A stretch of 64,000 nucleotides of DNA from an uncultured delta proteobacterium (GTDB lineage Bacteria > Myxococcota_A > Polyangia > Fen-1088): NCBI GenBank assembly GCA_963796685.1, contig CAWCMR010000013.1, forward strand, positions 384,001-448,000, read 5' to 3'. Both the position numbers and the translations under genes were made by a program. Each line of letters begins with the position of its first letter. Within the stretch, counting starts at the first letter, position 1. Below are positions 1 to 64,000 of this stretch, one piece after another. The notes below the pieces were generated by a model, which was not told the origin of the DNA, ran no database searches, and was given only the letters and a program-made list of their open reading frames with translations.

Positions 1-534
1 TGTCCGTGAATCGTGGCCTGGACGGTAGAGGCGCCGAGTAGAACGGGGCAGGGCGCTTACCGGGTTCGCGGGGGCGTGCCCCTGTTCGATGATGTCGGCG
101 AAGAAGGTCGACATCTGGCGGATCAGATTCCCGACTGTGTTCGCGGCCAAGCCCTTGGCGAGCTTGTCTTCGATGAATCTGCGAAGCTGGGCGGCGTCGA
201 TCTCGTGCGCCTTCATCTTGCCGAAGGCGGGGCCAAGGTGGGTATTCCACCGGGAACGGTCATCCCGGCATGACCTGTGCGTGGCCTTGCGCCGTTCGAG
301 CCAAGCCTTTGCCAGCGTTTCGAGGTTCGGGGACTCGTCGTAGTCGCGGGGCAAACCAGCGTCACCGGCGGCGACGTCCCTCGTGATCTTGGCAAGAACT
401 TGCTCAGCGAGATCCTTCGAGGCGAACGATTTGCAGCACCGCCGGCCATGCTCGCGCCAGCGAATCCACCACCGGCCGCTGCGCTCGAATAGCGAGCCAG
501 TGCCCCACGTTCGGCGTCGAGGCTTACGAGGCAT
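1..534 (-). CDS. Tyrosine integrase, N-terminal part (runs off the left edge; absent from the ORF track)
   Basis: Manual translation from ATG at 534: MPRKPRRRTWGTGSLFERSGRWWIRWREHGRRCCKSF (arm-binding-type N-terminus), then LETLAKAWLE...HLGPAFGKMKAHEIDAAQLRRFI...LAANTVGNLIRQMSTFF...PANPV (core-binding domain). Catalytic domain is not in the window. Confidence 0.85.
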   Translation of the reverse strand, partial: MPRKPRRRTWGTGSLFERSGRWWIRWREHGRRCCKSFASKDLAEQVLAKITRDVAAGDAGLPRDYDESPNLETLAKAWLERRKATHRSCRDDRSRWNTHLGPAFGKMKAHEIDAAQLRRFIEDKLAKGLAANTVGNLIRQMSTFFADIIEQGHAPANPVSALPRSTRRLYRPGHDSRT

Positions 535-916
535 AGGCCACCTCGCGGTTGCCGTTGGCCGTCGCGACGAGCGCCCGCACGTGAAATGCCGCACGAATGG
601 GCAGCGACTGCCGTAGGCGCGCGGCCAGACTCTCGCGGATCTCTTTGCATAGTCCACACTCGAAGTTCGTATCTGTGCGGGTGTTCTCGTTCACGTACAA
701 CGTGAGCGAGCCACAGACGCAACAGGGCCGCCAGGCCGCGAACCTGACGAGCACGGCGCACAGGTTGCCTTCGATGGGTGCTGGTGTTGGTGGCTTCATC
801 CTGGCGGCCAGGCATCGCCGCCTGTCCTCTTCCAATTCCGCCGGGGTTGCGGTTCGTTCTCGAACGCGTGCTATCTTGGCCATGTCGGATCTCCTTTCAC
901 GGGGCGTGAAGACCAC
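524..916 (-). CDS. Small Cys-rich (CxxC...CxxC) element protein whose stop overlaps the int start
   Basis: CCVC and CGLC pairs; stop at 524-526 lies just inside int; true start may be the MAKIAR Met. Confidence 0.55.
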   Translation of the reverse strand: MVFTPRERRSDMAKIARVRERTATPAELEEDRRRCLAARMKPPTPAPIEGNLCAVLVRFAAWRPCCVCGSLTLYVNENTRTDTNFECGLCKEIRESLAARLRQSLPIRAAFHVRALVATANGNREVAYAS

Positions 917-994
917 GGGGCAGGCTGTTACAGCAGCGCTGCCCCATTTTTGTTGGCGGGGTACTCGTGGCGCGGAGTTAGGGCGCGCGGGCAG

Positions 995-1249
995 CTACTG
1001 GCGCGGCTTCGAGTGCTCGGCGATCCAGCTATTCAGGATGATCTTGATAGCTTCGCTTCGGCTGACTCGGGCGCTTCCAGCGGGCTTTTCGTTGGACATG
1101 CGTGCGGCTTCCACGTCCAAGGCTTTGATAAGCGCGGCCGACGCCTTGAAACTCAAGGTCGTGTCCTCATCTGCCGGGCGAATCTTGGGCCGTCCCACGT
1201 CGAGGATTCTCGCTCTTTCCTGCCTGGTAGTCGATTTTTCTGCGTGCAT
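995..1249 (-). CDS. Ribbon-helix-helix (CopG/Arc-like) DNA-binding protein
   Basis: GRPK, then beta strand TTLSFKA, helix ALIKALDVEAARM, then VSRSEAIKIIL. Confidence 0.7.
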   Translation of the reverse strand: MHAEKSTTRQERARILDVGRPKIRPADEDTTLSFKASAALIKALDVEAARMSNEKPAGSARVSRSEAIKIILNSWIAEHSKPRQ

Positions 1250-1256
1250 GGTTACT

Positions 1257-1285
1257 ATCTTTGCCTGTGGTAGTTATTTAGTCAA
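1257..1285 (-). promoter_or_regulatory. Putative sigma70-type promoter giving a leaderless transcript of the RHH gene
   Basis: TTGACT (1285-1280), 17 bp spacer, AAAGAT (1262-1257), 7 nt before ATG 1249, in an AT-rich patch; the -10 match is weak. Confidence 0.45.
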
Positions 1286-1313
1286 TAAAGAAACGACACA
1301 GGTGTAGGCTCGC

Positions 1314-1715
1314 CTATTTTTCCGCCCCATTGGGCGCACTTTGGCCACGAAGCACTGCGCCTTTTCGTGCAATTCTCGCCGGTGAATGCGCTGGTAGAGC
1401 ATCGGTTCGCGCATCCGAGGCGCGCCCTTTCGTGGCCAGATCGCCAGCGCACCACGGCTCACCAATGGCTTTGAGCAAGCTCGCCGGGAACCATTCTGGC
1501 ACATGGCCGCCCTGCTCAAGGTATAGGGCAAGCTGGCTGCGCAGCTTCACGAGCGCTCGACCGATTCCCGGATCGTCGGGCCGCCCGGCGCAAAGCCAGC
1601 GGTCCACAGTGCCGTCCAGCAGCGAGGTTGCCCCGCCGTGAAACGCCGCCCAAGTCAGAAGCGCCATGATCGCCAAGGCGACTTCGCCGCGCAGATCGGA
1701 CTCGGTCGCGGTCAT
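1314..1715 (-). CDS. Hypothetical element protein
   Basis: 133 aa ORF translationally coupled (ATGA overlap) to the upstream TerS-like gene. Confidence 0.55.
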   Translation of the reverse strand: MTATESDLRGEVALAIMALLTWAAFHGGATSLLDGTVDRWLCAGRPDDPGIGRALVKLRSQLALYLEQGGHVPEWFPASLLKAIGEPWCAGDLATKGRASDARTDALPAHSPARIARKGAVLRGQSAPNGAEK

Positions 1716-2392
1716 GGCTCGTCCCTGGCCTTGGGCGGTTCGTTTCCTCGCAAGGTCCCAGCCGCTGGCTGTGTCTGGTCCGCAGATTCCTGCGCCGCCG
1801 CCGGGCCAGCCGTAATCGCTCGCGCTGGCGTCTCGCCGTCCAGCATCGCCTGTATCTCCTCGGGCGACTTGTTGGCCACGTTCTTGCCGAGGAGCTTGAG
1901 CACGAGAGCCACCTTCGCCTGGTCGATCGACAGCAACAGGCGCACCATCTCGCCGAATTCTGACTCGCGCATATCGCCGCTGACCAGTCGATGCCGATAC
2001 ACGTCGACCGTGATGTCAAGCAAGCTGCGCGTGGTGTCGATGCCCTCGGGAATGTTGACGGGCCGTTCTGCCTTGGCGGGAAGGCCGGCGTAGTATTCGA
2101 GCAGCGTGCGGATGGTCTGGTCGCTGCCCCTGTCCCCGCCGATGGCACGGTCGAATGCGGCTTCCATGATCCTGCGAAAACGCGTTTTGTCTCCGTCGAA
2201 TGGTTCGTCGAGAAACCGGGCCACCTCGGTGGCCTTGTCCCTGCCGTTGATGCCGCGGGGGTTCCCTGTCTCACCCTTGCGGAAAGGCGGCCGGAGATTG
2301 GCGAGTCTCCGCGCCCTGGCGGTTGCCTTGGCGTCCATTTCCGCTTCGGTTCCTTGGCCGGTGGTAGGTAGCGAATCGTCCAAGGTGTTCAT
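1712..2392 (-). CDS. Terminase small subunit-like protein (DUF5681-type motif)
   Basis: RLANLRPPFRKGETGNPRG resembles the FxxGxSGNPxG motif of DUF5681/TerS-like proteins; helical body; coupled to neighbours. Confidence 0.65.
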   Translation of the reverse strand: MNTLDDSLPTTGQGTEAEMDAKATARARRLANLRPPFRKGETGNPRGINGRDKATEVARFLDEPFDGDKTRFRRIMEAAFDRAIGGDRGSDQTIRTLLEYYAGLPAKAERPVNIPEGIDTTRSLLDITVDVYRHRLVSGDMRESEFGEMVRLLLSIDQAKVALVLKLLGKNVANKSPEEIQAMLDGETPARAITAGPAAAQESADQTQPAAGTLRGNEPPKARDEP

Positions 2393-2679
2393 GGCTGGCC
2401 CCCTAATGCTTCACCGTTGCCGGGAATCGCGGCGTCTTGCCACCGTTCGCGCCGCGTTGGCGCTTCCCTGGTATCTCGCCGCCTTGGCACGGGCCTAAGC
2501 TCGAAAAGGGGGCAGGACGGCGTCGTGCAGGCTTCGACCTGTTGGCGCCAGGTCCCGCCACCTACAGGATCGAAGATGCAGCCCTTGCACGCGGCGTTGA
2601 TTGCCCGGCGCATACTCGGCCGTGTGGATGCGGGCTTCATCGGTACAGCCCTTCGTGTTGCGCCGTCTTGCCAAGGCAA
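2389..2679 (-). CDS. Small Cys-rich phage-type protein
   Basis: AINAACKGCIFDP...QVEACTTPSCPLFELRP; start uncertain. Confidence 0.6.
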   Translation of the reverse strand: MPWQDGATRRAVPMKPASTRPSMRRAINAACKGCIFDPVGGGTWRQQVEACTTPSCPLFELRPVPRRRDTREAPTRRERWQDAAIPGNGEALGGQP

Positions 2680-2837
2680 GGCCCTTGCTGCCTCGGTGGG
2701 CTCTTGCGCTTGTGGCGCTCAATCTCGCGCCAGCACCCGAGGCAGACGATTGCACCGGCGGTGAAGTGAGCTTCTCGCCACTCGCTCGCTCCGCAGACGC
2801 GGCATGCCTCGCGCTGCCCAAAGCTTCGTTCACTCAT
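2637..2837 (-). CDS. Small zinc-ribbon-like protein
   Basis: CRVC...CLGC; overlaps adjacent ORFs in the operon. Confidence 0.45.
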   Translation of the reverse strand: MSERSFGQREACRVCGASEWREAHFTAGAIVCLGCWREIERHKRKSPPRQQGPCLGKTAQHEGLYR

Positions 2838-3075
2838 GAGCGCTCCTTTCTCTCGCCAGACGTTTCGTCGAATTCGTGCCGCCTAACGTGGTGCCATGAA
2901 CGCCCAACGCGTGCGGGCGCGCGCTGAGCGTGAGGTAGGTTTTCGCCAACTGTGGCGATACCTCATCGCGCGCGTGCGCGCGTGAGGGTTCAACGTGCGT
3001 GTGCGCGCGCGTGAGCTTGAAGGCAGGCGACGATGCGTGCGCGTGAGCCTTCCCTGTTCGTTTCGCCGCGGTCAT
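2830..3075 (-). CDS. Hypothetical protein overlapping the primase stop; contains GCGTGAG repeats
   Basis: ATGA overlap with primase stop; low-complexity AHAHA/RAHAR derived from DNA repeats. Confidence 0.35.
   Translation of the reverse strand: MTAAKRTGKAHAHASSPAFKLTRAHTHVEPSRAHARDEVSPQLAKTYLTLSARPHALGVHGTTLGGTNSTKRLARERSAHE
2928..3047. repeat. Four GCGTGAG direct repeats, three preceded by alternating purine-pyrimidine tracts
   Basis: Copies at 2928, 2980, 3009, 3041; tracts such as CGCGCGCGTGCGCGCGTG (2967-2984) and ACGTGCGTGTGCGCGCGCGTG (2993-3013). Confidence 0.75.
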
Positions 3076-5624
3076 TGCAATCCCTGCGGCTTGGGCTCCC
3101 TGGCCAAGAACTCACCCACGGTCGGCGCGGGCGCAGACCGCCAGTAGGACCACAAGCGTTGGCCGGCCGCCTCTGCCGTGCCATTCAGCCCCCGGAAGTG
3201 CTCGGCTAGGGCGTCGCGGTCGCCATCGCTGGCCATGGTGCCGGGCTTGGCCCGGAGGCAGTGGGCAAGCTGGGCCAGCGGATCAGGCGCGTCCGCAGCG
3301 GTGGTCAGGTGGTCAGGTGGTGGGCAGCATTTCCCCCCTTCCTTCGTAGAACTATCTTCTCGCGGGAGGGATAGGGGGTTTTGCTGACCACTCCTGACCA
3401 CCTGACCACCGTCCGTCAAGAGTCCGAGCCCATGCCAGCCCCGGACAGATTCCCCGGATACCTTCATTTTCGCGTCGACGATGCCGCGCCGCTTGAGGTG
3501 GTCGCCAAACTCGCGGGCGTGCATCGGGTGCTCGCCCTCGCGGGCGCACCATGCCTCGTAGCTGGTGCGGAGCGCAGAGCGCGACACGCGCGCGTCCGGT
3601 GCCAGTAGGCAGCACTCGCCGAGGTACGGGGCCAGCCGGTCGGACTCCTCGCGATACTCGGCCGTGGCCGCGACGATGGAAGCGCACGCCGATTCGAGGC
3701 ACCGAGGATCGCGCTGCCAGGCCGCGCACCCTACAAGCGCCCAATTCAGGATGCCGGGTAGCTCCGCCCGGAGCTTCGCCGGCAAATCCAGATCCCGACG
3801 CTCTGGCGGAACCACACGATCAAACGGAATGAGCTTGAGACGTCGCCAGATGCCTTCGTCTTGCCCGCGCACGATCGGCTTGTGGTTGCCGGTGAGCACC
3901 ACCTTGTGGGTCGGCTTCCAGGTGACTGGCCCCTCGAACAGGTTTCGGGCCGTCATGGTGTCTGCGCTCGCGAACGCCTTCACTCGTGGTTCGTCGAATT
4001 TGCCGGCGGGCAGCTCCGGAAACAGTGCCCAGCGTGCTCCGCGCAACGGCATGATCTCGCACGCATGCCCCTGGTACTCTTTGGCCATGAGCACCGAGGC
4101 GGGCAGCACGGTCGCGTAGTCACCCAGCAACGCCCCCACCGTTTCGCAGAGCACTGACTTGCCGTTGGCCCCCAGACCGTACAGGAACACCACGACATGA
4201 TTTTTCGTCGAGGCAGTGAGGCAGAATCCGATGAATCGCTGGAGGAATGCGATTGTCTCGCTGTCGGGCAACACCTCGTCGAGAAACTGCGTCCACCTCG
4301 GACACGTGGCCGCCGCGTCGAATGCGACGGGCGCGAGCTTGGTAATTCTGTCCGCCGGGCTGTGCGGGCGCAGTGACCCGGTTTGCAGGTCGATTGCGCC
4401 ATTCGCACAGTTGAGCAACGATGGGTCCGCATCGAATTGCCCGGCCATGGTGGTCAGTCCGAGGTTCGCGGCGGTGGCTCCCTCAATCAGCTTTCGCCGA
4501 CCTGCAACGGTGTTGTAGCGTTTGGCGATCGCCAGACGGGCCTTGTATTGCTGGCCCAGCGGATCGTTGAGGGCATCGCGCAGATACGCCTTTGCAACTT
4601 CGATTGCCTCGCCAAGTAACCAGCACTCGCCCGAATCGCGCACCCACCGCGCGCCGTCGTATCGATACCAGGCGAGCGCATCTGTCGCATACAGGGCGCG
4701 ACCACGAATCAAATCGGCAAACCGCTGCGTCGCCAGCGCGTCCTCAAGCACACCGTCGTAGGACCGGCCGACGCCGTCGGTTGCAATTGATGGATCGTCG
4801 GCCGTCACCGCCGGTTGCGACGCGGGCCGCGGTGCCGGCGTCCATTCTGGCGCCGCTGCAACCAGAGCGCGCAACTCCTCGACGGTGTGCCCGGCGGCCA
4901 ACCAATCGCACACGTCACCTTTTGCAGGCAGGGCGGGCAGTTCGATCACCTTGAGCGAGGCAGCCACGCTGCGCAGCGATTGGGCCACGTGCGCGGCGTG
5001 CTTGGCTCCGGGCGGGTCGTTGTCGGGCAGGATGACAACGTGCCGGCCGGTGAAGGGTTCGCGGAAGCGCTTCGTGTCCCAGAGCTTGGTGCTGCCGGTG
5101 CCGCCGGGGTTCGTGGTCGCAACCAGGCCCAGTGCGGCCAGCGCATCGCAATCCTTCTCTCCTTCGCAGCCGAACACCGGAGCGTCCGCCGGGGCTGCCA
5201 GTAGCGCCGGCAGGCGGTAAGGGATTCGCTCGATGTCTTTCAGGTTCCAGATCCACCGATCGTCCGGTCCGCGCCTCCGCGGTCGAAAGTCTTTGGGGTT
5301 GAATCTGCAAATCTCGAAGCGAACCGCGCCGGCCGTCTCCTCGTAGGGATAGACGGCGACGATTCGTGGCTTGATCGCCGGGGTCTCTGCCCGTGGTGGA
5401 AGGACGTCAGGCCAGGTCAACCCCAGCGCCCTGAGAATCGCATCGCCTGAACCTTCGCCGTGCCCTTGATCGTAGAGTAAGACGATGTCGCCCTGGAATT
5501 CCAGGGATCCAGACGCGTTCTTCTCTTCACGCAGCGGCGATAAGAACTTCCACTTGTTGGCACCTGTTGACCGCAGCTTGTACGGCTGTAGCCTCTGAAG
5601 CAGGAGTGTTTGGCCAGTAGTCAT
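3072..5624 (-). CDS. P4-family primase-helicase (TOPRIM + D5_N + SF3 helicase)
   Basis: TOPRIM CEGEKD and ILPDNDPPG; D5_N LLNCANGAIDL; Walker A GLGANGKS; TGNHKP and GIWRRLKLIPF. Confidence 0.93.
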   Translation of the reverse strand: MTTGQTLLLQRLQPYKLRSTGANKWKFLSPLREEKNASGSLEFQGDIVLLYDQGHGEGSGDAILRALGLTWPDVLPPRAETPAIKPRIVAVYPYEETAGAVRFEICRFNPKDFRPRRRGPDDRWIWNLKDIERIPYRLPALLAAPADAPVFGCEGEKDCDALAALGLVATTNPGGTGSTKLWDTKRFREPFTGRHVVILPDNDPPGAKHAAHVAQSLRSVAASLKVIELPALPAKGDVCDWLAAGHTVEELRALVAAAPEWTPAPRPASQPAVTADDPSIATDGVGRSYDGVLEDALATQRFADLIRGRALYATDALAWYRYDGARWVRDSGECWLLGEAIEVAKAYLRDALNDPLGQQYKARLAIAKRYNTVAGRRKLIEGATAANLGLTTMAGQFDADPSLLNCANGAIDLQTGSLRPHSPADRITKLAPVAFDAAATCPRWTQFLDEVLPDSETIAFLQRFIGFCLTASTKNHVVVFLYGLGANGKSVLCETVGALLGDYATVLPASVLMAKEYQGHACEIMPLRGARWALFPELPAGKFDEPRVKAFASADTMTARNLFEGPVTWKPTHKVVLTGNHKPIVRGQDEGIWRRLKLIPFDRVVPPERRDLDLPAKLRAELPGILNWALVGCAAWQRDPRCLESACASIVAATAEYREESDRLAPYLGECCLLAPDARVSRSALRTSYEAWCAREGEHPMHAREFGDHLKRRGIVDAKMKVSGESVRGWHGLGLLTDGGQVVRSGQQNPLSLPREDSSTKEGGKCCPPPDHLTTAADAPDPLAQLAHCLRAKPGTMASDGDRDALAEHFRGLNGTAEAAGQRLWSYWRSAPAPTVGEFLAREPKPQGLQ
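3300..3410. repeat. Inverted iteron arrays (TGGTCAGG units), putative replication origin
   Basis: GGTGGTCAGGTGGTCAGG (3300-3317) is the exact reverse complement of CCTGACCACCTGACCACC (3393-3410); degenerate third units at 3321-3327 and 3384-3390. Confidence 0.7.
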
Positions 5625-5920
5625 CGCCGCGCCTCCGCGGCCAGCGCCGCCACCGTGGCCCGGTCAATGGGCCGGAGGCTGGCCAGGTCCACGCGGATAG
5701 AGCGCCCATGTCGGACACACGGGTAGGTGCCATCCGCAATTCTACGTCTCACCGTTGCGGGCGAGCCGTACCCTAGTCGCACGAGTTCGGCCACGGTCAC
5801 GAGTCGGCTTGGGCTGGCCGCGCGGAGTGCATCCACTGTCGCGCGCAGCTCACGAATTTCGCCAACAAGAGGCGCGACGGCTGCGCCCACGACGTCGGCC
5901 AGGGCGGTGTCGAGGCTCAT
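5621..5920 (-). CDS. Excisionase/AlpA-like winged-HTH protein
   Basis: LVTVAELVRLGYGSPATVRRRIADGTYPCVRHGRSIRVD; directly upstream of the primase. Confidence 0.8.
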   Translation of the reverse strand: MSLDTALADVVGAAVAPLVGEIRELRATVDALRAASPSRLVTVAELVRLGYGSPATVRRRIADGTYPCVRHGRSIRVDLASLRPIDRATVAALAAEARR

Positions 5921-6135
5921 GGCCGCACCGTGGGGGTGATGGGCGCCAGCGCCTCGCGCACTATGAGGAACGTGCCGCGATGGATGGGCAGGGCGCCCCG
6001 GATGCGGTCGACCGTGTTCCGGGATATTCCGAGTAGCTTGCAGGTCCTCGCCAACCCTTCGCGGGCAAGCAGATGGCGAACCGCGGCGACTACCGCCGGG
6101 GGCGGTGTAACCAGGCCGAGTTGATTCTGAGGCAT
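5917..6135 (-). CDS. Small HTH protein
   Basis: GLARTCKLLGISRNTVDRIR; ATGA-coupled to the excisionase-like gene. Confidence 0.65.
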   Translation of the reverse strand: MPQNQLGLVTPPPAVVAAVRHLLAREGLARTCKLLGISRNTVDRIRGALPIHRGTFLIVREALAPITPTVRP

Positions 6136-6198
6136 GCCATAATTAGGGCCACGCCCGCGGACCTAGAGACAGGGATACAAAATCCCAGCCGACCAACT

Positions 6199-7494
6199 CT
6201 ATTTTGTATCTGGGATTGATCGTTTGAGTCGATTGCGGACAGCTTTTCGGAGGTTCTGCGGTGTGTGGGGGTCCGGGTCAAGACGCAGGTTCTTTCGGTC
6301 GAGGATCGTCGCCACTGCCCTCCAATCTTTCAAGCCACGGGCATTCAACGCAACAGCAGCGTCCACGGCTGGCTTTGGAGGCCTCTTCCTCGGCCGCCCG
6401 AGACTCTGGCACATGGCCCGCGCCTCGTTGGCCACCGCAGCGAGATCGCGCGCCGTGAGTGCGACTTCGTCGGCAGTACAGGGCTCACCCCTGGCGATGC
6501 AGTCCACAAGCCACGCCGCACGAGGGACGCCGTCAGCAGCCAATCGCGCACCCTCCAGAATGCGAAGGAGAGGCAGCAACACTTCATCTCTCACGGTCGC
6601 AGCGTTACCTGGCGTAACGAGAAGCGGGGGCAGGTCCTGGGCCGCCCGGTCAGCTAGATGCGCGATCTTGGGTGCCAGCATTCTCAATTCTTCGTTGCGC
6701 TCTTGAGTCTTGGCTGCAGCCTCAGCCGGCGCAACGGCATCGCAAGCCGCCGCCCACTTGCCTTGTCGGCGATACTCAGCCAAGGAGGCTTCGGCAGCTT
6801 CGACTGCCTTGGGAGTGTCGCCGTACTCCGAGATCGCATCCTGTAGGAGTTCCTTCCGCATCATGTCTTCGTCGCTGGGCCTTGGCTCCGCCGCAATCTC
6901 CCGCGCTTTGTCCTCCGGCAAGAAGGTGCGGAGGATGGCGACGGTTTGCTCTTCTGCCCACCTGGGATCAACCACTGGAGGGGGCGTAGGCAGGCGGTCC
7001 TGGAACGATTGCCCGTCCTCATAGATCTCGTGCATGAGCTTGGCCGCTGGACCGAACACACTGCCCAACGCGTTAAATATCTCGAAGAATTGGTCCTGCT
7101 CCACCTTCGGCAGATTCGCCCACCACTTCCGAATTGCTTGCTCGTCAGCGTCGGATAGTTCGGAGAGAAAGCTCGAAAGTTCTTCCTCAGGTTGCCCTTT
7201 TGGTTCTCGCGTCTTCTTGTAGGCGTCGGCGAGCTGGCTGAATTTCTCGACCGGATCAACTTCGCACTTGCGGTTGCCTTCACTCTTTCCCGTGGACGGC
7301 CTCGGGGCTCGCTTCTGGCGGGCCTTCACCGCTTCCCCGGCATCTTGCCCAACCTCGACCGTGCTCGTCGCACTAGTGCTCGCTGACTTCGCCTGGCACG
7401 GATTCTTGGGGGGGGTCGACACGGTTGCATTCCCTGCATTCCGTTTCGAGGAAGGAAGCCGGGCAGGGCCGTGCGGGAATGCGCGCCGGCCCAC
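6199..7494 (-). CDS. Hypothetical helical element protein with basic, HTH-like C-terminus (start uncertain)
   Basis: Long ORF ending GRPRKRPPK...WRAVATIL...TPQNLRKAVRNRLKR. Confidence 0.6.
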   Translation of the reverse strand: MGRRAFPHGPARLPSSKRNAGNATVSTPPKNPCQAKSASTSATSTVEVGQDAGEAVKARQKRAPRPSTGKSEGNRKCEVDPVEKFSQLADAYKKTREPKGQPEEELSSFLSELSDADEQAIRKWWANLPKVEQDQFFEIFNALGSVFGPAAKLMHEIYEDGQSFQDRLPTPPPVVDPRWAEEQTVAILRTFLPEDKAREIAAEPRPSDEDMMRKELLQDAISEYGDTPKAVEAAEASLAEYRRQGKWAAACDAVAPAEAAAKTQERNEELRMLAPKIAHLADRAAQDLPPLLVTPGNAATVRDEVLLPLLRILEGARLAADGVPRAAWLVDCIARGEPCTADEVALTARDLAAVANEARAMCQSLGRPRKRPPKPAVDAAVALNARGLKDWRAVATILDRKNLRLDPDPHTPQNLRKAVRNRLKRSIPDTK

Positions 7495-7718
7495 GGTTCG
7501 GGGATCAGTCCGATCCGCTGCCCGGATCTAGAGTAGCAGCTTAATGCAGAAATCGACGTTGCAGCTCTGGGATCGCCTACCGTGCCCATGGGCGGAACCA
7601 TGCCTTCCGTATCGCGCCTGCCGGTGGTCAGACCGCGCGGGCGCTTCTGTTTCAAGCTGCCAAGGACGGCGGCGGATGACTAGACGGCCTAGGCCGGCAA
7701 GCGTGCCGGAGCAAGGCG

Positions 7719-8015
7719 CTACCCGCCCGTGACCCTGCGCCTCGGCTTGATCGGCCGGCCGACCGGCCGTCGGATTGGGGGCTCGGCAGACCGACGGAAT
7801 AGGCGCGCCAGGGGTACACCAAAGGCCTCCGCCGCTGCCACAACGGTTCTGAGTGTAGGATTCAAGGCCCCATATTCGAGTTTTTGCAGGTGCTTGAGAT
7901 CGATCCCCATGGCGTCGGCCGCCTGCTGCTGCGACCATCGACGGGCAGCACGTAGGTGCGCCAGATTCGCGGAAAGATTCCGCTTGGCGCTCTCGAAGGA
8001 CGGCTGTGAGACCAT
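7719..8015 (-). CDS. XRE-family HTH transcriptional regulator
   Basis: NLAHLRAARRWSQQQAADAMGIDLKHLQKLEYGALNPTLRTVVAAAEAFGV; C-terminal RPVGRP. Confidence 0.88.
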   Translation of the reverse strand: MVSQPSFESAKRNLSANLAHLRAARRWSQQQAADAMGIDLKHLQKLEYGALNPTLRTVVAAAEAFGVPLARLFRRSAEPPIRRPVGRPIKPRRRVTGG

Positions 8016-8153
8016 GTCCCACCCGTAGCGGCAAACGGCTCCACCAAAAACCTCACCAATGGGGTAATATGTGCATTCTGGTGCCGACAGACCTTTCCAC
8101 CCGGACCATGGAGAAGGCACCGAAACTAGGTTTTCTTCAAATGGAGGGATGAC

Positions 8154-8609
8154 ATGAAGTGGACGCTTGTGGTTCTCCTGGCAGCCGTGGCCGCGTCTGG
8201 CTGTGGAAGCGGGTCAAGCGACCCACTACAAGGAACTTGGGTCGACAACCCCGGCACGGCGGCGGCGGTCCAGGCGATCTTCAAGGGCGACGCATGGGAG
8301 ATCGATACGATCAGCGTGCTGACAACTGGCTCGACCGGGTTGGAGTCAGATTCAGGCACGTACGTTCTTTCAGGCAGCACGATCATGTTTACGACGACAA
8401 AGTCGAGCTGCGAGGGCGTGGACACTGTTGCCAAAACGTTCACGGCGACATTCAGCACCCAAGGGCAAAGCCTGACCATGAACCTTGGAACGACTGTCCT
8501 CCTATTTCAAAAAGCGACTGCACCACCTCAAGGAATGGGAGGCGCGAGCGTGGGCTGCTTCGACTCCCAGGGCAACTTCACGGTCAACCCGATCAAGACC
8601 GTTCCCTAG
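8154..8609 (+). CDS. Cargo lipoprotein, beta-rich (lipocalin-like)
   Basis: Signal MKWTLVVLLAAVAASGC with lipobox; LQGTW motif; GGAGG RBS. Confidence 0.8.
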   Translation: MKWTLVVLLAAVAASGCGSGSSDPLQGTWVDNPGTAAAVQAIFKGDAWEIDTISVLTTGSTGLESDSGTYVLSGSTIMFTTTKSSCEGVDTVAKTFTATFSTQGQSLTMNLGTTVLLFQKATAPPQGMGGASVGCFDSQGNFTVNPIKTVP

Positions 8610-8671
8610 TGCGCCGGGTTCGTTTCGACCGCCTTTTGGCCAAAAGGGCGAGACGGCGTGATAATAGCACC

Positions 8672-9472
8672 ATGAAGAGGCTCGCCTTAGGAGGGATGGC
8701 TGCCCTGACAGCCCTGCTTTCGCATTGGGGGTGCGCGACTCTCACTCCAGAGCAAGCTGCCGAACGAAGGCGGGAGAGGGATGAGGAAAACCAGCGAAGG
8801 GTGATGCAGCGGGAACTCGCGACGTCACCGCCGCCAGTCGCCCCCTACACCGCCCGCCCACCGCTCTGCAACGAGACAAGATCGCCCGGCGTCATCAAAG
8901 TTACCTGCCGGGCCTACGACAATGTGCCATGGTACACAGGGGCAATTTTCGACCAAGTCCATCGGATGGCCGCCGAGTCCACGCTCGCCGCCGGCAAGTC
9001 CTACTTTCAAAGCCTAGGAATAGTGATTCTGGGTGTTCAGACTACCCAACCAATCTGCCGCGAAGAGGTTGATCGGACGTCCGCAGTGCTTGTTGGGATA
9101 GGCAATGCGCTAAGTGGGGCGGGCGAAACTAAGACCAGGTGCTCCACCACTGTGGGCAATGACGTTGAGTGCACCACAACGCCTGCCCCCCCGCCTGCAC
9201 GGCCCAAGTCCAGGACTGTCTGCGAAGGTGGTGGGGAACTTCAATGGATCGACTCGGTGGAGTCCTTTGAGATGCTAGATGCGGATCAGGCTGCCGCTCG
9301 TAGTGATCCCTTGATTCCCTCTGCGAAGCGGCCTATCGAAGCACGCGCGGTTCTCGCGCCAAGAACCGCAATTCAGCCGGTTCCCGCCAGTCGGGTGGCG
9401 CCCATCAGCCAGCCGTCGCGGTCCCGTCAGAACGCGGAAACTGACCGAAAGTCCGACCCCTTCGAGAAATAG
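8672..9472 (+). CDS. Cargo lipoprotein, Cys-containing, unknown function
   Basis: MKRLALGGMAALTALLSHWGC signal and lipobox-like Cys. Confidence 0.65.
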   Translation: MKRLALGGMAALTALLSHWGCATLTPEQAAERRRERDEENQRRVMQRELATSPPPVAPYTARPPLCNETRSPGVIKVTCRAYDNVPWYTGAIFDQVHRMAAESTLAAGKSYFQSLGIVILGVQTTQPICREEVDRTSAVLVGIGNALSGAGETKTRCSTTVGNDVECTTTPAPPPARPKSRTVCEGGGELQWIDSVESFEMLDADQAAARSDPLIPSAKRPIEARAVLAPRTAIQPVPASRVAPISQPSRSRQNAETDRKSDPFEK

Positions 9473-9718
9473 TGCCCAGTCCCGTGTGCGGCGCCTTCCG
9501 GCGATCTTGCACCAGCTAGAGAAGGTCATGAGTTTGGGCACCTCGCAGGCCAAGCTCCCCGGCGGCCCATCGGTTTGGTCTGTCAGGTGCGTCGGATGTT
9601 GTCCTGGCGCATGGTGGCCATAGTGTGCCCAATCGCCCCTAAGAGGTGCCCATTTCTGGCGGTCATACCTTTGCCACAACCGAGAGAAAACCACGCCGTG
9701 ATTGGGGTGACGGTGCCC
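9472..9718. promoter_or_regulatory. Cluster of GTGCCC(A) motifs, putative integrase arm-type sites
   Basis: GTGCCCA at 9472, 9625, 9646; inverted TGGGCAC at 9535; GTGCCC at 9713; all in non-coding DNA next to the crossover. Confidence 0.55.
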
Positions 9719-9747
9719 CTTGTTCACGGGCCGTAAAAACCAAGCTC

Positions 9748-9786
9748 TTAGGAAACCGCCGCTCTATCCACCTGAGCTACGGGGCC
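9748..9786 (-). tRNA. 5' half of tRNA-Arg(CCT), interrupted after the anticodon loop (att junction)
   Basis: GGCCCCG TA GCTC AGGTGGATA GAGC G GCGGT TTCCTAA gives acceptor 5' strand, D arm, anticodon 5' strand and loop; followed by GAGCT instead of ACCGC, with no T arm. Confidence 0.9.
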
Positions 9787-9855
9787 AAACGGTTGAACCA
9801 TTAGATAGTCTGTTTCGCGGCGGAGATCCATCCTCGGATGCGGCGTTGTTCTCGC

Positions 9856-12852
9856 TCAGCCCTTGGGCTTGGCCGGGGATGGCGACGGGACGGGGCGCGC
9901 GAGGCCGGGGGCGGTTGGGGCATTGCCTTCCGGTGCGAGCGGGGTTCCGAGATCCACGGGGGGCTCGTCACCGATGGTCATGGGAAGGTCCAAGACACCC
10001 TCGCCCTGTGGGGTGGGGGGCACCGAGGCACCGCCTTGTTGTGGAGGCGGGGAGGGGGGCGCCAGGGAGGCGGGAAGGACGGTCTCGGAAAGCTCCGGCG
10101 ATAGTGGCCTGAGGCTCATCGTCAGCCTGCCGGCCCGCGCGGATCCCGTCGTGGGGGCCACGGTTTGCGCGACGGCCGGGGAAGTCGGGGAAATCAGGTC
10201 CACGATGGGCGTGTCCTCGAGTGAGATCTCGATTCCAGCCGGTCCCTTGGGCTCGACGGGGGTCGCGGTTGCTGGACCACCGCCCGCGGCAGCGGGGGAC
10301 TGGAAGACCGTGGCGGACGTCGCAAGCGCATGGGCGAGCGTTCCCGATGCGTCCGGGGCCTTGGTCATGTAAGAGGCGGCGTCGTCGACCTGCCGTTCGA
10401 GAGCGCGCGACACGAACTCCTGCCGCCGCTCCCACACCAGGTTGATGGTCATGTCGTGGACCTTCGCCTTCACCACGTGGTAGGGCCGATCGACGGTCAT
10501 TTCACGCGCGCTCACGCGGATGACATGAAATCCCTTCTGCATCTTCAACGCGACCCTGCCGTCCTTGCCCGTGGCCACGGCCTTGGCGCGCTCGTCGTCG
10601 AGCCACACCCGCGCACCTTCGACCGGGCCGCGATCGTCGACGACGAGGATCTTGAACTCGGCTTCGGCGGCCTCAAGGACATGGGCGACGAAGGATGTCT
10701 TGCGCGCCTGCACTGCCACTTCCTGGGGCGGCTCTCGCAGCAGCATGGTTTGGCGGCCTCGGGTGTAGATGCCGTAAAGGTGAACGTACCACTTGCCGCG
10801 CGGGATCCCGCGGAAGGTCGTGTTCTGGTCGATGTTCCAGGCTTCGAAGCGCCGCTTGCGCTTCCCCAGCCACTCCAGCTTCTTGCGATAGGCGGTCAGG
10901 TTGGTGATGGACGGCGTGTGCGGCGAGCGGGAGATGAGAATCGAGAACAGCTCGTCCTTGGCATCCGAGTCCCACTGCACCCTGACCACGATGGTGCCCC
11001 GCAGCGAAAGCGCGATGGCCCAGGCGAGCGTGGCCAGGAAGGCCAGCGCGATGAGCCCGATGAGAAGCGGGTTCAGCACCATCAGACCGGTCGAGCGTCC
11101 CACGAGCGAGGTCTCGATGCGGTCGGCCCGCTGGTGTGCGACGTCGTACAGGACTAGCTCGAGCGTCACCCACGGCGCCAAACTGGCGGGCCGAATGCGA
11201 TAGAGCAGGAGCGCACCGCAGCCCAGATCGTGGGCCATGGTGGCGATGCCCTCGTCGGTCAGACGCGCGGGCGGCAGGATCTCGGTTTCAATCTTGGCCC
11301 GGGTCGCTTGCAGCTCCCACGGCGCGCGTCGCAAGGCTTCCAGCAGGCCTTCGCTCATGTGCTCCTTGCGCACGAGAAAGGGCCAGTAGAAGGGCTGGCC
11401 GCTACCCGGCAGGGCAGCGATCTGGATGGTCGAGAGGGCGGGGTCGTAGAGGTTGTCGAAGCCTTGGAGGATCTGGCGCAGGTTGCTTGCGAGCGGGCTA
11501 GGGGGCCCGCTTGGCTTTTCTGGTCCAATGTCCGCCGCGATCGCCTTGGCCTCTTCCTGGCGCTTGACGAGCTTCTGCGACAGACCGGCCGAGGCCCTGT
11601 CCGCTTCCGCGCCGAGGCGCGCGCTGATGGCCTTGACTTGATCGGCGTTGAGCTCCTGGACCTGAACCAGCGAGGCCGCTTGCCCTGCCTGTTCGCCGGA
11701 CGCGAGCGCTCTGGCGGCCAGGGTCGAGGCCAGTCCAGGTTCTTGGAACGCGAGCTTCTCGGCCGCCGCCAGCGCCGCAGCTTCCGTCTTGGGACCGAAC
11801 GTGCCAGGGGCCGTGGCGGCGATGATGGGCAGAAGGGGGCGCCATTCCGATGCTGGTCTTCCCACCAGCGGCGCAAGGGCGGCGTCCCGATTGTCGATGG
11901 GGTCGCCGCGCGCGATGGCCAGGGACACCGCCCCCAGCGCGGTGGCCGACAAATTGTGCGACCCGCGCAGCAAGGTCAGCTCGGCTTCCGCCGCGGGGAA
12001 GCTCTTGAGGGCAGCCAGAGCGCGCACTTTGGTCGCGCGCAAGGCGGCGTTTTGGGGGTTCGTGGACAACCCGTCATCGGCCAGTTGGACGGCGACGGCC
12101 CAATCGCCAAGCAACAACCTTGCCTGGGCACGGGGGAGGGCAGGCAGGGCAGGATCCTCGGCCAGAGTGAGCAGGATGTTCCTGGCGCCCGCCAAACGGG
12201 ACACGACTGCGGGCAGCGCGAGATCGACGGCACGCGACGCCGCCGCCGGATCGCTCGACACCATGGCCGACTCGGCCGCGAGGAAGGGGCGCACGTCGGC
12301 GAGTCCGGCCTCGGCCATGTCGCCCAGCGTGACACCGATGGCCGGAGCGATTCGCCTGGCCAGCCTTCGGGCGAGCTCGGCCACGTCGCCAGTCGCTGCC
12401 GAGGCGGAAATGCGCAGGAGTCGCCTGCCGCTCGGTCCGATCATGGTGCCGGCCACGGTCGTGCCCTTCTGACCTACCTGCAGCTCCCACAGAATCAAGG
12501 CATCGGCCGCCATGCGCTCGATGAGCCTGGTCCCGATGTCGCTGGACACGGTCAAGTCCTTTCCGGGAGCTTTCCCCGTCAGCGCCTCGATGGCCAAGGC
12601 CAATTCACGCCTGGGCGCGATGACGCGCTGGCCAGGCTGTCCGGTCGATAGGTAGGATCGCACGAGCAGTGAAACGGCTCCGGCCAATTCGGCCTGGTCG
12701 GGCACGGCCATGGGATCGGGAACGACGACCACCTCGGCGGATGCCTTTCCGGACAGGCCGAGCGCCCATGCGCAGGCCAGGCCCGCAGCCAGAAATCTTC
12801 CCCTGGCCGCACCAAACGGCGACGGAGGCGACAGGGACGGGCACGGACGCAT
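9856..12852 (-). CDS. Large single-pass membrane protein of unknown function
   Basis: Signal peptide, Ala/Leu-rich TPR-like region, TM helix LLIGLIALAFLATLAWAIAL, beta-rich domains, Pro-rich tail. Confidence 0.8.
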   Translation of the reverse strand: MRPCPSLSPPSPFGAARGRFLAAGLACAWALGLSGKASAEVVVVPDPMAVPDQAELAGAVSLLVRSYLSTGQPGQRVIAPRRELALAIEALTGKAPGKDLTVSSDIGTRLIERMAADALILWELQVGQKGTTVAGTMIGPSGRRLLRISASAATGDVAELARRLARRIAPAIGVTLGDMAEAGLADVRPFLAAESAMVSSDPAAASRAVDLALPAVVSRLAGARNILLTLAEDPALPALPRAQARLLLGDWAVAVQLADDGLSTNPQNAALRATKVRALAALKSFPAAEAELTLLRGSHNLSATALGAVSLAIARGDPIDNRDAALAPLVGRPASEWRPLLPIIAATAPGTFGPKTEAAALAAAEKLAFQEPGLASTLAARALASGEQAGQAASLVQVQELNADQVKAISARLGAEADRASAGLSQKLVKRQEEAKAIAADIGPEKPSGPPSPLASNLRQILQGFDNLYDPALSTIQIAALPGSGQPFYWPFLVRKEHMSEGLLEALRRAPWELQATRAKIETEILPPARLTDEGIATMAHDLGCGALLLYRIRPASLAPWVTLELVLYDVAHQRADRIETSLVGRSTGLMVLNPLLIGLIALAFLATLAWAIALSLRGTIVVRVQWDSDAKDELFSILISRSPHTPSITNLTAYRKKLEWLGKRKRRFEAWNIDQNTTFRGIPRGKWYVHLYGIYTRGRQTMLLREPPQEVAVQARKTSFVAHVLEAAEAEFKILVVDDRGPVEGARVWLDDERAKAVATGKDGRVALKMQKGFHVIRVSAREMTVDRPYHVVKAKVHDMTINLVWERRQEFVSRALERQVDDAASYMTKAPDASGTLAHALATSATVFQSPAAAGGGPATATPVEPKGPAGIEISLEDTPIVDLISPTSPAVAQTVAPTTGSARAGRLTMSLRPLSPELSETVLPASLAPPSPPPQQGGASVPPTPQGEGVLDLPMTIGDEPPVDLGTPLAPEGNAPTAPGLARPVPSPSPAKPKG

Positions 12853-12962
12853 CGTGGTATTCTCGCAGGATTCGGGTAACGCGGTCGTAACAGTTCAGGC
12901 TATCCCGCGCGACCTTAGAGCCCCTCTGAAGTCCGGGTGCAGCGATGGTAGAGTGCCCGGCC

Positions 12963-14174
12963 ATGCGAGATGTCCCAGTGTTCTACATTTCACTGTTCGC
13001 GATTTCCACTGCGCTGTTTGCAGCCGGCTGCCATTCCGACCGGAATGGCGCGATCGCGCCGCCCGACTCCTACGTGCTCTTCGTTCCAAGCACACCAGTT
13101 TTGCCCGGCAGCCCCGTGACTGGGCCCCTGCGCGTGGAAAGGGCGGACCTCAAGACGCCCGCGGTACAGCCAATTCCCAGGCTGTTCGAGGATGGTTTTG
13201 CCTCGGAGATGTTGCGAACGGTCTATCTGGCGGGACAGTACCTGCGCGATGCCGTGGTGGACGGTCGACGTTTTTCGGACCTTGCACGGGCCAATGGCAG
13301 CTTGCCGGTTTGTCTCGTGGTCGGCGCGGATCGCCCGACCTATGCGCGTGGCTTGTCCATCGCAGGCGGCTTCTTCGGCGGTTCCGTGAATAGACCCGAC
13401 TTGCCTTGGATTGGCGTTGCCGCCGATCCGGCCGGCGACAAAGCGCTGGTCCAGACCCTGACCGCGCGCCTGGCAGACTACGCGGCCCGGCTGGTCGCCA
13501 CTGGCGGCCTGCTCGACGCCGCGCCCGCGCCACCCAAGGCACTCGTCGACGGCTACCGCATGGCCATGGAAGTGGTCGCCCGTGAATGGCGCTACACCCC
13601 TGGGCCGGCGGGCGTGATCCAGACCAGTGAAGGAACCCCGGAGCAACGCGCGCTGTTCGGCAACATTCGGGAGAACCGCTACATCCTCGCCGAGGGGAGC
13701 GCTGACCTTCGACCGGCGCGCCAGCTTCTCGATTCGCCTGGAGTGGCCGCGACCATTCTCTACCGGATGGCCCAGGATCGGGCGGTCGGGCCGCGGGTCG
13801 CGCCCGAGGCCTTTTACGCCCCTTACGCCGCCAACCGCATGCCCAAAGGCGTGAGCCCGGCGGCGATTCTCGGCACCTTCAGGAACTTCCAAGCCAAGCT
13901 GCTGGGAGTCTGGGCGGGCGCGGTGCTGCGCGGAAAAGCGCCCACGGATATCGCCGATCTGGTCGACCTATACGGTGCTCAATTTCCCGCCGAGCGTGCG
14001 GAGGTTATCCGCATCTTCGTGGTGACCACCTACGGCGGCACCATCAAGCCCGGCGGATGCTCCATGAAGCCACAAGACGCACGCCAAACGCTGGCCGAGC
14101 TGACCACCCTGGCGGCCGAGGTCGGCGCCGGTCGCAAGACCCTGCGCGACGCGCTCGGGGCCGGTGAGAAGTAA
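12963..14174 (+). CDS. Hypothetical lipoprotein
   Basis: Hydrophobic N-terminus with LFAAGC lipobox; ~400 aa ORF. Confidence 0.75.
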   Translation: MRDVPVFYISLFAISTALFAAGCHSDRNGAIAPPDSYVLFVPSTPVLPGSPVTGPLRVERADLKTPAVQPIPRLFEDGFASEMLRTVYLAGQYLRDAVVDGRRFSDLARANGSLPVCLVVGADRPTYARGLSIAGGFFGGSVNRPDLPWIGVAADPAGDKALVQTLTARLADYAARLVATGGLLDAAPAPPKALVDGYRMAMEVVAREWRYTPGPAGVIQTSEGTPEQRALFGNIRENRYILAEGSADLRPARQLLDSPGVAATILYRMAQDRAVGPRVAPEAFYAPYAANRMPKGVSPAAILGTFRNFQAKLLGVWAGAVLRGKAPTDIADLVDLYGAQFPAERAEVIRIFVVTTYGGTIKPGGCSMKPQDARQTLAELTTLAAEVGAGRKTLRDALGAGEK

Positions 14175-14218
14175 ATGCAATCTAGCCGCCCCGACGCCTT
14201 CCGGGTTATGTAAGCCAG

Positions 14219-15175
14219 GTGAGCACGATCGATTTCTCCAAAAGCCGAATCCTGGTTACCGGCGGGGCCGGCTTTCTGGGCAGCTTTCTGGTCGAGGCGC
14301 TGCGGGTCCGCGGGGCGGCGGACATCGTCGTGCCGCGCAGCCGCGACTGGGATCTGGTCGACCGGCAGGCGTGCCGACGTCTGATCGCGGAGGCCCGGCC
14401 GGATTTGGTGTTCCATCTGGCGGCCCGCGTGGGTGGCATCGGCGCCAACCGCGACAACCCTGGCCGCTTCATGTTCGAGAACGCCATGATGGGCCTGCAC
14501 GTGTTCGAAGAGTGCCGCCTGGCCGGGGTGAAGAAGCTGGTAGCCACCGGCACCATCTGCGCGTACCCCAAGTTTGCGCCTTTGCCGTTCCGCGAGGAAG
14601 ATCTGTGGAACGGCTACCCCGAGGAAACCAACGCTCCGTATGGCATCGCGAAGAAGATGATGTTGGTGCTGTCACAGGGCTACCGCGAGCAGTACGGCAT
14701 GAACAGCGTCGTCCTGTTCCCGGTCAACCTCTACGGGCCGCGCGACAACTTCGATCCGCGCTCGTCGCACGTCATTCCGGCGCTGGTGCGCAAGTGTGTC
14801 GAGGCGCGGGAAGTGGGCAGGGACGAGATCGTGCTGTGGGGTGACGGTTCGCCCACGCGCGAGTTCCTCTATGCCGGCGACGCCGCTTTGGGCCTGGTCA
14901 TGGCGGCCGCCAGCTACGATTCCAGCGAGCCGGTGAACCTGGGTACCGGGCAGGAGATTTCGATCCTCGACCTGGCCACGCTCATCGCCGAGAAGACCGG
15001 ATTCCGCGGGCGCCTGCGCTGGGACAAAAGCCAGCCCAACGGGCAGCCGCGCCGCCGCCTGGATGTCTCGCGGGCGCGCGAGCGCTTCGGCTTCGAGGCC
15101 AAGACTTCGTTCGCCGATGGCTTGCGCGCAACCATCGACTACTTCGAGGAAAACTACAAAAAGGGAGCTCTATGA
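14219..15175 (+). CDS. fcl: GDP-L-fucose synthase
   Basis: GGAGFLG; [12 protein letters not shown]; YGIAK; [11 protein letters not shown]; SHVIPAL; [12 protein letters not shown]. Confidence 0.96.
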
Positions 15176-16176
15176 AACGTGCGCTGATTACCGGGGTAAC
15201 CGGCCAAGACGGATCGTATCTGGCCGAGTTGCTCCTCGAGAAGGGCTACGAGGTCATCGGCATGGTACGCCGGTCCAGCTCTTTCAACACCGATCGTATC
15301 GAGGGCATCTACCAGGATCCGCACAGCAGCGACTATCGCTTTCGCTTGGTTTACGGCGACCTCGACGACGCCAGCTCGCTCAACCACATCATCCGCACCA
15401 ACGCGCCCGACGAGATCTACAACCTGGGCGCGCAAAGCCACGTGCGGGTCAGCTTCGACGTCCCCGAGTACACCGCGGACACGGTCGCACTTGGCACCTT
15501 GCGCTTGCTGGAAACCCTTCGCGAAACCGGCCACAAGTGCAAGCTGTACCAGGCGTCGTCGAGCGAGATGTTCGGCGGCTCGCCGCCGCCGCAGAGTGAA
15601 AGCACGCCGCTACGACCGCGCAGCCCCTATGCCTGCGCCAAGGTCTTCGCGCACCACCTGTGCGAGAACTACCGCGAGGCCTACGGCATGTTCATCTGCA
15701 GCGGGATCCTTTTCAACCATGAGTCGCCCAGGCGCGGCATTCCGTTCGTGACCCGCAAGATCACGCGGGCCGCGGCCCGCATCAGCCACGGCCTCGACAA
15801 GAAACTGTACATGGGGAACCTGGATGCCAAGCGCGATTGGGGCTTCGCTGGCGACTACGTGGAAGCCATGTGGCTGATGCTTCAGCAGGAGAAGCCCGAC
15901 GACTACGTCATCGCGACCGGCGAGGCGCATTCCGTGCGCGACGCGCTGGAGGTGGCATTCGGTACCCTGGGCCTCGACTACCAGAAGTACGTCGAGATCG
16001 ATCCGCGCTACTACCGGCCGACCGAGGTCGACCACCTGTGCGGCGATGCCAGCAAGGCGAAAGCCAAGCTCGGCTGGGCGCCGCGGGTGCGCTTCAAGGA
16101 GCTCATCGAGATGATGGTGAAGTCCGACGAAGCCGACGTACGCGCGACTCTGCAGGGCAGGGCACCGACAGTGTAG
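15172..16176 (+). CDS. gmd: GDP-mannose 4,6-dehydratase
   Basis: [16 protein letters not shown]; [12 protein letters not shown]; PRSPYACAK; [10 protein letters not shown]; [10 protein letters not shown]. Confidence 0.97.
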
Positions 16177-16229
16177 GCATTGCTGCTGACGCCGGTTGGC
16201 TGTTCGTAGTCTCGTCGCCGCGCGCCACC

Positions 16230-17132
16230 CTAGAAATCGTCGATAGGGTGCGGCGTACAGGCGCCGGGAGCAAACCGGCGATCGGGATGGCGGGCTCTGA
16301 GAGCGTTCAGCTCGGCGCGCGTGTAACCGTCAGGGGCCCCGCAGGGAAGACGGCGCTTGATGAACAAATCAATCATTTCGGCGGCACGCTGGCCTTCTGG
16401 CGTGCTGTCGGCCTGGGACCAAAGCTGGTAGATGATGTGGCGGCGCTCGCGCGGACTGTAGCGGGTGTCGGCCCAGAGCGCTTCCAGGCGCTGCGGGAAG
16501 AAGTCGAGCGTGTCCTTCATCGACTGCTTGCTTGCGTCGAGGGCGAGCTTCATGCGGAACTCGAAGGTCGCGGACAGGAAACGGGCTTTCTCGCGGGCGT
16601 AGGGGTCTTGGCCGAGACCGCGCATGAACTCATCCGTGAGATCGAAGCTTTCGGTCACGGCGATCAAGCTCCCGTTCATCGGAATCGGCGTTCCACAAGA
16701 AGAGCCGGGTGGGCAAAGATCGCCATGCTCCGGCGTACGCCGCGGGGGATGCGCCCGCTCGAAGGGCGGGATCCAGGGCGACTGCTGAACCGACGCCTCG
16801 CCAGCGCTTCGTTCGAGCAACTCCGGTTTACGCTGGACCCGAGGGATGACGATCCAGGCGAAGGGAACGAAGCTCGTCGAGACCTGCTTGTCCTTGAAGC
16901 TTACCGCTCCGTCGGGCGCTATTCGCGCATCGAATCGCGGACCTTGGTAGAGATAGCCTTGACCCCGGATACGCAAGCCGTACCCGCCTATGACGTTGGG
17001 GCTATAGGCGTTTTCGACCGCTCCAACCGGTTGAGGAGGAGGCGTGGCCAAGAGTGGAACCCCTGCGTCGGGCTTGGCGCCCGCGTCGTGCGACAATGCA
17101 GCCAGCATAGCCAGTCCAAGGGAAATGCTCAT
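16230..17132 (-). CDS. Hypothetical secreted protein
   Basis: Signal peptide; FDARIAPDGAVSF and FDLTDEFMRGLGQDPY segments. Confidence 0.75.
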   Translation of the reverse strand: MSISLGLAMLAALSHDAGAKPDAGVPLLATPPPQPVGAVENAYSPNVIGGYGLRIRGQGYLYQGPRFDARIAPDGAVSFKDKQVSTSFVPFAWIVIPRVQRKPELLERSAGEASVQQSPWIPPFERAHPPRRTPEHGDLCPPGSSCGTPIPMNGSLIAVTESFDLTDEFMRGLGQDPYAREKARFLSATFEFRMKLALDASKQSMKDTLDFFPQRLEALWADTRYSPRERRHIIYQLWSQADSTPEGQRAAEMIDLFIKRRLPCGAPDGYTRAELNALRARHPDRRFAPGACTPHPIDDF

Positions 17133-17316
17133 GCGGAACCTCCTGGCGCACCGCCAACCGAGAAGTCAGCGGCGGGCATCGCGAACCGACTGAATTTCGT
17201 GCATCGCCGGTGCCAGCTCGAAGGCAAGAAGCGGCAACAAGGAAGCTGCGAGTCGGGGCAAAGATCGTGGCATCTTGCCGCGTGTGGCAAGTTGTCACGT
17301 GGTTTCTTCGAGTCCA

Positions 17317-17368
17317 AAGGGGACATTTCTACTTGGGCCGAAGGGGACATTTGGACTTGGGCGCTACA
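17317..17368 (-). mobile_element. Solo terminal end of an IS1202-family-like insertion sequence
   Basis: Minus strand reads TGTAGCGCCCAAGTCCAAATGTCCCCTT CGG CCCAAGTAGAAATGTCCCCTT: 5'-TGT terminus with tandem internal repeats; no transposase nearby. Confidence 0.7.
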
Positions 17369-17373
17369 CACGA

Positions 17374-17401
17374 ATGTCCGATAACAGATATTATGTCAAC
17401 T
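17374..17401 (+). other. dif-like XerC/XerD recombination site
   Basis: ATGTCCGATAA-CAGATA-TTATGTCAACT, 11-6-11 layout matching E. coli dif GGTGCGCATAA-TGTATA-TTATGTTAAAT; intergenic. Confidence 0.88.
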
Positions 17402-17457
17402 TGACGCCAAGCCAGCGATTGGGACACCGCGCCCTCTCGTTCCCATCTTCCACCCGC

Positions 17458-18075
17458 TTAGCGGGCCTGGGCCTTCAGACTCTCTGACTTTTCGGCCAGC
17501 AACGACTTCAGGTCTTCGAGGGCGCTGTCCATGTCGCTCGATCGGCCGTTTTGGCTCTCGATGGCCGCGATGGCCTTTTCGAGTGTATCGGCGTCCTTGA
17601 CGACGCGGCCGCGAATGGCGTCGTACATCTCGCGGAAGCCGGCATGGAAGGCCTGCAGCTCGTCGCCCTTGCGCAGATTGCCCATGTCCGAGGGCAGCTT
17701 GTTGTCGCGAACCCTGCCAAAGGCGGACCCGATGTTGTGCAGCGGTCCCGCGATTTTGTGGGTCATCCAAATACCGGCGGCAGTCACGGTGACCACCAAG
17801 AGCACGCCGAAGCAGATGATTCCCCATACGACCACCCGGTCGTTGGCTTCGAACTGCGCTCGCAGCTCTCGCTCGACGCTGGGCTCGACGGCCGCGGTCA
17901 TGGTCACGATGCGGGTGGTCTCCCGGGTGGCCACATAGATGCGGTAGCCGAGGAAGGCCGTCAGGAAGACCGCCACGGCGATGATGAACACCGTGTAGCG
18001 GAGCTGCAACCCGACATCGAGAAGATAGTTGCGTAGCTTGCGCTTGTGCTGCGGTACGCGCTCTGATTTCGTCAT
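17458..18075 (-). CDS. Two-TM HAMP-like domain membrane protein
   Basis: RKLRNYLLD..LQLRY N-terminus, two TM helices, THKIAGPL...LRKGDELQ. Confidence 0.8.
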   Translation of the reverse strand: MTKSERVPQHKRKLRNYLLDVGLQLRYTVFIIAVAVFLTAFLGYRIYVATRETTRIVTMTAAVEPSVERELRAQFEANDRVVVWGIICFGVLLVVTVTAAGIWMTHKIAGPLHNIGSAFGRVRDNKLPSDMGNLRKGDELQAFHAGFREMYDAIRGRVVKDADTLEKAIAAIESQNGRSSDMDSALEDLKSLLAEKSESLKAQAR

Positions 18076-18107
18076 GGATATGCTCCTATGCCTCGTGCCA
18101 TCCGTGC

Positions 18108-18932
18108 CTACCCCCCCTGCGACCTGAAATACCCCACCAGGCTGTCGCCCAACTGACCCGCGGAAGCCTCGATGCAGTCCCGCCGGGCATTCTGTTTGTC
18201 CCTATCCCGTTTGCCTCCTTGAACTGCGGCGCCCGCGCTGGTCCAAAGAATCACGCTTCTGGACGGCCAGCGGGCTACCATCAGCTTGACCTCGCAGCTC
18301 GTCTCGAGCGACGACCCTGCATCGGTGTCCTGCAGCTTGAGCACGTTGCCATCCACGACGAACGCCGGTCTGCCACCCTTGCCCAGGTTCCTTTCCTCCG
18401 CACCCTCGACCACGACGACGTGCGGAAGCTTCTCGAGCGATTGCCGGAGCCCGCTTCGTAGCAGCCCAAGAAGGTTCGCATCTGCGGCTTTGCTTCCCCC
18501 GGTAAACGGACCAAACTTCAAGTAAACCTTTCGATCTCGGTTGTCCGTTTCGGCGGGCTTGGCCGACGCCCCGATGGTGGCCGCGGCCTTTTCGGCTTGG
18601 CTGCGCACGAAGGCATCCGATTCGCGCTGGAGCAACTTTTTGAGCGCGACCAAAGCGGTCTCGCCTCCCAGCTTGCCCAGCGATTGGGCGGCCATGGCGC
18701 GAACCGTCTTGCTTTCGTCCGATAAGGCCTTCACGAGCGGCTCGACACCGGTCTTGTCACCGAGCTTGCCAAGCAACAAAGCCGCTTGTGTTCGCACCTT
18801 GAAGCTGGAGTCGTTTTGCAGCGCACTCGCCAGGTCATCGACCTTGCTGCCCGCTTTTCCTGGGCTTGCGAGTAGGAAGGATACCGCCGCCAAGCCCACG
18901 GCCAGCGCGGGCGCAACCCGGCGAAACCTCAT
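18108..18932 (-). CDS. Secreted HEAT-repeat protein
   Basis: DSSFKVRTQAALLLGKLGD, DESKTVRAMAAQSLGKLG; ATGA overlap with the upstream kinase. Confidence 0.85.
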   Translation of the reverse strand: MRFRRVAPALAVGLAAVSFLLASPGKAGSKVDDLASALQNDSSFKVRTQAALLLGKLGDKTGVEPLVKALSDESKTVRAMAAQSLGKLGGETALVALKKLLQRESDAFVRSQAEKAAATIGASAKPAETDNRDRKVYLKFGPFTGGSKAADANLLGLLRSGLRQSLEKLPHVVVVEGAEERNLGKGGRPAFVVDGNVLKLQDTDAGSSLETSCEVKLMVARWPSRSVILWTSAGAAVQGGKRDRDKQNARRDCIEASAGQLGDSLVGYFRSQGG

Positions 18933-20116
18933 TCGGACGAGCGCTGCCCCCTGGACGACCAGTGCGATGGAAACTCGATCACGAAAGCGCTGCCTGTCGA
19001 CGGCGTGTCCTCCACCCAGATGGTGCCATGGTGAACCTCGACGATGACCTTGGCAAGCGCAAGCCCCACCCGGTGCGCGGCTCGTGCGGGCTTGTCCTTG
19101 AGATGGCCCTCGTACGGATCGAAGATGCTGTCCCTGGCCGCGGCTGGAATCAGGTGTTTGTCGCCGAGAACGTGCAGCCGCCCTATCCCTCCCTCGGAGG
19201 TGGCACGCAGGATACACTTGTGGTTCTCCGCCTGGCGCAGGACGAAGGTGGCGAGGTTGGTGACCGCCTCCCTGAGGTAGTTCGCGTCGCCATGGACGGG
19301 CAACGAATAGGATGCGTTCTCGACCACGATCTCTTTGCTCGAGGCCGACGCCATCGGTTCCAGATTCGAGGCCACCGAATGGCAAACGTCGGAAAGCAGA
19401 ACCTTTCCCTCCTTCAGCGCGACATCGCCAGCCTCGAAGCGCTCGAATTCGAGCACCGTGCGCAGGTTGCGAACCATCTCGCGGAAGGTGGCACGCGTGT
19501 CCCGCACGCACTCTTCGAGCTCTTCACGCGACTTCTTGTCGCGCGTGTCCGGTAGCTGCGCGATGTATTCGAAATTGGCCTGGATGGCGCCAAGGGAATT
19601 CTGGATGTCGTGAACCAGTCCGCGAACCCAGCGGCGCTTGTTGCAAATCGCGTTGCCCTGGGCTTCGCGCTTGCCGTCGAGCTTGCGGAAGATGGCTTGG
19701 GAACGAAGCAGCGCCCAGAGTCGCGCGCGACGCTCTTCCTTGCTCGTGGAGTGTGCAAACATGGCGTCCGCGCCAGCGGCCAGCGCATCCAATCTCAGGA
19801 GGTCGCTCTGCTTGCCGTGGGCACAAATGATCACGGGCAGAAAGTGCGTGCGGGTGTTGGCCTTGAGCCTCTCGCACAGATCCACCCCCCCGGCCTTGCT
19901 GATGCGCTCATCGATGAGGACGACATTGGGTCGGTGAAGCAACGCTTCTTCGAAGCCCAGATCGACAGCGTTGACCACTTGAACGTTGACACCTTCGGCG
20001 CGGAGAAAATCCACCAAAGGCCGCGCGCACTCTCGATCCGGTGCGACGATCAGGCCCTCGACAACTCCAGGTGCCGCAGCGACCACATCTCGGGTCGTCC
20101 GTTCATTGGGAAGCAT
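18929..20116 (-). CDS. Hybrid receiver-histidine kinase-like protein with a degenerate ATPase domain
   Basis: Receiver VVLIDE; H-box VHDIQNSLGAI; GLALAKVIVEVHHGTIWVE. Confidence 0.85.
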   Translation of the reverse strand: MLPNERTTRDVVAAAPGVVEGLIVAPDRECARPLVDFLRAEGVNVQVVNAVDLGFEEALLHRPNVVLIDERISKAGGVDLCERLKANTRTHFLPVIICAHGKQSDLLRLDALAAGADAMFAHSTSKEERRARLWALLRSQAIFRKLDGKREAQGNAICNKRRWVRGLVHDIQNSLGAIQANFEYIAQLPDTRDKKSREELEECVRDTRATFREMVRNLRTVLEFERFEAGDVALKEGKVLLSDVCHSVASNLEPMASASSKEIVVENASYSLPVHGDANYLREAVTNLATFVLRQAENHKCILRATSEGGIGRLHVLGDKHLIPAAARDSIFDPYEGHLKDKPARAAHRVGLALAKVIVEVHHGTIWVEDTPSTGSAFVIEFPSHWSSRGQRSSE

Positions 20117-20287
20117 TCGCCGCGCAAGTCCTCGCAAAGTCACCGTAACAGAGCTGCGGGAAGGATTCAATCGGGTTCGACTGCAAGCGCCACGACAATC
20201 GACGCGGCCGGATCGTCTGGCAAGCAACAGATGGAGGTAAATGTAGGTAATTTGACCTCATTGATTCACATGTATTACTTTGTAGGC

Positions 20288-20680
20288 ATGTCAAAAAGCC
20301 TCTCGCAAGCCAGCGCGGTGATGTCCAGTCCCGAAAAACGCCAGCACCTCCGCTTTGACAAGGTCTTTCCCGTTCGAGTGGAATCGGTCCTGTTCGGCGA
20401 GCTACCAGGCGTGGCCAGAAACGTCTCGGCCGGTGGGATCTTCATCGAGATGCGCGATCCCCTGCCCTTGGGCGCGCGCGTTCGCATTTCCTTCCTCAAT
20501 CCCGAAGAGACCGCCGAGATCGTGGCGCTCGGCGAGGTCAAGAACCACTACTTCGTGAACTACGTTCAAAGCGGCGCCACCCGGTCGATCTCGGGGATGG
20601 CCGTCCGGTTCGAAGGCTTCGAAAACGAAAGCCAGCAGATCTTGAGCGACTGCCTGAATCGCTTTCGCGTTCTCAACTGA
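20288..20680 (+). CDS. PilZ-domain protein
   Basis: EKRQHLR (RxxxR) and NVSAGG motifs. Confidence 0.88.
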   Translation: MSKSLSQASAVMSSPEKRQHLRFDKVFPVRVESVLFGELPGVARNVSAGGIFIEMRDPLPLGARVRISFLNPEETAEIVALGEVKNHYFVNYVQSGATRSISGMAVRFEGFENESQQILSDCLNRFRVLN

Positions 20681-20691
20681 TCGCCCGGTCC

Positions 20692-22191
20692 TCATTCGAG
20701 AACGCGCGGACGAACCGTGATCGACTCCTTGAGCGGCACGGTGACATCGGCGTCGATGGGGATTTCAACCTCGCTCGGTCCCTTGACGATAGCCAGCGTT
20801 CTGGCTCCGTCGCGAATGCTGATTTCGTAGCGCCCGGGCAGAATCCCGGCAAGCGCGAACTTGCCATCCTTTTCGTCCAGAGCCGCCACCGCAGGCCTGG
20901 GAAAAGCCAAAGGCGAAGAACGGCTGATGAGCAGCACCCTGGCATCGGAAGAAATGTGAAAACCCGCCTCCGGCAAGACATTGCCCGTGACCCGCGATCC
21001 CTTCTTCTTCAGCGAAAGCTCGACCTCCACCTCTCCGCCTTCGCTGAGCTCGATCTTCTCCGGCGGATAGGCCAGCATGTCGCCCTTGCGCGCCCACAGG
21101 TAGTAGGTGCCTGGCACGAATCGGTCTTGCGCAAATGTCCCCGCGCTGTCGCTGGTCCAGAAGATGGGGGTCGTCGGCATGCCGGGAACGTCCGAGAGCA
21201 AGGCCGCCACGGTGGCATTGGCTTCCGGGTCTCCACTCTTGTCGCGCACGACCCCGCGAATGACCGTCGCGCGGTCCAGCTTGATGGAGGTGCGCGCGCC
21301 GGAGCCGGCCTGGACTGCCTTCATCACGATGGGGCGCCAGCCGAACTTGGTGACGCGCAGAAAATACCGACGCGCCTCCAGCCCTCCCAGGATGAAGGTG
21401 CCGTCCTCACCACTTCGGGCGCTGCTGCTCGCGATGCCGTCTTCCGCGGTGCGCAGCGCCGACACTTCGGCGCCGGCCACTGGCGTAGGCGTGGGCGAAT
21501 TGGCGAGGATGCGGCCCTTGATGACCGACTCTGGCCCCAGCCGGAAAACCTTCGGTTGGCCGCCCGCCATGGGAGCCAGCTTCTCCGCAGGGAAGCGCTC
21601 GACGATCTCGCTGGCCAGGCCGGGACGGCTGAACCGCAGCGAATAGCTCCAGGGCCCGGGCCGTAGACGGACACGAAAGGTCCCATCCTTGGACGAAACT
21701 TCTTGATCGAGTGCGGTGAGCTGGGTGCCACGCGAAACCCACACGTCGATGTGGGCGCCCTCGATGCGGCGCCCGCTATCGTCGATCAGCCGGCCCGTCA
21801 CGGGGATCTCCGGTCGATCAGCAGTGTCACGGTTGAATGCCGCGCGCTGGAATTCCAGCTCGGAACCGAACAGACAGCGAGGCTTGGACGACCAGGGCAG
21901 TGCGCATTCCGGCGCGAGCGTCGTGCAGAATTCGACGCAGTTGTCCTCGTTCTTGGGGTCGCAGATGATGGGGCGCGACTGGTCGGCATCGAGGAACGGC
22001 GCTGCCGAAACGTCCCTGCCCGTGCAGTAGACGCACCCCTCCTGCTGCTCGATGCAGAGCGCCTCGCGCAGCACGGGCGCGGCGTTGTTCGAAGGTTGGT
22101 TGCTCTTGGCTCCGGCGGAACGCTTGCAGGCTCCAGCCGCGACGAGGGGCAGGAGCGCAACAGCGAACCGAATGGCCAAGGATCGGAGCAA
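20692..22191 (-). CDS. Lipoprotein with Cys-rich N-terminus and carboxypeptidase-regulatory-like repeats
   Basis: VAAGAC lipobox; repeated GRLIDDSGRRIEGA / GVVRDKSGDPEANA units; TTG start with GAGG RBS inferred. Confidence 0.8.
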   Translation of the reverse strand: MLRSLAIRFAVALLPLVAAGACKRSAGAKSNQPSNNAAPVLREALCIEQQEGCVYCTGRDVSAAPFLDADQSRPIICDPKNEDNCVEFCTTLAPECALPWSSKPRCLFGSELEFQRAAFNRDTADRPEIPVTGRLIDDSGRRIEGAHIDVWVSRGTQLTALDQEVSSKDGTFRVRLRPGPWSYSLRFSRPGLASEIVERFPAEKLAPMAGGQPKVFRLGPESVIKGRILANSPTPTPVAGAEVSALRTAEDGIASSSARSGEDGTFILGGLEARRYFLRVTKFGWRPIVMKAVQAGSGARTSIKLDRATVIRGVVRDKSGDPEANATVAALLSDVPGMPTTPIFWTSDSAGTFAQDRFVPGTYYLWARKGDMLAYPPEKIELSEGGEVEVELSLKKKGSRVTGNVLPEAGFHISSDARVLLISRSSPLAFPRPAVAALDEKDGKFALAGILPGRYEISIRDGARTLAIVKGPSEVEIPIDADVTVPLKESITVRPRVLE

Positions 22192-22311
22192 GTGGTTACC
22201 TCGGGGAGGAGTATAGGACAGGCATCGTGTGGCATGGGCCAAGATTGCGGCTGCCTTTGCGCTGAAAAGATCGGTTGCAAGCGCCATCCCCGACAAGCCA
22301 TCCTGACCTGC

Positions 22312-22926
22312 GTGCGGGGAAAATTTCTGGTGCTCGAAGGTATCGACGGATCTGGGACCACCACCCAGCTGGACAGGGCGGTCGCCCACATCGTCAGCTT
22401 GGGCCATCCGGCCGTGGCTACGCGCGAGCCGAGCTCCGGCCCCGTCGGCCGGCTCTTGCGTGAAGCCCTACTCGGACAGCACCGGATGGCGGATGGCTCG
22501 GCGATGGATGGCCGAAGCATGGCCTTGCTCTTTGCGGCAGACCGAATCGACCATTTGAAACGCGAGATCGAACCCCACCTGGCCTCGGGCACAACGGTGA
22601 TCTCGGATCGCTACCTGCTCTCTTCGCTGGCCTACCAGGCCGAAGAGGCCGACCGCGACTGGGTGATGCGTTTGGCCCGTGGAATCCTGCGCCCGGATTT
22701 GACCATCTTGCTCGACCTGCCTATCGAAGTCGCGGCCCGGCGGCGCGAGGCTGCCGGCCGACCGATCGAGCGCTACGACGCCGACTCCTACCTGGCCAGG
22801 GTCGCGGCCAACTATCGTGATCTCGCCCGTCAGGATCCCGCGGTCGTGACGCTTGACGCCACGGCAAGCAAGGACGATGTCACCGCGGCGCTGTGCAGGG
22901 CCATTGCGCCGCTTTTCGCGCCGTAG
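22312..22926 (+). CDS. tmk: Thymidylate kinase
   Basis: FLVLEGIDGSGTTTQ; TREP; LLFAADR; ISDRY..SSLAYQ; PDLTILLD. Confidence 0.95.
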   Translation: MRGKFLVLEGIDGSGTTTQLDRAVAHIVSLGHPAVATREPSSGPVGRLLREALLGQHRMADGSAMDGRSMALLFAADRIDHLKREIEPHLASGTTVISDRYLLSSLAYQAEEADRDWVMRLARGILRPDLTILLDLPIEVAARRREAAGRPIERYDADSYLARVAANYRDLARQDPAVVTLDATASKDDVTAALCRAIAPLFAP

Positions 22927-22972
22927 CTCGCCCTTGTTCGCGCCCACCCGCCGGGCATGAGACAATCCGTCC

Positions 22973-23524
22973 ATGGAGCGTATTAGGCAGCGTCCCTGGA
23001 CCACCCTTGCGGCAGCGAACCTTTCCCTGGTCTTTTGTGCTTGCGCCACCGGCGTGGCGCAAGCACCTGGCCTCGAGCCGGCGGCTCTCCCTGACGTGCC
23101 CGCAGCGCCGTCGGATTCTCCGCCTCCGCCGGCACCACCGCTAACGTCGCCCAAGGTCGACGCAGCACCGTCCCGGCCGTGTACCATGTTCGCAAAGCCC
23201 GGTGTGTTGCGGCGGGCGGCCCTGATCCATCTGGTCGACGCTGGCCTGCCTCGCTGGATGCAAGGGGTCGAGGGCGACCGCATGCTTGCCAACCATCGTT
23301 TCCAAGGTTGGCTCATCAAGAGCCTCTATCCCGGCGACCGCTGTTACCGGGAAATCGACCTGCACAGCGGCGATATCGTGCAAAAGGTGAACGGAAAATC
23401 CATCGAGAAGCCCGAGCAGGCCTTCGACGTTGCCGAATCCCTCCGCACTGCGCCGGCCATTGTGGTGGACTTCTTGCGGGCGGGGAAAGCCCAACGTATC
23501 ACGCTCGCCATCAGCGACGAGTAG
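22973..23524 (+). CDS. PDZ-domain (GspC C-terminal-like) lipoprotein
   Basis: FQGWLI...DLHSGDIVQKVNGKSIEKPEQA. Confidence 0.75.
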   Translation: MERIRQRPWTTLAAANLSLVFCACATGVAQAPGLEPAALPDVPAAPSDSPPPPAPPLTSPKVDAAPSRPCTMFAKPGVLRRAALIHLVDAGLPRWMQGVEGDRMLANHRFQGWLIKSLYPGDRCYREIDLHSGDIVQKVNGKSIEKPEQAFDVAESLRTAPAIVVDFLRAGKAQRITLAISDE

Positions 23525-23538
23525 GGTTCCTAGTCTAG

Positions 23539-25671
23539 CTAGCGCTTGTGCTTGGCCGCCGGGTGTCTGACGGGCCCCTTCCTTTTCGCGACCACTCTCT
23601 TTGCCTGAGCGGGGGTGGGCTTGGTTTCGCCGGTCGCACCACCAAGTCCGGCTTTGGTGGCGCCGCCGGCAGTACCAAGCCCGGGAGCGGCCGTCTTTCC
23701 CGACGGCGGGGAAGTGGGAAGGACGGCTGGGCCGGGTGCGACGCTTGAATCGGGGGAACCCTGCCCCAACCCGCCCGCCAAGGGCTCGCGTGTTGGCGGG
23801 GGCTTTGTCGCCGCCATCTGACTGGTAGACGTCGAGGTGGGGCTGAACGACGTGTTCTTGCCCTTCCCCTTCACCATCATGACGATGACCACAACCAAAG
23901 CCAGGACCACAACCGCGGCGATGATCAGGATAAGCGTGCGCCGACCGCCGCTGATCTCCCCGACCATTTCACGCTCGTTGATCTTCTCGCCTGGAACCTC
24001 GGGACCCATTGCCGGGACCGAGGTGGACGTACCCCCCGTGCGCAAGGAGAACTTCTTGCGATCCTCGACGGTCACCGAGCCATCGTCGACGTACCGGTCT
24101 TCGAGCGGCCTTGCGTCCTCGGCCGCGATGGGGCCTTCCGCGACAGGTTTGCCGGTAGACTGCATCTTGGCCTTGGCCTCGGCCACCATCTGCTCGACAT
24201 CGCCCTGTTTGAACCACAGGGTTTCACGGAAGGCCGCACCACTCTTGGGGGGTGCGCCTTTTCCTGCTTCGCCAGGTACGACGCCGACCGGCTGGGCTGG
24301 CGCCGGCTGGGCGGATCTGGCAAACGCCGGCTGGACAGGCGCCGGTGTGGCCGCGGGGACCATCGTTGCCTGCGCCGGGAGGTGTGCGCGCGGAAGCGGG
24401 GCCGGGGTGGGCGCATACGGCGCCGGGGTCGGAGCGGATGCCTTCCCGAATGTCTGCGCCTGGGGTCCCGGCATGGCGGCCTGGGCAGCGACGGTGGGCG
24501 CGACATGAGGCGCCGGGCGCGTGGCCAAGGGCTGCGCGTAGGGTGTCGCCTGAGGAGCCACGGCTCCGACGGTGATCGTCTGCCCAATTTCCATCGGCCG
24601 GGGCTGTGGGGCGCCGGGCGCGGTCGGCGCCGATGAGGGCATGGGCTCGCCGGCCAAGGCCTTGGCCGCTCTGGCTTCGGCCACCATCCTGGCGATGTCG
24701 GCCTGGTTTCCGCCGAACATCATGGTCTTGGCAAGACCGACTTCCCCGGCGGGCTTGGCCGCGCCCACAGCTTGCGCCTTGAGCGCTTCGAGCTCGTTCA
24801 GGAAAAGACGCAAGGTGAGGTGGCGCCGGCTGGAGCTCTTGTCGAGCGCTTTGAGCACGAGCTTGTCGGCGTCGGGTGGCAAGTTTGCGCCAGGCCGCCG
24901 CTGCGTGGGCGGCAAGACCGGCGTGGACACCTGCATATCGAGCACCGCCTGCACGCTGGCCCCCTGGAAGGGCGGCTCACCGGTAAGCAGGTGGTAGAAA
25001 ATGGCAGCCAGGCTGTAGGTGTTCGAACGCTGATCGACCGGCTTGCCTTGCACCTGCTCGGGCGAGAGGTAGGCAGCGACGCCTGAAACCTTCTCGTTGA
25101 TGGGTACGGCGAGGGGAAAGTTGATGACCTTCACCTCTCCCGACGCGGACACCAGAATGTTCTTCGGGGCCACATCGCGGTGGACCAAGCCCACTTTCTG
25201 GGCCTCCAGCAAGGCCTGTCCGACCTGCGCCACGATGGATTTCGCTTGCTGGAAGTCCACCGGCCCGGCCGCGAGGATGCGTTCGAGCGAATCGCCCTGG
25301 CAAAGCTCCGTCGCAATGGCGAGACCGCCGATGGGCGTCTTCTCGCAGTCGAGGACGGTGGCGACCTTGGGGCTGCTCACCCGCATGAGCTGTCTGAATT
25401 CTCGCTCCATCCTCGCCAGCGTGGCAGGCGTGGAAACGACCCCAGGCAGGACGCTTTTGTACGCAACTTCTTGGCCGGTCTGGCTGTCGAGCGCGCGCCA
25501 CACCTCGCCTGTCCTTCCGCCACCGATCTTCTCGATGGGCTGGAAACGGCCCGCCGCGTGGGTGGCCATCGGTTGGAGACGTTGTGGTCCCTCGGCAGTC
25601 GCACAGGTCTCCTGCGGGCAGAAGTTTGCGTCCTCGGGGTACTGCGTTTTACAAATTGGGCAGAATTTCAT
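23539..25671 (-). CDS. Membrane Ser/Thr kinase-like protein, probable pseudokinase
   Basis: Cys-rich N-terminus, IGGGRTGEVW, HRDVAPKN, INFP in place of DFG, YLSPEQ; Pro/Ala linker; C-terminal TM. Confidence 0.88.
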   Translation of the reverse strand: MKFCPICKTQYPEDANFCPQETCATAEGPQRLQPMATHAAGRFQPIEKIGGGRTGEVWRALDSQTGQEVAYKSVLPGVVSTPATLARMEREFRQLMRVSSPKVATVLDCEKTPIGGLAIATELCQGDSLERILAAGPVDFQQAKSIVAQVGQALLEAQKVGLVHRDVAPKNILVSASGEVKVINFPLAVPINEKVSGVAAYLSPEQVQGKPVDQRSNTYSLAAIFYHLLTGEPPFQGASVQAVLDMQVSTPVLPPTQRRPGANLPPDADKLVLKALDKSSSRRHLTLRLFLNELEALKAQAVGAAKPAGEVGLAKTMMFGGNQADIARMVAEARAAKALAGEPMPSSAPTAPGAPQPRPMEIGQTITVGAVAPQATPYAQPLATRPAPHVAPTVAAQAAMPGPQAQTFGKASAPTPAPYAPTPAPLPRAHLPAQATMVPAATPAPVQPAFARSAQPAPAQPVGVVPGEAGKGAPPKSGAAFRETLWFKQGDVEQMVAEAKAKMQSTGKPVAEGPIAAEDARPLEDRYVDDGSVTVEDRKKFSLRTGGTSTSVPAMGPEVPGEKINEREMVGEISGGRRTLILIIAAVVVLALVVVIVMMVKGKGKNTSFSPTSTSTSQMAATKPPPTREPLAGGLGQGSPDSSVAPGPAVLPTSPPSGKTAAPGLGTAGGATKAGLGGATGETKPTPAQAKRVVAKRKGPVRHPAAKHKR

Positions 25672-25828
25672 CCGGTACCTGGAGGTGGTGTCACTCCGAC
25701 CGCGCGGAATACCCGTTGCGGGAGCGAAGTCCGGCGATCTTAGGGCAGAGCCCCTCCCAAGATCAACATTCGTGCCGCCGAGAGGTGAGAAACATCTCAG
25801 TCAGAGCCGCAACGCGGCAGTGCCAGGG

Positions 25829-25996
25829 CTACTTGGTTGCGCTCTTGGGCGCCGCTTTTCCAGGTTCGCCAAGCCCGGCGAAGAGCTCCGTCTCGGACAA
25901 CGTCGAGTGGCGGCTTTCCTTGCTCTTGCGCTTATGCCCGGCATTGCCGTGCCGGCGCGTACGCTTCTTCCAGGTCTGGCGAGAATTCGATGCCAT
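25829..25996 (-). CDS. Small basic protein (55 aa), below the ORF-track cut-off
   Basis: MASNSRQTWKKRTRRHGNAGHKRKSKESRHSTLSETELFAGLGEPGKAAPKSATK; fills the intergenic gap. Confidence 0.6.
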   Translation of the reverse strand: MASNSRQTWKKRTRRHGNAGHKRKSKESRHSTLSETELFAGLGEPGKAAPKSATK

Positions 25997-26038
25997 GGTC
26001 GGGTTCAACTAGCAGAGGTGGGGGGCCAGGTCAAACCC

Positions 26039-26242
26039 TAATCCCGCGATAGCCGCCGAAGGTCGTGGTCGTGGCCGTGGTCGTGGCCGGTTGTAATTGC
26101 CGTCTCGGCCACGGCCACGGCCACGGTAAGCCGTCTACATCCACGACCGACCGTCATCGCTCCGATTGGGTGCGCGGATCCGTCGTGGAAAGGCGTCTCT
26201 TTCTGGCCCTTCCGCGCTGCCGCTCTTCTTGTCGCGGGATTA
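26039..26242. repeat. MITE-like repeat, copy 1
   Basis: Perfect 11-bp terminal inverted repeat TAATCCCGCGA...TCGCGGGATTA; internal GTGGYC / GGCCAC hexamer hairpin. Confidence 0.75.
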
Positions 26243-26379
26243 CGGTCAAATGAGAACGCCGGCCTGGGTACGTTCTCGCTGATCTGGAAGCATCGCGAGA
26301 CGCTCCGTCGATGAGCCAGAGGGATCTGGCGGCCAACGACATTTCCACCTCACAAGAGTGTATGCAAGAATAGGGCAAC

Positions 26380-27528
26380 ATGCTCCAACACCTGAAGATC
26401 GAGGGCTACAAATCGGTGGCCAGCCTGGATTTGGATCTCGGCCCCCTGAACGTGCTCGTCGGCGCGAACGGCACGGGGAAGTCCAATATCCTGTCAGTTT
26501 TCGGGCTGCTGAATCACCTCGAGGATGAGGAAGGGCTTGCCAACTACGTCCAAGTCCAAGGCGGCGCCAGCTCGCTCCTCCACCTCGGCCCCAAGAAGAC
26601 GGTCCGAATGTCGTTCGAGATCATCTTCGAGACAGAAGACGAGTCCTCCGTCGAGGCGAAGCAAGGACGGAATTTTTACCATGCGGCCTTCACGTACGGT
26701 GCGCGGGATTTCTTGGTCTTTGGCGAGGAGAAGGTTGGGTACGAGCCCGCGGATCGGTCTCTCCCAGCCGAGTGGTTTCTTACCTCTGCCCGGAACAGGT
26801 CGCGGCTGGCTGACGTGGTTGCTCACGTCGGGCCAGGGGGACCGATCGAAGAATTCATCAAAGGCCATCTCCGCCGCTGCCGTCTCTACCATTTCCATGA
26901 CACATCTCGCGAGGCAGCAGTCCGGCGACTCGCGGATCTACACGCCGAGCGCGACCTCGACGAGGATGCAGGCAACCTCGCTCCCTTCCTGCTCATGCTG
27001 CGCCAGAGTCATCCGCGGCGTTTTCAAGAGATCGTCGAAATCGTTCGCCTCGCGTTCCCGCCTTTCAGGGATCTCGTTCTCGATCCGTCCCGGTCGGATC
27101 CAGGAAAGATCATGCTGCGATGGCGCGAGCGGGCCAGCGACTACGAGTTCGGCCCCCATCAAATGTCGGACGGAACCCTACGCTTCCTGTGCCTGGCTAC
27201 GCTGCTACTCCAGCCCTTCGAAGATGTCAACGCACCCAAGCTTGTCGCTTTGGATGAACCCGAGCTGGGTCTGCACCCCCATGCGATTCAGTTGCTTGCC
27301 TCGATGTTGGCACGAGCCGCGCGAACCGTTCAAATCATCGTTTCGACCCAGGCGGCTTCCCTGGTGTCGGCGCTGGCGGATCCGGCCGCCATCGTCGTGG
27401 TCGAGCGCGAAGATGCCGGCACCACGGCACGCCGGCTGACAGCCGAAGAGGTCGACCCCTGGCTCGACGAGTATTCCCTCGGCGACATCTGGGAGAAGGG
27501 TGTGTTTGGAGGAAGGCCGAGGCCGTGA
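26380..27528 (+). CDS. ABC/AAA_21-type ATPase
   Basis: LKIEGYKS; Walker A GANGTGKS; signature MSDGT; Walker B LDEPELGLHP. Confidence 0.92.
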   Translation: MLQHLKIEGYKSVASLDLDLGPLNVLVGANGTGKSNILSVFGLLNHLEDEEGLANYVQVQGGASSLLHLGPKKTVRMSFEIIFETEDESSVEAKQGRNFYHAAFTYGARDFLVFGEEKVGYEPADRSLPAEWFLTSARNRSRLADVVAHVGPGGPIEEFIKGHLRRCRLYHFHDTSREAAVRRLADLHAERDLDEDAGNLAPFLLMLRQSHPRRFQEIVEIVRLAFPPFRDLVLDPSRSDPGKIMLRWRERASDYEFGPHQMSDGTLRFLCLATLLLQPFEDVNAPKLVALDEPELGLHPHAIQLLASMLARAARTVQIIVSTQAASLVSALADPAAIVVVEREDAGTTARRLTAEEVDPWLDEYSLGDIWEKGVFGGRPRP

Positions 27529-28211
27529 GGCGCGTTCTGGTTCTGGTCGAAGGACAGACCGAAGAGACCTTCTTCAATGGCGTGATTCGCCCACACCTGA
27601 CTGCTCTCGGGATCGACGCGAACTGCACCCGCATATGCACCCAGCGCGAGCAAGGCCGGCGCACGTTCCGTGGCGGCCACGGTCACAAGTGGGGTCACAT
27701 CGAACGCGATATCCGGCTGCTGCTTGGTAGCAAGCCCGATCGTGTCAGCACCTTGATCGACCTTTACGCCTTTCCGCGCGACATGCCGGGCTTTCCCAGC
27801 CCGTGGCCCAACACAACCCAAGACCGGGTGGCCGTGCTTAGCGCGGCGTTCGCGGCGGCCATAGACGACGTGCGCTTCCTTCCCGGCCTGCTGGTACACG
27901 AATTCGAAGGTTTGCTCTTCTCCGATGTCGACAAGCTCGTCGACGTAGTCAGCCTGGTCGCGGGGGAAGCCGCCCAGGCGAAGCCCGCGCTGCAGGCCGT
28001 GCGCGATCGGTTCGGCACACCCGAGGACATCGATGATGGGGTCGACACCGCTCCTTCGAAAAGAATCCTGGAGATCGTCGGGACCTACGCCAAGGTCAGC
28101 CACGGGCCGAGGATCGCCCAGGCCATCGGCCTTCCGAGCCTGCGCCAAGCTTGCCCCCATTTTGACGGCTGGCTCCAGCGGCTGGAGAAGATCGGAACGT
28201 CGGAAGACTAG
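27525..28211 (+). CDS. DUF4276-family (TOPRIM-like) protein
   Basis: VLVLVEGQTEETF; STLIDLY; VHEFEGLLFSD; PEDIDDG..TAPSKRI; CPHFDGWL; GTGA-coupled to the ATPase. Confidence 0.88.
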   Translation: MRRVLVLVEGQTEETFFNGVIRPHLTALGIDANCTRICTQREQGRRTFRGGHGHKWGHIERDIRLLLGSKPDRVSTLIDLYAFPRDMPGFPSPWPNTTQDRVAVLSAAFAAAIDDVRFLPGLLVHEFEGLLFSDVDKLVDVVSLVAGEAAQAKPALQAVRDRFGTPEDIDDGVDTAPSKRILEIVGTYAKVSHGPRIAQAIGLPSLRQACPHFDGWLQRLEKIGTSED

Positions 28212-28322
28212 TCGGCTGGGCGAGCGTGGAGTTCGCGCGGGCAGCGGTCGAAAAGTGTGGGACGGCACGCATTCGATCCGCGATGTCACGACGAGACCTC
28301 GCAGATTCGAGTCCTGAAGGAC

Positions 28323-28784
28323 CTATCGCTCTCCAGCCAGCGGGGATGTCTCAACGTGTTCTGGTTGTGCCTTGCGCCTTCCCGCCCAAAACATGGCCCA
28401 TCCATCGGCTACAAAAAGCGCGGCCACGAGCATGGGCCCCATCTGGGACCACTCGATATTGAGTCCATGAGAAGTCGGCACAGAGTGAAAATGCGCGACC
28501 GCATCCCATGTCTGGCCAAGCCCGAAGAACATGGCGACGCCACCGTAGAATCGCTTCTCCGTCCTTCTCAGTCGCCCGACGAGGAGAGCCGCGCCGACCA
28601 CGAGGAAAAACAGAGCGAACCTTCCACCGCCTACTTGGCCAAGTGTGTCTTTGATACTCCGGAGGATGTAGAACGCAAACAGACTGCCAATCACAACAAC
28701 GATCAGGATCGTCGCGATTCGGTCACATTTCGACTTCGAAGACCAACCATTCGATTTCCCCATGTCATCACCTCTGTTGATCAT
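28323..28784 (-). CDS. Hypothetical multi-pass membrane protein
   Basis: About four hydrophobic helices. Confidence 0.6.
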   Translation of the reverse strand: MINRGDDMGKSNGWSSKSKCDRIATILIVVVIGSLFAFYILRSIKDTLGQVGGGRFALFFLVVGAALLVGRLRRTEKRFYGGVAMFFGLGQTWDAVAHFHSVPTSHGLNIEWSQMGPMLVAALFVADGWAMFWAGRRKAQPEHVETSPLAGER

Positions 28785-28799
28785 ATCATCCCCCCATGC

Positions 28800-30491
28800 C
28801 TACTTTGGCGTCAGCTTCATGACCGTACCATCTCCGTAATTCGTCCAGTAGACACTTGTCGCATCAGCGGCAATGTCGTGGGGCTGGTTCTGACCGGATG
28901 CAAGAGTTGTCGGAGTGCCACCATCGATGGAAACCTTCATCACCGTGCCGCTGGACGTGTAGATCGTCCAGTAGACACTGCTGGGGTCCAAGGCGATGCC
29001 CTGGACGCCGGATTGCCCCGTCGCGAGTGTAGTAGGAGTACCTCCGCTGGTCGCCACCTTCATCACCGTGCCGTCGCCGTTTATCCAGTAGACGCTGGTA
29101 CTGTCTACGGCTAGCGCGACTGGCGTGTTCTGGCCCGATGCAAGAGTTGTCGGGGTGCCGCCGCCAATCGGCACCTTCATCACGGTGCCCGCTGAACCGG
29201 AGCTCGTGTTGTTCGCCCAATACACGTTCGCAGCATCAACGGCTACGCCCTGGGGGGCGGTTTGGCCCGAAGCGAGGGTAGTGGCTGTGCCACCGCCAAT
29301 GGGCACTTTCATCACCGTGCCTTGCGATGGGACGCCTGTTTGAAAACCAGTCCAGTAGACGCTCTTTGCGTCAACGACAATGTAGTTGGGGGAGTACGAG
29401 GAAGCTATCTGCGTCGCGGATCCGCCGCCAACTGGCACCATTTGCACCTGACCAGATTCATACATCGTAAAGTAAACGTTTGAGGCATAAACGGCGATTC
29501 GATAGGGGGGGAAGCTCTGTCCACCTTTGAAGGATGTCCCCGTGAGGGCCGTCGAAGCGCCGCCAGCGATTGGCACCTCCATTACTGTGTCATTAGTGCA
29601 AGTCGTAGAAAGGTCCGCGTTCTTGGTACACGTCCCCTCGGTAGTCCAGTAGACATTCGCGCTGTCAACGGCAATGCCAAAGGGGCCGACTTGGCCTGAA
29701 GCCAGGGTCGTAAGGGTGCGCCCACCGCCAGTACCCGTCGCGCCACCCGACCCCACCATCCCGCCAGTGCTTGTGGTTCCGCCCATACCCACCACTGTTC
29801 CACCGGTGCCCGAGGCCCCACCCGTGCCCGGTGGACCATCTGGAACAACATCGGCGACGTAGAGTGCATCGGGTGTTGCCATATCCACTGCTGACTCAAC
29901 CTGGGAGTCGGTGTCCCTGCCAGCTTCGAAGGCGGCCCTATCGATGAATGAATCGACAACATCAATAGCATCCACCCCCCTAAGGTCCGCCATCGTAGCG
30001 TCCGGAGCGCCCGCATCGACCTGTGGACCCTCAGCCTGGCAGAGGAAGTCGCAGCCATCGAAGGAGAACTCGTTGCCATCGTCGCAGCTCTCGCCTGGAT
30101 CTATGCCGCCGTTCCCGCACACGGATGCCCCGGCAACCAGGCTGACCGAGGCGGTCGCGGTGCCTCCAACCACGATGACGGCCCGGGCGGTGCCATGTGA
30201 CACGCTGGTTCCGGTGTAGTCGAGACCATCGAACGCCAAGTCGAGTCTTCCCGTGCGAGATCGCGGCACGACGATCACCAGGGACGAGGAGGCAGGAATC
30301 GGGCTCGATGAAGGCGTGGCTGAATAGGTCTTGGTGTCCTGCGCCTGCGCGGTGGACATGGCAACGCGGAGTGAATAGACCGATTGCACGTTCGAGTCGA
30401 TGGATACGTTCACCAGCACCACCGAATCCGACTGTTTGCACGCGGAAAGACCCACCAGAAAAGCGGTGACGAGAAGCAGCCGCGTCTTCAT
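28800..30491 (-). CDS. Lipoprotein with myxobacterial Cys-rich repeat, Gly/Thr linker and beta-propeller repeats
   Basis: MKTRLLLVTAFLVGLSAC; CGNGGIDPGESCDDGN..DGCD; tandem TVMKVPIGGGTPTTLASGQ..P..IAVD..VYW units. Confidence 0.88.
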   Translation of the reverse strand: MKTRLLLVTAFLVGLSACKQSDSVVLVNVSIDSNVQSVYSLRVAMSTAQAQDTKTYSATPSSSPIPASSSLVIVVPRSRTGRLDLAFDGLDYTGTSVSHGTARAVIVVGGTATASVSLVAGASVCGNGGIDPGESCDDGNEFSFDGCDFLCQAEGPQVDAGAPDATMADLRGVDAIDVVDSFIDRAAFEAGRDTDSQVESAVDMATPDALYVADVVPDGPPGTGGASGTGGTVVGMGGTTSTGGMVGSGGATGTGGGRTLTTLASGQVGPFGIAVDSANVYWTTEGTCTKNADLSTTCTNDTVMEVPIAGGASTALTGTSFKGGQSFPPYRIAVYASNVYFTMYESGQVQMVPVGGGSATQIASSYSPNYIVVDAKSVYWTGFQTGVPSQGTVMKVPIGGGTATTLASGQTAPQGVAVDAANVYWANNTSSGSAGTVMKVPIGGGTPTTLASGQNTPVALAVDSTSVYWINGDGTVMKVATSGGTPTTLATGQSGVQGIALDPSSVYWTIYTSSGTVMKVSIDGGTPTTLASGQNQPHDIAADATSVYWTNYGDGTVMKLTPK

Positions 30492-31189
30492 GGTAAGGCC
30501 CTCTGCGAACCCAAGGTGGAGCCTGGGATCTTCGTGGGATCGCGCTCGGCCATGATGATGACCACCGTGGCGGTGCCCGCGGCCACAGCCCCCACGGCGG
30601 TCCAGAACCACCACCGCCTGTAGATGGGGCCGCTGGTCTCGGGTGCCGTTTCATCCTGCGCGCTGACATCGACGCCCGCCGCCGAAACAGAGGTCGCCGC
30701 AGTCTGAGCCGCCACCTTCTGCTGCGCCTCGGGCGAGACGGGTGATGGCTGAAGCTTGGTGGCGCTCGAGCTCGCGATGGATGCGCTCTCGGCGTCGCGG
30801 ATGGCTTCGAGCTCCGAGATCCGCTTCTCGACTTCCTCACGGTTCTTGGCGTCGGGGGCGCGGCGCAGATAGGATTGATAGAAGGTGATGGCCTCATCAG
30901 CGTGCCCGAGCTTCCGATGGCACTGGGCGATGTTGTAGAGGAAGACCGGGTCGGGCTTGTTGCGGTAGGCTTCCTTGAACTCGGTTAGCGCGGGCTCGTA
31001 CTCGGACAGGTCGAAGTGGCGAACTCCGGCCTCGTAGTGCATTTTTGCGGCTGGCGCGTCGTCCTCGGCGAAAGCCGTCGCGGGGAACGATGCGACCGAC
31101 AGCGCAAGCGCCACGACAGCCGCCATGTGACTGTGCCACCAATGCCCATTCGACGTTTCCATTTGCCTCCAGGGATGGGGCAGCACCAT
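30488..31189 (-). CDS. TPR protein with C-terminal membrane segment (start uncertain)
   Basis: AKMHYEAGVRHF..YEPALTEFKEAY..FLYNIAQCHRKLG; PIYRRWWFWTAVG. Confidence 0.85.
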   Translation of the reverse strand: MVLPHPWRQMETSNGHWWHSHMAAVVALALSVASFPATAFAEDDAPAAKMHYEAGVRHFDLSEYEPALTEFKEAYRNKPDPVFLYNIAQCHRKLGHADEAITFYQSYLRRAPDAKNREEVEKRISELEAIRDAESASIASSSATKLQPSPVSPEAQQKVAAQTAATSVSAAGVDVSAQDETAPETSGPIYRRWWFWTAVGAVAAGTATVVIIMAERDPTKIPGSTLGSQRALP

Positions 31190-31261
31190 CGACCGATGCG
31201 CCCGATCACGTCATGATTACAAGCCCATCTCTACCGAGCGTCAAGGCCTCCGTTGCCACCA

Positions 31262-31445
31262 TGATCCGTGATAGCCGCAGAAGGTCGTGGTCGGTTGTAA
31301 TTGCTGTCGGCCACGGCCACGGCCACGGTAAGCCGTCTACGTCTACGACCACCCGTCATCGCTCCGATTAGGTGCGTGCATCTGTTGTGGAAAGGTGTCT
31401 TCTTCTGGTACCTTCCCCGCTGTCACTCTTCTTGTCGCGGGATTG
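31262..31445. repeat. MITE-like repeat, copy 2 (degenerate, same orientation as copy 1)
   Basis: Shares GGCCACGGCCACGGCCACGGTAAGCCGTCTAC, CCGTCATCGCTCCGATT and CTCTTCTTGTCGCGGGATT with 26039-26242. Confidence 0.8.
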
Positions 31446-31472
31446 CGTTACCACCCCGACTTGATCACGTTC

Positions 31473-33629
31473 TCATAATCTCACCGCCGAGATGACGCCG
31501 TCGATGCCCTGGATGGCGCGCAGGACCTTCAGCAGCTGGTCGACGTGGCTGACCGTGACCTGGAAGGTGTTGAGACCACGATTGTCCTCGGTGGCGCGGC
31601 ACTTGGCCTGCGCGATGTTCACCCCGTGCTCCATGAAGCACTTGGAAAGTGCCGCCAGGATGCCGGGTTTGTCCTCGGAGATGACCTCCACGGCAACGGG
31701 TCGTAGCAAGCGGGTCTCCTCGTCCCAGCTGACGTCGACGCTGCGAGCCGGGTCCAAGTTGAAGGCCTTCGGGCACTGACGGGTATGAACGATTACCCCT
31801 CTCCCCCGGCTGATGAAGGCCACGATGGCGTCGCCGGGAACCGGGCTGCAGCACTTGGCAAAGCGAACCACGATGTCGGCTTCGCCCTGTACACGCACGC
31901 CTCCGACGGATTGCTTGGGCTCGCGTCTCGGCTGCGCACGTGCTTCCTCTTCGATGAGGGGAAGGTTGTCCGAGGTTGCGTCGGGCGTCTGCAACTGGGG
32001 ATAGATGGCCAGCGCGGCGGCCTCGGGCGCAAGCTTGCCGTAGCCGACGTGAACGAAGATCTCCTCGGCCGTGCCCAGATGCAAAGCCTCTGCCGCCTTG
32101 TCGAGCAGCTTGTCCTTCTCGGCCACCGCCAGAGAGCGCTGATGGTTGCGCAGGGCCTTGGTAAGCAGGTCGCGGCCGAGTCGGCGGCTGCGTTCGCGCT
32201 GCTCCCTGCGCAGGTGGTGGCGAATCTTGGTCTGCGCGCGGCTGGTGACGACGAACTTGATCCAGTCCTTCGACGGCCGCTGCGTGGGCGAGGTGATGAT
32301 GTCGATGATGTCGCCGTTGCGCAGCAGATAGCGCAGCGGAACCATCATCCCGTTGACGCGCGCGCCGGAACAGTGGTCCCCGATCTTCGAGTGCACGGCG
32401 TAGGCGAAGTCGATGGGCGTGGCACCCTTGGGCAGGGCCTTGACGTCGCCCTTGGGTGTGAAGACGAAGACCTCTTCCTCGAAAAGATCGATTTTCACCG
32501 TCTGGATGAATTCGGCCGGGTCCTTGAGGTCGCGCTGCCATTCCATCAACTGGTGCAGCCAGGCGAAGGTCTTGCGATCCTCGGAGCCGACAGGCAACTT
32601 CTCCTTGTACTGCCAGTGCGCCGCGATGCCCTCCTCGGCTGTCCGGTGCATGGCGTGGGTGCGGATCTGGACCTCCATGCGTTCCGAGCCCGGTCCAATC
32701 ACCGTCGTGTGCAGGGACTGGTAGAGGTTGGGCTTGGGCAGTGCGATGTAGTCCTTGAATCGACCAGGTACCGGTGTCCAGTTCGAGTGAATCGCGCCCA
32801 GGACCCCGTAGCAGTCGCGAACGCTGTCCGTGATGATGCGAAACGCGATGATGTCGTAGACCTGTTCGAGGTCGCGCCCGGTTCGCTTCATCTTCTGGTG
32901 GATGGACCAGTAGCCCTTGGCGCGCCCGCTGACCTGGCCTTTGATGTCGTTCTCGGCCAGCACCTCGGAAAGCTTGGAGCAAACTTCTTGAATGTAGGCG
33001 CCGCGTTCGGCTTCCGTCCCCTCCATCTGGGAACGCAAATTTTCCCATTCCTGCGGCTCGAGGTATTTGAAGGCCAGGTCTTCGAGCTCGACCTTCATCC
33101 ACTGGATACCGAGCCGGTTGGCGATGGGAGCGTAGATTTCGCGCGTCTCGCGGGCGATGCGCTCCTGCTTGTCGCGCGACATGAACTGCAGGGTGCGCAT
33201 GTTGTGCACCCGATCCGCGAGCTTGACCAGGATCACCCGGATGTCGCGTGCCATGGCCAGGAGCATCTTGCGGAAATTCTCGGCCTGCCTTTCCTCACGC
33301 GTGGTCCAGGGGATTTGGCCCAGCTTGGTCACGCCCTCGACGATGCGCTGAATCTCCTCGCCGAACTTGTCGCGGATGTCCTCGGGCGTGGCGGTGGTGT
33401 CCTCGACACAGTCGTGCAAGATGCCCGCACAGATCGACGGCACGTCGAGGTTGAGATCGGCGATGATCTTGGCCACGCTCATGGGGTGAACCAGATACGG
33501 TTCGCCCGATTTGCGAAACTGCCCGGCGTGGCTCTCGGCCGCGTAGGCGTAACTGCGGCGAAGCAAATCCAGATCGGCCTTGGGGTTTCGCTCCAGGATC
33601 GATTCGCAGAGGGTGTCGATGGTCCCCAT
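31473..33629 (-). CDS. relA: RelA/SpoT (p)ppGpp synthetase/hydrolase
   Basis: RKSGEPYLVHP; ILHDCVED (intact HD); VKLADRVHNMRT; KDYIALPKPNLYQSLHT; TGS, CC and ACT domains. Confidence 0.95.
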   Translation of the reverse strand: MGTIDTLCESILERNPKADLDLLRRSYAYAAESHAGQFRKSGEPYLVHPMSVAKIIADLNLDVPSICAGILHDCVEDTTATPEDIRDKFGEEIQRIVEGVTKLGQIPWTTREERQAENFRKMLLAMARDIRVILVKLADRVHNMRTLQFMSRDKQERIARETREIYAPIANRLGIQWMKVELEDLAFKYLEPQEWENLRSQMEGTEAERGAYIQEVCSKLSEVLAENDIKGQVSGRAKGYWSIHQKMKRTGRDLEQVYDIIAFRIITDSVRDCYGVLGAIHSNWTPVPGRFKDYIALPKPNLYQSLHTTVIGPGSERMEVQIRTHAMHRTAEEGIAAHWQYKEKLPVGSEDRKTFAWLHQLMEWQRDLKDPAEFIQTVKIDLFEEEVFVFTPKGDVKALPKGATPIDFAYAVHSKIGDHCSGARVNGMMVPLRYLLRNGDIIDIITSPTQRPSKDWIKFVVTSRAQTKIRHHLRREQRERSRRLGRDLLTKALRNHQRSLAVAEKDKLLDKAAEALHLGTAEEIFVHVGYGKLAPEAAALAIYPQLQTPDATSDNLPLIEEEARAQPRREPKQSVGGVRVQGEADIVVRFAKCCSPVPGDAIVAFISRGRGVIVHTRQCPKAFNLDPARSVDVSWDEETRLLRPVAVEVISEDKPGILAALSKCFMEHGVNIAQAKCRATEDNRGLNTFQVTVSHVDQLLKVLRAIQGIDGVISAVRL

Positions 33630-34273
33630 CACGCGCCTGATGGCCTGCGGGCCGCCGCTTCGGCCAAGAGTGCCTGAGCCACGTTCTCTCGCCGGGCGCG
33701 CGTGGCGCGGGCGGCAACGAAGATGGAACGCAGCTGATCGTAGGCCCGCGAAAGGTCGTCGTTCACCACGAGGTAGTCGTACTCGCCGTAGTGTTCGAGC
33801 TCCTTGCAGGCCATGGCGAGACGGCGCTCGATGACGTCCGGCGCATCGGTGGCGCGCCGGCGCAGACGACTTTCCAGCTCTTCCATGGAGGGTGGCAGAA
33901 TGAAGCACAGCACGCTGTCATCGGGCCACAGGCGGCGAATCTGTCTGCCCCCCTGGTAGTCCACATCGAACAGGCAGTCGATGCCACCCGCGATGCATTG
34001 CTGCACGGTCGCGATGCTGGTGCCGTAGCGGTTGCCATGTACCACCGCCCATTCCGCGAATTCCCGGTTCGCCACCATCTGGTCGAAGCATTCGCTGCTG
34101 ACGAAGCAGTAGTCCTTGCCTTCGACCTCGCCGGTGCGTGGGCTGCGCGTGGTGTACGAAACCGAAAAACGGATGTCGAATTCGGCGGCCAGCCGACGCG
34201 CCAGCGTGGTTTTGCCGGCCCCTGACGGTGACGAGATCACCAGGAGCAGGCCGCGTGAGACTTCTTTGGACAT
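33629..34273 (-). CDS. gmk: Guanylate kinase
   Basis: SSPSGAGKTT; SVSYTTRSPR; EWAVVHGNRYGT. Confidence 0.96.
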   Translation of the reverse strand: MSKEVSRGLLLVISSPSGAGKTTLARRLAAEFDIRFSVSYTTRSPRTGEVEGKDYCFVSSECFDQMVANREFAEWAVVHGNRYGTSIATVQQCIAGGIDCLFDVDYQGGRQIRRLWPDDSVLCFILPPSMEELESRLRRRATDAPDVIERRLAMACKELEHYGEYDYLVVNDDLSRAYDQLRSIFVAARATRARRENVAQALLAEAAARRPSGA

Positions 34274-34294
34274 TGCCGGGACTATACGCAGGTT

Positions 34295-35191
34295 CTACTC
34301 GATATTCTGCGCCTGCTCGCGCAGCTTCTCCAGCTCGGCTTTGCCGTCGATGACCAGGGCCGCGATGGCGGAGTCCTGGATCTTGCCGCCCAGGGTGTTG
34401 AGCTCCCGACCGATCTCCTGGGCCAGAAAGTCGATACGCCGTCCTGGTGCGTCCGCGCCCTTACCGCCGAGAAGCGTCGCAAGGTGATCGAAGTGGGCGC
34501 GCAAGCGCGCGATCTCCTCGCTCACATCGAGGCGGTCGGCGAGCAGCGCCACCTCCTGCGCCAGACGGGCGGGATCCAGGGCCGGATTTCCCGCGATCAG
34601 GGCGGCCAGGCGTTCCTCGAGTCGGCGAGCCGCGCGGCCGGGGACCAGCGCGGCGAGATCCGAGATCCTTTCGACGAGATTACCTAAGTTGGTCAGCCGC
34701 AGCCGGAGGTCGGCCGAGATGGCGGCGCCCTCGTGCTCGCGCATGGCACACAGGCTTTCGAGCGCGGTTGCGATGGCGGGCCGCAGAGACTGCCAGCTCG
34801 ATGGCGGAATCTCGTTCGCCGGTCCGGTTCCGGACGCGCCCATGAACGTTCCCACGGTACCGAGATCGAGCGGCCCGGGCAGTCCCATGTCCTGGCGAAG
34901 GGTATCGAGGACCGCGTGAACCTGGCGCACGCGCGTGGTGTCGAGCACCCCACCCTGCCCGCTCGCGGTTTCGTCGCGAAGGCTGATGGACACCGAGCCG
35001 CGAGCGAGCGTTTCGCGAACCATGCGCAGGATCTCGGTTTCGATTTCGGGCGCGAGTTGCGCGTCGTACGCGCGCAGCTTGACATCCAGGCCACGGTGAT
35101 TGAGCGAGCGAATCTCCACCCCCACCGTGCGTTGTCCAAGGACCGCGCGCGCCCGGCCGAATCCCGTCATGCTGACGACCTTGCGGCTCAT
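34295..35191 (-). CDS. YicC/YloC family endoribonuclease
   Basis: SMTGFG; EIRSLNHR; GRRIDFLAQEIGRELNT; EKLREQAQNIE; upstream of gmk. Confidence 0.93.
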   Translation of the reverse strand: MSRKVVSMTGFGRARAVLGQRTVGVEIRSLNHRGLDVKLRAYDAQLAPEIETEILRMVRETLARGSVSISLRDETASGQGGVLDTTRVRQVHAVLDTLRQDMGLPGPLDLGTVGTFMGASGTGPANEIPPSSWQSLRPAIATALESLCAMREHEGAAISADLRLRLTNLGNLVERISDLAALVPGRAARRLEERLAALIAGNPALDPARLAQEVALLADRLDVSEEIARLRAHFDHLATLLGGKGADAPGRRIDFLAQEIGRELNTLGGKIQDSAIAALVIDGKAELEKLREQAQNIE

Positions 35192-35240
35192 GACTTCAAC
35201 CTCTTGGCGGCGGCGATTCGGGGCATGGACTGGCGTCCTT

Positions 35241-36383
35241 CTAGCGTACTTTTTCGGACGATGTCATGGACTTCCTGGCGCTCTGCTTCGGTTCGGGTCG
35301 AGGTGGCGGCGCCTCGTCGGGAAACGGCAACCCGAAGAGCCCCGCGCCGTAGCGCGTATCCAGATAGAAGGGCTTGCCATGAGGGCGTGAAATGACGATA
35401 TGCCAAACTCCGGCCGCGTCCTTTTGGGTGGCCAGCGCGATGTTGCACTTCGACCTCGTCACCCTGCGCTTGCCCGGCCTGACCCCGGCTCCCGAAACCT
35501 CGACCGAGTCGGCCCGCGCGCGAGCCGTCGACCAAGATGCGGGCTCCAGTCGGTCGTCGGACAAGGCAAGCACGCTGGTGGTCGAGGTCGCATCGGTCAC
35601 CTGCAGGATCGGCCGCGCGAGAAACGACAATTGCACGCGCCGGACATCGCCGGGGATCGGCACTACCTTGCTCAGCGCCATGGTCGGGATGTCGAGGACG
35701 CGCAGGGAAAGCCCACGCAAGAGCGCCTCACGTCCCGGCAAGCGCACGAGCTTGCCGGCCAGCAGATAAGCCAGGCGCCGCCCGTCGGCGGAGACGGCGT
35801 AGGTCAGCACGCGGCCGTCCTCGGCGGTGACTTGCAGGTACCGCCCCGTCTCCGGAATCCAGACGAAGATCTCTTGGTTCAGCCCCAGCGCGAGAACCCC
35901 TGTTCCGGCGACGCTCAAGGGCGGCCTGGTCCTGGCCACGAAAAGGATGCCATCGCGCACGAGCTTGCCCCAGCTCGGCCCCGCCTCCGCCCGCGCGGCC
36001 TGCACCTTGGCGTAGACGCCCTGGTCCTGCAGGATGCCGAGGTCGGCTGCCTCCCCGACCTCCCGGCTCCACGGCACGAAGGCGCGACGAATGAGGTCGG
36101 CGGCTTCGTCGGCGGCCTCGGCGTAGCGCCCCTGGCGCGACAGGCTGCACGCGACGTTGAGCTGCGCGCTCAGAAAGTTGGAGTCGGCGGCGAGTGCGGC
36201 CCGATACTTCTTCCGTGCCTCGGCCCAGCGCTCCTGCCGGTAGAGCTGCTTGCCCTCGGCGTTGAGGCGCATGGCCTCCGCTGCGGGCAGCTTGGCCACG
36301 GCGGCAAGACCCGGCGTGTCCGGCACCGGCGCGTCGGTCGGGCAAGTCGCGGCGGAGAGGACGAACAGCAGCACGAGGCTCAC
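35241..36383 (-). CDS. Secreted TPR protein
   Basis: AMRLNAEGKQLY...AQLNVACSLS; GTGA overlap with the upstream SBP gene. Confidence 0.75.
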   Translation of the reverse strand: MSLVLLFVLSAATCPTDAPVPDTPGLAAVAKLPAAEAMRLNAEGKQLYRQERWAEARKKYRAALAADSNFLSAQLNVACSLSRQGRYAEAADEAADLIRRAFVPWSREVGEAADLGILQDQGVYAKVQAARAEAGPSWGKLVRDGILFVARTRPPLSVAGTGVLALGLNQEIFVWIPETGRYLQVTAEDGRVLTYAVSADGRRLAYLLAGKLVRLPGREALLRGLSLRVLDIPTMALSKVVPIPGDVRRVQLSFLARPILQVTDATSTTSVLALSDDRLEPASWSTARARADSVEVSGAGVRPGKRRVTRSKCNIALATQKDAAGVWHIVISRPHGKPFYLDTRYGAGLFGLPFPDEAPPPRPEPKQSARKSMTSSEKVR

Positions 36384-38038
36384 GGCTCGACCCACACGGA
36401 GCGCAAGTCGAGCCGATCCCCGACGGCGGCCAGTCCGTGCACGCGCCTGGCCACCAGGGTGGCCACGTCGTGCCGGTACAAGAACAGAGCCGGCCGATCG
36501 GTAGCAAGAATGTCGGCGAGTTGCTGCAGAAGAGGCGCCCGCGCGGCCGGCGATGGCGCCGCCCGGATGCGCTCGATCGCCGCCACGAACTTTTCGGACC
36601 TGTAGCCCGTGTACTGGAAGTCGCCTTGACTCCCGAGCAGGAGGCGCGGATCTTCGTCTTTGCGACCGTCCCAGGTCAGGCCGCACAGATCGTAGTCGCC
36701 ACGCTCCACCCGCGAAAACAGCGTCGAGCCATCCAGATTGTTGGTGTCGAGGAGGATCCCGACGCGGCGCAAATTCATGGCGAAGGCTCGAACCTCGGCG
36801 GACAGGGTGTGCGAGCCGGCCGGTACCAGGAAGGTAAGTCGAATGGGGATGCCCCCGACCTCGCGGACACCGTCGCCGTCGGTGTCCGTGAATCCAGCCT
36901 CTTCCATGAGGCGCCGCGCGAGTGGCAGATCGAATTTGTCCGCTGGCGCCGAACCGAAGGTGGGCGCGCCGATGGGCCGGACCAGACCGTGGTGAAGCTC
37001 GGACGCGAATCGCGCCCGATCCCACAGCAGGCTCAAGGCGTGGCGAAACGCGGGATCCGCCAGCGCGCCCCGACGCGTGTTCAAGGCGACGAAGGAATAG
37101 CGATGCGGCTGAAGTAGATAGAGATCCAGGGAGTCGCGCAAGGTGGCCGGGGAAACCTGCTCGGGAAAGTGGATCTCCGACACGCGTGGCAGGATGTCGA
37201 TGTCGCCCCTGCGCGCACGGGTCAACGCGCGCGCGGGGTCGACGTCGATCTCGAAGTCGATGCCGTCCAGCATGGGACCGTCAGGTGAGGATTGTAGGCG
37301 CGCCCTGACCAGTTTGATGCGCTTGCCGCGTTCCCAGGCCGCGACGCGGAAGGGACCGGTACCCATGGGTGATCGCCCGAGTTGGGTCAGGCTGGCACCC
37401 CCGGTGCGCAAGGGCTCGGCGGGCAGAATGGGGATCTCGCACAGCGCGCGCAGGGTGAGGTCCGACGGCCGCATGAGGCGGAGGCGAACCATTCGATCCG
37501 GTAGGACATCCACACCTTCCAAATCCGCGATCATGGTGTGCAGCAGCGCCGAACGATTCGGCGACCGCATCAAGTGCTCCAGGGTGGCCTGTACATCCGG
37601 ACCGGAAAAGACCTTGTCGTCCTGCCAACGCGTCCCTGCCTTGAGATGCATGGTTATGCGCAAACCGTCGCTGGACACATCCCAGGTGTCGGCCAGGCCC
37701 GGCCGGTAGCCGTCGCCGACGCAGTCGATCAGGGTCTCGTAGACCAGCCCACGCACGACGCGGTCGATCACCTGAACGGTGTCGAGCAAAGGATTGAGAT
37801 GCGGGGGCTCGGCCTCCAGATGAACCTTCAGAACCCCGCCGCGTCGGGCGAGCTTTTCCGGTGAAGGCGCGATCTCGGGCAGCGATTTCATGACCGGGGT
37901 TGGCAGCGTCTCGGTGTGTGCCGGCTGTGCGGCGATCCCGCGCACCGGGGGTGCTCCGGCGCGCTTCGTGGTCCTTTCTCGTCCCTTGCGGTTGCAGGCG
38001 AGCCCCACGGCCAGGATTGCAAAGAGACAGAACCCCAC
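36380..38038 (-). CDS. Family 5 (peptide) ABC transporter substrate-binding lipoprotein
   Basis: EPPHLNP; LVYETL; PGLADTWDVSSDG; PMGTGPF; AGFTDTDGDG; start inferred. Confidence 0.88.
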   Translation of the reverse strand: MGFCLFAILAVGLACNRKGRERTTKRAGAPPVRGIAAQPAHTETLPTPVMKSLPEIAPSPEKLARRGGVLKVHLEAEPPHLNPLLDTVQVIDRVVRGLVYETLIDCVGDGYRPGLADTWDVSSDGLRITMHLKAGTRWQDDKVFSGPDVQATLEHLMRSPNRSALLHTMIADLEGVDVLPDRMVRLRLMRPSDLTLRALCEIPILPAEPLRTGGASLTQLGRSPMGTGPFRVAAWERGKRIKLVRARLQSSPDGPMLDGIDFEIDVDPARALTRARRGDIDILPRVSEIHFPEQVSPATLRDSLDLYLLQPHRYSFVALNTRRGALADPAFRHALSLLWDRARFASELHHGLVRPIGAPTFGSAPADKFDLPLARRLMEEAGFTDTDGDGVREVGGIPIRLTFLVPAGSHTLSAEVRAFAMNLRRVGILLDTNNLDGSTLFSRVERGDYDLCGLTWDGRKDEDPRLLLGSQGDFQYTGYRSEKFVAAIERIRAAPSPAARAPLLQQLADILATDRPALFLYRHDVATLVARRVHGLAAVGDRLDLRSVWVEP

Positions 38039-38135
38039 GCGCAGGGCTTGTCGGCCGGAATTGAGCGTGTTATTGAGTGACAAGAGATGCGGGCCGCATG
38101 GTCGTCGTCCGCCATTCTTGGAAGAGGGGAAACAC

Positions 38136-38909
38136 ATGATCCGAATCTGTCTGCTCACGGTGTTCGCGCTGGCTTCCCTGCTGCCGGTGAGAGTATTCGC
38201 GCAGGGTCAGGAAGTCACCCCGATAAAAGTGAATCTTCCGCCCTCGCCTAGCTTCGCTGCCTCGAACATACCCACCCAGTATCCGACGGGCGAGCTGTCC
38301 GTGCTGGGCCTGCGTAAGAACAAAGACAAGTACATGGACAAGGACGTGCGGGTCAAAGCCTACCTGACCGAGATCTACGAATGTCCACCCGAGTTGCGCA
38401 AGTGCAATGACGAGCTGTCGGAAAAAACCAAGAAGGAAAAGAAGAAGGCGATGAAGAAGGGCGGCGATGCCCTGACCCAGAACGTCCAGGTCGATCGCGG
38501 CGGTTGCCGTCCGTGCGACCAGCCCCACTTCTTCATGGCCGATACGCCCAACGCCAAGAAGGAACGCTCGCTGCTCATCGCCGATTATCCCGTCAAGGAC
38601 TGGGACACCGGGGATCCCAAGCCGCTCGAAGCCAAGGTCGGCGAACAGTACATCGTGACCGGCACCTTCTCCATCAACTCGATGACCGGCTTCGCGGCCT
38701 CGAACGGCCTCATCATCCACAAGAAGCTCGAAGACCTCTCGGGCAAGGTGTTGGCCGAAGGCAATGCGGTTCTTCCCCCCGAGGCGCAGACCATCAAGCT
38801 GGAGGGGCAAGCCCCGCAGCAGGTGGGATGGGCCGCACACCAGAAGGATGGCTTGGTCGCCGGCAAGAAGAAGGGCGACAAAGGCGTCCCCGGCGGCGCT
38901 CGGAAATAA
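38136..38909 (+). CDS. Hypothetical secreted protein with Cys pairs
   Basis: Signal peptide; YECPP..C and CRPCDQPHFF; GAGGGG RBS. Confidence 0.75.
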   Translation: MIRICLLTVFALASLLPVRVFAQGQEVTPIKVNLPPSPSFAASNIPTQYPTGELSVLGLRKNKDKYMDKDVRVKAYLTEIYECPPELRKCNDELSEKTKKEKKKAMKKGGDALTQNVQVDRGGCRPCDQPHFFMADTPNAKKERSLLIADYPVKDWDTGDPKPLEAKVGEQYIVTGTFSINSMTGFAASNGLIIHKKLEDLSGKVLAEGNAVLPPEAQTIKLEGQAPQQVGWAAHQKDGLVAGKKKGDKGVPGGARK

Positions 38910-38916
38910 GCCTTTC

Positions 38917-41641
38917 CTAGTGGGCGTCGCCCCAAGACGGCCCGGCGTGGACATCCACGACCAGCGGCACCCGTAGCTCGTAGGCCGACTCCATCTCGTG
39001 TTTGACCCAGGGATTGAATTCGTCGAGGTTCGACTCGGGCACCTCGAACACCAACTCGTCGTGCACCGTGAGTAGCAACCTGACGTCGGGAAAATGGGAC
39101 AGGCCGCGGGCTACACGCAGCATGGCCAACTTGAGGATGTCGGCCGCCGAGCCTTGAATCGGCGTGTTGCGCGCGATGCGCTCGGCGTAATTGCGCTCCT
39201 GCGGCCGCTTGGAGCCGATTTCCGGCAAGGCTCGGGTGCGCCCGAGCAGCGTAGACACGGACTGGGTCCGCCGAGCGTCGGCGATCATGGCCTCCATGTG
39301 CTCGCGCACACGGGAGTAGCGCTTGAAGTAGCTGTCGATGTACTTGTGCGCCTCGGCGCGTGGGATGTGAAGGACCTGGGCCAGCCCGAAGTCGCCTTGC
39401 CCGAACACCAATCCGAAGTTGATGGCCTTCGCGATCCGCCGCTGCTCGTCGGTGACCGCCCCTTCGGGGATGCCGAACACCTCGGCGGCGGTTCGTCGGT
39501 GAATGTCCACTCCGGCTCGGAAGGCGTCGAGGAAGGCCGGATCCTGCGAAAAGTGCGCGAGCACGCGCAGCTCGATTTGCGAGTAGTCCGCCGAGACCAT
39601 CTGAAAACCTGGATCGGCGACGAAGGCGTGGCGGATCTTCCTGCCGATCTCCGAGCGAATGGGGATGTTTTGCAGATTGGGCCCGCTCGACGAGATGCGC
39701 CCCGTGGCCGCGACAGCTTGATCGAAGTTGGTGTGCAATCGGCCGGTGCGGGGATTGACCAGCGCCGGCAACGCGTCGATGTAGGTTCCCTTCAGCTTGG
39801 TCAGCATCCTGTATTCGAGGATCTTGGCCGGCAACGGGTGCATGGCTGCCAGCGCTTCCAGCACGTCGGCGTCGGTGGACGCGCCGGTCTTGGTCTTCTT
39901 GATGACAGGCAACCCCAATTTTACGAAGAGGATCTCGGCCAGTTGCTTGGGCGAGGCGATGTTGAAGTCATAGCCAGCCAGCGCGTGGATCTCGATCTCG
40001 ATGGCACGGGCGCTCGTGGCCACCTCGTTGCCCAGGTTGTTCAGGTAGCCGGTGTCGAGGCGGATACCCCAACATTCCATGCTCGCAAGCACGGGCACGA
40101 GCGCCAGCTCCACGTCGCGGTAGAGGCTTTCCTGGTTCGAGGTCGAAAGCCTCTCGTGCTGTTTGCGCGCCAGGGCCAAGATGGCCCAGGCCTCGGTGGT
40201 CAGGTGAGCCGCAACCTCGTCGACCGGCAGCCTCGCTGCGTCCGTGCCCCCGCGTCCGGTGCCGGGCCACGCGGTGCGCGGAATGACACCCTCGATTTGC
40301 GCCTTGGCCGCGAGCACCGAAAGCTCGTAGTCCGCACTCGCGCCATCGAGCACGTAACCGGCGAGCATGGTATCGCTGGCGACCCCAGCCAGTTTCGCGC
40401 CCCGCACGCGCAGAAGATCCTCCATCACCTTGGCGTCGTGAAGGTGTTTGGCGACCGTCTGCGAGGCCAGGATGTCGGCGAGCCCGGACACGACCTCGGC
40501 CTCGGCCAGGCTTCGCGTGGCCCCGAGGACCTGTTGTTTCACCGGCACGCAGGCCCGAAGCCCGCCTGGCAGCGCAAACGCCACAGCGACAATCCCCGCC
40601 TTCACCGGTGCCCCACCGTCGCACAGCACGGCGATGGCGCATTCCTCGGCGGCGCGGATCTCGGAAACGATCTCCGCCAGCGCCGGAGCATCGGTCACCA
40701 CGCGGGCTTGGCCGATGGTCGAGGGTACCCCCGAGCCAACCGCTGCTGACGTCGGGATCGGTCCCGCATCCGGAGGTGCGCTCGACGCATCCTCCTGCCC
40801 GTACTGGGCCAGCAGGCGTCCGAATTCGAGTCGGCTGAAGAGGGCACGCAGCTTCTCGGTCGACGCGGGCACGCGATGCAGATCGTTCACGGTCAGGGGA
40901 AGCTCCACGTCGTCGCGCAGCCTGACCAACTCGCGCGACAGGGCCAGTTTGGGGCGTGCTTCGGCGATGGACTGGCCCTTCTTGCCCTTGATCTTATCGA
41001 CATTTGCCAGCACCCCGTCGAGCGACCCATAGGTGGCAACGAGCTCCGCCGCGGTCTTGGGTCCCACGCCAGGAACCCCGGGCACGTTGTCGACCGTGTC
41101 ACCCATGAGAGCGAGGACGTCGCCGAGCTTGTCGGGCGCAACGCCCCACTTCTCCTTCACTTCGGCCGGCCCCACCAGCCGATTCTTCACGGCGTCGAGG
41201 AGCTTCACGTCCTCGGTGCAGAGTTGCATGAGAATCCTTGTCGGACGACCCGATGACGACCGAAAAATCCTCGGTCTTGGCCTTGCGAACCAACGTGGCG
41301 ATGACGTCATCGGCTTCGACCCCGGCGAGCGAGAGCACCCGGTACCCGAAGGCGTCGGCGACCTGGTGGGCCAGAGCGATTTGGGCGATGAGCTCAGGCG
41401 GGGTGGGCAAGCGATTGGCCTTGTACTCCTTGTAGAGCTCGTCGCGGAAGGTCGGCCCTGGTGCATCGAAGACCACGCACAAGTGCGAGGGTTGATGCTC
41501 ACGCTCGATGCGCAGGAGCATCTGGCAAAATCCGTACACCGCCCCCGTGGGCTGCCCGGCTTTCGTGGTCAGGGAAGGCAGGGCATGAAAGGCCCGAAAG
41601 AGGTAGTTCAGGGCATCGACGATGAATAGGGTGCCGCTCAT
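38917..41641 (-). CDS. polA: DNA polymerase I, split by one extra base near 41233
   Basis: 5'-3' exonuclease IVDALNYLFRAFHA, EADDVIA; polymerase TGRISSSGPNLQNIP, DYSQIELR, KAINFG, VHDEL; SSDKD-LMQL is restored by deleting one base. Confidence 0.95.
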
Positions 41642-41680
41642 GATGACGAGACCTACCCTACCCTACGAATGGGGGGCCGC

Positions 41681-43507
41681 CTACCTGCCGTAGAGGCCGG
41701 CGATGGTCGACGCGAATTTGCTGGCCACCACATCGCGTTTGACTTTGAGGCTGGGGGTCAGCTCGCCAGTCGCCTCGCTGAAATCCGAGGGAAGAATGGC
41801 AAAGCCCTTCACGGTTTCGTAGCTGGCCAGGGTAGCGTTCACCTCCGCCACGGCCTTCTCGATGGCCGCGCGCAGCTCGGGCGAAGCAGCGGCCCTGGCG
41901 ATGTCGCCGTCCCCGAACTGGCGAGCCGCGGGCTCGGAGGGGGTGATCAGGGCCACACAGTACGATCGCCTGTCTCCAAACACCACGACCTGGCTGACCA
42001 GCGGCGAGTGCGCCTTGAGGGCGTTCTCCAGCTTTTGCGGCGCCACGTTCTTACCGCCGGCAGTGATGATGATGTCCTTCTTCCGGTCGATGATACGCAA
42101 GAACCCGTCCTCGGACGCACCGATGTCGCCTGTCCGAAACCAACCCTCGGCATCGAACGCTTCGGCGGTCGCCTCGGGACAGCCGTGGTACGAAGCGAAG
42201 ATCGATGGCCCGCGTAGCAGGATCTCCCCGTCCGCGGCCAACTTGAAGTCCATGATGTCGATGGGGGGGCCGACGGTGCCGAAACGGAAGTTGTTCCAGC
42301 GGTTGACGAAGGCCGCGGCCGTGGACTCGGTGAGCCCGTAGCCTTCGAGAATCAGCAGCCCGGTGCCATGGAAGAATTCGGCGATCTCGCTGGAGAGCGG
42401 CGCGCCACCAGAAATCAGGAAACGGCAGCGGTCGAGCCCCAGCCGCTTGCGCAGCTTGGCGAGCACCCATCGGTTCGCGCAGGCGTAGGCCAGACGCAGT
42501 CCGAGCGTGGCGGTCTTCTTTTCGCGGACCATGGCCGAGTAGCGAGCGGCCACGCCGAACGCCCACTGCACCAGTCCTCGCTTGGCTCTGCCGCCCTTCC
42601 CGACGCCCGCTTGGACCGCGGCATGGAGCTTCTCGAAAATGCGCGGCACGCCGGCCATGAAGGTGGGGCGAACCTCGGCGAGATCGTACTTGATGCGCGC
42701 CATGCTCTCGGCGAAGGCGACTTCGGAGCCCACGATGATGGGGGCCCATTCGATTTCGCGCCCGAGGACGTGCGCCAGGGGCAAAAAGAGGTATTGGACA
42801 TCGTCAGGCCTGAGATCGAAGGCGCGAACCGCGCTCTCGCATGAGGCGACGAGATTGGCGTGGGTCAGCACCACGCCCTTGGGCTGCCCCGTCGTGCCGG
42901 AGGTGTAGATGATGGTGAAGGTACCGCTGGGCTTGACTGCATTGGCTCGCTTGTCGAGCTCGCCGACGTGGGTGGCCATCCACGCCGAGCCGGCTTGGCG
43001 AAGTTGCGCAAGGGAAAGCACCCCTGCTCGGTCGCCGTCGAGGGTGTCCGCCCCCGGCGCGGCCGCCGCGTTCTCTACCCGAACCACACGCAAGGGTGCG
43101 CGCAAGGCGGCCAGCTTGGCTACCTGCTCATCGTCCTCGACGATGACCGCGCGAGCGCCGCTGTCGCCCAGGATGAATGCACACTGCGCGGCCGTCGAGG
43201 AGGGATAGATGGGAACCGAAATCAGTCCAGCCATCGCGATCGCCACGTCGCAGAGCAGCCATTCGAGCCTGCTTTGGCAGAGAATCGCCACCCGATCGCC
43301 GCAGTCGAGGCCCAGCGCAAGCAGTCCCGACGCGATCTCGCGGGCGACCTGGTCGGCCTCCCGCCAGGTCTGACTTTGCCAGGCGTCCTTCCTGCGGTAG
43401 CGAAACGCCGGGCGATCTGCGAATTCGCGCACCCGGTTTTGCCAGATATCGTTCGCGCTGCGAGTTGTGGAAACGGAAATGCAGCTTTCGCGCGTCGGCG
43501 CCGACAT
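41681..43507 (-). CDS. Long-chain fatty-acid-CoA ligase
   Basis: IIYTSGTTGQPKG; EGYGLTE; WFRTGDIG; IIDRKKD. Confidence 0.93.
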   Translation of the reverse strand: MSAPTRESCISVSTTRSANDIWQNRVREFADRPAFRYRRKDAWQSQTWREADQVAREIASGLLALGLDCGDRVAILCQSRLEWLLCDVAIAMAGLISVPIYPSSTAAQCAFILGDSGARAVIVEDDEQVAKLAALRAPLRVVRVENAAAAPGADTLDGDRAGVLSLAQLRQAGSAWMATHVGELDKRANAVKPSGTFTIIYTSGTTGQPKGVVLTHANLVASCESAVRAFDLRPDDVQYLFLPLAHVLGREIEWAPIIVGSEVAFAESMARIKYDLAEVRPTFMAGVPRIFEKLHAAVQAGVGKGGRAKRGLVQWAFGVAARYSAMVREKKTATLGLRLAYACANRWVLAKLRKRLGLDRCRFLISGGAPLSSEIAEFFHGTGLLILEGYGLTESTAAAFVNRWNNFRFGTVGPPIDIMDFKLAADGEILLRGPSIFASYHGCPEATAEAFDAEGWFRTGDIGASEDGFLRIIDRKKDIIITAGGKNVAPQKLENALKAHSPLVSQVVVFGDRRSYCVALITPSEPAARQFGDGDIARAAASPELRAAIEKAVAEVNATLASYETVKGFAILPSDFSEATGELTPSLKVKRDVVASKFASTIAGLYGR

Positions 43508-43719
43508 GGAACCCACATAGTGATCGCCGCACAGGCGCAGATCAAGGCCGTGTGACGGCGCTGACTCACGCGCGCGTTGGTCCGCAACGGCAAGAGTCAA
43601 TGGATCTGCCCCATCGCATGCGCGCAAGGCGTCTTGGGTTGTATCTCAAGAGTTACTCCCGTAGTATCCGGGCCGTAGCTTGGGATTTCGGTTCTTCCGC
43701 GCCAGGGACTTCAGGGACG

Positions 43720-45610
43720 ATGCTTTCGAAACCCTTGCCAGCACGTTATCGCATCATTGAGGAGGTCGGCCAAGGAGGCATGGCCGTGGTTTACCGTGCC
43801 CACGACGAGAAGCTGCGGCGTGAAGTGGCGGTCAAGGTCCTGCACTCCCACCTCCTCGCGGAACCCGAGTCCAGGGCCCGGCTGGAGCGCGAGGCGCGCG
43901 CCGTCGCCAAGCTGAACCACGATGGCATCCTCCAGATTTTCGACTACTCGGGCGAAGAAGCGGCGTCGTCGTACATCGTCACCGAGTTCATCGATGGGCA
44001 GACGCTCAAACAGTTTCTGACCAACCGAAAGCTACCCGTGCCCGAGCTCGCCGCTCTCATCGTAATGGAGCTCGGCGAGGCGCTCGGCCATGCCCATTCG
44101 CTGGGAATCATCCATCGCGACCTCAAGCCCGAAAACGTCATGGTTCGCAAGGACGGCGTGCTCAAGTTGATGGACTTCGGGGTCGCCCAGGTCGTGGATC
44201 TCGAACGCATGACGGTGACCGGGCAGATCCTCGGCTCGCCCGCCTACATGGCGCCCGAGGTTCTCGACGGCCGCACCCTGGATTTCCGCAGCGACATCTT
44301 CTCCGTCGGCGTGATGCTGTACCAGATGGCCACGGGCGCCCTGCCCTTCCCGGGCAAGAACCCGCACGAAGTCCTGCGCAAGGTGTCCGAGGGCAAATTC
44401 GCCGATCCGCGCACCGTCAACCGGCTGGTCTCCGATCAGCTGGCCCGCGTGATCGCCAAGGCGCTGGCGCGCAAACCCGAAGATCGCTACGCAACCATCC
44501 AGGACATGGTGGACGAGCTACGCGCCTATGCGGCAGACGCCGGACTCGGCACTGCCAAAGACGAGCTGCGAACCTATCTGACCGAACCTGACGAATACGA
44601 AAAGACCATCGTCCCGCGCATGGTCTCGTCACTGGTCGAATCCGGCCTGCGCGAACAAGTGGCGCGGCACCGCGCACGCGCCCTCGAGCTTTGGAATCGC
44701 GCCCTCGCCTTCGAACCGGACAATCAGGCCGTGCTGACCGAGCTGCAACGTCTGGAACGTGGCGAGCGGCTGCGGCGCTGGGTCATCGGCGGGACCGTGC
44801 TCGGCATCCTGGTCGCCATGGCGACGGGTGCCTTGTTCCTCGCGCGCAAGGCCCTGGGCGAAAAGAAGCCCGGCGTCGCGGCGGTGAGCACCACCCTCGC
44901 GCCCAAACCAGGCGGCGCCCATCCCCCGGCGCAGGCTGGCGCCGGCAGCCGGCCCCCCCTTCCAACGAGGGCCTGCAGCCTCGCGCGCCCCAGGCCGCGC
45001 GGCGAGAGAGGCCCACCACCACGAGATCGTACTCGCCGAAAGGGCTCTCGCGCGCGAGGAGGAGGCGACCAGGAACGACGAGCCCATGGCCAAGCCGGGC
45101 GATGGCGACAGCCCGCAGATTCCGAGCATCACCTTGACTCTGGGCTTCACCCCGGCCCGGGTCGAAGTGTGGATGGACGGCAAGAAGGCCTTCGACTACG
45201 GGCCCGAGCGGAACCGCATCGAGATTCAGTGGGACAGGCCGCACAGGCTGGAATTCCGCAACGATAGTTGCTGCAATCGGAAAGAGGTGGTGGTCGGCCC
45301 ACAGCTCTTCCGGCCCCCTGGCGATCACTTGTTCGTCAATCTCGACCCGAAGCCCGCCCGTCTGGCTGTGACTCTCGATCCGCCCGTGCCCGGCGCCACT
45401 TTGCTCATTCGCGAGGTCAACGAGAACAAGGCCAACCCCTGGCGCGCACGCGCCCTACCCGGCGAGAAATTCCCAGTACCCTTTGACGCGGGCGATGAGA
45501 TGCGCAAGAGTCTGGAGGTGGTGGTATTCAAGGGCGACAAGACGACGATCAAACAGGTGACGATCACCGCGGGAGAAACTCGTCCAGTCACGATTCATGT
45601 GGACGAGTAG
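43720..45610 (+). CDS. Membrane Ser/Thr protein kinase, frameshifted near the C-run at ~44955
   Basis: VGQGGMAVVY; HRDLKPEN; DFG; APE; removing one C joins the 45086-45610 ORF. Confidence 0.9.
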
Positions 45611-45612
45611 CC

Positions 45613-46521
45613 TTGGGCGCCAGCTTCCTTCTTGTGGCACTTCTTTTCCAGGCGACACCGACGGCGCCCAACGAGGATTTGCAGCGAGGCAAGAATGCCT
45701 ATGACCGGGGCGAATTCGCTCGCGCGGTCGAAATCGTGCGCCCCCTGCTCTACCCGGAAATGCGCCTGCAAACCGAAGGACAAATCGTCCAAGCCCATCG
45801 GATCCTCGGGGTGTCGTACCTTTTCGAAAGACAGCAGGCCGACGCCGAACGCGAATTTCGCAAATTGCTCCAGCTTGTCCCCGACTACCATTTCGATCCG
45901 TTGCTCGATCCGCCCGAAGTGGTCGACTTCTTCAACAACGTGCGCAAGGGCTACGAGGCCGAGCTCGCGGATCTCGAGGCACGGCGCAAGGCCATGGAGC
46001 AAGCTCGCCTGCGCGACAAGGAAGAATGCGAAAAGGCCCGGGCGGGCCCCACGGTGATCGAAAAGCGCGTGGGGCGAAACTCTTTCGTGGTCAACTTCGT
46101 TCCCTTCGGCGCCGGGCAATTCCAGAACGGGCAACGCAAGAAAGGCTGGGCGTTCCTGGTCGGTGAAACCGTTCTGGGAGCCGTTTCGGTCGGGGCGTTT
46201 GCCACCAACTTGGCTGTCTTCGGCTTTCGGCCGCAGCGCTCTTGCCGCTACGACGTCGGCAGCACGGCTTGTCCGGCTGACGCCATCGATCACACCGATG
46301 AAAATCGTTCGCGCTGGCTTACGCGGGTCCAGGTCGCGAGCGGCGCGATGTTTTTCGGCGCCGTGGCCTGGGGTATCCTCGACGCCATCTACTTCTACAA
46401 GCCTGAAACCCAGCTTTCGCTCGCTGATCCGCCCCGTCACCCAACCGCGATCGGAACCTTGCGCCTTGCACCCGCTGTGATGGATCGCGCAATCGGGCCC
46501 GGTCTTTCCTTCCGTTTCTAG
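45613..46521 (+). CDS. TPR-containing membrane or secreted protein
   Basis: RGKNAYDRGEF..AHRILGVSY; FVPFGAGQFQNG; C-terminal Phe. Confidence 0.8.
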   Translation: MGASFLLVALLFQATPTAPNEDLQRGKNAYDRGEFARAVEIVRPLLYPEMRLQTEGQIVQAHRILGVSYLFERQQADAEREFRKLLQLVPDYHFDPLLDPPEVVDFFNNVRKGYEAELADLEARRKAMEQARLRDKEECEKARAGPTVIEKRVGRNSFVVNFVPFGAGQFQNGQRKKGWAFLVGETVLGAVSVGAFATNLAVFGFRPQRSCRYDVGSTACPADAIDHTDENRSRWLTRVQVASGAMFFGAVAWGILDAIYFYKPETQLSLADPPRHPTAIGTLRLAPAVMDRAIGPGLSFRF

Positions 46522-46545
46522 AAAGAACCAGCCAAACTCCCCGCC

Positions 46546-48367
46546 ATGGCGACCCTTCGAATCCACGCGCCCGGTACCGGCGTGAAGGTCTACCACATCT
46601 ACAAGAAGCTCACTTCGCTGGGCAAAGGCGAAGGGGTGGATGTGCTCTTGCAGGATCCGCTCCTCGCCGATACCCACGCGCACATCCATTTCGACGGTCG
46701 CGACTTCAACATTTCGGTGACCGATAGGGACGCGGACCTGCACGTGAACGGCAGGCGTCGCACCAAGCACCGGCTGTCCCAAGACGACCGCATGCGCATC
46801 GGCGGTGTCGAGCTGGAGTTCTCGCTCTACGACGAGCCGGTGACCGACGAGGTGGCGGCCAAGACCATGGCCGAGCTGAACTCGTACAAGCGGCTGTTCG
46901 AGTTCTCGCAGAAGCTGATGAACAACTACGAGATTCCGAGCCTGCTCGATGCGCTGCTCGACGTGGTCATCCAGGTCAGCAACGCCGACAAGGGGTTCAT
47001 CGTGTTGCTCGAATCCGGCGAGCCGGTCGTCAAGGTCGCGCGCAACCTGCGCCGCGAGACCATCTCGGATGCGGTTCGCCACCTGTCCGACTCGATCATC
47101 AAGCGCGTGGTCGAAAGCCGCCAGCCGCTCATCATTTCGGACGCGCTCAACGACAGCAGCTTCAAGAACTCGCTATCGGTGATGAACCTGCGCCTGACCT
47201 CGGTCATGTGCGTGCCCCTCCTCGAGCGCGGAAACCTCATCGGGCTCATCTACGTGGGGAACGACAACGTGGCCCAGCTCTTCGACCAGGCCGCGCTGGA
47301 GATCCTGACCATCTTCGCGGCCCAGGCCTCGCTGGTCATTCGCAATGCACTCCTGGTCAACGAGCTTCAGCTCGACAACCAGTCTCTGCAAGAGCGCATC
47401 GAGCGTATCCGGTTCGGCGAAATCCTGGGCTCTTCGCCCGGGATCCAGGAGGTGTTCCGCAAGGTCCAGCGTGTCGCGGGGACCGACATCACGGTGCTGG
47501 TCACCGGCGAGACCGGTACCGGCAAGGAGCTCATCGCGCGCGAAATCCACAACCGCTCGCTGCGCGCCAAGGGGCCCTTCATCAGCGTGAACTGCGGCGC
47601 GATTCCCGAGAACCTGCTCGAGTCGGAAGCTCTTCGGTCACGTGCGCGGCGCCTTCACGGGCGCGATCGCCAACAAAGCCGGCCGCTTCCAGTCCGCCAA
47701 CAAGGGGACCCTCTTCCTCGACGAGATCGGCGAGATGCCCCACGCGCTGCAAGTCAAGATCCTACGCGCCTTGCAGGAGCACATCGTGACCAAGGTGGGC
47801 GACACCTCGGCCGAATCGGTGGACATCCGGGTCATCGCCGCCACCAACCGCGACCTCGAGGTCGAGACGCGCAACGGCCGATTTCGTGAGGATCTCTACT
47901 ATCGTCTCAACGTGGTCCACCTCCTTCTTCCGCCGCTGCGCGACCGCGGCGACGACATCGTGGTGCTCGCCCGCTACATGTTGGCGCGCTATGCCCCCGA
48001 ATACAGCAGCAAGGTCCGCGGTTTTTCGCCGTCCGCCATCGTGGCCATCAAACGCTACCGCTGGCCAGGAAACATCCGCGAGCTGGAAAACCGCATCAAG
48101 AAGGCCGTCGTGCTGGCCGACAAGACCATGCTTGGGCCGGACGACCTGGGCATCAACCTCGACGAAATCCCGGCCATTTTGCCCTTGGCCGACGCCCGCG
48201 AGCGTTGGCAGCGATCGTACATCAACGAGGTCTTGGGACTGAACGGCGGCAACCGGACCAAGACCGCGCGCGACCTCGGCGTGGATCCGCGCACAATCTT
48301 CAGGCACCTCGAAAAGGAGGAAGGCGGCGAAGGCTCTGATGCTCCGCCGTCCTTGGACGAACCCTGA
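46546..48367 (+). CDS. FHA-GAF-sigma54 enhancer-binding protein, one extra base near 47628
   Basis: GETGTGKE; [13 protein letters not shown]; GAFTGA; FLDEIGE; WPGNIREL; Fis-type HTH. Confidence 0.92.
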
Positions 48368-48909
48368 TGCCCACGCGTCTGACCAGGAAGCTGCGTGTGG
48401 CCGCGCCTGCGCGAAGGAGCCATCTGCTTGCACTGTCGGCCTTGCTGTTTGTCTCTTCGGGTTGCGTGGTTCCCGTTGGCCCGGAGTGGTCCGACCCGCA
48501 AAGCAACTACCCGCCCACCATCCACTCCGCGAACCCGCCGATTGGATCGATGTTGGGCGGAACCGCGGATGCGGCAGTCGCCGCCATCGTCGAGGTCGTG
48601 CTTGCGGACCAGAACACCGCGGACACCCTCTACGTGCGCTGGATCATCGACTATCCGCCATTCGTCGAGAACGTCTCGCACGTTGCCTTTCCGCTCGAGC
48701 AACCGGGCGGAAAGGAAATCCTGCGGCCCTCCATTCGCTACGCGCCCAATTGCAGCGACGACGCCATCTCGCACGCCTCCCCGGACCATCGCCTGCTCCT
48801 GGCGGTGACGGATCGGCCCTTTGCCCCCGACGATCAGACGCGTCTCGATAACCCCAGCGGCGATTACCTGGTCGAGGGTTCCTGGGACTTCTTTCTGAAT
48901 TGTCCATAG
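48367..48909 (+). CDS. Hypothetical lipoprotein
   Basis: VSSGC lipobox; start overlaps the upstream stop. Confidence 0.75.
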   Translation: MPTRLTRKLRVAAPARRSHLLALSALLFVSSGCVVPVGPEWSDPQSNYPPTIHSANPPIGSMLGGTADAAVAAIVEVVLADQNTADTLYVRWIIDYPPFVENVSHVAFPLEQPGGKEILRPSIRYAPNCSDDAISHASPDHRLLLAVTDRPFAPDDQTRLDNPSGDYLVEGSWDFFLNCP

Positions 48910-49042
48910 TCCCGACGCGGCAATTGACTTTCAGGCTCCTTGCTCGTAGTCTTCGTATACCTGCCGGCGCTCCGGCAGAACGCGCTCCTCGCTGGGAGCC
49001 ATTTGCAGGTGGGTTCGTTAAGGGCTCGCCTCGTAGTCGCCC

Positions 49043-49612
49043 TTGTCATCGTCCAACATCCCACCCAATCAAGAGTTTCACCGCTATCGCAGGCTGGTTG
49101 CGTGGACATCCTCGACCCTCGTGGCCCTGGGCTGTCTCTACCTGCTCTTGTCGGTGACCGTGTCGTTGCAACGACGGCGCAACATCGTGCTCCAAGACCG
49201 AATTAGCGCCCAGCTTACGGCCAAGGAGATAAGTGGCTGCTTCGAAGAGCTGCGCGACGTGTCTGTGGGGCTGGAAAAACACCTCGAAAATGCCTACCAC
49301 CTCTTGGGTGGTTACGATTCCGAGGAGGCACGCAGGTGGAGTGGCGAGGGCGAGGTGTGGCGCAACCGCTGGAGAGTCTTCGGTGAGCGCTGCCGCTTGG
49401 TCGAGGCGCGCGCAGTGCCTCCCAACAAAGATATGGAAGCGATGGCCGAGGCCTACGAGGAGCTGGGCAGCATCCAAACCACGTACTCGCGTGCACTATT
49501 GCGCTTTGGTAGCGAGCTGGCACCACGCCTCGATCGTATCAACAAGCGCGTCGATGAAATAGGCGAGCGACTGGCAACCCCAGGCTCGCTAGCAGGAGCA
49601 GACCATGAGTGA
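49043..49612 (+). CDS. Hypothetical single-TM protein
   Basis: TM helix then helical domain; overlaps the helicase start. Confidence 0.65.
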   Translation: MSSSNIPPNQEFHRYRRLVAWTSSTLVALGCLYLLLSVTVSLQRRRNIVLQDRISAQLTAKEISGCFEELRDVSVGLEKHLENAYHLLGGYDSEEARRWSGEGEVWRNRWRVFGERCRLVEARAVPPNKDMEAMAEAYEELGSIQTTYSRALLRFGSELAPRLDRINKRVDEIGERLATPGSLAGADHE

Positions 49613-51629
49613 TCAGGCTATGAGCAATTCCACGTCGGGCGAGCCCGCCGCGCCCGCGGGCGAGGGCTCTCCCAAAACGACTTTTGCCGACCTCGGCCTT
49701 GGTGAAGCGGTCCTCAAGGCCGTCACGGACATGGGCTTCGTCGAGCCCATGGAGGTCCAGCGCGCCACCATCCCGCTCGCCCGCGAGGGCCGCGACATCC
49801 TAGTGCAGTCGCGGACCGGATCGGGCAAGACCGCAGCCTTCGCCATTCCCTTCGCCGACTGGATCGCCGACCCCAAGGAAGGATTTCCACAAGCCTTGGT
49901 GCTGCTCCCCACCCGCGAGCTGGCCTTGCAGGTCGCGGCCGAGACGGCGCGCATCTGCGCCCACACGGGGCTTGCCGTGCTTCCCGTCTACGGTGGCTCG
50001 CCCATGGGCCGTCAGATCGAACAGCTGCGCGCGGGCGCCCAAGTCATTTGCGGCACGCCCGGCCGCATCTTGGACCACATCCGCCGCGGCACCCTGCAGC
50101 TCGACCGCATCAAGTGTGCAGTGCTCGACGAGTGCGACGAGATGTTGTCCATGGGCTTTCAGGAAGACATCGAGAACATCCTCAGCGAAACCCCGGCCAC
50201 GCGGCAGACGCTGCTCTTTTCGGCCACCATTCCCGAAGGCATCCAGCGGCTTTCCCGGCGCTTCATGCACAATCCCGAGACGCTGAAGCTTTCGGCCGAC
50301 TTCGTGGGCGTGCACGAGATCCGCCATACCTACTACTCGATTCCAGGTGGCCAGCGCGAGGCCGAGCTCTTGCGCGTGCTCGCTTTCGAGGAACCCGAGC
50401 GCGCGGTCATCTTCTGCAATACCCGCGATGAAACCGGCCGGGTCGCCGAGTTCTTGCGCAAGCAGGGCATGGTCGCAGAACCCATCTCGTCGGATCTTTC
50501 GCAATCCGAGCGTGAACAGGTCATGCAGCGCATGCGTGCGGGCAGTATTCGCTTCTTGGTCGCCACCGATGTCGCTGCCCGCGGCATCGACATCGAAAAC
50601 CTGCCTTGTGTCATCAACTACACCTTCCCCGAGTCCCCCGAGATCTACATTCACCGCACCGGGCGAACCGGCCGCGCCGGCCGCAACGGACACGCCATTT
50701 CGCTCATCGGCCCGACCGAGGTTGGCTCCTTCTACTATTTGAAGCTGCTCTACAAGATCAAGCCCGAGGAACGCACCCTACCCTCGGAGGCCGAGGTTCG
50801 CTCGCACCGCGAGGGCGAGAGGCTCGTGCATCTGCGAGCGCAGCTGGCCGGCGATCCCGGCCCCGAGTGGCATTCCCTGGCCCGGCGACTCATGATCGCC
50901 ATCGATGCCGAACGACTCATCGGTTCACTCCTGCGCGGCGCTCTGGCGGGCGTCAAGGCGGAGGCGGCAAGGCCGGTACCGGCAACGCAAGCCGGGCCCC
51001 TGACGAGTGTGCCGTTGCCTGTCCCCTCTTTGCGCGAGGCTGCCGCTCCTTCCCGCGATACGGATCGCCACGAACGCGGCATGCACGGCGAGCGCCGACC
51101 GCGAAGCTACGGTGAACGCGATCGGCCCGGGCGCGAACGTGGCCGCCGCGAGCGCGATGGGCGAGGAGACGGACGAAGCAACGACCGTCCAGCCCAGTCA
51201 GAGCAGGCCGCTGCGGGAAGGCCTCCCAAGGCCGATGACGGTCGCGAGTTCTGGGAGGTCTGGAGCGAGGAGGTCGGGCGCACACCGAACGGCGCCGGAA
51301 CCGAGAGCCAGACCGCCGTCACCGTCGGTGCGCCGGCTGCGGGAGCCGACGCGCCCGTGGTCGCTCATGTGGCCGCCGTGGCCACGGGGCAGGTTCGACT
51401 ATACGTGAACCTCGGTCGCAAGGACGGCGCCACCGCCGAGATGGTCGCCGACATGCTTTCCTCGAGTGGCACGGTCGTGCCGGCCGCGGACGTGGAGCTG
51501 ATGAACACGCACTGCTACGTCAACGTCGCCAAGGAAGCCGCCGAGGCCTTGTGTGCGGGCATGAACGGCCGAAGCCATAATGGCCGCTCCATTCTTTGCG
51601 AGCCCGCCCGTCCTCCCAGGCGCCGCTGA
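49605..51629 (+). CDS. DEAD-box RNA helicase with DbpA-type RNA-binding domain
   Basis: TGSGKT; PTRELA; DECD; SAT; ARGID; HRTGRTGRAG; RLYVNLGRKDG. Confidence 0.94.
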   Translation: MSDQAMSNSTSGEPAAPAGEGSPKTTFADLGLGEAVLKAVTDMGFVEPMEVQRATIPLAREGRDILVQSRTGSGKTAAFAIPFADWIADPKEGFPQALVLLPTRELALQVAAETARICAHTGLAVLPVYGGSPMGRQIEQLRAGAQVICGTPGRILDHIRRGTLQLDRIKCAVLDECDEMLSMGFQEDIENILSETPATRQTLLFSATIPEGIQRLSRRFMHNPETLKLSADFVGVHEIRHTYYSIPGGQREAELLRVLAFEEPERAVIFCNTRDETGRVAEFLRKQGMVAEPISSDLSQSEREQVMQRMRAGSIRFLVATDVAARGIDIENLPCVINYTFPESPEIYIHRTGRTGRAGRNGHAISLIGPTEVGSFYYLKLLYKIKPEERTLPSEAEVRSHREGERLVHLRAQLAGDPGPEWHSLARRLMIAIDAERLIGSLLRGALAGVKAEAARPVPATQAGPLTSVPLPVPSLREAAAPSRDTDRHERGMHGERRPRSYGERDRPGRERGRRERDGRGDGRSNDRPAQSEQAAAGRPPKADDGREFWEVWSEEVGRTPNGAGTESQTAVTVGAPAAGADAPVVAHVAAVATGQVRLYVNLGRKDGATAEMVADMLSSSGTVVPAADVELMNTHCYVNVAKEAAEALCAGMNGRSHNGRSILCEPARPPRRR

Positions 51630-51637
51630 TGATTTTA

Positions 51638-51900
51638 ATGGGAACCCTGGGAGGGTTCCCAAACCCTCCCGCGTTCTGGCTCCGCCGGGCAAAGCCCGGC
51701 TACGCCTACGCGATCATGGGAACCCTGGGAGGGGGCCTGAGGCCGCGCAGCGGCCATATCTCCTCGCCCCGCGGTCACGCGGGGAGAGGACGCCGCGCGA
51801 AGCGCGGCAGGTGAGGGGCCGACGCGTTCGCTCTTTCGCCCGCGCCTCTCCCGCCGGCGCGGACGTCGGCGGCCTCTCTCCGACGGGGAGAGGCCTGGGA
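51638..51900. repeat. Intergenic REP-like hairpin cluster between convergent genes
   Basis: ATGGGAACCCTGGGAGGG at 51638 and 51716; hairpins GGGAACCC/GGGTTCCC and CCTCTCTCC-GACG-GGGAGAGG. Confidence 0.55.
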
Positions 51901-52039
51901 TCTTGACCCGCGCGAATACCTTGAAAGGGCAGCCCTGAGACGGTTCTCACCTTTGGCAGGGTATGCTTCGCCCTCGGCACCTGCCAGCCCGTCCTGCCAC
52001 TCCCGCGCTACGCGCGGCCTCGCTCGGGAGGCTCGCCGA

Positions 52040-53530
52040 TCACAGCTTGGGGAACGGTTTGAGCTCCTCGGGGGCGGCCGGCATTTGCGGTTTCGAGACG
52101 GGCGTTGGCGTTGGCGTCGAGGGTGGGCCGACTCCAGGCTTGATATGACCGGCCGATGCGGGCCTCGCCTTGTGGCCATGCGCCCCGCGCTTGGCAGGCT
52201 GCTCTTCTGCTGTTGGTTCTTCCGCGGCGGCGGCTGGCGCAACAATCGGCTCCTGGGGCGGCGCCACCGGCTGCGCGGTCGGACCTGGCGGCTGGGTTGG
52301 CGCGCGGACTGGAGCCGGCGGGAGAGGCATCGGTGCACTCGCGGCCGTCAGGGCCGGCGTCGTGCCCAGCTGTGCTTTGCCGTGCGAAAGCACAAGCCAG
52401 GCAGCCACCGCGCCGCCCAGGGCGATGCCGACGACGATCAAAAGAAGGGTCTTGCCGCGCGAGGCCGGCGCGGGAGCCGCCACCATCTCCGCACTGGAGG
52501 GCGCCGAATCGACGGACTTGTGAGAAACCCGAGAGGTCTCTGTCGCGGTTCTCTTGGCGCGCAAAATCTTCAGTGCCGCGGCTGCGTGGGCACCGCCCAT
52601 TTCCACGGTTTGACCGCCGGGTGGCTTGGCAACGGCGGTCTCCGGACCCGGGCAGACCCCGACCGCCTCGAGCAACTCCGCCATGGATTGCCACCGTCGG
52701 TCGCGATCCTTCTCCAGCGACTTGAGTATCAGGGCATCCATCTCCGGCGTGATGACCAGGTCCGGCCGGCGCGCGCTGGGCGGAACGGGCTCTTCCATGA
52801 GGTGCTTGGTCAGCATGGTCATGAACGACTCGGCCACGAACGGCGTCTGCCCCGTGATCAGGTGATACATGATGCAGCCGACAGCGTAGATGTCGGCGCG
52901 ATGGTCGGTGTCCTTGCCTTCGGCCTGCTCCGGCGCCATGTACTCGGGCGTGCCGAAGATCATGCCTGTTCTGGTCAGGCGCGGGCCGTTCGGATCCAGC
53001 CCCATGACCTTGGCGATGCCGAAATCGAGGATCTTCACGAAGTGGGGTTGGCCCTCACGCTGAATCAGAAAGATGTTCTCCGGCTTCATGTCGCGGTGAA
53101 CGATCCCCTTGTCGTGCGCGGCCCGCAGCGCTCGGCAGATCTGCAGCACGATGCCGCGCGCGTCCCACCATTCCATGGCGCCCTTGGAACGCACGATCTC
53201 GCCCAGGTCCTTGCCGTCCAGAAACTCCATCGCGATGTAGACCAGACCGTCGGGCGACTGCCCGAAGTCCATGATGTCGATCACGTTTTCGTGGCCGATG
53301 CGCGAGGCGCTTCGGGCTTCTTGCAAAAAGCGCGCGACCAAGTCCGACCTGCGCGCGAGCTCGGGCGCCAGGACCTTGAGAGCGAATTTCTTCTCGATGA
53401 CGACGTGCTCGGCCAGGTATACCGAACCCATTCCACCCTCACCCAGCTTGCGGATGACGCGATAGCGATCTGCGACAAGCTGCGAGATAAGGGGATCGGC
53501 GATTTCAGGCGGGCTGTCACCAACGCTCAT
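52040..53530 (-). CDS. Membrane Ser/Thr protein kinase
   Basis: [10 protein letters not shown]; HRDMKPEN; DFGIAK; [10 protein letters not shown]; TM helix. Confidence 0.94.
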
Positions 53531-53577
53531 TCTTCTGCACTTTACCACGGACGCCGGTACAATCACTTTCGTCTCGT

Positions 53578-54579
53578 ATGGCCAGCATCGTTGCCTACAT
53601 TGAGCTACGCGAAGGCGCCATCACCAGCCCCTCGCGCCACGTCGTGGCCGAGGCACGTCGAGTTGCGGACTCCGCCGGCGCGACGGTCTTCGCCCTTTTG
53701 ACGGTGGGCCCGCTCGCGCAGGTGGAAATGGACCGCTTGGCGTCCGAAATCAGCGCGGCGGGTGCGGATCGCATCCTCTGTTCTTCGTCCGACAGCCTGG
53801 GCACGCCCGCGCTCGACGTGACCCATGGGGCTGTCTTGGCCCAGGTCGCCGAGCACCTGCGACCGGTGCTTTTCCTGTTTCCGGCGGGTGGAACGGGCCT
53901 GCAACTCGGACCACCTCTTGCGGTACGGATTGGCGCGGCCTACCTGGCCAACGCCAGCATCACCGTCCGCGGCGAAGGTAGAGAGCCGGCCCCCGCCTCG
54001 AAAAGGGTGATCTTGTCGCGGTGGCGGGCATCAAGGAATGGCCTGCGCAGGATCGATGTTGGCGATCTCGAGCGGCCCGTGGTCGCCAGCCTTGCTTCAG
54101 GGCCTTTCCCACCGCCCATGGGGGAGCCCTATGCCGAGGTCGAGATGTTTCCCTGCCCGGACGCGAACCTCCCCGAGGCGCACGTGATCGATTCTGAGCT
54201 GGAAACAGGCGCCGAGATCGAGGTGTGCGCAGCCCTCGTTTGCGCGGGAGCAGCCGACGAATCTGCCAAGGCGGCGCTGCGCGCCGAGTTGCCTACGGGT
54301 GTGTGCCTTCTTGCCGTGGACGACGCCGAATCGTCGATCCTTTCGCCCATCCTTTCCGTGGCTGCTCCCCAGGATTGCTTGGTTCTCCCGAGCGCCCATT
54401 CCAAGCTCGGCGCCCCTCTACCCGAGACTGCGCCGAACGCGGCGGTCATGTGGGTTGAACGTTCCGCATCCGGCCCCAAGTCGCAAGATGCCCGTGTCGC
54501 GTCCGAGACCTCCGACGCGGACTTGGAGGAGCTCGCTGCCGCACTTTGCCGCGTCCGAGCCCAGGGGGTAGCCTCTTGA
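53578..54579 (+). CDS. Divergent electron transfer flavoprotein alpha-like protein
   Basis: N-terminal ETF domain (IVAYIE..GAI; GADRI; LGPPLAVRIGA); C-terminal FAD motifs not recognisable. Confidence 0.7.
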   Translation: MASIVAYIELREGAITSPSRHVVAEARRVADSAGATVFALLTVGPLAQVEMDRLASEISAAGADRILCSSSDSLGTPALDVTHGAVLAQVAEHLRPVLFLFPAGGTGLQLGPPLAVRIGAAYLANASITVRGEGREPAPASKRVILSRWRASRNGLRRIDVGDLERPVVASLASGPFPPPMGEPYAEVEMFPCPDANLPEAHVIDSELETGAEIEVCAALVCAGAADESAKAALRAELPTGVCLLAVDDAESSILSPILSVAAPQDCLVLPSAHSKLGAPLPETAPNAAVMWVERSASGPKSQDARVASETSDADLEELAAALCRVRAQGVAS

Positions 54580-55253
54580 TTGTGCTTGTCTGTTTGGAAT
54601 CGCCGTCGCCCAGCTTGGCCAGCCGCGCGGCCCTGGACCTCGCGTGTGGCCTGGGGAATCGGGCCAATGTGGTCGTTCTGTCCGTCGGTGCCGAATCCGA
54701 CAGTCCGTCGTTCGAGTTGGCGCGTCGAAACCGAGCTGTCCGTCGCATCGTCCACCTGCAGAGCTCGCCGTTCAAAGAGGCGGGGTTCTTCACGCTGGGC
54801 ATGATTCTGGCCGAGGCGGCACGGCACTTGGAGGCGCGCGTGATTCTGGCGGGCGGGCATTCCGACGAGGAGGGACAAGGCATGGTCCCGGCCGCTCTGG
54901 CGCATCACCTGAAGGCGCCACTGTTCGCACGGGTTCATGCCGTGCAGTTGCCGGCCGGCGACGACGAAGTGCTGCACGTGGGCCTCCGTTCCGGCGGGCG
55001 ACGTTGCCGGGTCGTAAGTCCGCTGCCCGTCGTCCTGACCACCCAGCCTTCGCCGGCAAGCGAGACGTCCCGCGCGGCCCCCAACGCCAGTGCTCCGCTG
55101 TCCGTCGAGACGCTTTCATTGGCTCAACTTGGTATCGAGGCGAGTCGCATGGTGCCTCGTCCCGCTCTGCTGGGTGCTCTGGTGCCGGGGCCGACCACCG
55201 TCCAGCACAAGTCCTTCGACGAGGCGGCCTGTATTCTCTTGCGGGGGTCCTAG
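54576..55253 (+). CDS. Divergent electron transfer flavoprotein beta-like protein
   Basis: AALDLA..VVVLSVG; ILAGGHSDEEGQGMVPAALA; LPVVLT; TTGA overlap. Confidence 0.7.
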   Translation: MIVLVCLESPSPSLASRAALDLACGLGNRANVVVLSVGAESDSPSFELARRNRAVRRIVHLQSSPFKEAGFFTLGMILAEAARHLEARVILAGGHSDEEGQGMVPAALAHHLKAPLFARVHAVQLPAGDDEVLHVGLRSGGRRCRVVSPLPVVLTTQPSPASETSRAAPNASAPLSVETLSLAQLGIEASRMVPRPALLGALVPGPTTVQHKSFDEAACILLRGS

Positions 55254-55293
55254 CCCAGACTGGGCGCCTCGCCGACGACTGCCGGAGCCTCCC

Positions 55294-57096
55294 GTGGCAC
55301 CTGATCCAAGCACCCTGCAGCCTTCGCCGCCCGCGCTGTCGCTGCACGGCCTGCGCGCCCGCATGGCGCGGCCCTCGACGCTATCGGCGGTGGGGCTATC
55401 CGGCGTTCTGTCGCTCTATGCGCTGCTCAAGCTCTATTCGCTGAACTTCGTCAGCGGCGACGAGCACATGTACTTCTACATGAGCCTACTCGTGTCGAGA
55501 GGCGAGTGGCCCTACCGCGACTTCTTCTTCTCGCACCCGCCCTTGCAGCTCTACATCATGGGTGCCCTTTACAAGGTATTCGGCTACTCGCTGGCCCTGT
55601 CGAAGGCGGTGCCCAGCCTCGCCGCCATGGTGTCGGGCGTGCACGTGTACCTCATCGGCAGGCGACTCGTCGGCCGAGTGGAGGGTGTGCTGGCAGCGGC
55701 CTTGTTCTTGTTCACCTTCGATGTCTTGCGCGGGTCGTCCCATTTCACCGGTGCCAATTGCGCATTGGCCTTCGGTCTGATGGCCGCGTACCAGGCCCTG
55801 GTCGGTCGAAACCTCCTGGCCGGTGCCCTGTTCGCCATCGGGACCTTTATCGGCGTGTACGTGGCGCCTCTCGCGCTCATGTTGCTCGCGCTGCTCGCCC
55901 TGCGCTCGTGGAAGGAATCGCTGCGCCTCTTGGCCAGCTATGCTGCCGTGTGCGCCCTCATCTGTAGCCTCTTCGTCTCGGTGGCGGGCGTGCACGCGTT
56001 TTGGTACCAGATCTTCGGCTACAACCTGCACAAGGTTGCCTTTCACTACTCATGGTTCGCGAAACTCAGGAACGTCGCCTATCTCAATTCGCTGGCCATG
56101 ATTGGTTTCGTGCCCGGCATCGTGTGGGCCGTCTCGATGTGGAGCCTGCGCGGGAGACCGTCCGCCGAGCGGGTTCTGCCGGGGAGACTTGGCCGGCTTG
56201 CCGCGCGGATCAACCTTTGGAATGGTGATCGCGTTGCGGCGCAGATGATCCTGGGCACCCTCATCTGCGGGTACTTCTATTTCTACTCGACCCGCGTCGA
56301 CTACTACTCCTACTACTTCATGCTCATCATGCCCTGGATGGGGCTCATGACCGCGACCGTGGCAGTCGACATCGTCCGCTACCTTTCCCGGCGCAAGGTC
56401 TCCGCGCCTGCCGGACCTCCCCTGCCTCGCGCTGAACGGCGACGGCGCGAGCAGCGCTCGCGAAGACATGGAACGGTGGCCGCGAACGGACCGACGTGGA
56501 GGCTCTGGCCCCTGGTCCTTTGTGCCGCCGCGCTCGCGGCCGTGCTGCTCTATCGCCAGGGCATCGGCGGCGACAGGCAGGTCGAGATGGGTGACGAGTC
56601 CTCTCGCTACACCTGGTACGACAGCCCCTACCTCCCGCGCGCCGTCAATGCCCTCGTGCGTGACGTCTTCTGGTCGCCGACCAGCGACCCGATCCATCCG
56701 CCGAACGCCATCACCTACTATCTGCAGCACGAATCGATGCACGCACCGACCATCGACACCTTCGTGGCCGAGGTTCGCGGCGCGTGCCGTCCCGGCGAAC
56801 GCATCTTCGGCGAATACTCGCTCGGCCCCTTTGCCGGGGCACTCGGTCCCTGCGTCCTCGCCGCCAATCTGGCCGACACCAACCCGCATCGGTTCAAAGT
56901 CCACGAGAGCACGCCCGAGGATTGGGTGCGCGCCCTCGAACAGGATCACCTGGACATCGCGATCGTCGTGCCCGGCATGACCATGCTGAGGGAGCGCGTC
57001 TTGCGCGAGTATCTGATCGGAACATTTCCGCGCATCATCGCGACCTGGGATGACCCCTACGCGGGCCACGTCGAGCTCCGCCGCCGCGCGAACTGA
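55294..57096 (+). CDS. GT-C (ArnT/PMT-like) membrane glycosyltransferase
   Basis: SGDEHMYFY; GEWPYRDFFFSHPP; many TM helices; start uncertain. Confidence 0.8.
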   Translation: MAPDPSTLQPSPPALSLHGLRARMARPSTLSAVGLSGVLSLYALLKLYSLNFVSGDEHMYFYMSLLVSRGEWPYRDFFFSHPPLQLYIMGALYKVFGYSLALSKAVPSLAAMVSGVHVYLIGRRLVGRVEGVLAAALFLFTFDVLRGSSHFTGANCALAFGLMAAYQALVGRNLLAGALFAIGTFIGVYVAPLALMLLALLALRSWKESLRLLASYAAVCALICSLFVSVAGVHAFWYQIFGYNLHKVAFHYSWFAKLRNVAYLNSLAMIGFVPGIVWAVSMWSLRGRPSAERVLPGRLGRLAARINLWNGDRVAAQMILGTLICGYFYFYSTRVDYYSYYFMLIMPWMGLMTATVAVDIVRYLSRRKVSAPAGPPLPRAERRRREQRSRRHGTVAANGPTWRLWPLVLCAAALAAVLLYRQGIGGDRQVEMGDESSRYTWYDSPYLPRAVNALVRDVFWSPTSDPIHPPNAITYYLQHESMHAPTIDTFVAEVRGACRPGERIFGEYSLGPFAGALGPCVLAANLADTNPHRFKVHESTPEDWVRALEQDHLDIAIVVPGMTMLRERVLREYLIGTFPRIIATWDDPYAGHVELRRRAN

Positions 57097-57103
57097 AGAA
57101 CCT

Positions 57104-58463
57104 TCAACCCATGCCGCGCACGAGGGCTTCGAGGGTCTCTCGCGTGTTGCAGCTCGGGGTCGTCGAGGACCTTTTCCAGAAGTTGCTCCAACACTTCGCC
57201 CACGTGGCGGCTGGGTGGAATACCCAGGACGCGCATGACGTCCTTGCCGTCAATGGCCAGATCGGTCACGCGCAGAGCCGCGTCCTCGGCCGCCACCCTG
57301 GCGATTCTTTCGCGCAAGGCGCGCGTCTCGCACTGCGGATCTTCGCCTCGCCCTCGGCTGACCACGTCGGCTTCGCGCAGCGAGAACAGGGGCGGAACCA
57401 GCTCCGGCCCTATCCGCTTGACGAAGCGACGAACCGTTCCGTCGCTCCAGTCGGGCGTGTAGAAGAACATATGACCACCCACCAGGGCACAAATCGTCGT
57501 GCGCTCGGCCGCCGAGAGCTTGAGCCGGGTGCAGATCGCCTCCGCGAGGTCGACCCCCGCGTGCTCGTGGCGAAAGAAGGAATATTCGCCGGGCGCGTCC
57601 TCGCGCGGGGCCTGGGTCTGGGGTTTGCCGAGGTCGTGTAGCAGGGCGGCCATGCGCACGACGAAATCCGGCCCTGCCGCGTCCACGGTGGCCAGGGTGT
57701 GCTGATAGACGTCGTGCTTGTGGAAACGGTTCTGAGCGCAGCCGATGGTGGGCAACATCTCGGGTAGGACCTCGGCGAGTAGCCCGGTTGCGCGCATGAG
57801 CTCGATTCCCTGGGAGGGAGTGGGCGCCAGGAGCAACTTGCGCAGCTCGTCGCGAATACGCTCGGCCGAGACCTTGCGAAACGAGTCGAGGGTCAGCGGG
57901 ATCGCGACCTGGGTGCTCGAATCCATGGCAAAGCCGAGTTGGGCGGCCTGGCGAACGGCGCGCATGGGGCGCAGGCCATCCTCGGTGAAGCGCAGGATCG
58001 GGTCGCCCACGGCGCGTACGATCTTACGCACGATGTCGCCTTGACCGTCGAAGGGATCGATGAGCGCGCCCGACGCAGGATCGAAGGCGATGGCGTTCAT
58101 GGTGAAATCCCGGCGCGCCAGATCCTCGTCGAGAGTGGCCCCGAAGGTCACGCTCGACGGTCGTCGCCCGTCGAGGTAGGAGCCTTCGCCACGAAAGGTC
58201 GTCACCTCGACGTGCCGGTGCGCCTTGCCCGCCAGGACGGTCACGGTGCCGTGCTGGAGGCCCGTGGGAATCGCGTAGCGGGCCCCGAAAATGTCCATGG
58301 TCGCCTCGGGCAGGGCGCTGGTGGCCACGTCGAAGTCCCCGGGGTCGCGCCCGATGAGCAAATCGCGCACGCTGCCGCCGACGACGAATGCGGCGTGTCC
58401 CGCTTCCCGAAGCCGCCGGCATATGCCGAGGACGTCAGGCGGAATGCCCCCGGCGTCGAGCAT
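57104..58463 (-). CDS. CCA-adding enzyme / tRNA nucleotidyltransferase with HD domain, one extra base near 57149
   Basis: VGGSVRDLL; DFDVAT; EDLARRDFTMNA; EDGLR; LLHDLGK; deleting one base gives DDPELNTRETLEALVRGMG-stop. Confidence 0.92.
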
Positions 58464-58471
58464 GGGCTTGG

Positions 58472-59179
58472 CTAGGAGCCCTCCATGATGGCCAGGGCGT
58501 GCTCGGCGGCGTTTTGCTGCGCCTCCTTCTTCGAGCGGCCGAACGCCCGGCCGTACTCCTTGTCGCCGATGAGGATGGCGACCTCGAAGGTCTTGGCGTG
58601 GTCGGGGCCCTGCTCCGACAGTACCGTGTAAAGGGGTGCCATCTGCAGCCTGGCCTGGGCGATCTCCTGCAACCGCGACTTGAAGTCCTTGCTGGCAGCC
58701 GAGGGAACCTCGGCGATGATGGGCAAAAAGAGGCGCTGGGTCACCTCGAAGGCGGCCGAGAATCCGCCGTCGAGGTAGACGGCGCCGATCAGCGCCTCGA
58801 AGGCGTTGGCGAGCAGCGAGCGTTTTTGTCTCCCCCCGGCTTGTTCCTCACCGCGCCCGAGGAAGATCCACTGGCCGAGCGCAAGGGTGTCGGCCACGCG
58901 CGCGAGGCCCGCCTCGTTCACGATGGCGGCGCGAGCCTTGGAGAGGTCGCCTTCGGGCTGCTCGGGGAACCGTTGCATCAGAAGGTCGCTGGTCACCAGG
59001 GCGAGGACGGCGTCACCCAAGAATTCCAGCCGTTCGTTGTCGGTGCGGTCGGTTTCTTGGCTTTCGTTCATCCACGACTTGTGTGTCAGCGCGGCTTCGC
59101 AAAGCGAGGCATCGCGAAAAGTGTAGGCGAGCTTTCCTTCGAGAATGGCGTAAAGAGACGGCTGTGGTGTAGACGGCAT
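58472..59179 (-). CDS. rnc: Ribonuclease III
   Basis: NERLEFLGDAVL; FEALIGAVYLD; dsRBD DFKSRLQE, GRSKKEAQQ. Confidence 0.97.
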   Translation of the reverse strand: MPSTPQPSLYAILEGKLAYTFRDASLCEAALTHKSWMNESQETDRTDNERLEFLGDAVLALVTSDLLMQRFPEQPEGDLSKARAAIVNEAGLARVADTLALGQWIFLGRGEEQAGGRQKRSLLANAFEALIGAVYLDGGFSAAFEVTQRLFLPIIAEVPSAASKDFKSRLQEIAQARLQMAPLYTVLSEQGPDHAKTFEVAILIGDKEYGRAFGRSKKEAQQNAAEHALAIMEGS

Positions 59180-59196
59180 GGAACGGTGATGAAACA

Positions 59197-60506
59197 ATGA
59201 TAGCCGAAGCCATGGACGGGGCCAGTTTGAGCACTTTTCGTCTTCTGCAAAGATCCCTGGTCATCGTTGCGCTCTTCCTTGGCCAGGGCGTGCGCTGGCT
59301 GGTGGGCTGGCTGTTTCTGCTGCTGACCTTTTCGGGACCGGCGCGTCGCAAGGAATGGTTTGGCCAGTGTCTGCTCGATCTCTTTCGCCATCTCGGCGCC
59401 ACATTCATCAAGGTCGGACAGATCATGAGCACGCGGCCCGACCTCGTGCCCGAGCACATCACGCACGCCCTCGCCCACCTGCAGGACGACGTGGGGCCTT
59501 TCCCGTTCGAGGCCGTCGCGCGAACCATCGCAGAGGATCTGGGCCGCCCCATCGAACGGATCTTCGCCGAGTTCTCGCCCCACCCCATCGCCTCGGCCTC
59601 CGTGGCCCAGGTTCACAAGGCGCGCTTGCTCGATGGCCGCGTGGTGGCCGTCAAGGTGCGGAGACCCGACGTCTTGGAGCTCTGCTCTTTCGACCTGGCG
59701 GTCATGCGCAAGGTAGCCCGCCTGCTGGGCAAGATCCCCTCGCTGGCCTCGGTGGGGCCGGAATCGACGGTCGACCAGTTCGGGCGCGCCATCTACGCCC
59801 AGCTCGATTTTCGCGTGGAGGCCAGCAACAATCGCCGCTTTCGCCACAACTTCCGCAACGAGCCCGATGTGGTCTTTCCCGAGATCTTCGAGGAATACTG
59901 TTCCGAGCGCATCCTGTGTATGACCCACATCGAGGGCATCAAGATCCTGGACGCGCGCAAGGGCCCAAGCGACCCCAAGCGTATCGCTCGCCTCGGCCTG
60001 CGCGCCCTGATGAAGATGATCTTCGAGGACGGCTTCGTACACGCGGATCTGCACCCGGGCAATATCTTCGTTCTCGAGGGCAACCGTATCGCCATCGTCG
60101 ACCTGGGGCTGGTCGGCGAGCTCGATCCGCCCCACCGTGCGATCTTTTCGCGCTTTTTCGCCGCGTGGGCCAAGCGCGACGCCGACACCATGGCGCACCT
60201 GCTCTACTCGGTGGCCGTCAACCCCATCGAGGGCGGCGAGGCGTTCGAGCGCTTTCGCGTCGCCGTGGTGGAATTCATGGCACGGACCTGGGGCCAGCGT
60301 ATGTCCGAGGTTCACCCGGGCAAGCTCCTGCTCGACATGCTCGGCCTGCTCCGTCGCCATCGCATTCGCATGGCGCCCGCCTTCACCATCGTCAACATTG
60401 CCATCGCCGTGACCGAGGGCATCGGCCGCCAGCTCGATCCCGACCTCGACCTCATGGCCGAGGCCATCCCCTTTTTCATGGCCCACCCCGCCCTGTTCCA
60501 GGCCAG

Positions 60507-60510
<4 letters not shown>
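59197..60510 (+). CDS. AarF/UbiB (ABC1) family kinase
   Basis: LGATFIKVGQIMSTRPD; ASASVAQVHKA; VAVKV; HADLHPGN. Confidence 0.93.
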
Positions 60511-61850
<1,340 letters not shown>

Positions 61851-61888
61851 AGTTCTAAAGAAAGCCCGGACCGGCCGGCGTCAAGGGT

Positions 61889-62104
61889 CTAGCCTCGGTA
61901 GACGACGATTCCGCGCGTCGGATCGTAAGGCGTCAAGGCCACCGTGACCTTGTCGCCGAGAACGATGCGAATGCGGTGCTTACGTAGCTTGCCCCCGAGG
62001 TGCGCCAGCACTTGATGACCGTTTTCGAGCTCGATGCGAAAGTTGCCTGCGGGCAACACTTCGATCACGCGGCCTTGAAACTCTATGTGTTCTTCACGAC
62101 CCAT
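61889..62104 (-). CDS. infA: Translation initiation factor IF-1
   Basis: [40 protein letters not shown]. Confidence 0.96.
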
Positions 62105-62190
62105 CGGGGAGGCCAGAGGCTACTCGCTCACCCGTCGCTGGTCAAATCGAGAATTCAGTCTTTTGGGCTGCTGATACACTGGATTGTACC

Positions 62191-63360
62191 TTGTCCCGCC
62201 CGACCCCCATAGGCCTGCCAGCACAGGCCCTGCGCTACATCGAGGAGCCGGAAACCCTTTTGTGCAACAACACGGTCCGGCTCCTGTGCAATGGCAGCGA
62301 GGCGTTTCCGGCCTGGTTGGCGGCCATCGATGCTGCCCAGATTAGGGTCTCGCTGGAGATGTACATCTTCAACGACGACAGGATAGGCCGGCGCTTCGCG
62401 GACGCCCTTGCCCAGACCGCACGGCGCGGGGTCGAGGTTCGCCTTCTCTACGACTCCGTTGGCTGCCGCCACGCCGCGACCGCCTTTTTCGAGAGCATGC
62501 GCGAGGCCGGGGTGCTGGCCGTGCCCTATCATCCCTACCGCTTCTGGCGTCCCCATTTCTGGACCCTCATCCGCCGCAACCATCGCAAGACCCTGGTCTG
62601 TGATGGAGCCGTGGCATTCACCGGGGGCATCAACATCTCGGACATGTGGTTGTCCAAGGAGGAGGGAGGAGGCGGATGGCACGACGCCGCGGTCGAAGTG
62701 CGCGGACCCGCCGTGGCGACCATCGAGGCGGTCTTCCTGCGCACCTGGAACTGGCGCGCCAAACGCCGCTTGCGGTTGTCCGCGAGGCGCCTTGGCCGGC
62801 CAGCCCCGGCCGGCCAGGTGCCTCTTGCGATCATCTCGAATCGGGAGGTCGTCGACCGTTTCGCCATCCGGCGCGCCGCCCTGCATGCGATCCGCGCCAG
62901 CCTCAGCCGGGTCTACCTCGCCAGCCCGTACTTCGTGCCAGACCTCGGGTTCCTGCGCGGCCTGGCCCACGCAGCCAGACGGGGCATCGACGTGCGCATC
63001 CTGGTGCCCAAGCACAGCGACACCCAATCCGTGGATCTCGCCTCCCGGGCAACCTTCAGCCGCCTCTTGCCGGCCGGGGTGCGCATCTTCGAGCACCATC
63101 CCATGGTGCACACCAAGGCCCTGCTGGTGGACGATGGATTCGTCTCGCTCGGCAGCTACAACATCGACCATCGCTCGCTGGTCTACAACCTCGAGCTGGT
63201 CGTGAACGCGCTCGGACGCGAGCACAACGCCCAGGTCGCGGCCATGCTGGAGGCGGACATGGCCTCGAGCCAGGAAATCCACTGGGCCTCTTTTCGCAAG
63301 CGCTCGCTGCTCTCGCGCATTCTCCAACGCCTGGCCTACTGCTTTCGCCACTGGTTCTAG
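62191..63360 (+). CDS. Cardiolipin synthase (ClsB-like phospholipase D)
   Basis: Two HKD motifs, HRKTLVCD and HTKALLVD. Confidence 0.92.
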   Translation: MSRPTPIGLPAQALRYIEEPETLLCNNTVRLLCNGSEAFPAWLAAIDAAQIRVSLEMYIFNDDRIGRRFADALAQTARRGVEVRLLYDSVGCRHAATAFFESMREAGVLAVPYHPYRFWRPHFWTLIRRNHRKTLVCDGAVAFTGGINISDMWLSKEEGGGGWHDAAVEVRGPAVATIEAVFLRTWNWRAKRRLRLSARRLGRPAPAGQVPLAIISNREVVDRFAIRRAALHAIRASLSRVYLASPYFVPDLGFLRGLAHAARRGIDVRILVPKHSDTQSVDLASRATFSRLLPAGVRIFEHHPMVHTKALLVDDGFVSLGSYNIDHRSLVYNLELVVNALGREHNAQVAAMLEADMASSQEIHWASFRKRSLLSRILQRLAYCFRHWF

Positions 63361-63395
63361 GCGGCGCTCCAGCGCTCGGTCTTAGACTTCAAGTG

Positions 63396-64000
63396 TTACT
63401 TGAACTCGGCGATGACAGGTGCATGATCAGACGGATCCTTTCCTTTGCGGGCATTTCGGTCGATCGCCACGTGGACAAGGCGGGTTGCCAACGCGGGCGT
63501 GCATAGAATCATGTCGATGCGAAGCCCGCAGTTCCTGGGAAAACTGAGCTGGCGATAGTCCCACCAGCTGTAGACGCCCGCCTCGGGATGGTGCAGGCGG
63601 AACGCGTCTACCAAGCCGAAACGGCACACTTCGGACAACGCAGCTCGTTCGTCGGGGTGACACAGCACCTGATCCTTCCAGCCTTCCGGATCGTAGACGT
63701 CCCGGTCTTCGGGCGCCACATTCAAGTCCCCGCAGAGCGCCATTTCGGCGCCCCGATCGGCGTGCTCGTCGAGCCACTTGCGCCAGCGCGCAAGCCAATC
63801 GAGCTTGTAACGAAACTTTTCCGATCCGACCGCCTGGCCATTGGGCACATACACGGAACCGACCCTGACATGGCCAACGTCTGCCACGAGAAAGCGCGCC
63901 TGCGGATCCTGCGCGGCGTCCCCGAACCCTCGCACCGGGTCGCGGGCCGGCTCGCGCGTCAGAAGCGCCACGCCATTGTAGGTTTTCTGCCCGTGGCAAA
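63396..64000 (-). CDS. xth: Exodeoxyribonuclease III, 5' part outside the window
   Basis: GQKTYNGVA; YVPNG; GDLNVAP; YSWWDYR; GLRID; SDHAPV. Confidence 0.94.
   Translation of the reverse strand, partial: CHGQKTYNGVALLTREPARDPVRGFGDAAQDPQARFLVADVGHVRVGSVYVPNGQAVGSEKFRYKLDWLARWRKWLDEHADRGAEMALCGDLNVAPEDRDVYDPEGWKDQVLCHPDERAALSEVCRFGLVDAFRLHHPEAGVYSWWDYRQLSFPRNCGLRIDMILCTPALATRLVHVAIDRNARKGKDPSDHAPVIAEFK

Follow-up and report, generated by a model that had tools for sequence, protein, structure and literature searches.

The window analyzed here is a stretch of 64,000 nucleotides in which a 39-nt half tRNA gene divides DNA of two kinds. To its left lie the genes of a candidate integrative element, nearly all of them on the minus strand. 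To its right, which is upstream of the half tRNA, lies the gene for a 998-aa TPR protein, which ends 69 nt before tRNA +1, followed by genes of the GDP-mannose pathway and then by those for RelA/SpoT, DNA polymerase I, RNase III, and Ser/Thr kinases. This region to the right is chromosomal core. The features of the element and of its junction with the host are as follows, where L002 denotes a related locus from the survey described below.

1 to 534, minus strand: tyrosine integrase gene (int), N-terminal 178 aa; the gene runs past the left edge of the window
597 to 1307, plus strand: ORF of 236 aa, divergent from int and kept beside int in relatives
1314 to 2679, minus strand: three small element ORFs (1314 to 1715, 1712 to 2392, and 2389 to 2679), in the same order as in L002
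3072 to 5624, minus strand: primase-helicase of 850 aa (D5_N/DUF5906), the element's replication gene
5621 to 5920, minus strand: small helix-turn-helix (HTH) protein, candidate excisionase or AlpA-like regulator (putative role)
6199 to 7494, minus strand: element ORF of 431 aa, common to the L002 element (tblastn, 42% identity to L002 positions 3308 to 4831)
8690 to 9472, plus strand: conserved hypothetical cargo gene of ~260 aa with a possible lipoprotein signal, start approximate, converging on the putative attL
9473 to 9747, no strand: putative noncoding P' arm of the element's attachment site
9646 to 9652, 9625 to 9631, and 9472 to 9478, minus strand, and 9535 to 9541, plus strand: heptamer TGGGCAC, at +96, +117, +270, and +207, respectively, after the putative crossover
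9614 to 9620, minus strand: heptamer TGGCCAC, at +128 nt after the putative crossover
9748 to 9754, minus strand: anticodon loop TTCCTAA, the putative 7-bp overlap (strand-exchange) region, where tRNA-like sequence ends
9748 to 9786, minus strand: 5' half of tRNA-Arg(CCT), 39 nt, from the acceptor 5' strand to the anticodon loop, very probably displaced; host side of the putative attL
9787 to 9855, minus strand: host-side leader between the stop codon of the 998-aa TPR gene and tRNA +1

The half tRNA, read on the minus strand from 9786 to 9748, is GGCCCCGTAGCTCAGGTGGATAGAGCGGCGGTTTCCTAA. It comprises a 7-nt acceptor 5' strand, a D arm, the 5' strand of the anticodon stem, and the 7-nt loop TTCCTAA, with the anticodon CCT at 9752 to 9750. 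The fragment is terminal rather than internal, covering positions 1 to 39 of a tRNA from +1 at the end of the element. The likeness to a tRNA stops after TTCCTAA, as at an anticodon-loop (class A) site, and the bases past the loop (GAGCT...) are unable to pair with the 5' strand of the anticodon stem. Against positions 1 to 39 of the complete tRNA-Arg(CCT) genes at four related loci (L022, L055, L062, and L077), the half is identical at 36 to 38 of 39 positions, with blastn E values of 2e-10 to 1e-15, and all alignments stop at position 39/40. An earlier note on this DNA had described a tRNA-Arg(CCT) 5' half that ends exactly past the loop, and these comparisons confirm it. The exact 39-nt string has one copy in the window and none in 100 shuffles of it.

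The earlier note had also seen no 3' half downstream, and this observation holds for the whole window. ARAGORN found no complete tRNA gene across the 64 kb, and Rfam at gathering scores reported nothing in the window. A pattern scan of the window for the T arm and acceptor of a tRNA 3' half returned 25 matches, compared with 23.6 expected, and the 3' halves of the four related tRNA-Arg(CCT) genes matched no stretch of the window longer than 14 nt (E ≥ 0.2). A permissive Rfam scan of positions 9000 to 10500 gave SAM-IV (E, 7.3) and Scr1601 (E, 5.9); both are at chance level and were rejected. Folding of positions 9700 to 9800 showed ordinary stability (z = 0.62). Because no sigma-70 consensus promoter was found in positions 9200 to 10000, the original tRNA promoter is only presumed to lie within the leader at 9787 to 9855 or further upstream; the same search found no terminator in that interval. 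No int relic was found upstream of the half tRNA.

The visible 178 aa of the integrase are 98.9% identical to a 412-aa protein, P0002, in which the Pfam domain Phage_integrase (PF00589) is found at 6e-16. The visible part alone matches Phage_int_M at 21.4 bits, under the 27-bit cutoff, and the catalytic domain lies beyond the window. In alignment A1 of full-length homologues (n = 66), residues R212, K246, R323, and Y355 are invariant. As the homologues are 412 aa long, the int stop codon is predicted to lie ~705 nt to the left of position 1. The N terminus of Int (534 to 1) is encoded 9.2 kb downstream of the half tRNA on the same strand, so that the integrase gene stands between the fragment and the side on which a full tRNA gene is expected. 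The best integrase match in a phage collection has 28% identity, and no Myxococcus phage is among the 15 best of the 229 matching phage records.

Among the remaining genes of the element, the primase-helicase matches Pfam D5_N at 2.2e-27 and a PHROG DNA primase family at 1e-130 and has homologues in 6 related loci. The HTH protein matches Pfam HTH_17 at an E value of 0.002 (18.8 bits, under the 27-bit cutoff); its homologues occur in 20 of the 80 related loci, often immediately upstream of int. The 236-aa ORF has tblastn matches in 10 loci, where they immediately precede int on the other strand, and the three small ORFs are 61 to 85% identical to L002 positions 7955 to 9200 (tblastn). The cargo gene next to the half tRNA was called as a 437-aa ORF, of which residues ~191 to 437 alone match four homologues (241 to 268 aa, 45 to 69% identity); judged by this alignment, it is probably a ~260-aa gene. 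An ORF at 9275 to 9727 on the minus strand is probably spurious. No Pfam, PHROG, or PADLOC family was found for the cargo protein, the 431-aa ORF, or the 236-aa ORF, and no Pfam or PHROG match for the three small ORFs; no uncharacterized ORF of the element had a PHROG or PADLOC family. A megablast search of window positions 1 to 9800 against plasmids and phages gave no match.

The alignment of 66 full-length Int homologues served as the query for a scan of genome contigs, which yielded 80 loci. One is from an Anaeromyxobacter genome, and the others are from Myxococcota-type metagenome assemblies; each locus was oriented with int on the plus strand. The same scan with the window's own Int fragment as the query found no relative. 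At 41 of the 80 loci, ARAGORN identified a complete tRNA gene in the same direction as int, with its first nucleotide at -23 to +93 nt relative to the int stop codon. The distance was -23 to +34 nt in 37 of these 41, and in 7 of the 41 the int stop codon lies within the first 23 nt of the tRNA. Fifteen different anticodons are used across these same-strand loci, and Arg-CCT is used in the four loci named above. The Int family is not uniform: the adjoining tRNA is on the opposite strand at 5 of the 80 loci and absent at 27, and the remaining 7 were undecidable, having less than 150 bp of downstream DNA. Int is whole in the integrated relatives, at about 400 to 430 aa, and it is truncated in 16 of the 41 same-strand loci.

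A displaced same-strand copy of the tRNA 5' half was found 1 to 10 kb upstream of int at 10 of the 41 loci. These comprise 5 of the 15 loci that have a full-length int and ~10 kb of upstream DNA (L002, L007, L019, L022, and L025) and 5 of the 16 with a truncated int (L055, L056, L059, L061, and L072). A complete tRNA adjoins int at all 10. L022 has the full arrangement on a tRNA-Arg(CCT) gene, with the fragment at 1730 to 1769, int at 10001 to 11239, and the tRNA at 11258 to 11333. The remaining 10 of the 15 full-length-int loci yielded no displaced half; the element may be longer than 10 kb there, or the fragment may have decayed. No inverted copies of the 5' half were found in the same-strand loci, and no displaced fragments were found for the 5 opposite-strand loci. 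We aligned 8 of the 10 pairs of displaced half and complete tRNA. Identity starts at or just before tRNA +1 in 7 of the 8; it starts ~28 nt upstream of +1 in L056, and the L019 pair differs in the first few nucleotides. The point where identity stops is within 1 to 3 nt of the 3' edge of the anticodon loop in every pair, and the block shared by attL and attR in the relatives is 32 to 40 nt long. From these limits we infer that the elements carry tRNA positions 1 to 38 after int, recombine in the loop, and rebuild the gene.

The window's integrase was placed among these relatives in a tree of the 44 near-full-length sequences with P0002 as the proxy for the window's Int; the tree leaves out L045, because of its internal stop, and the 35 loci in which fewer than 340 residues were matched. 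P0002 groups with L002 and L007 inside a set of 13 rows (SH-aLRT, 96), and these two nearest relatives both show the complete attL/attR pattern. Nine of the 12 relatives in the set have a same-strand tRNA by ARAGORN. In L012, the tRNA directly after int is interrupted by Ns; L003 has no downstream DNA; and L016 retains the arm repeats and an A/T-rich box, and its tRNA lies ~790 bp past a truncated int, with ~700 bp inserted between int and the tRNA. The window's element has six genes in common with the L002 element, namely, the 431-aa ORF, the HTH gene, and four genes lying between the HTH gene and int, which are in conserved order.

The DNA between the half tRNA and the cargo gene carries repeats laid out as in these relatives. 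Four of the window's 19 matches to TGGGCAC fall within 9472 to 9652 (181 bp), the copy at +207 being inverted relative to those at +96, +117, and +270. In the relatives, two direct repeats ~11 bp apart lie at -78 to -58 before the tRNA, inside the 3' coding end of int, and a further copy of the arm motif of that locus, equally oriented, is found +117 to +140 past the attL crossover in 7 of 7 pairs examined (the 10 pairs less L055, L059, and L072), compared with 0.07 to 0.76 occurrences per 350 nt expected from the locus-wide frequency. The motifs for these counts were picked by eye before counting and were degenerate, replacing exact 7-mers, a search for which was too strict and gave matches in only 2 of the 7 loci. 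In the window, the stretch from +117 to +134 would encode GHTMAT, a peptide present in the C-terminal tail of P0002; this coincidence would fit a matching repeat in the 3' end of int beyond the window. By their arrangement, the arm repeats are candidate binding sites for the integrase. A further element of the layout, an A/T-rich box matching YAANNNNTTGAWW, lies 22 to 25 nt before the tRNA in 10 of the 41 loci, compared with 28 matches in 1.15 Mb of background, and is kept regardless of the position of the int stop codon. Lying between arm and core, it resembles the IHF consensus. A lambda-type attP consists of arm-type sites, a site for a bending protein, and a core, and the sites described here resemble it in having direct heptamer repeats on both arms, ~100 to 140 bp from the crossover, and a putative IHF-like A/T box. 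The repeats at the family-typical distance, together with the A/T box, argue that the DNA to the left of the half tRNA is a genuine attP arm and that the junction is a true attL. The crossover in the relatives lies roughly 10 to 70 nt (typically about 50 nt) past the int stop codon, so int is whole when the element is integrated.

Taken with the relatives, the window is in our judgment very probably explained by an element that displaced the host's tRNA 5' half and rebuilds the tRNA beside int. An integrative element of roughly 10.5 kb, carrying int, the primase-helicase, the small HTH protein, and a few uncharacterized genes, would have recombined with a chromosomal tRNA-Arg(CCU) gene inside the 7-nt anticodon loop. 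The attP of this integrase clade would carry tRNA positions 1 to 38 directly past the int stop codon, and integration would therefore join the element's 5' half to the host's 3' half and create a complete tRNA immediately downstream of int. The crossover in the window would likewise lie within the anticodon loop, with strand exchange in the 7 nt. The rebuilt tRNA-Arg(CCT) is predicted on the minus strand at the far end of the element, beyond the window, ~0.7 to 0.8 kb to the left of position 1. What the window shows would be the host's original 5' half, left at attL and still preceded by its former upstream region. The earlier note had offered two interpretations of the half gene. One of them, that an element-borne copy of the 5' half downstream of int rebuilds the tRNA at the far end, is supported by the 41 same-strand loci, the displaced halves in 10 of them, and the arm-site layout of the window; the other, that the tRNA is gated by excision, gained no positive support.

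According to this second interpretation, the element carries no part of the tRNA, and tRNA-Arg(CCU) is split and silent until excision. The evidence for it is negative, consisting of the lack of a 3' half or a whole tRNA in the visible 9.7 kb and the rest of the window. With wobble reading of AGG by another Arg tRNA, loss of tRNA-Arg(CCU) might be tolerated. The note had counted two AGG codons in the visible part of int, correctly (AGG, 2; AGA, 1). Host genes of the window also use AGG, with 13 such codons in the 998-aa TPR gene, so silencing of the tRNA would carry a cost. The relatives show no regulated gene integrity: the complete tRNA at all 10 fragment-bearing loci includes those at L002, L007, and the Arg-CCT locus L022, and the left arm of the window has the arm-site layout of these rebuilding elements. 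We therefore consider excision gating very unlikely. Somewhat less so, but still improbable, is a decayed or rearranged relic, in which attL is a leftover and a deletion, a second insertion, or a tandem array has removed or relocated the far end, leaving no matching attR next to this int. Such events do occur in the family, as seen in the 16 truncated int genes, the insertion in L016, and the tandem occupation of one tRNA by a second island in L008, L018, and L072. However, the visible part of the window's int is open and nearly identical to the full-length P0002, the element's genes are open and syntenic with L002, and even the relic loci with a truncated int keep the rebuilt tRNA intact beside the int remnant.

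Two further explanations seem to us extremely unlikely. The element might supply a separate, whole tRNA-Arg gene without rebuilding the old one, as in the tRNA-dependent lysogeny of mycobacteriophage Fionnbharth and others, where attP and attB share only ~10 bp, the original tRNA gene is broken at its own promoter, as here, and a separate replacement tRNA carried by the phage compensates for a gene that is not rebuilt (PMC10865867). The phenomenon thus exists, but the visible part of the element contains no tRNA gene, int is predicted to occupy the roughly 0.7 kb just beyond the window, and in the relatives attL and attR share 32 to 40 nt of tRNA and the gene is rebuilt at the junction; the short core, lack of reconstruction, and separate tRNA that mark such lysogeny are not what we found. 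An assembly chimera or a chance resemblance, given equally little credence, has nothing specific in its favor beyond the fact that the relatives are metagenome-assembled genomes, so that the window may be one too. Against it, the half matches real tRNA-Arg(CCT) genes with E values down to 1e-15, the junction falls exactly at the edge of the loop as in 8 independent relatives, and arm sites of the family lie where expected in the flanking DNA; these arm-site features argue against a chimera or a random break.

Compared with known systems, an element that displaces the 5' half and rebuilds the tRNA beside int differs from most in the part of the gene that it carries. Classical anticodon-loop tRNA integrases (sublocation class A), which Williams is said to have described in 2002 (as cited in PMC4383910 and PMC8371274), reportedly cross over in the 7-nt loop flanked by the dyad symmetry of the stem. 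As in our case, the enzyme is a tyrosine recombinase and sequence borne by the element restores the tRNA. However, it is the 3' part that class A elements bring, which leaves the tRNA under its own promoter, whereas here the 5' part would be carried and the leader replaced by the 3' end of int. The earlier note was right that integrases usually supply a new 3' half: of 3919 Islander islands, 3760 have a 3' tDNA fragment and 159 a 5' fragment (PMC4383910), and the configuration filter of that work expects 5' fragments upstream (PMC4383910). The 5'-fragment islands resemble our case in having the tRNA fragment and the restored gene in the same orientation, with int between them and the 5' fragment upstream. 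In its relevant passages, the Islander paper gives counts only and leaves the integrase clades undescribed (PMC4383910), whereas here the clade is from Myxococcota and the restored gene is predicted beyond the window.

A similar use of the 5' half is described for the pTN3-like (TKV4/pTN3) integrases of Thermococcales: their attB is reported to be the tRNA 5' half, with the full tRNA reconstituted off its original promoter (PMC5495485), and the integrase promoter is said to drive the recombinant tRNA (PMC8371274). Among archaea, only pTN3-like integrases are stated to use the 5' half, a choice "seldomly encountered in bacteria" (PMC8371274, citing Williams 2002). pTN3 is archaeal and of the SSV type, and its int gene is therefore split by integration; in the integrated relatives described here, by contrast, the int stop codon lies upstream of the loop and int stays whole, with no attP inside its frame to split it. 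In Mx8 and SSV, the integrase gene extends across attP, according to the Islander text (PMC4383910). The int frame also overlaps the attachment site here, with P-arm repeats in the last ~80 nt of int, but the crossover is outside int, and the Int protein is therefore unaltered by integration. Because 159 of the 3919 Islander islands and the archaeal pTN3-like integrases share it, the displaced-5'-half arrangement is rare but known. In our searches we found no literature on this Myxococcota clade, which is weak evidence of absence; similar cases from bacteria may be listed in the supplements to the Islander and pTN3 papers.

Judging from the sequences of 41 of the 80 loci, with 15 anticodons among Myxococcota-type assemblies, a coherent bacterial clade rebuilds its target tRNA systematically. 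The layout of the clade's site can be read directly: arm repeats at the end of int, the A/T box, tRNA positions 1 to 38, a crossover in the loop, and arm repeats again at +117 to +140. A stranded tRNA 5' half beside a mobile element is not in itself evidence of a switched-off tRNA, as integrases of a minority type exchange the 5' part of the gene and restore it at the end nearest int. Island-finding software should also seek 5' fragments upstream of int-tRNA pairs.

These elements place a host tRNA under upstream sequence derived from the element, which bears on tRNA expression, int regulation, and element retention. Since the spacer is only -23 to +34 nt in 37 of the 41 loci, the rebuilt tRNA would be transcribed from within or through int, which would match the reports on pTN3-like integrases. 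A scan of the 150 nt preceding each of the 41 rebuilt tRNAs detected no sigma-70-like promoter; it detected none in control stretches either, so it is insensitive in this GC-rich DNA. A more doubtful extension is that RNase P cleavage at tRNA +1 might trim the int mRNA only after integration, thereby sensing the integration state and shutting Int off. This would need cotranscription of int and the tRNA, with the complete tRNA existing only in the integrated state and its sole working copy 3 to 34 nt behind int or overlapping the int stop codon; in the overlapping cases (7 of 41 loci), cleavage would remove the stop codon. If true, such trimming would be a functional counterpart of lambda sib retroregulation, and the host's supply of the tRNA would depend on transcription from the element. 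At the other end of the element, any remaining transcription of the stranded host 5' half would run antisense into the last gene of the element.

Among the 41 loci with a complete same-strand tRNA beside int, a conserved A/T-rich box, YAANNNNTTGAWW, was found 22 to 25 nt 5' of the post-int tRNA in 10 (within L001-L079), and degenerate versions of it occur in further loci. The box is absent from the native tRNA leaders of the same loci. It is retained whichever frame int uses, and the int stop codon of some loci comes from the box. Its sequence resembles the IHF consensus in reverse. In other loci the int reading frame ends within the tRNA gene itself: the conserved TAG/TAA of tRNA positions 8 to 10 serves as the int stop codon in L004, L006, L007, L021, L024 and L077, and the stop codon of L068 lies at tRNA nucleotides 21 to 23. 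Because these stop codons are located inside the tRNA gene, RNase P processing would remove them from the int message, provided that int and the tRNA are co-transcribed.

In three loci, the 3' half of the int-adjacent rebuilt tRNA is repeated 3.5 to 8 kb downstream of that gene:

L008, 15115-15160: 3'-half repeat of the rebuilt tRNA
L018, 14757-14804: 3'-half repeat of the rebuilt tRNA
L072, 18458-18500: 3'-half repeat of the rebuilt tRNA

The position of these repeats suggests that each locus carries a second, classical island on the 3' side of the tRNA, in which case both halves of one tRNA gene would have been used as targets. L016 (9553-10346) has an insertion of ~700 bp, with a truncated int on one side and the arm repeats, the box and a tRNA-Arg(TCT) on the other. 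In L012, a tRNA-like gene broken by NN stands immediately after int (11249-11330) and was not called by ARAGORN. A 19- to 26-nt repeat recurs at ~80-bp intervals just downstream of the tRNA-Lys in L056 (10613-11051).

Other integrase relatives show different arrangements. In L010, L037, L052, L067 and L080, the tRNA beside int runs on the other strand, with its 3' end toward int, the same orientation as in classical tRNA islands; a search of these five loci for displaced tRNA fragments found none. In the integrase tree, L010 is placed within the same-strand clade. A tRNA-Met(CAT) lies on the opposite strand downstream of int, at varying distances, in L035, L036, L038, L039, L045, L050, L054 and L070, which may represent a different target arrangement. 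Four of these eight belong, in the tree, to an Anaeromyxobacter-type subclade of 13 rows that lacks an adjacent tRNA.

In the window, the leader preceding the stranded 5' half (9787-9815, minus strand) is richer in A/T than the native tRNA leaders of the relatives and faintly recalls an element-type leader. Both features hint that the site had been occupied before; we looked for an int relic upstream of the stranded half and found none. On the element side, a 437-aa open reading frame (8159-9472, plus strand) has no family match; its homologues, of 241 to 268 aa, cover only the last ~250 codons, and this homologous part possibly carries a lipoprotein signal. The overlapping reading frame at 9275-9727 (minus strand) is probably not a gene. 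A SAM-IV riboswitch-like match in the P' arm (9524-9641, plus strand) is weak, reaching 16.3 bits where the gathering score is 38 (E value, 7.3), and was taken as chance. Farther into the window, 26380-28211 (plus strand) contains an AAA_21/AAA_15 ATPase gene and, after it, a DUF4276 gene. The two may be a small pair with an accessory or defence-like role, and they adjoin DNA of lower G+C content (0.585 to 0.60, 28 to 30 kb).
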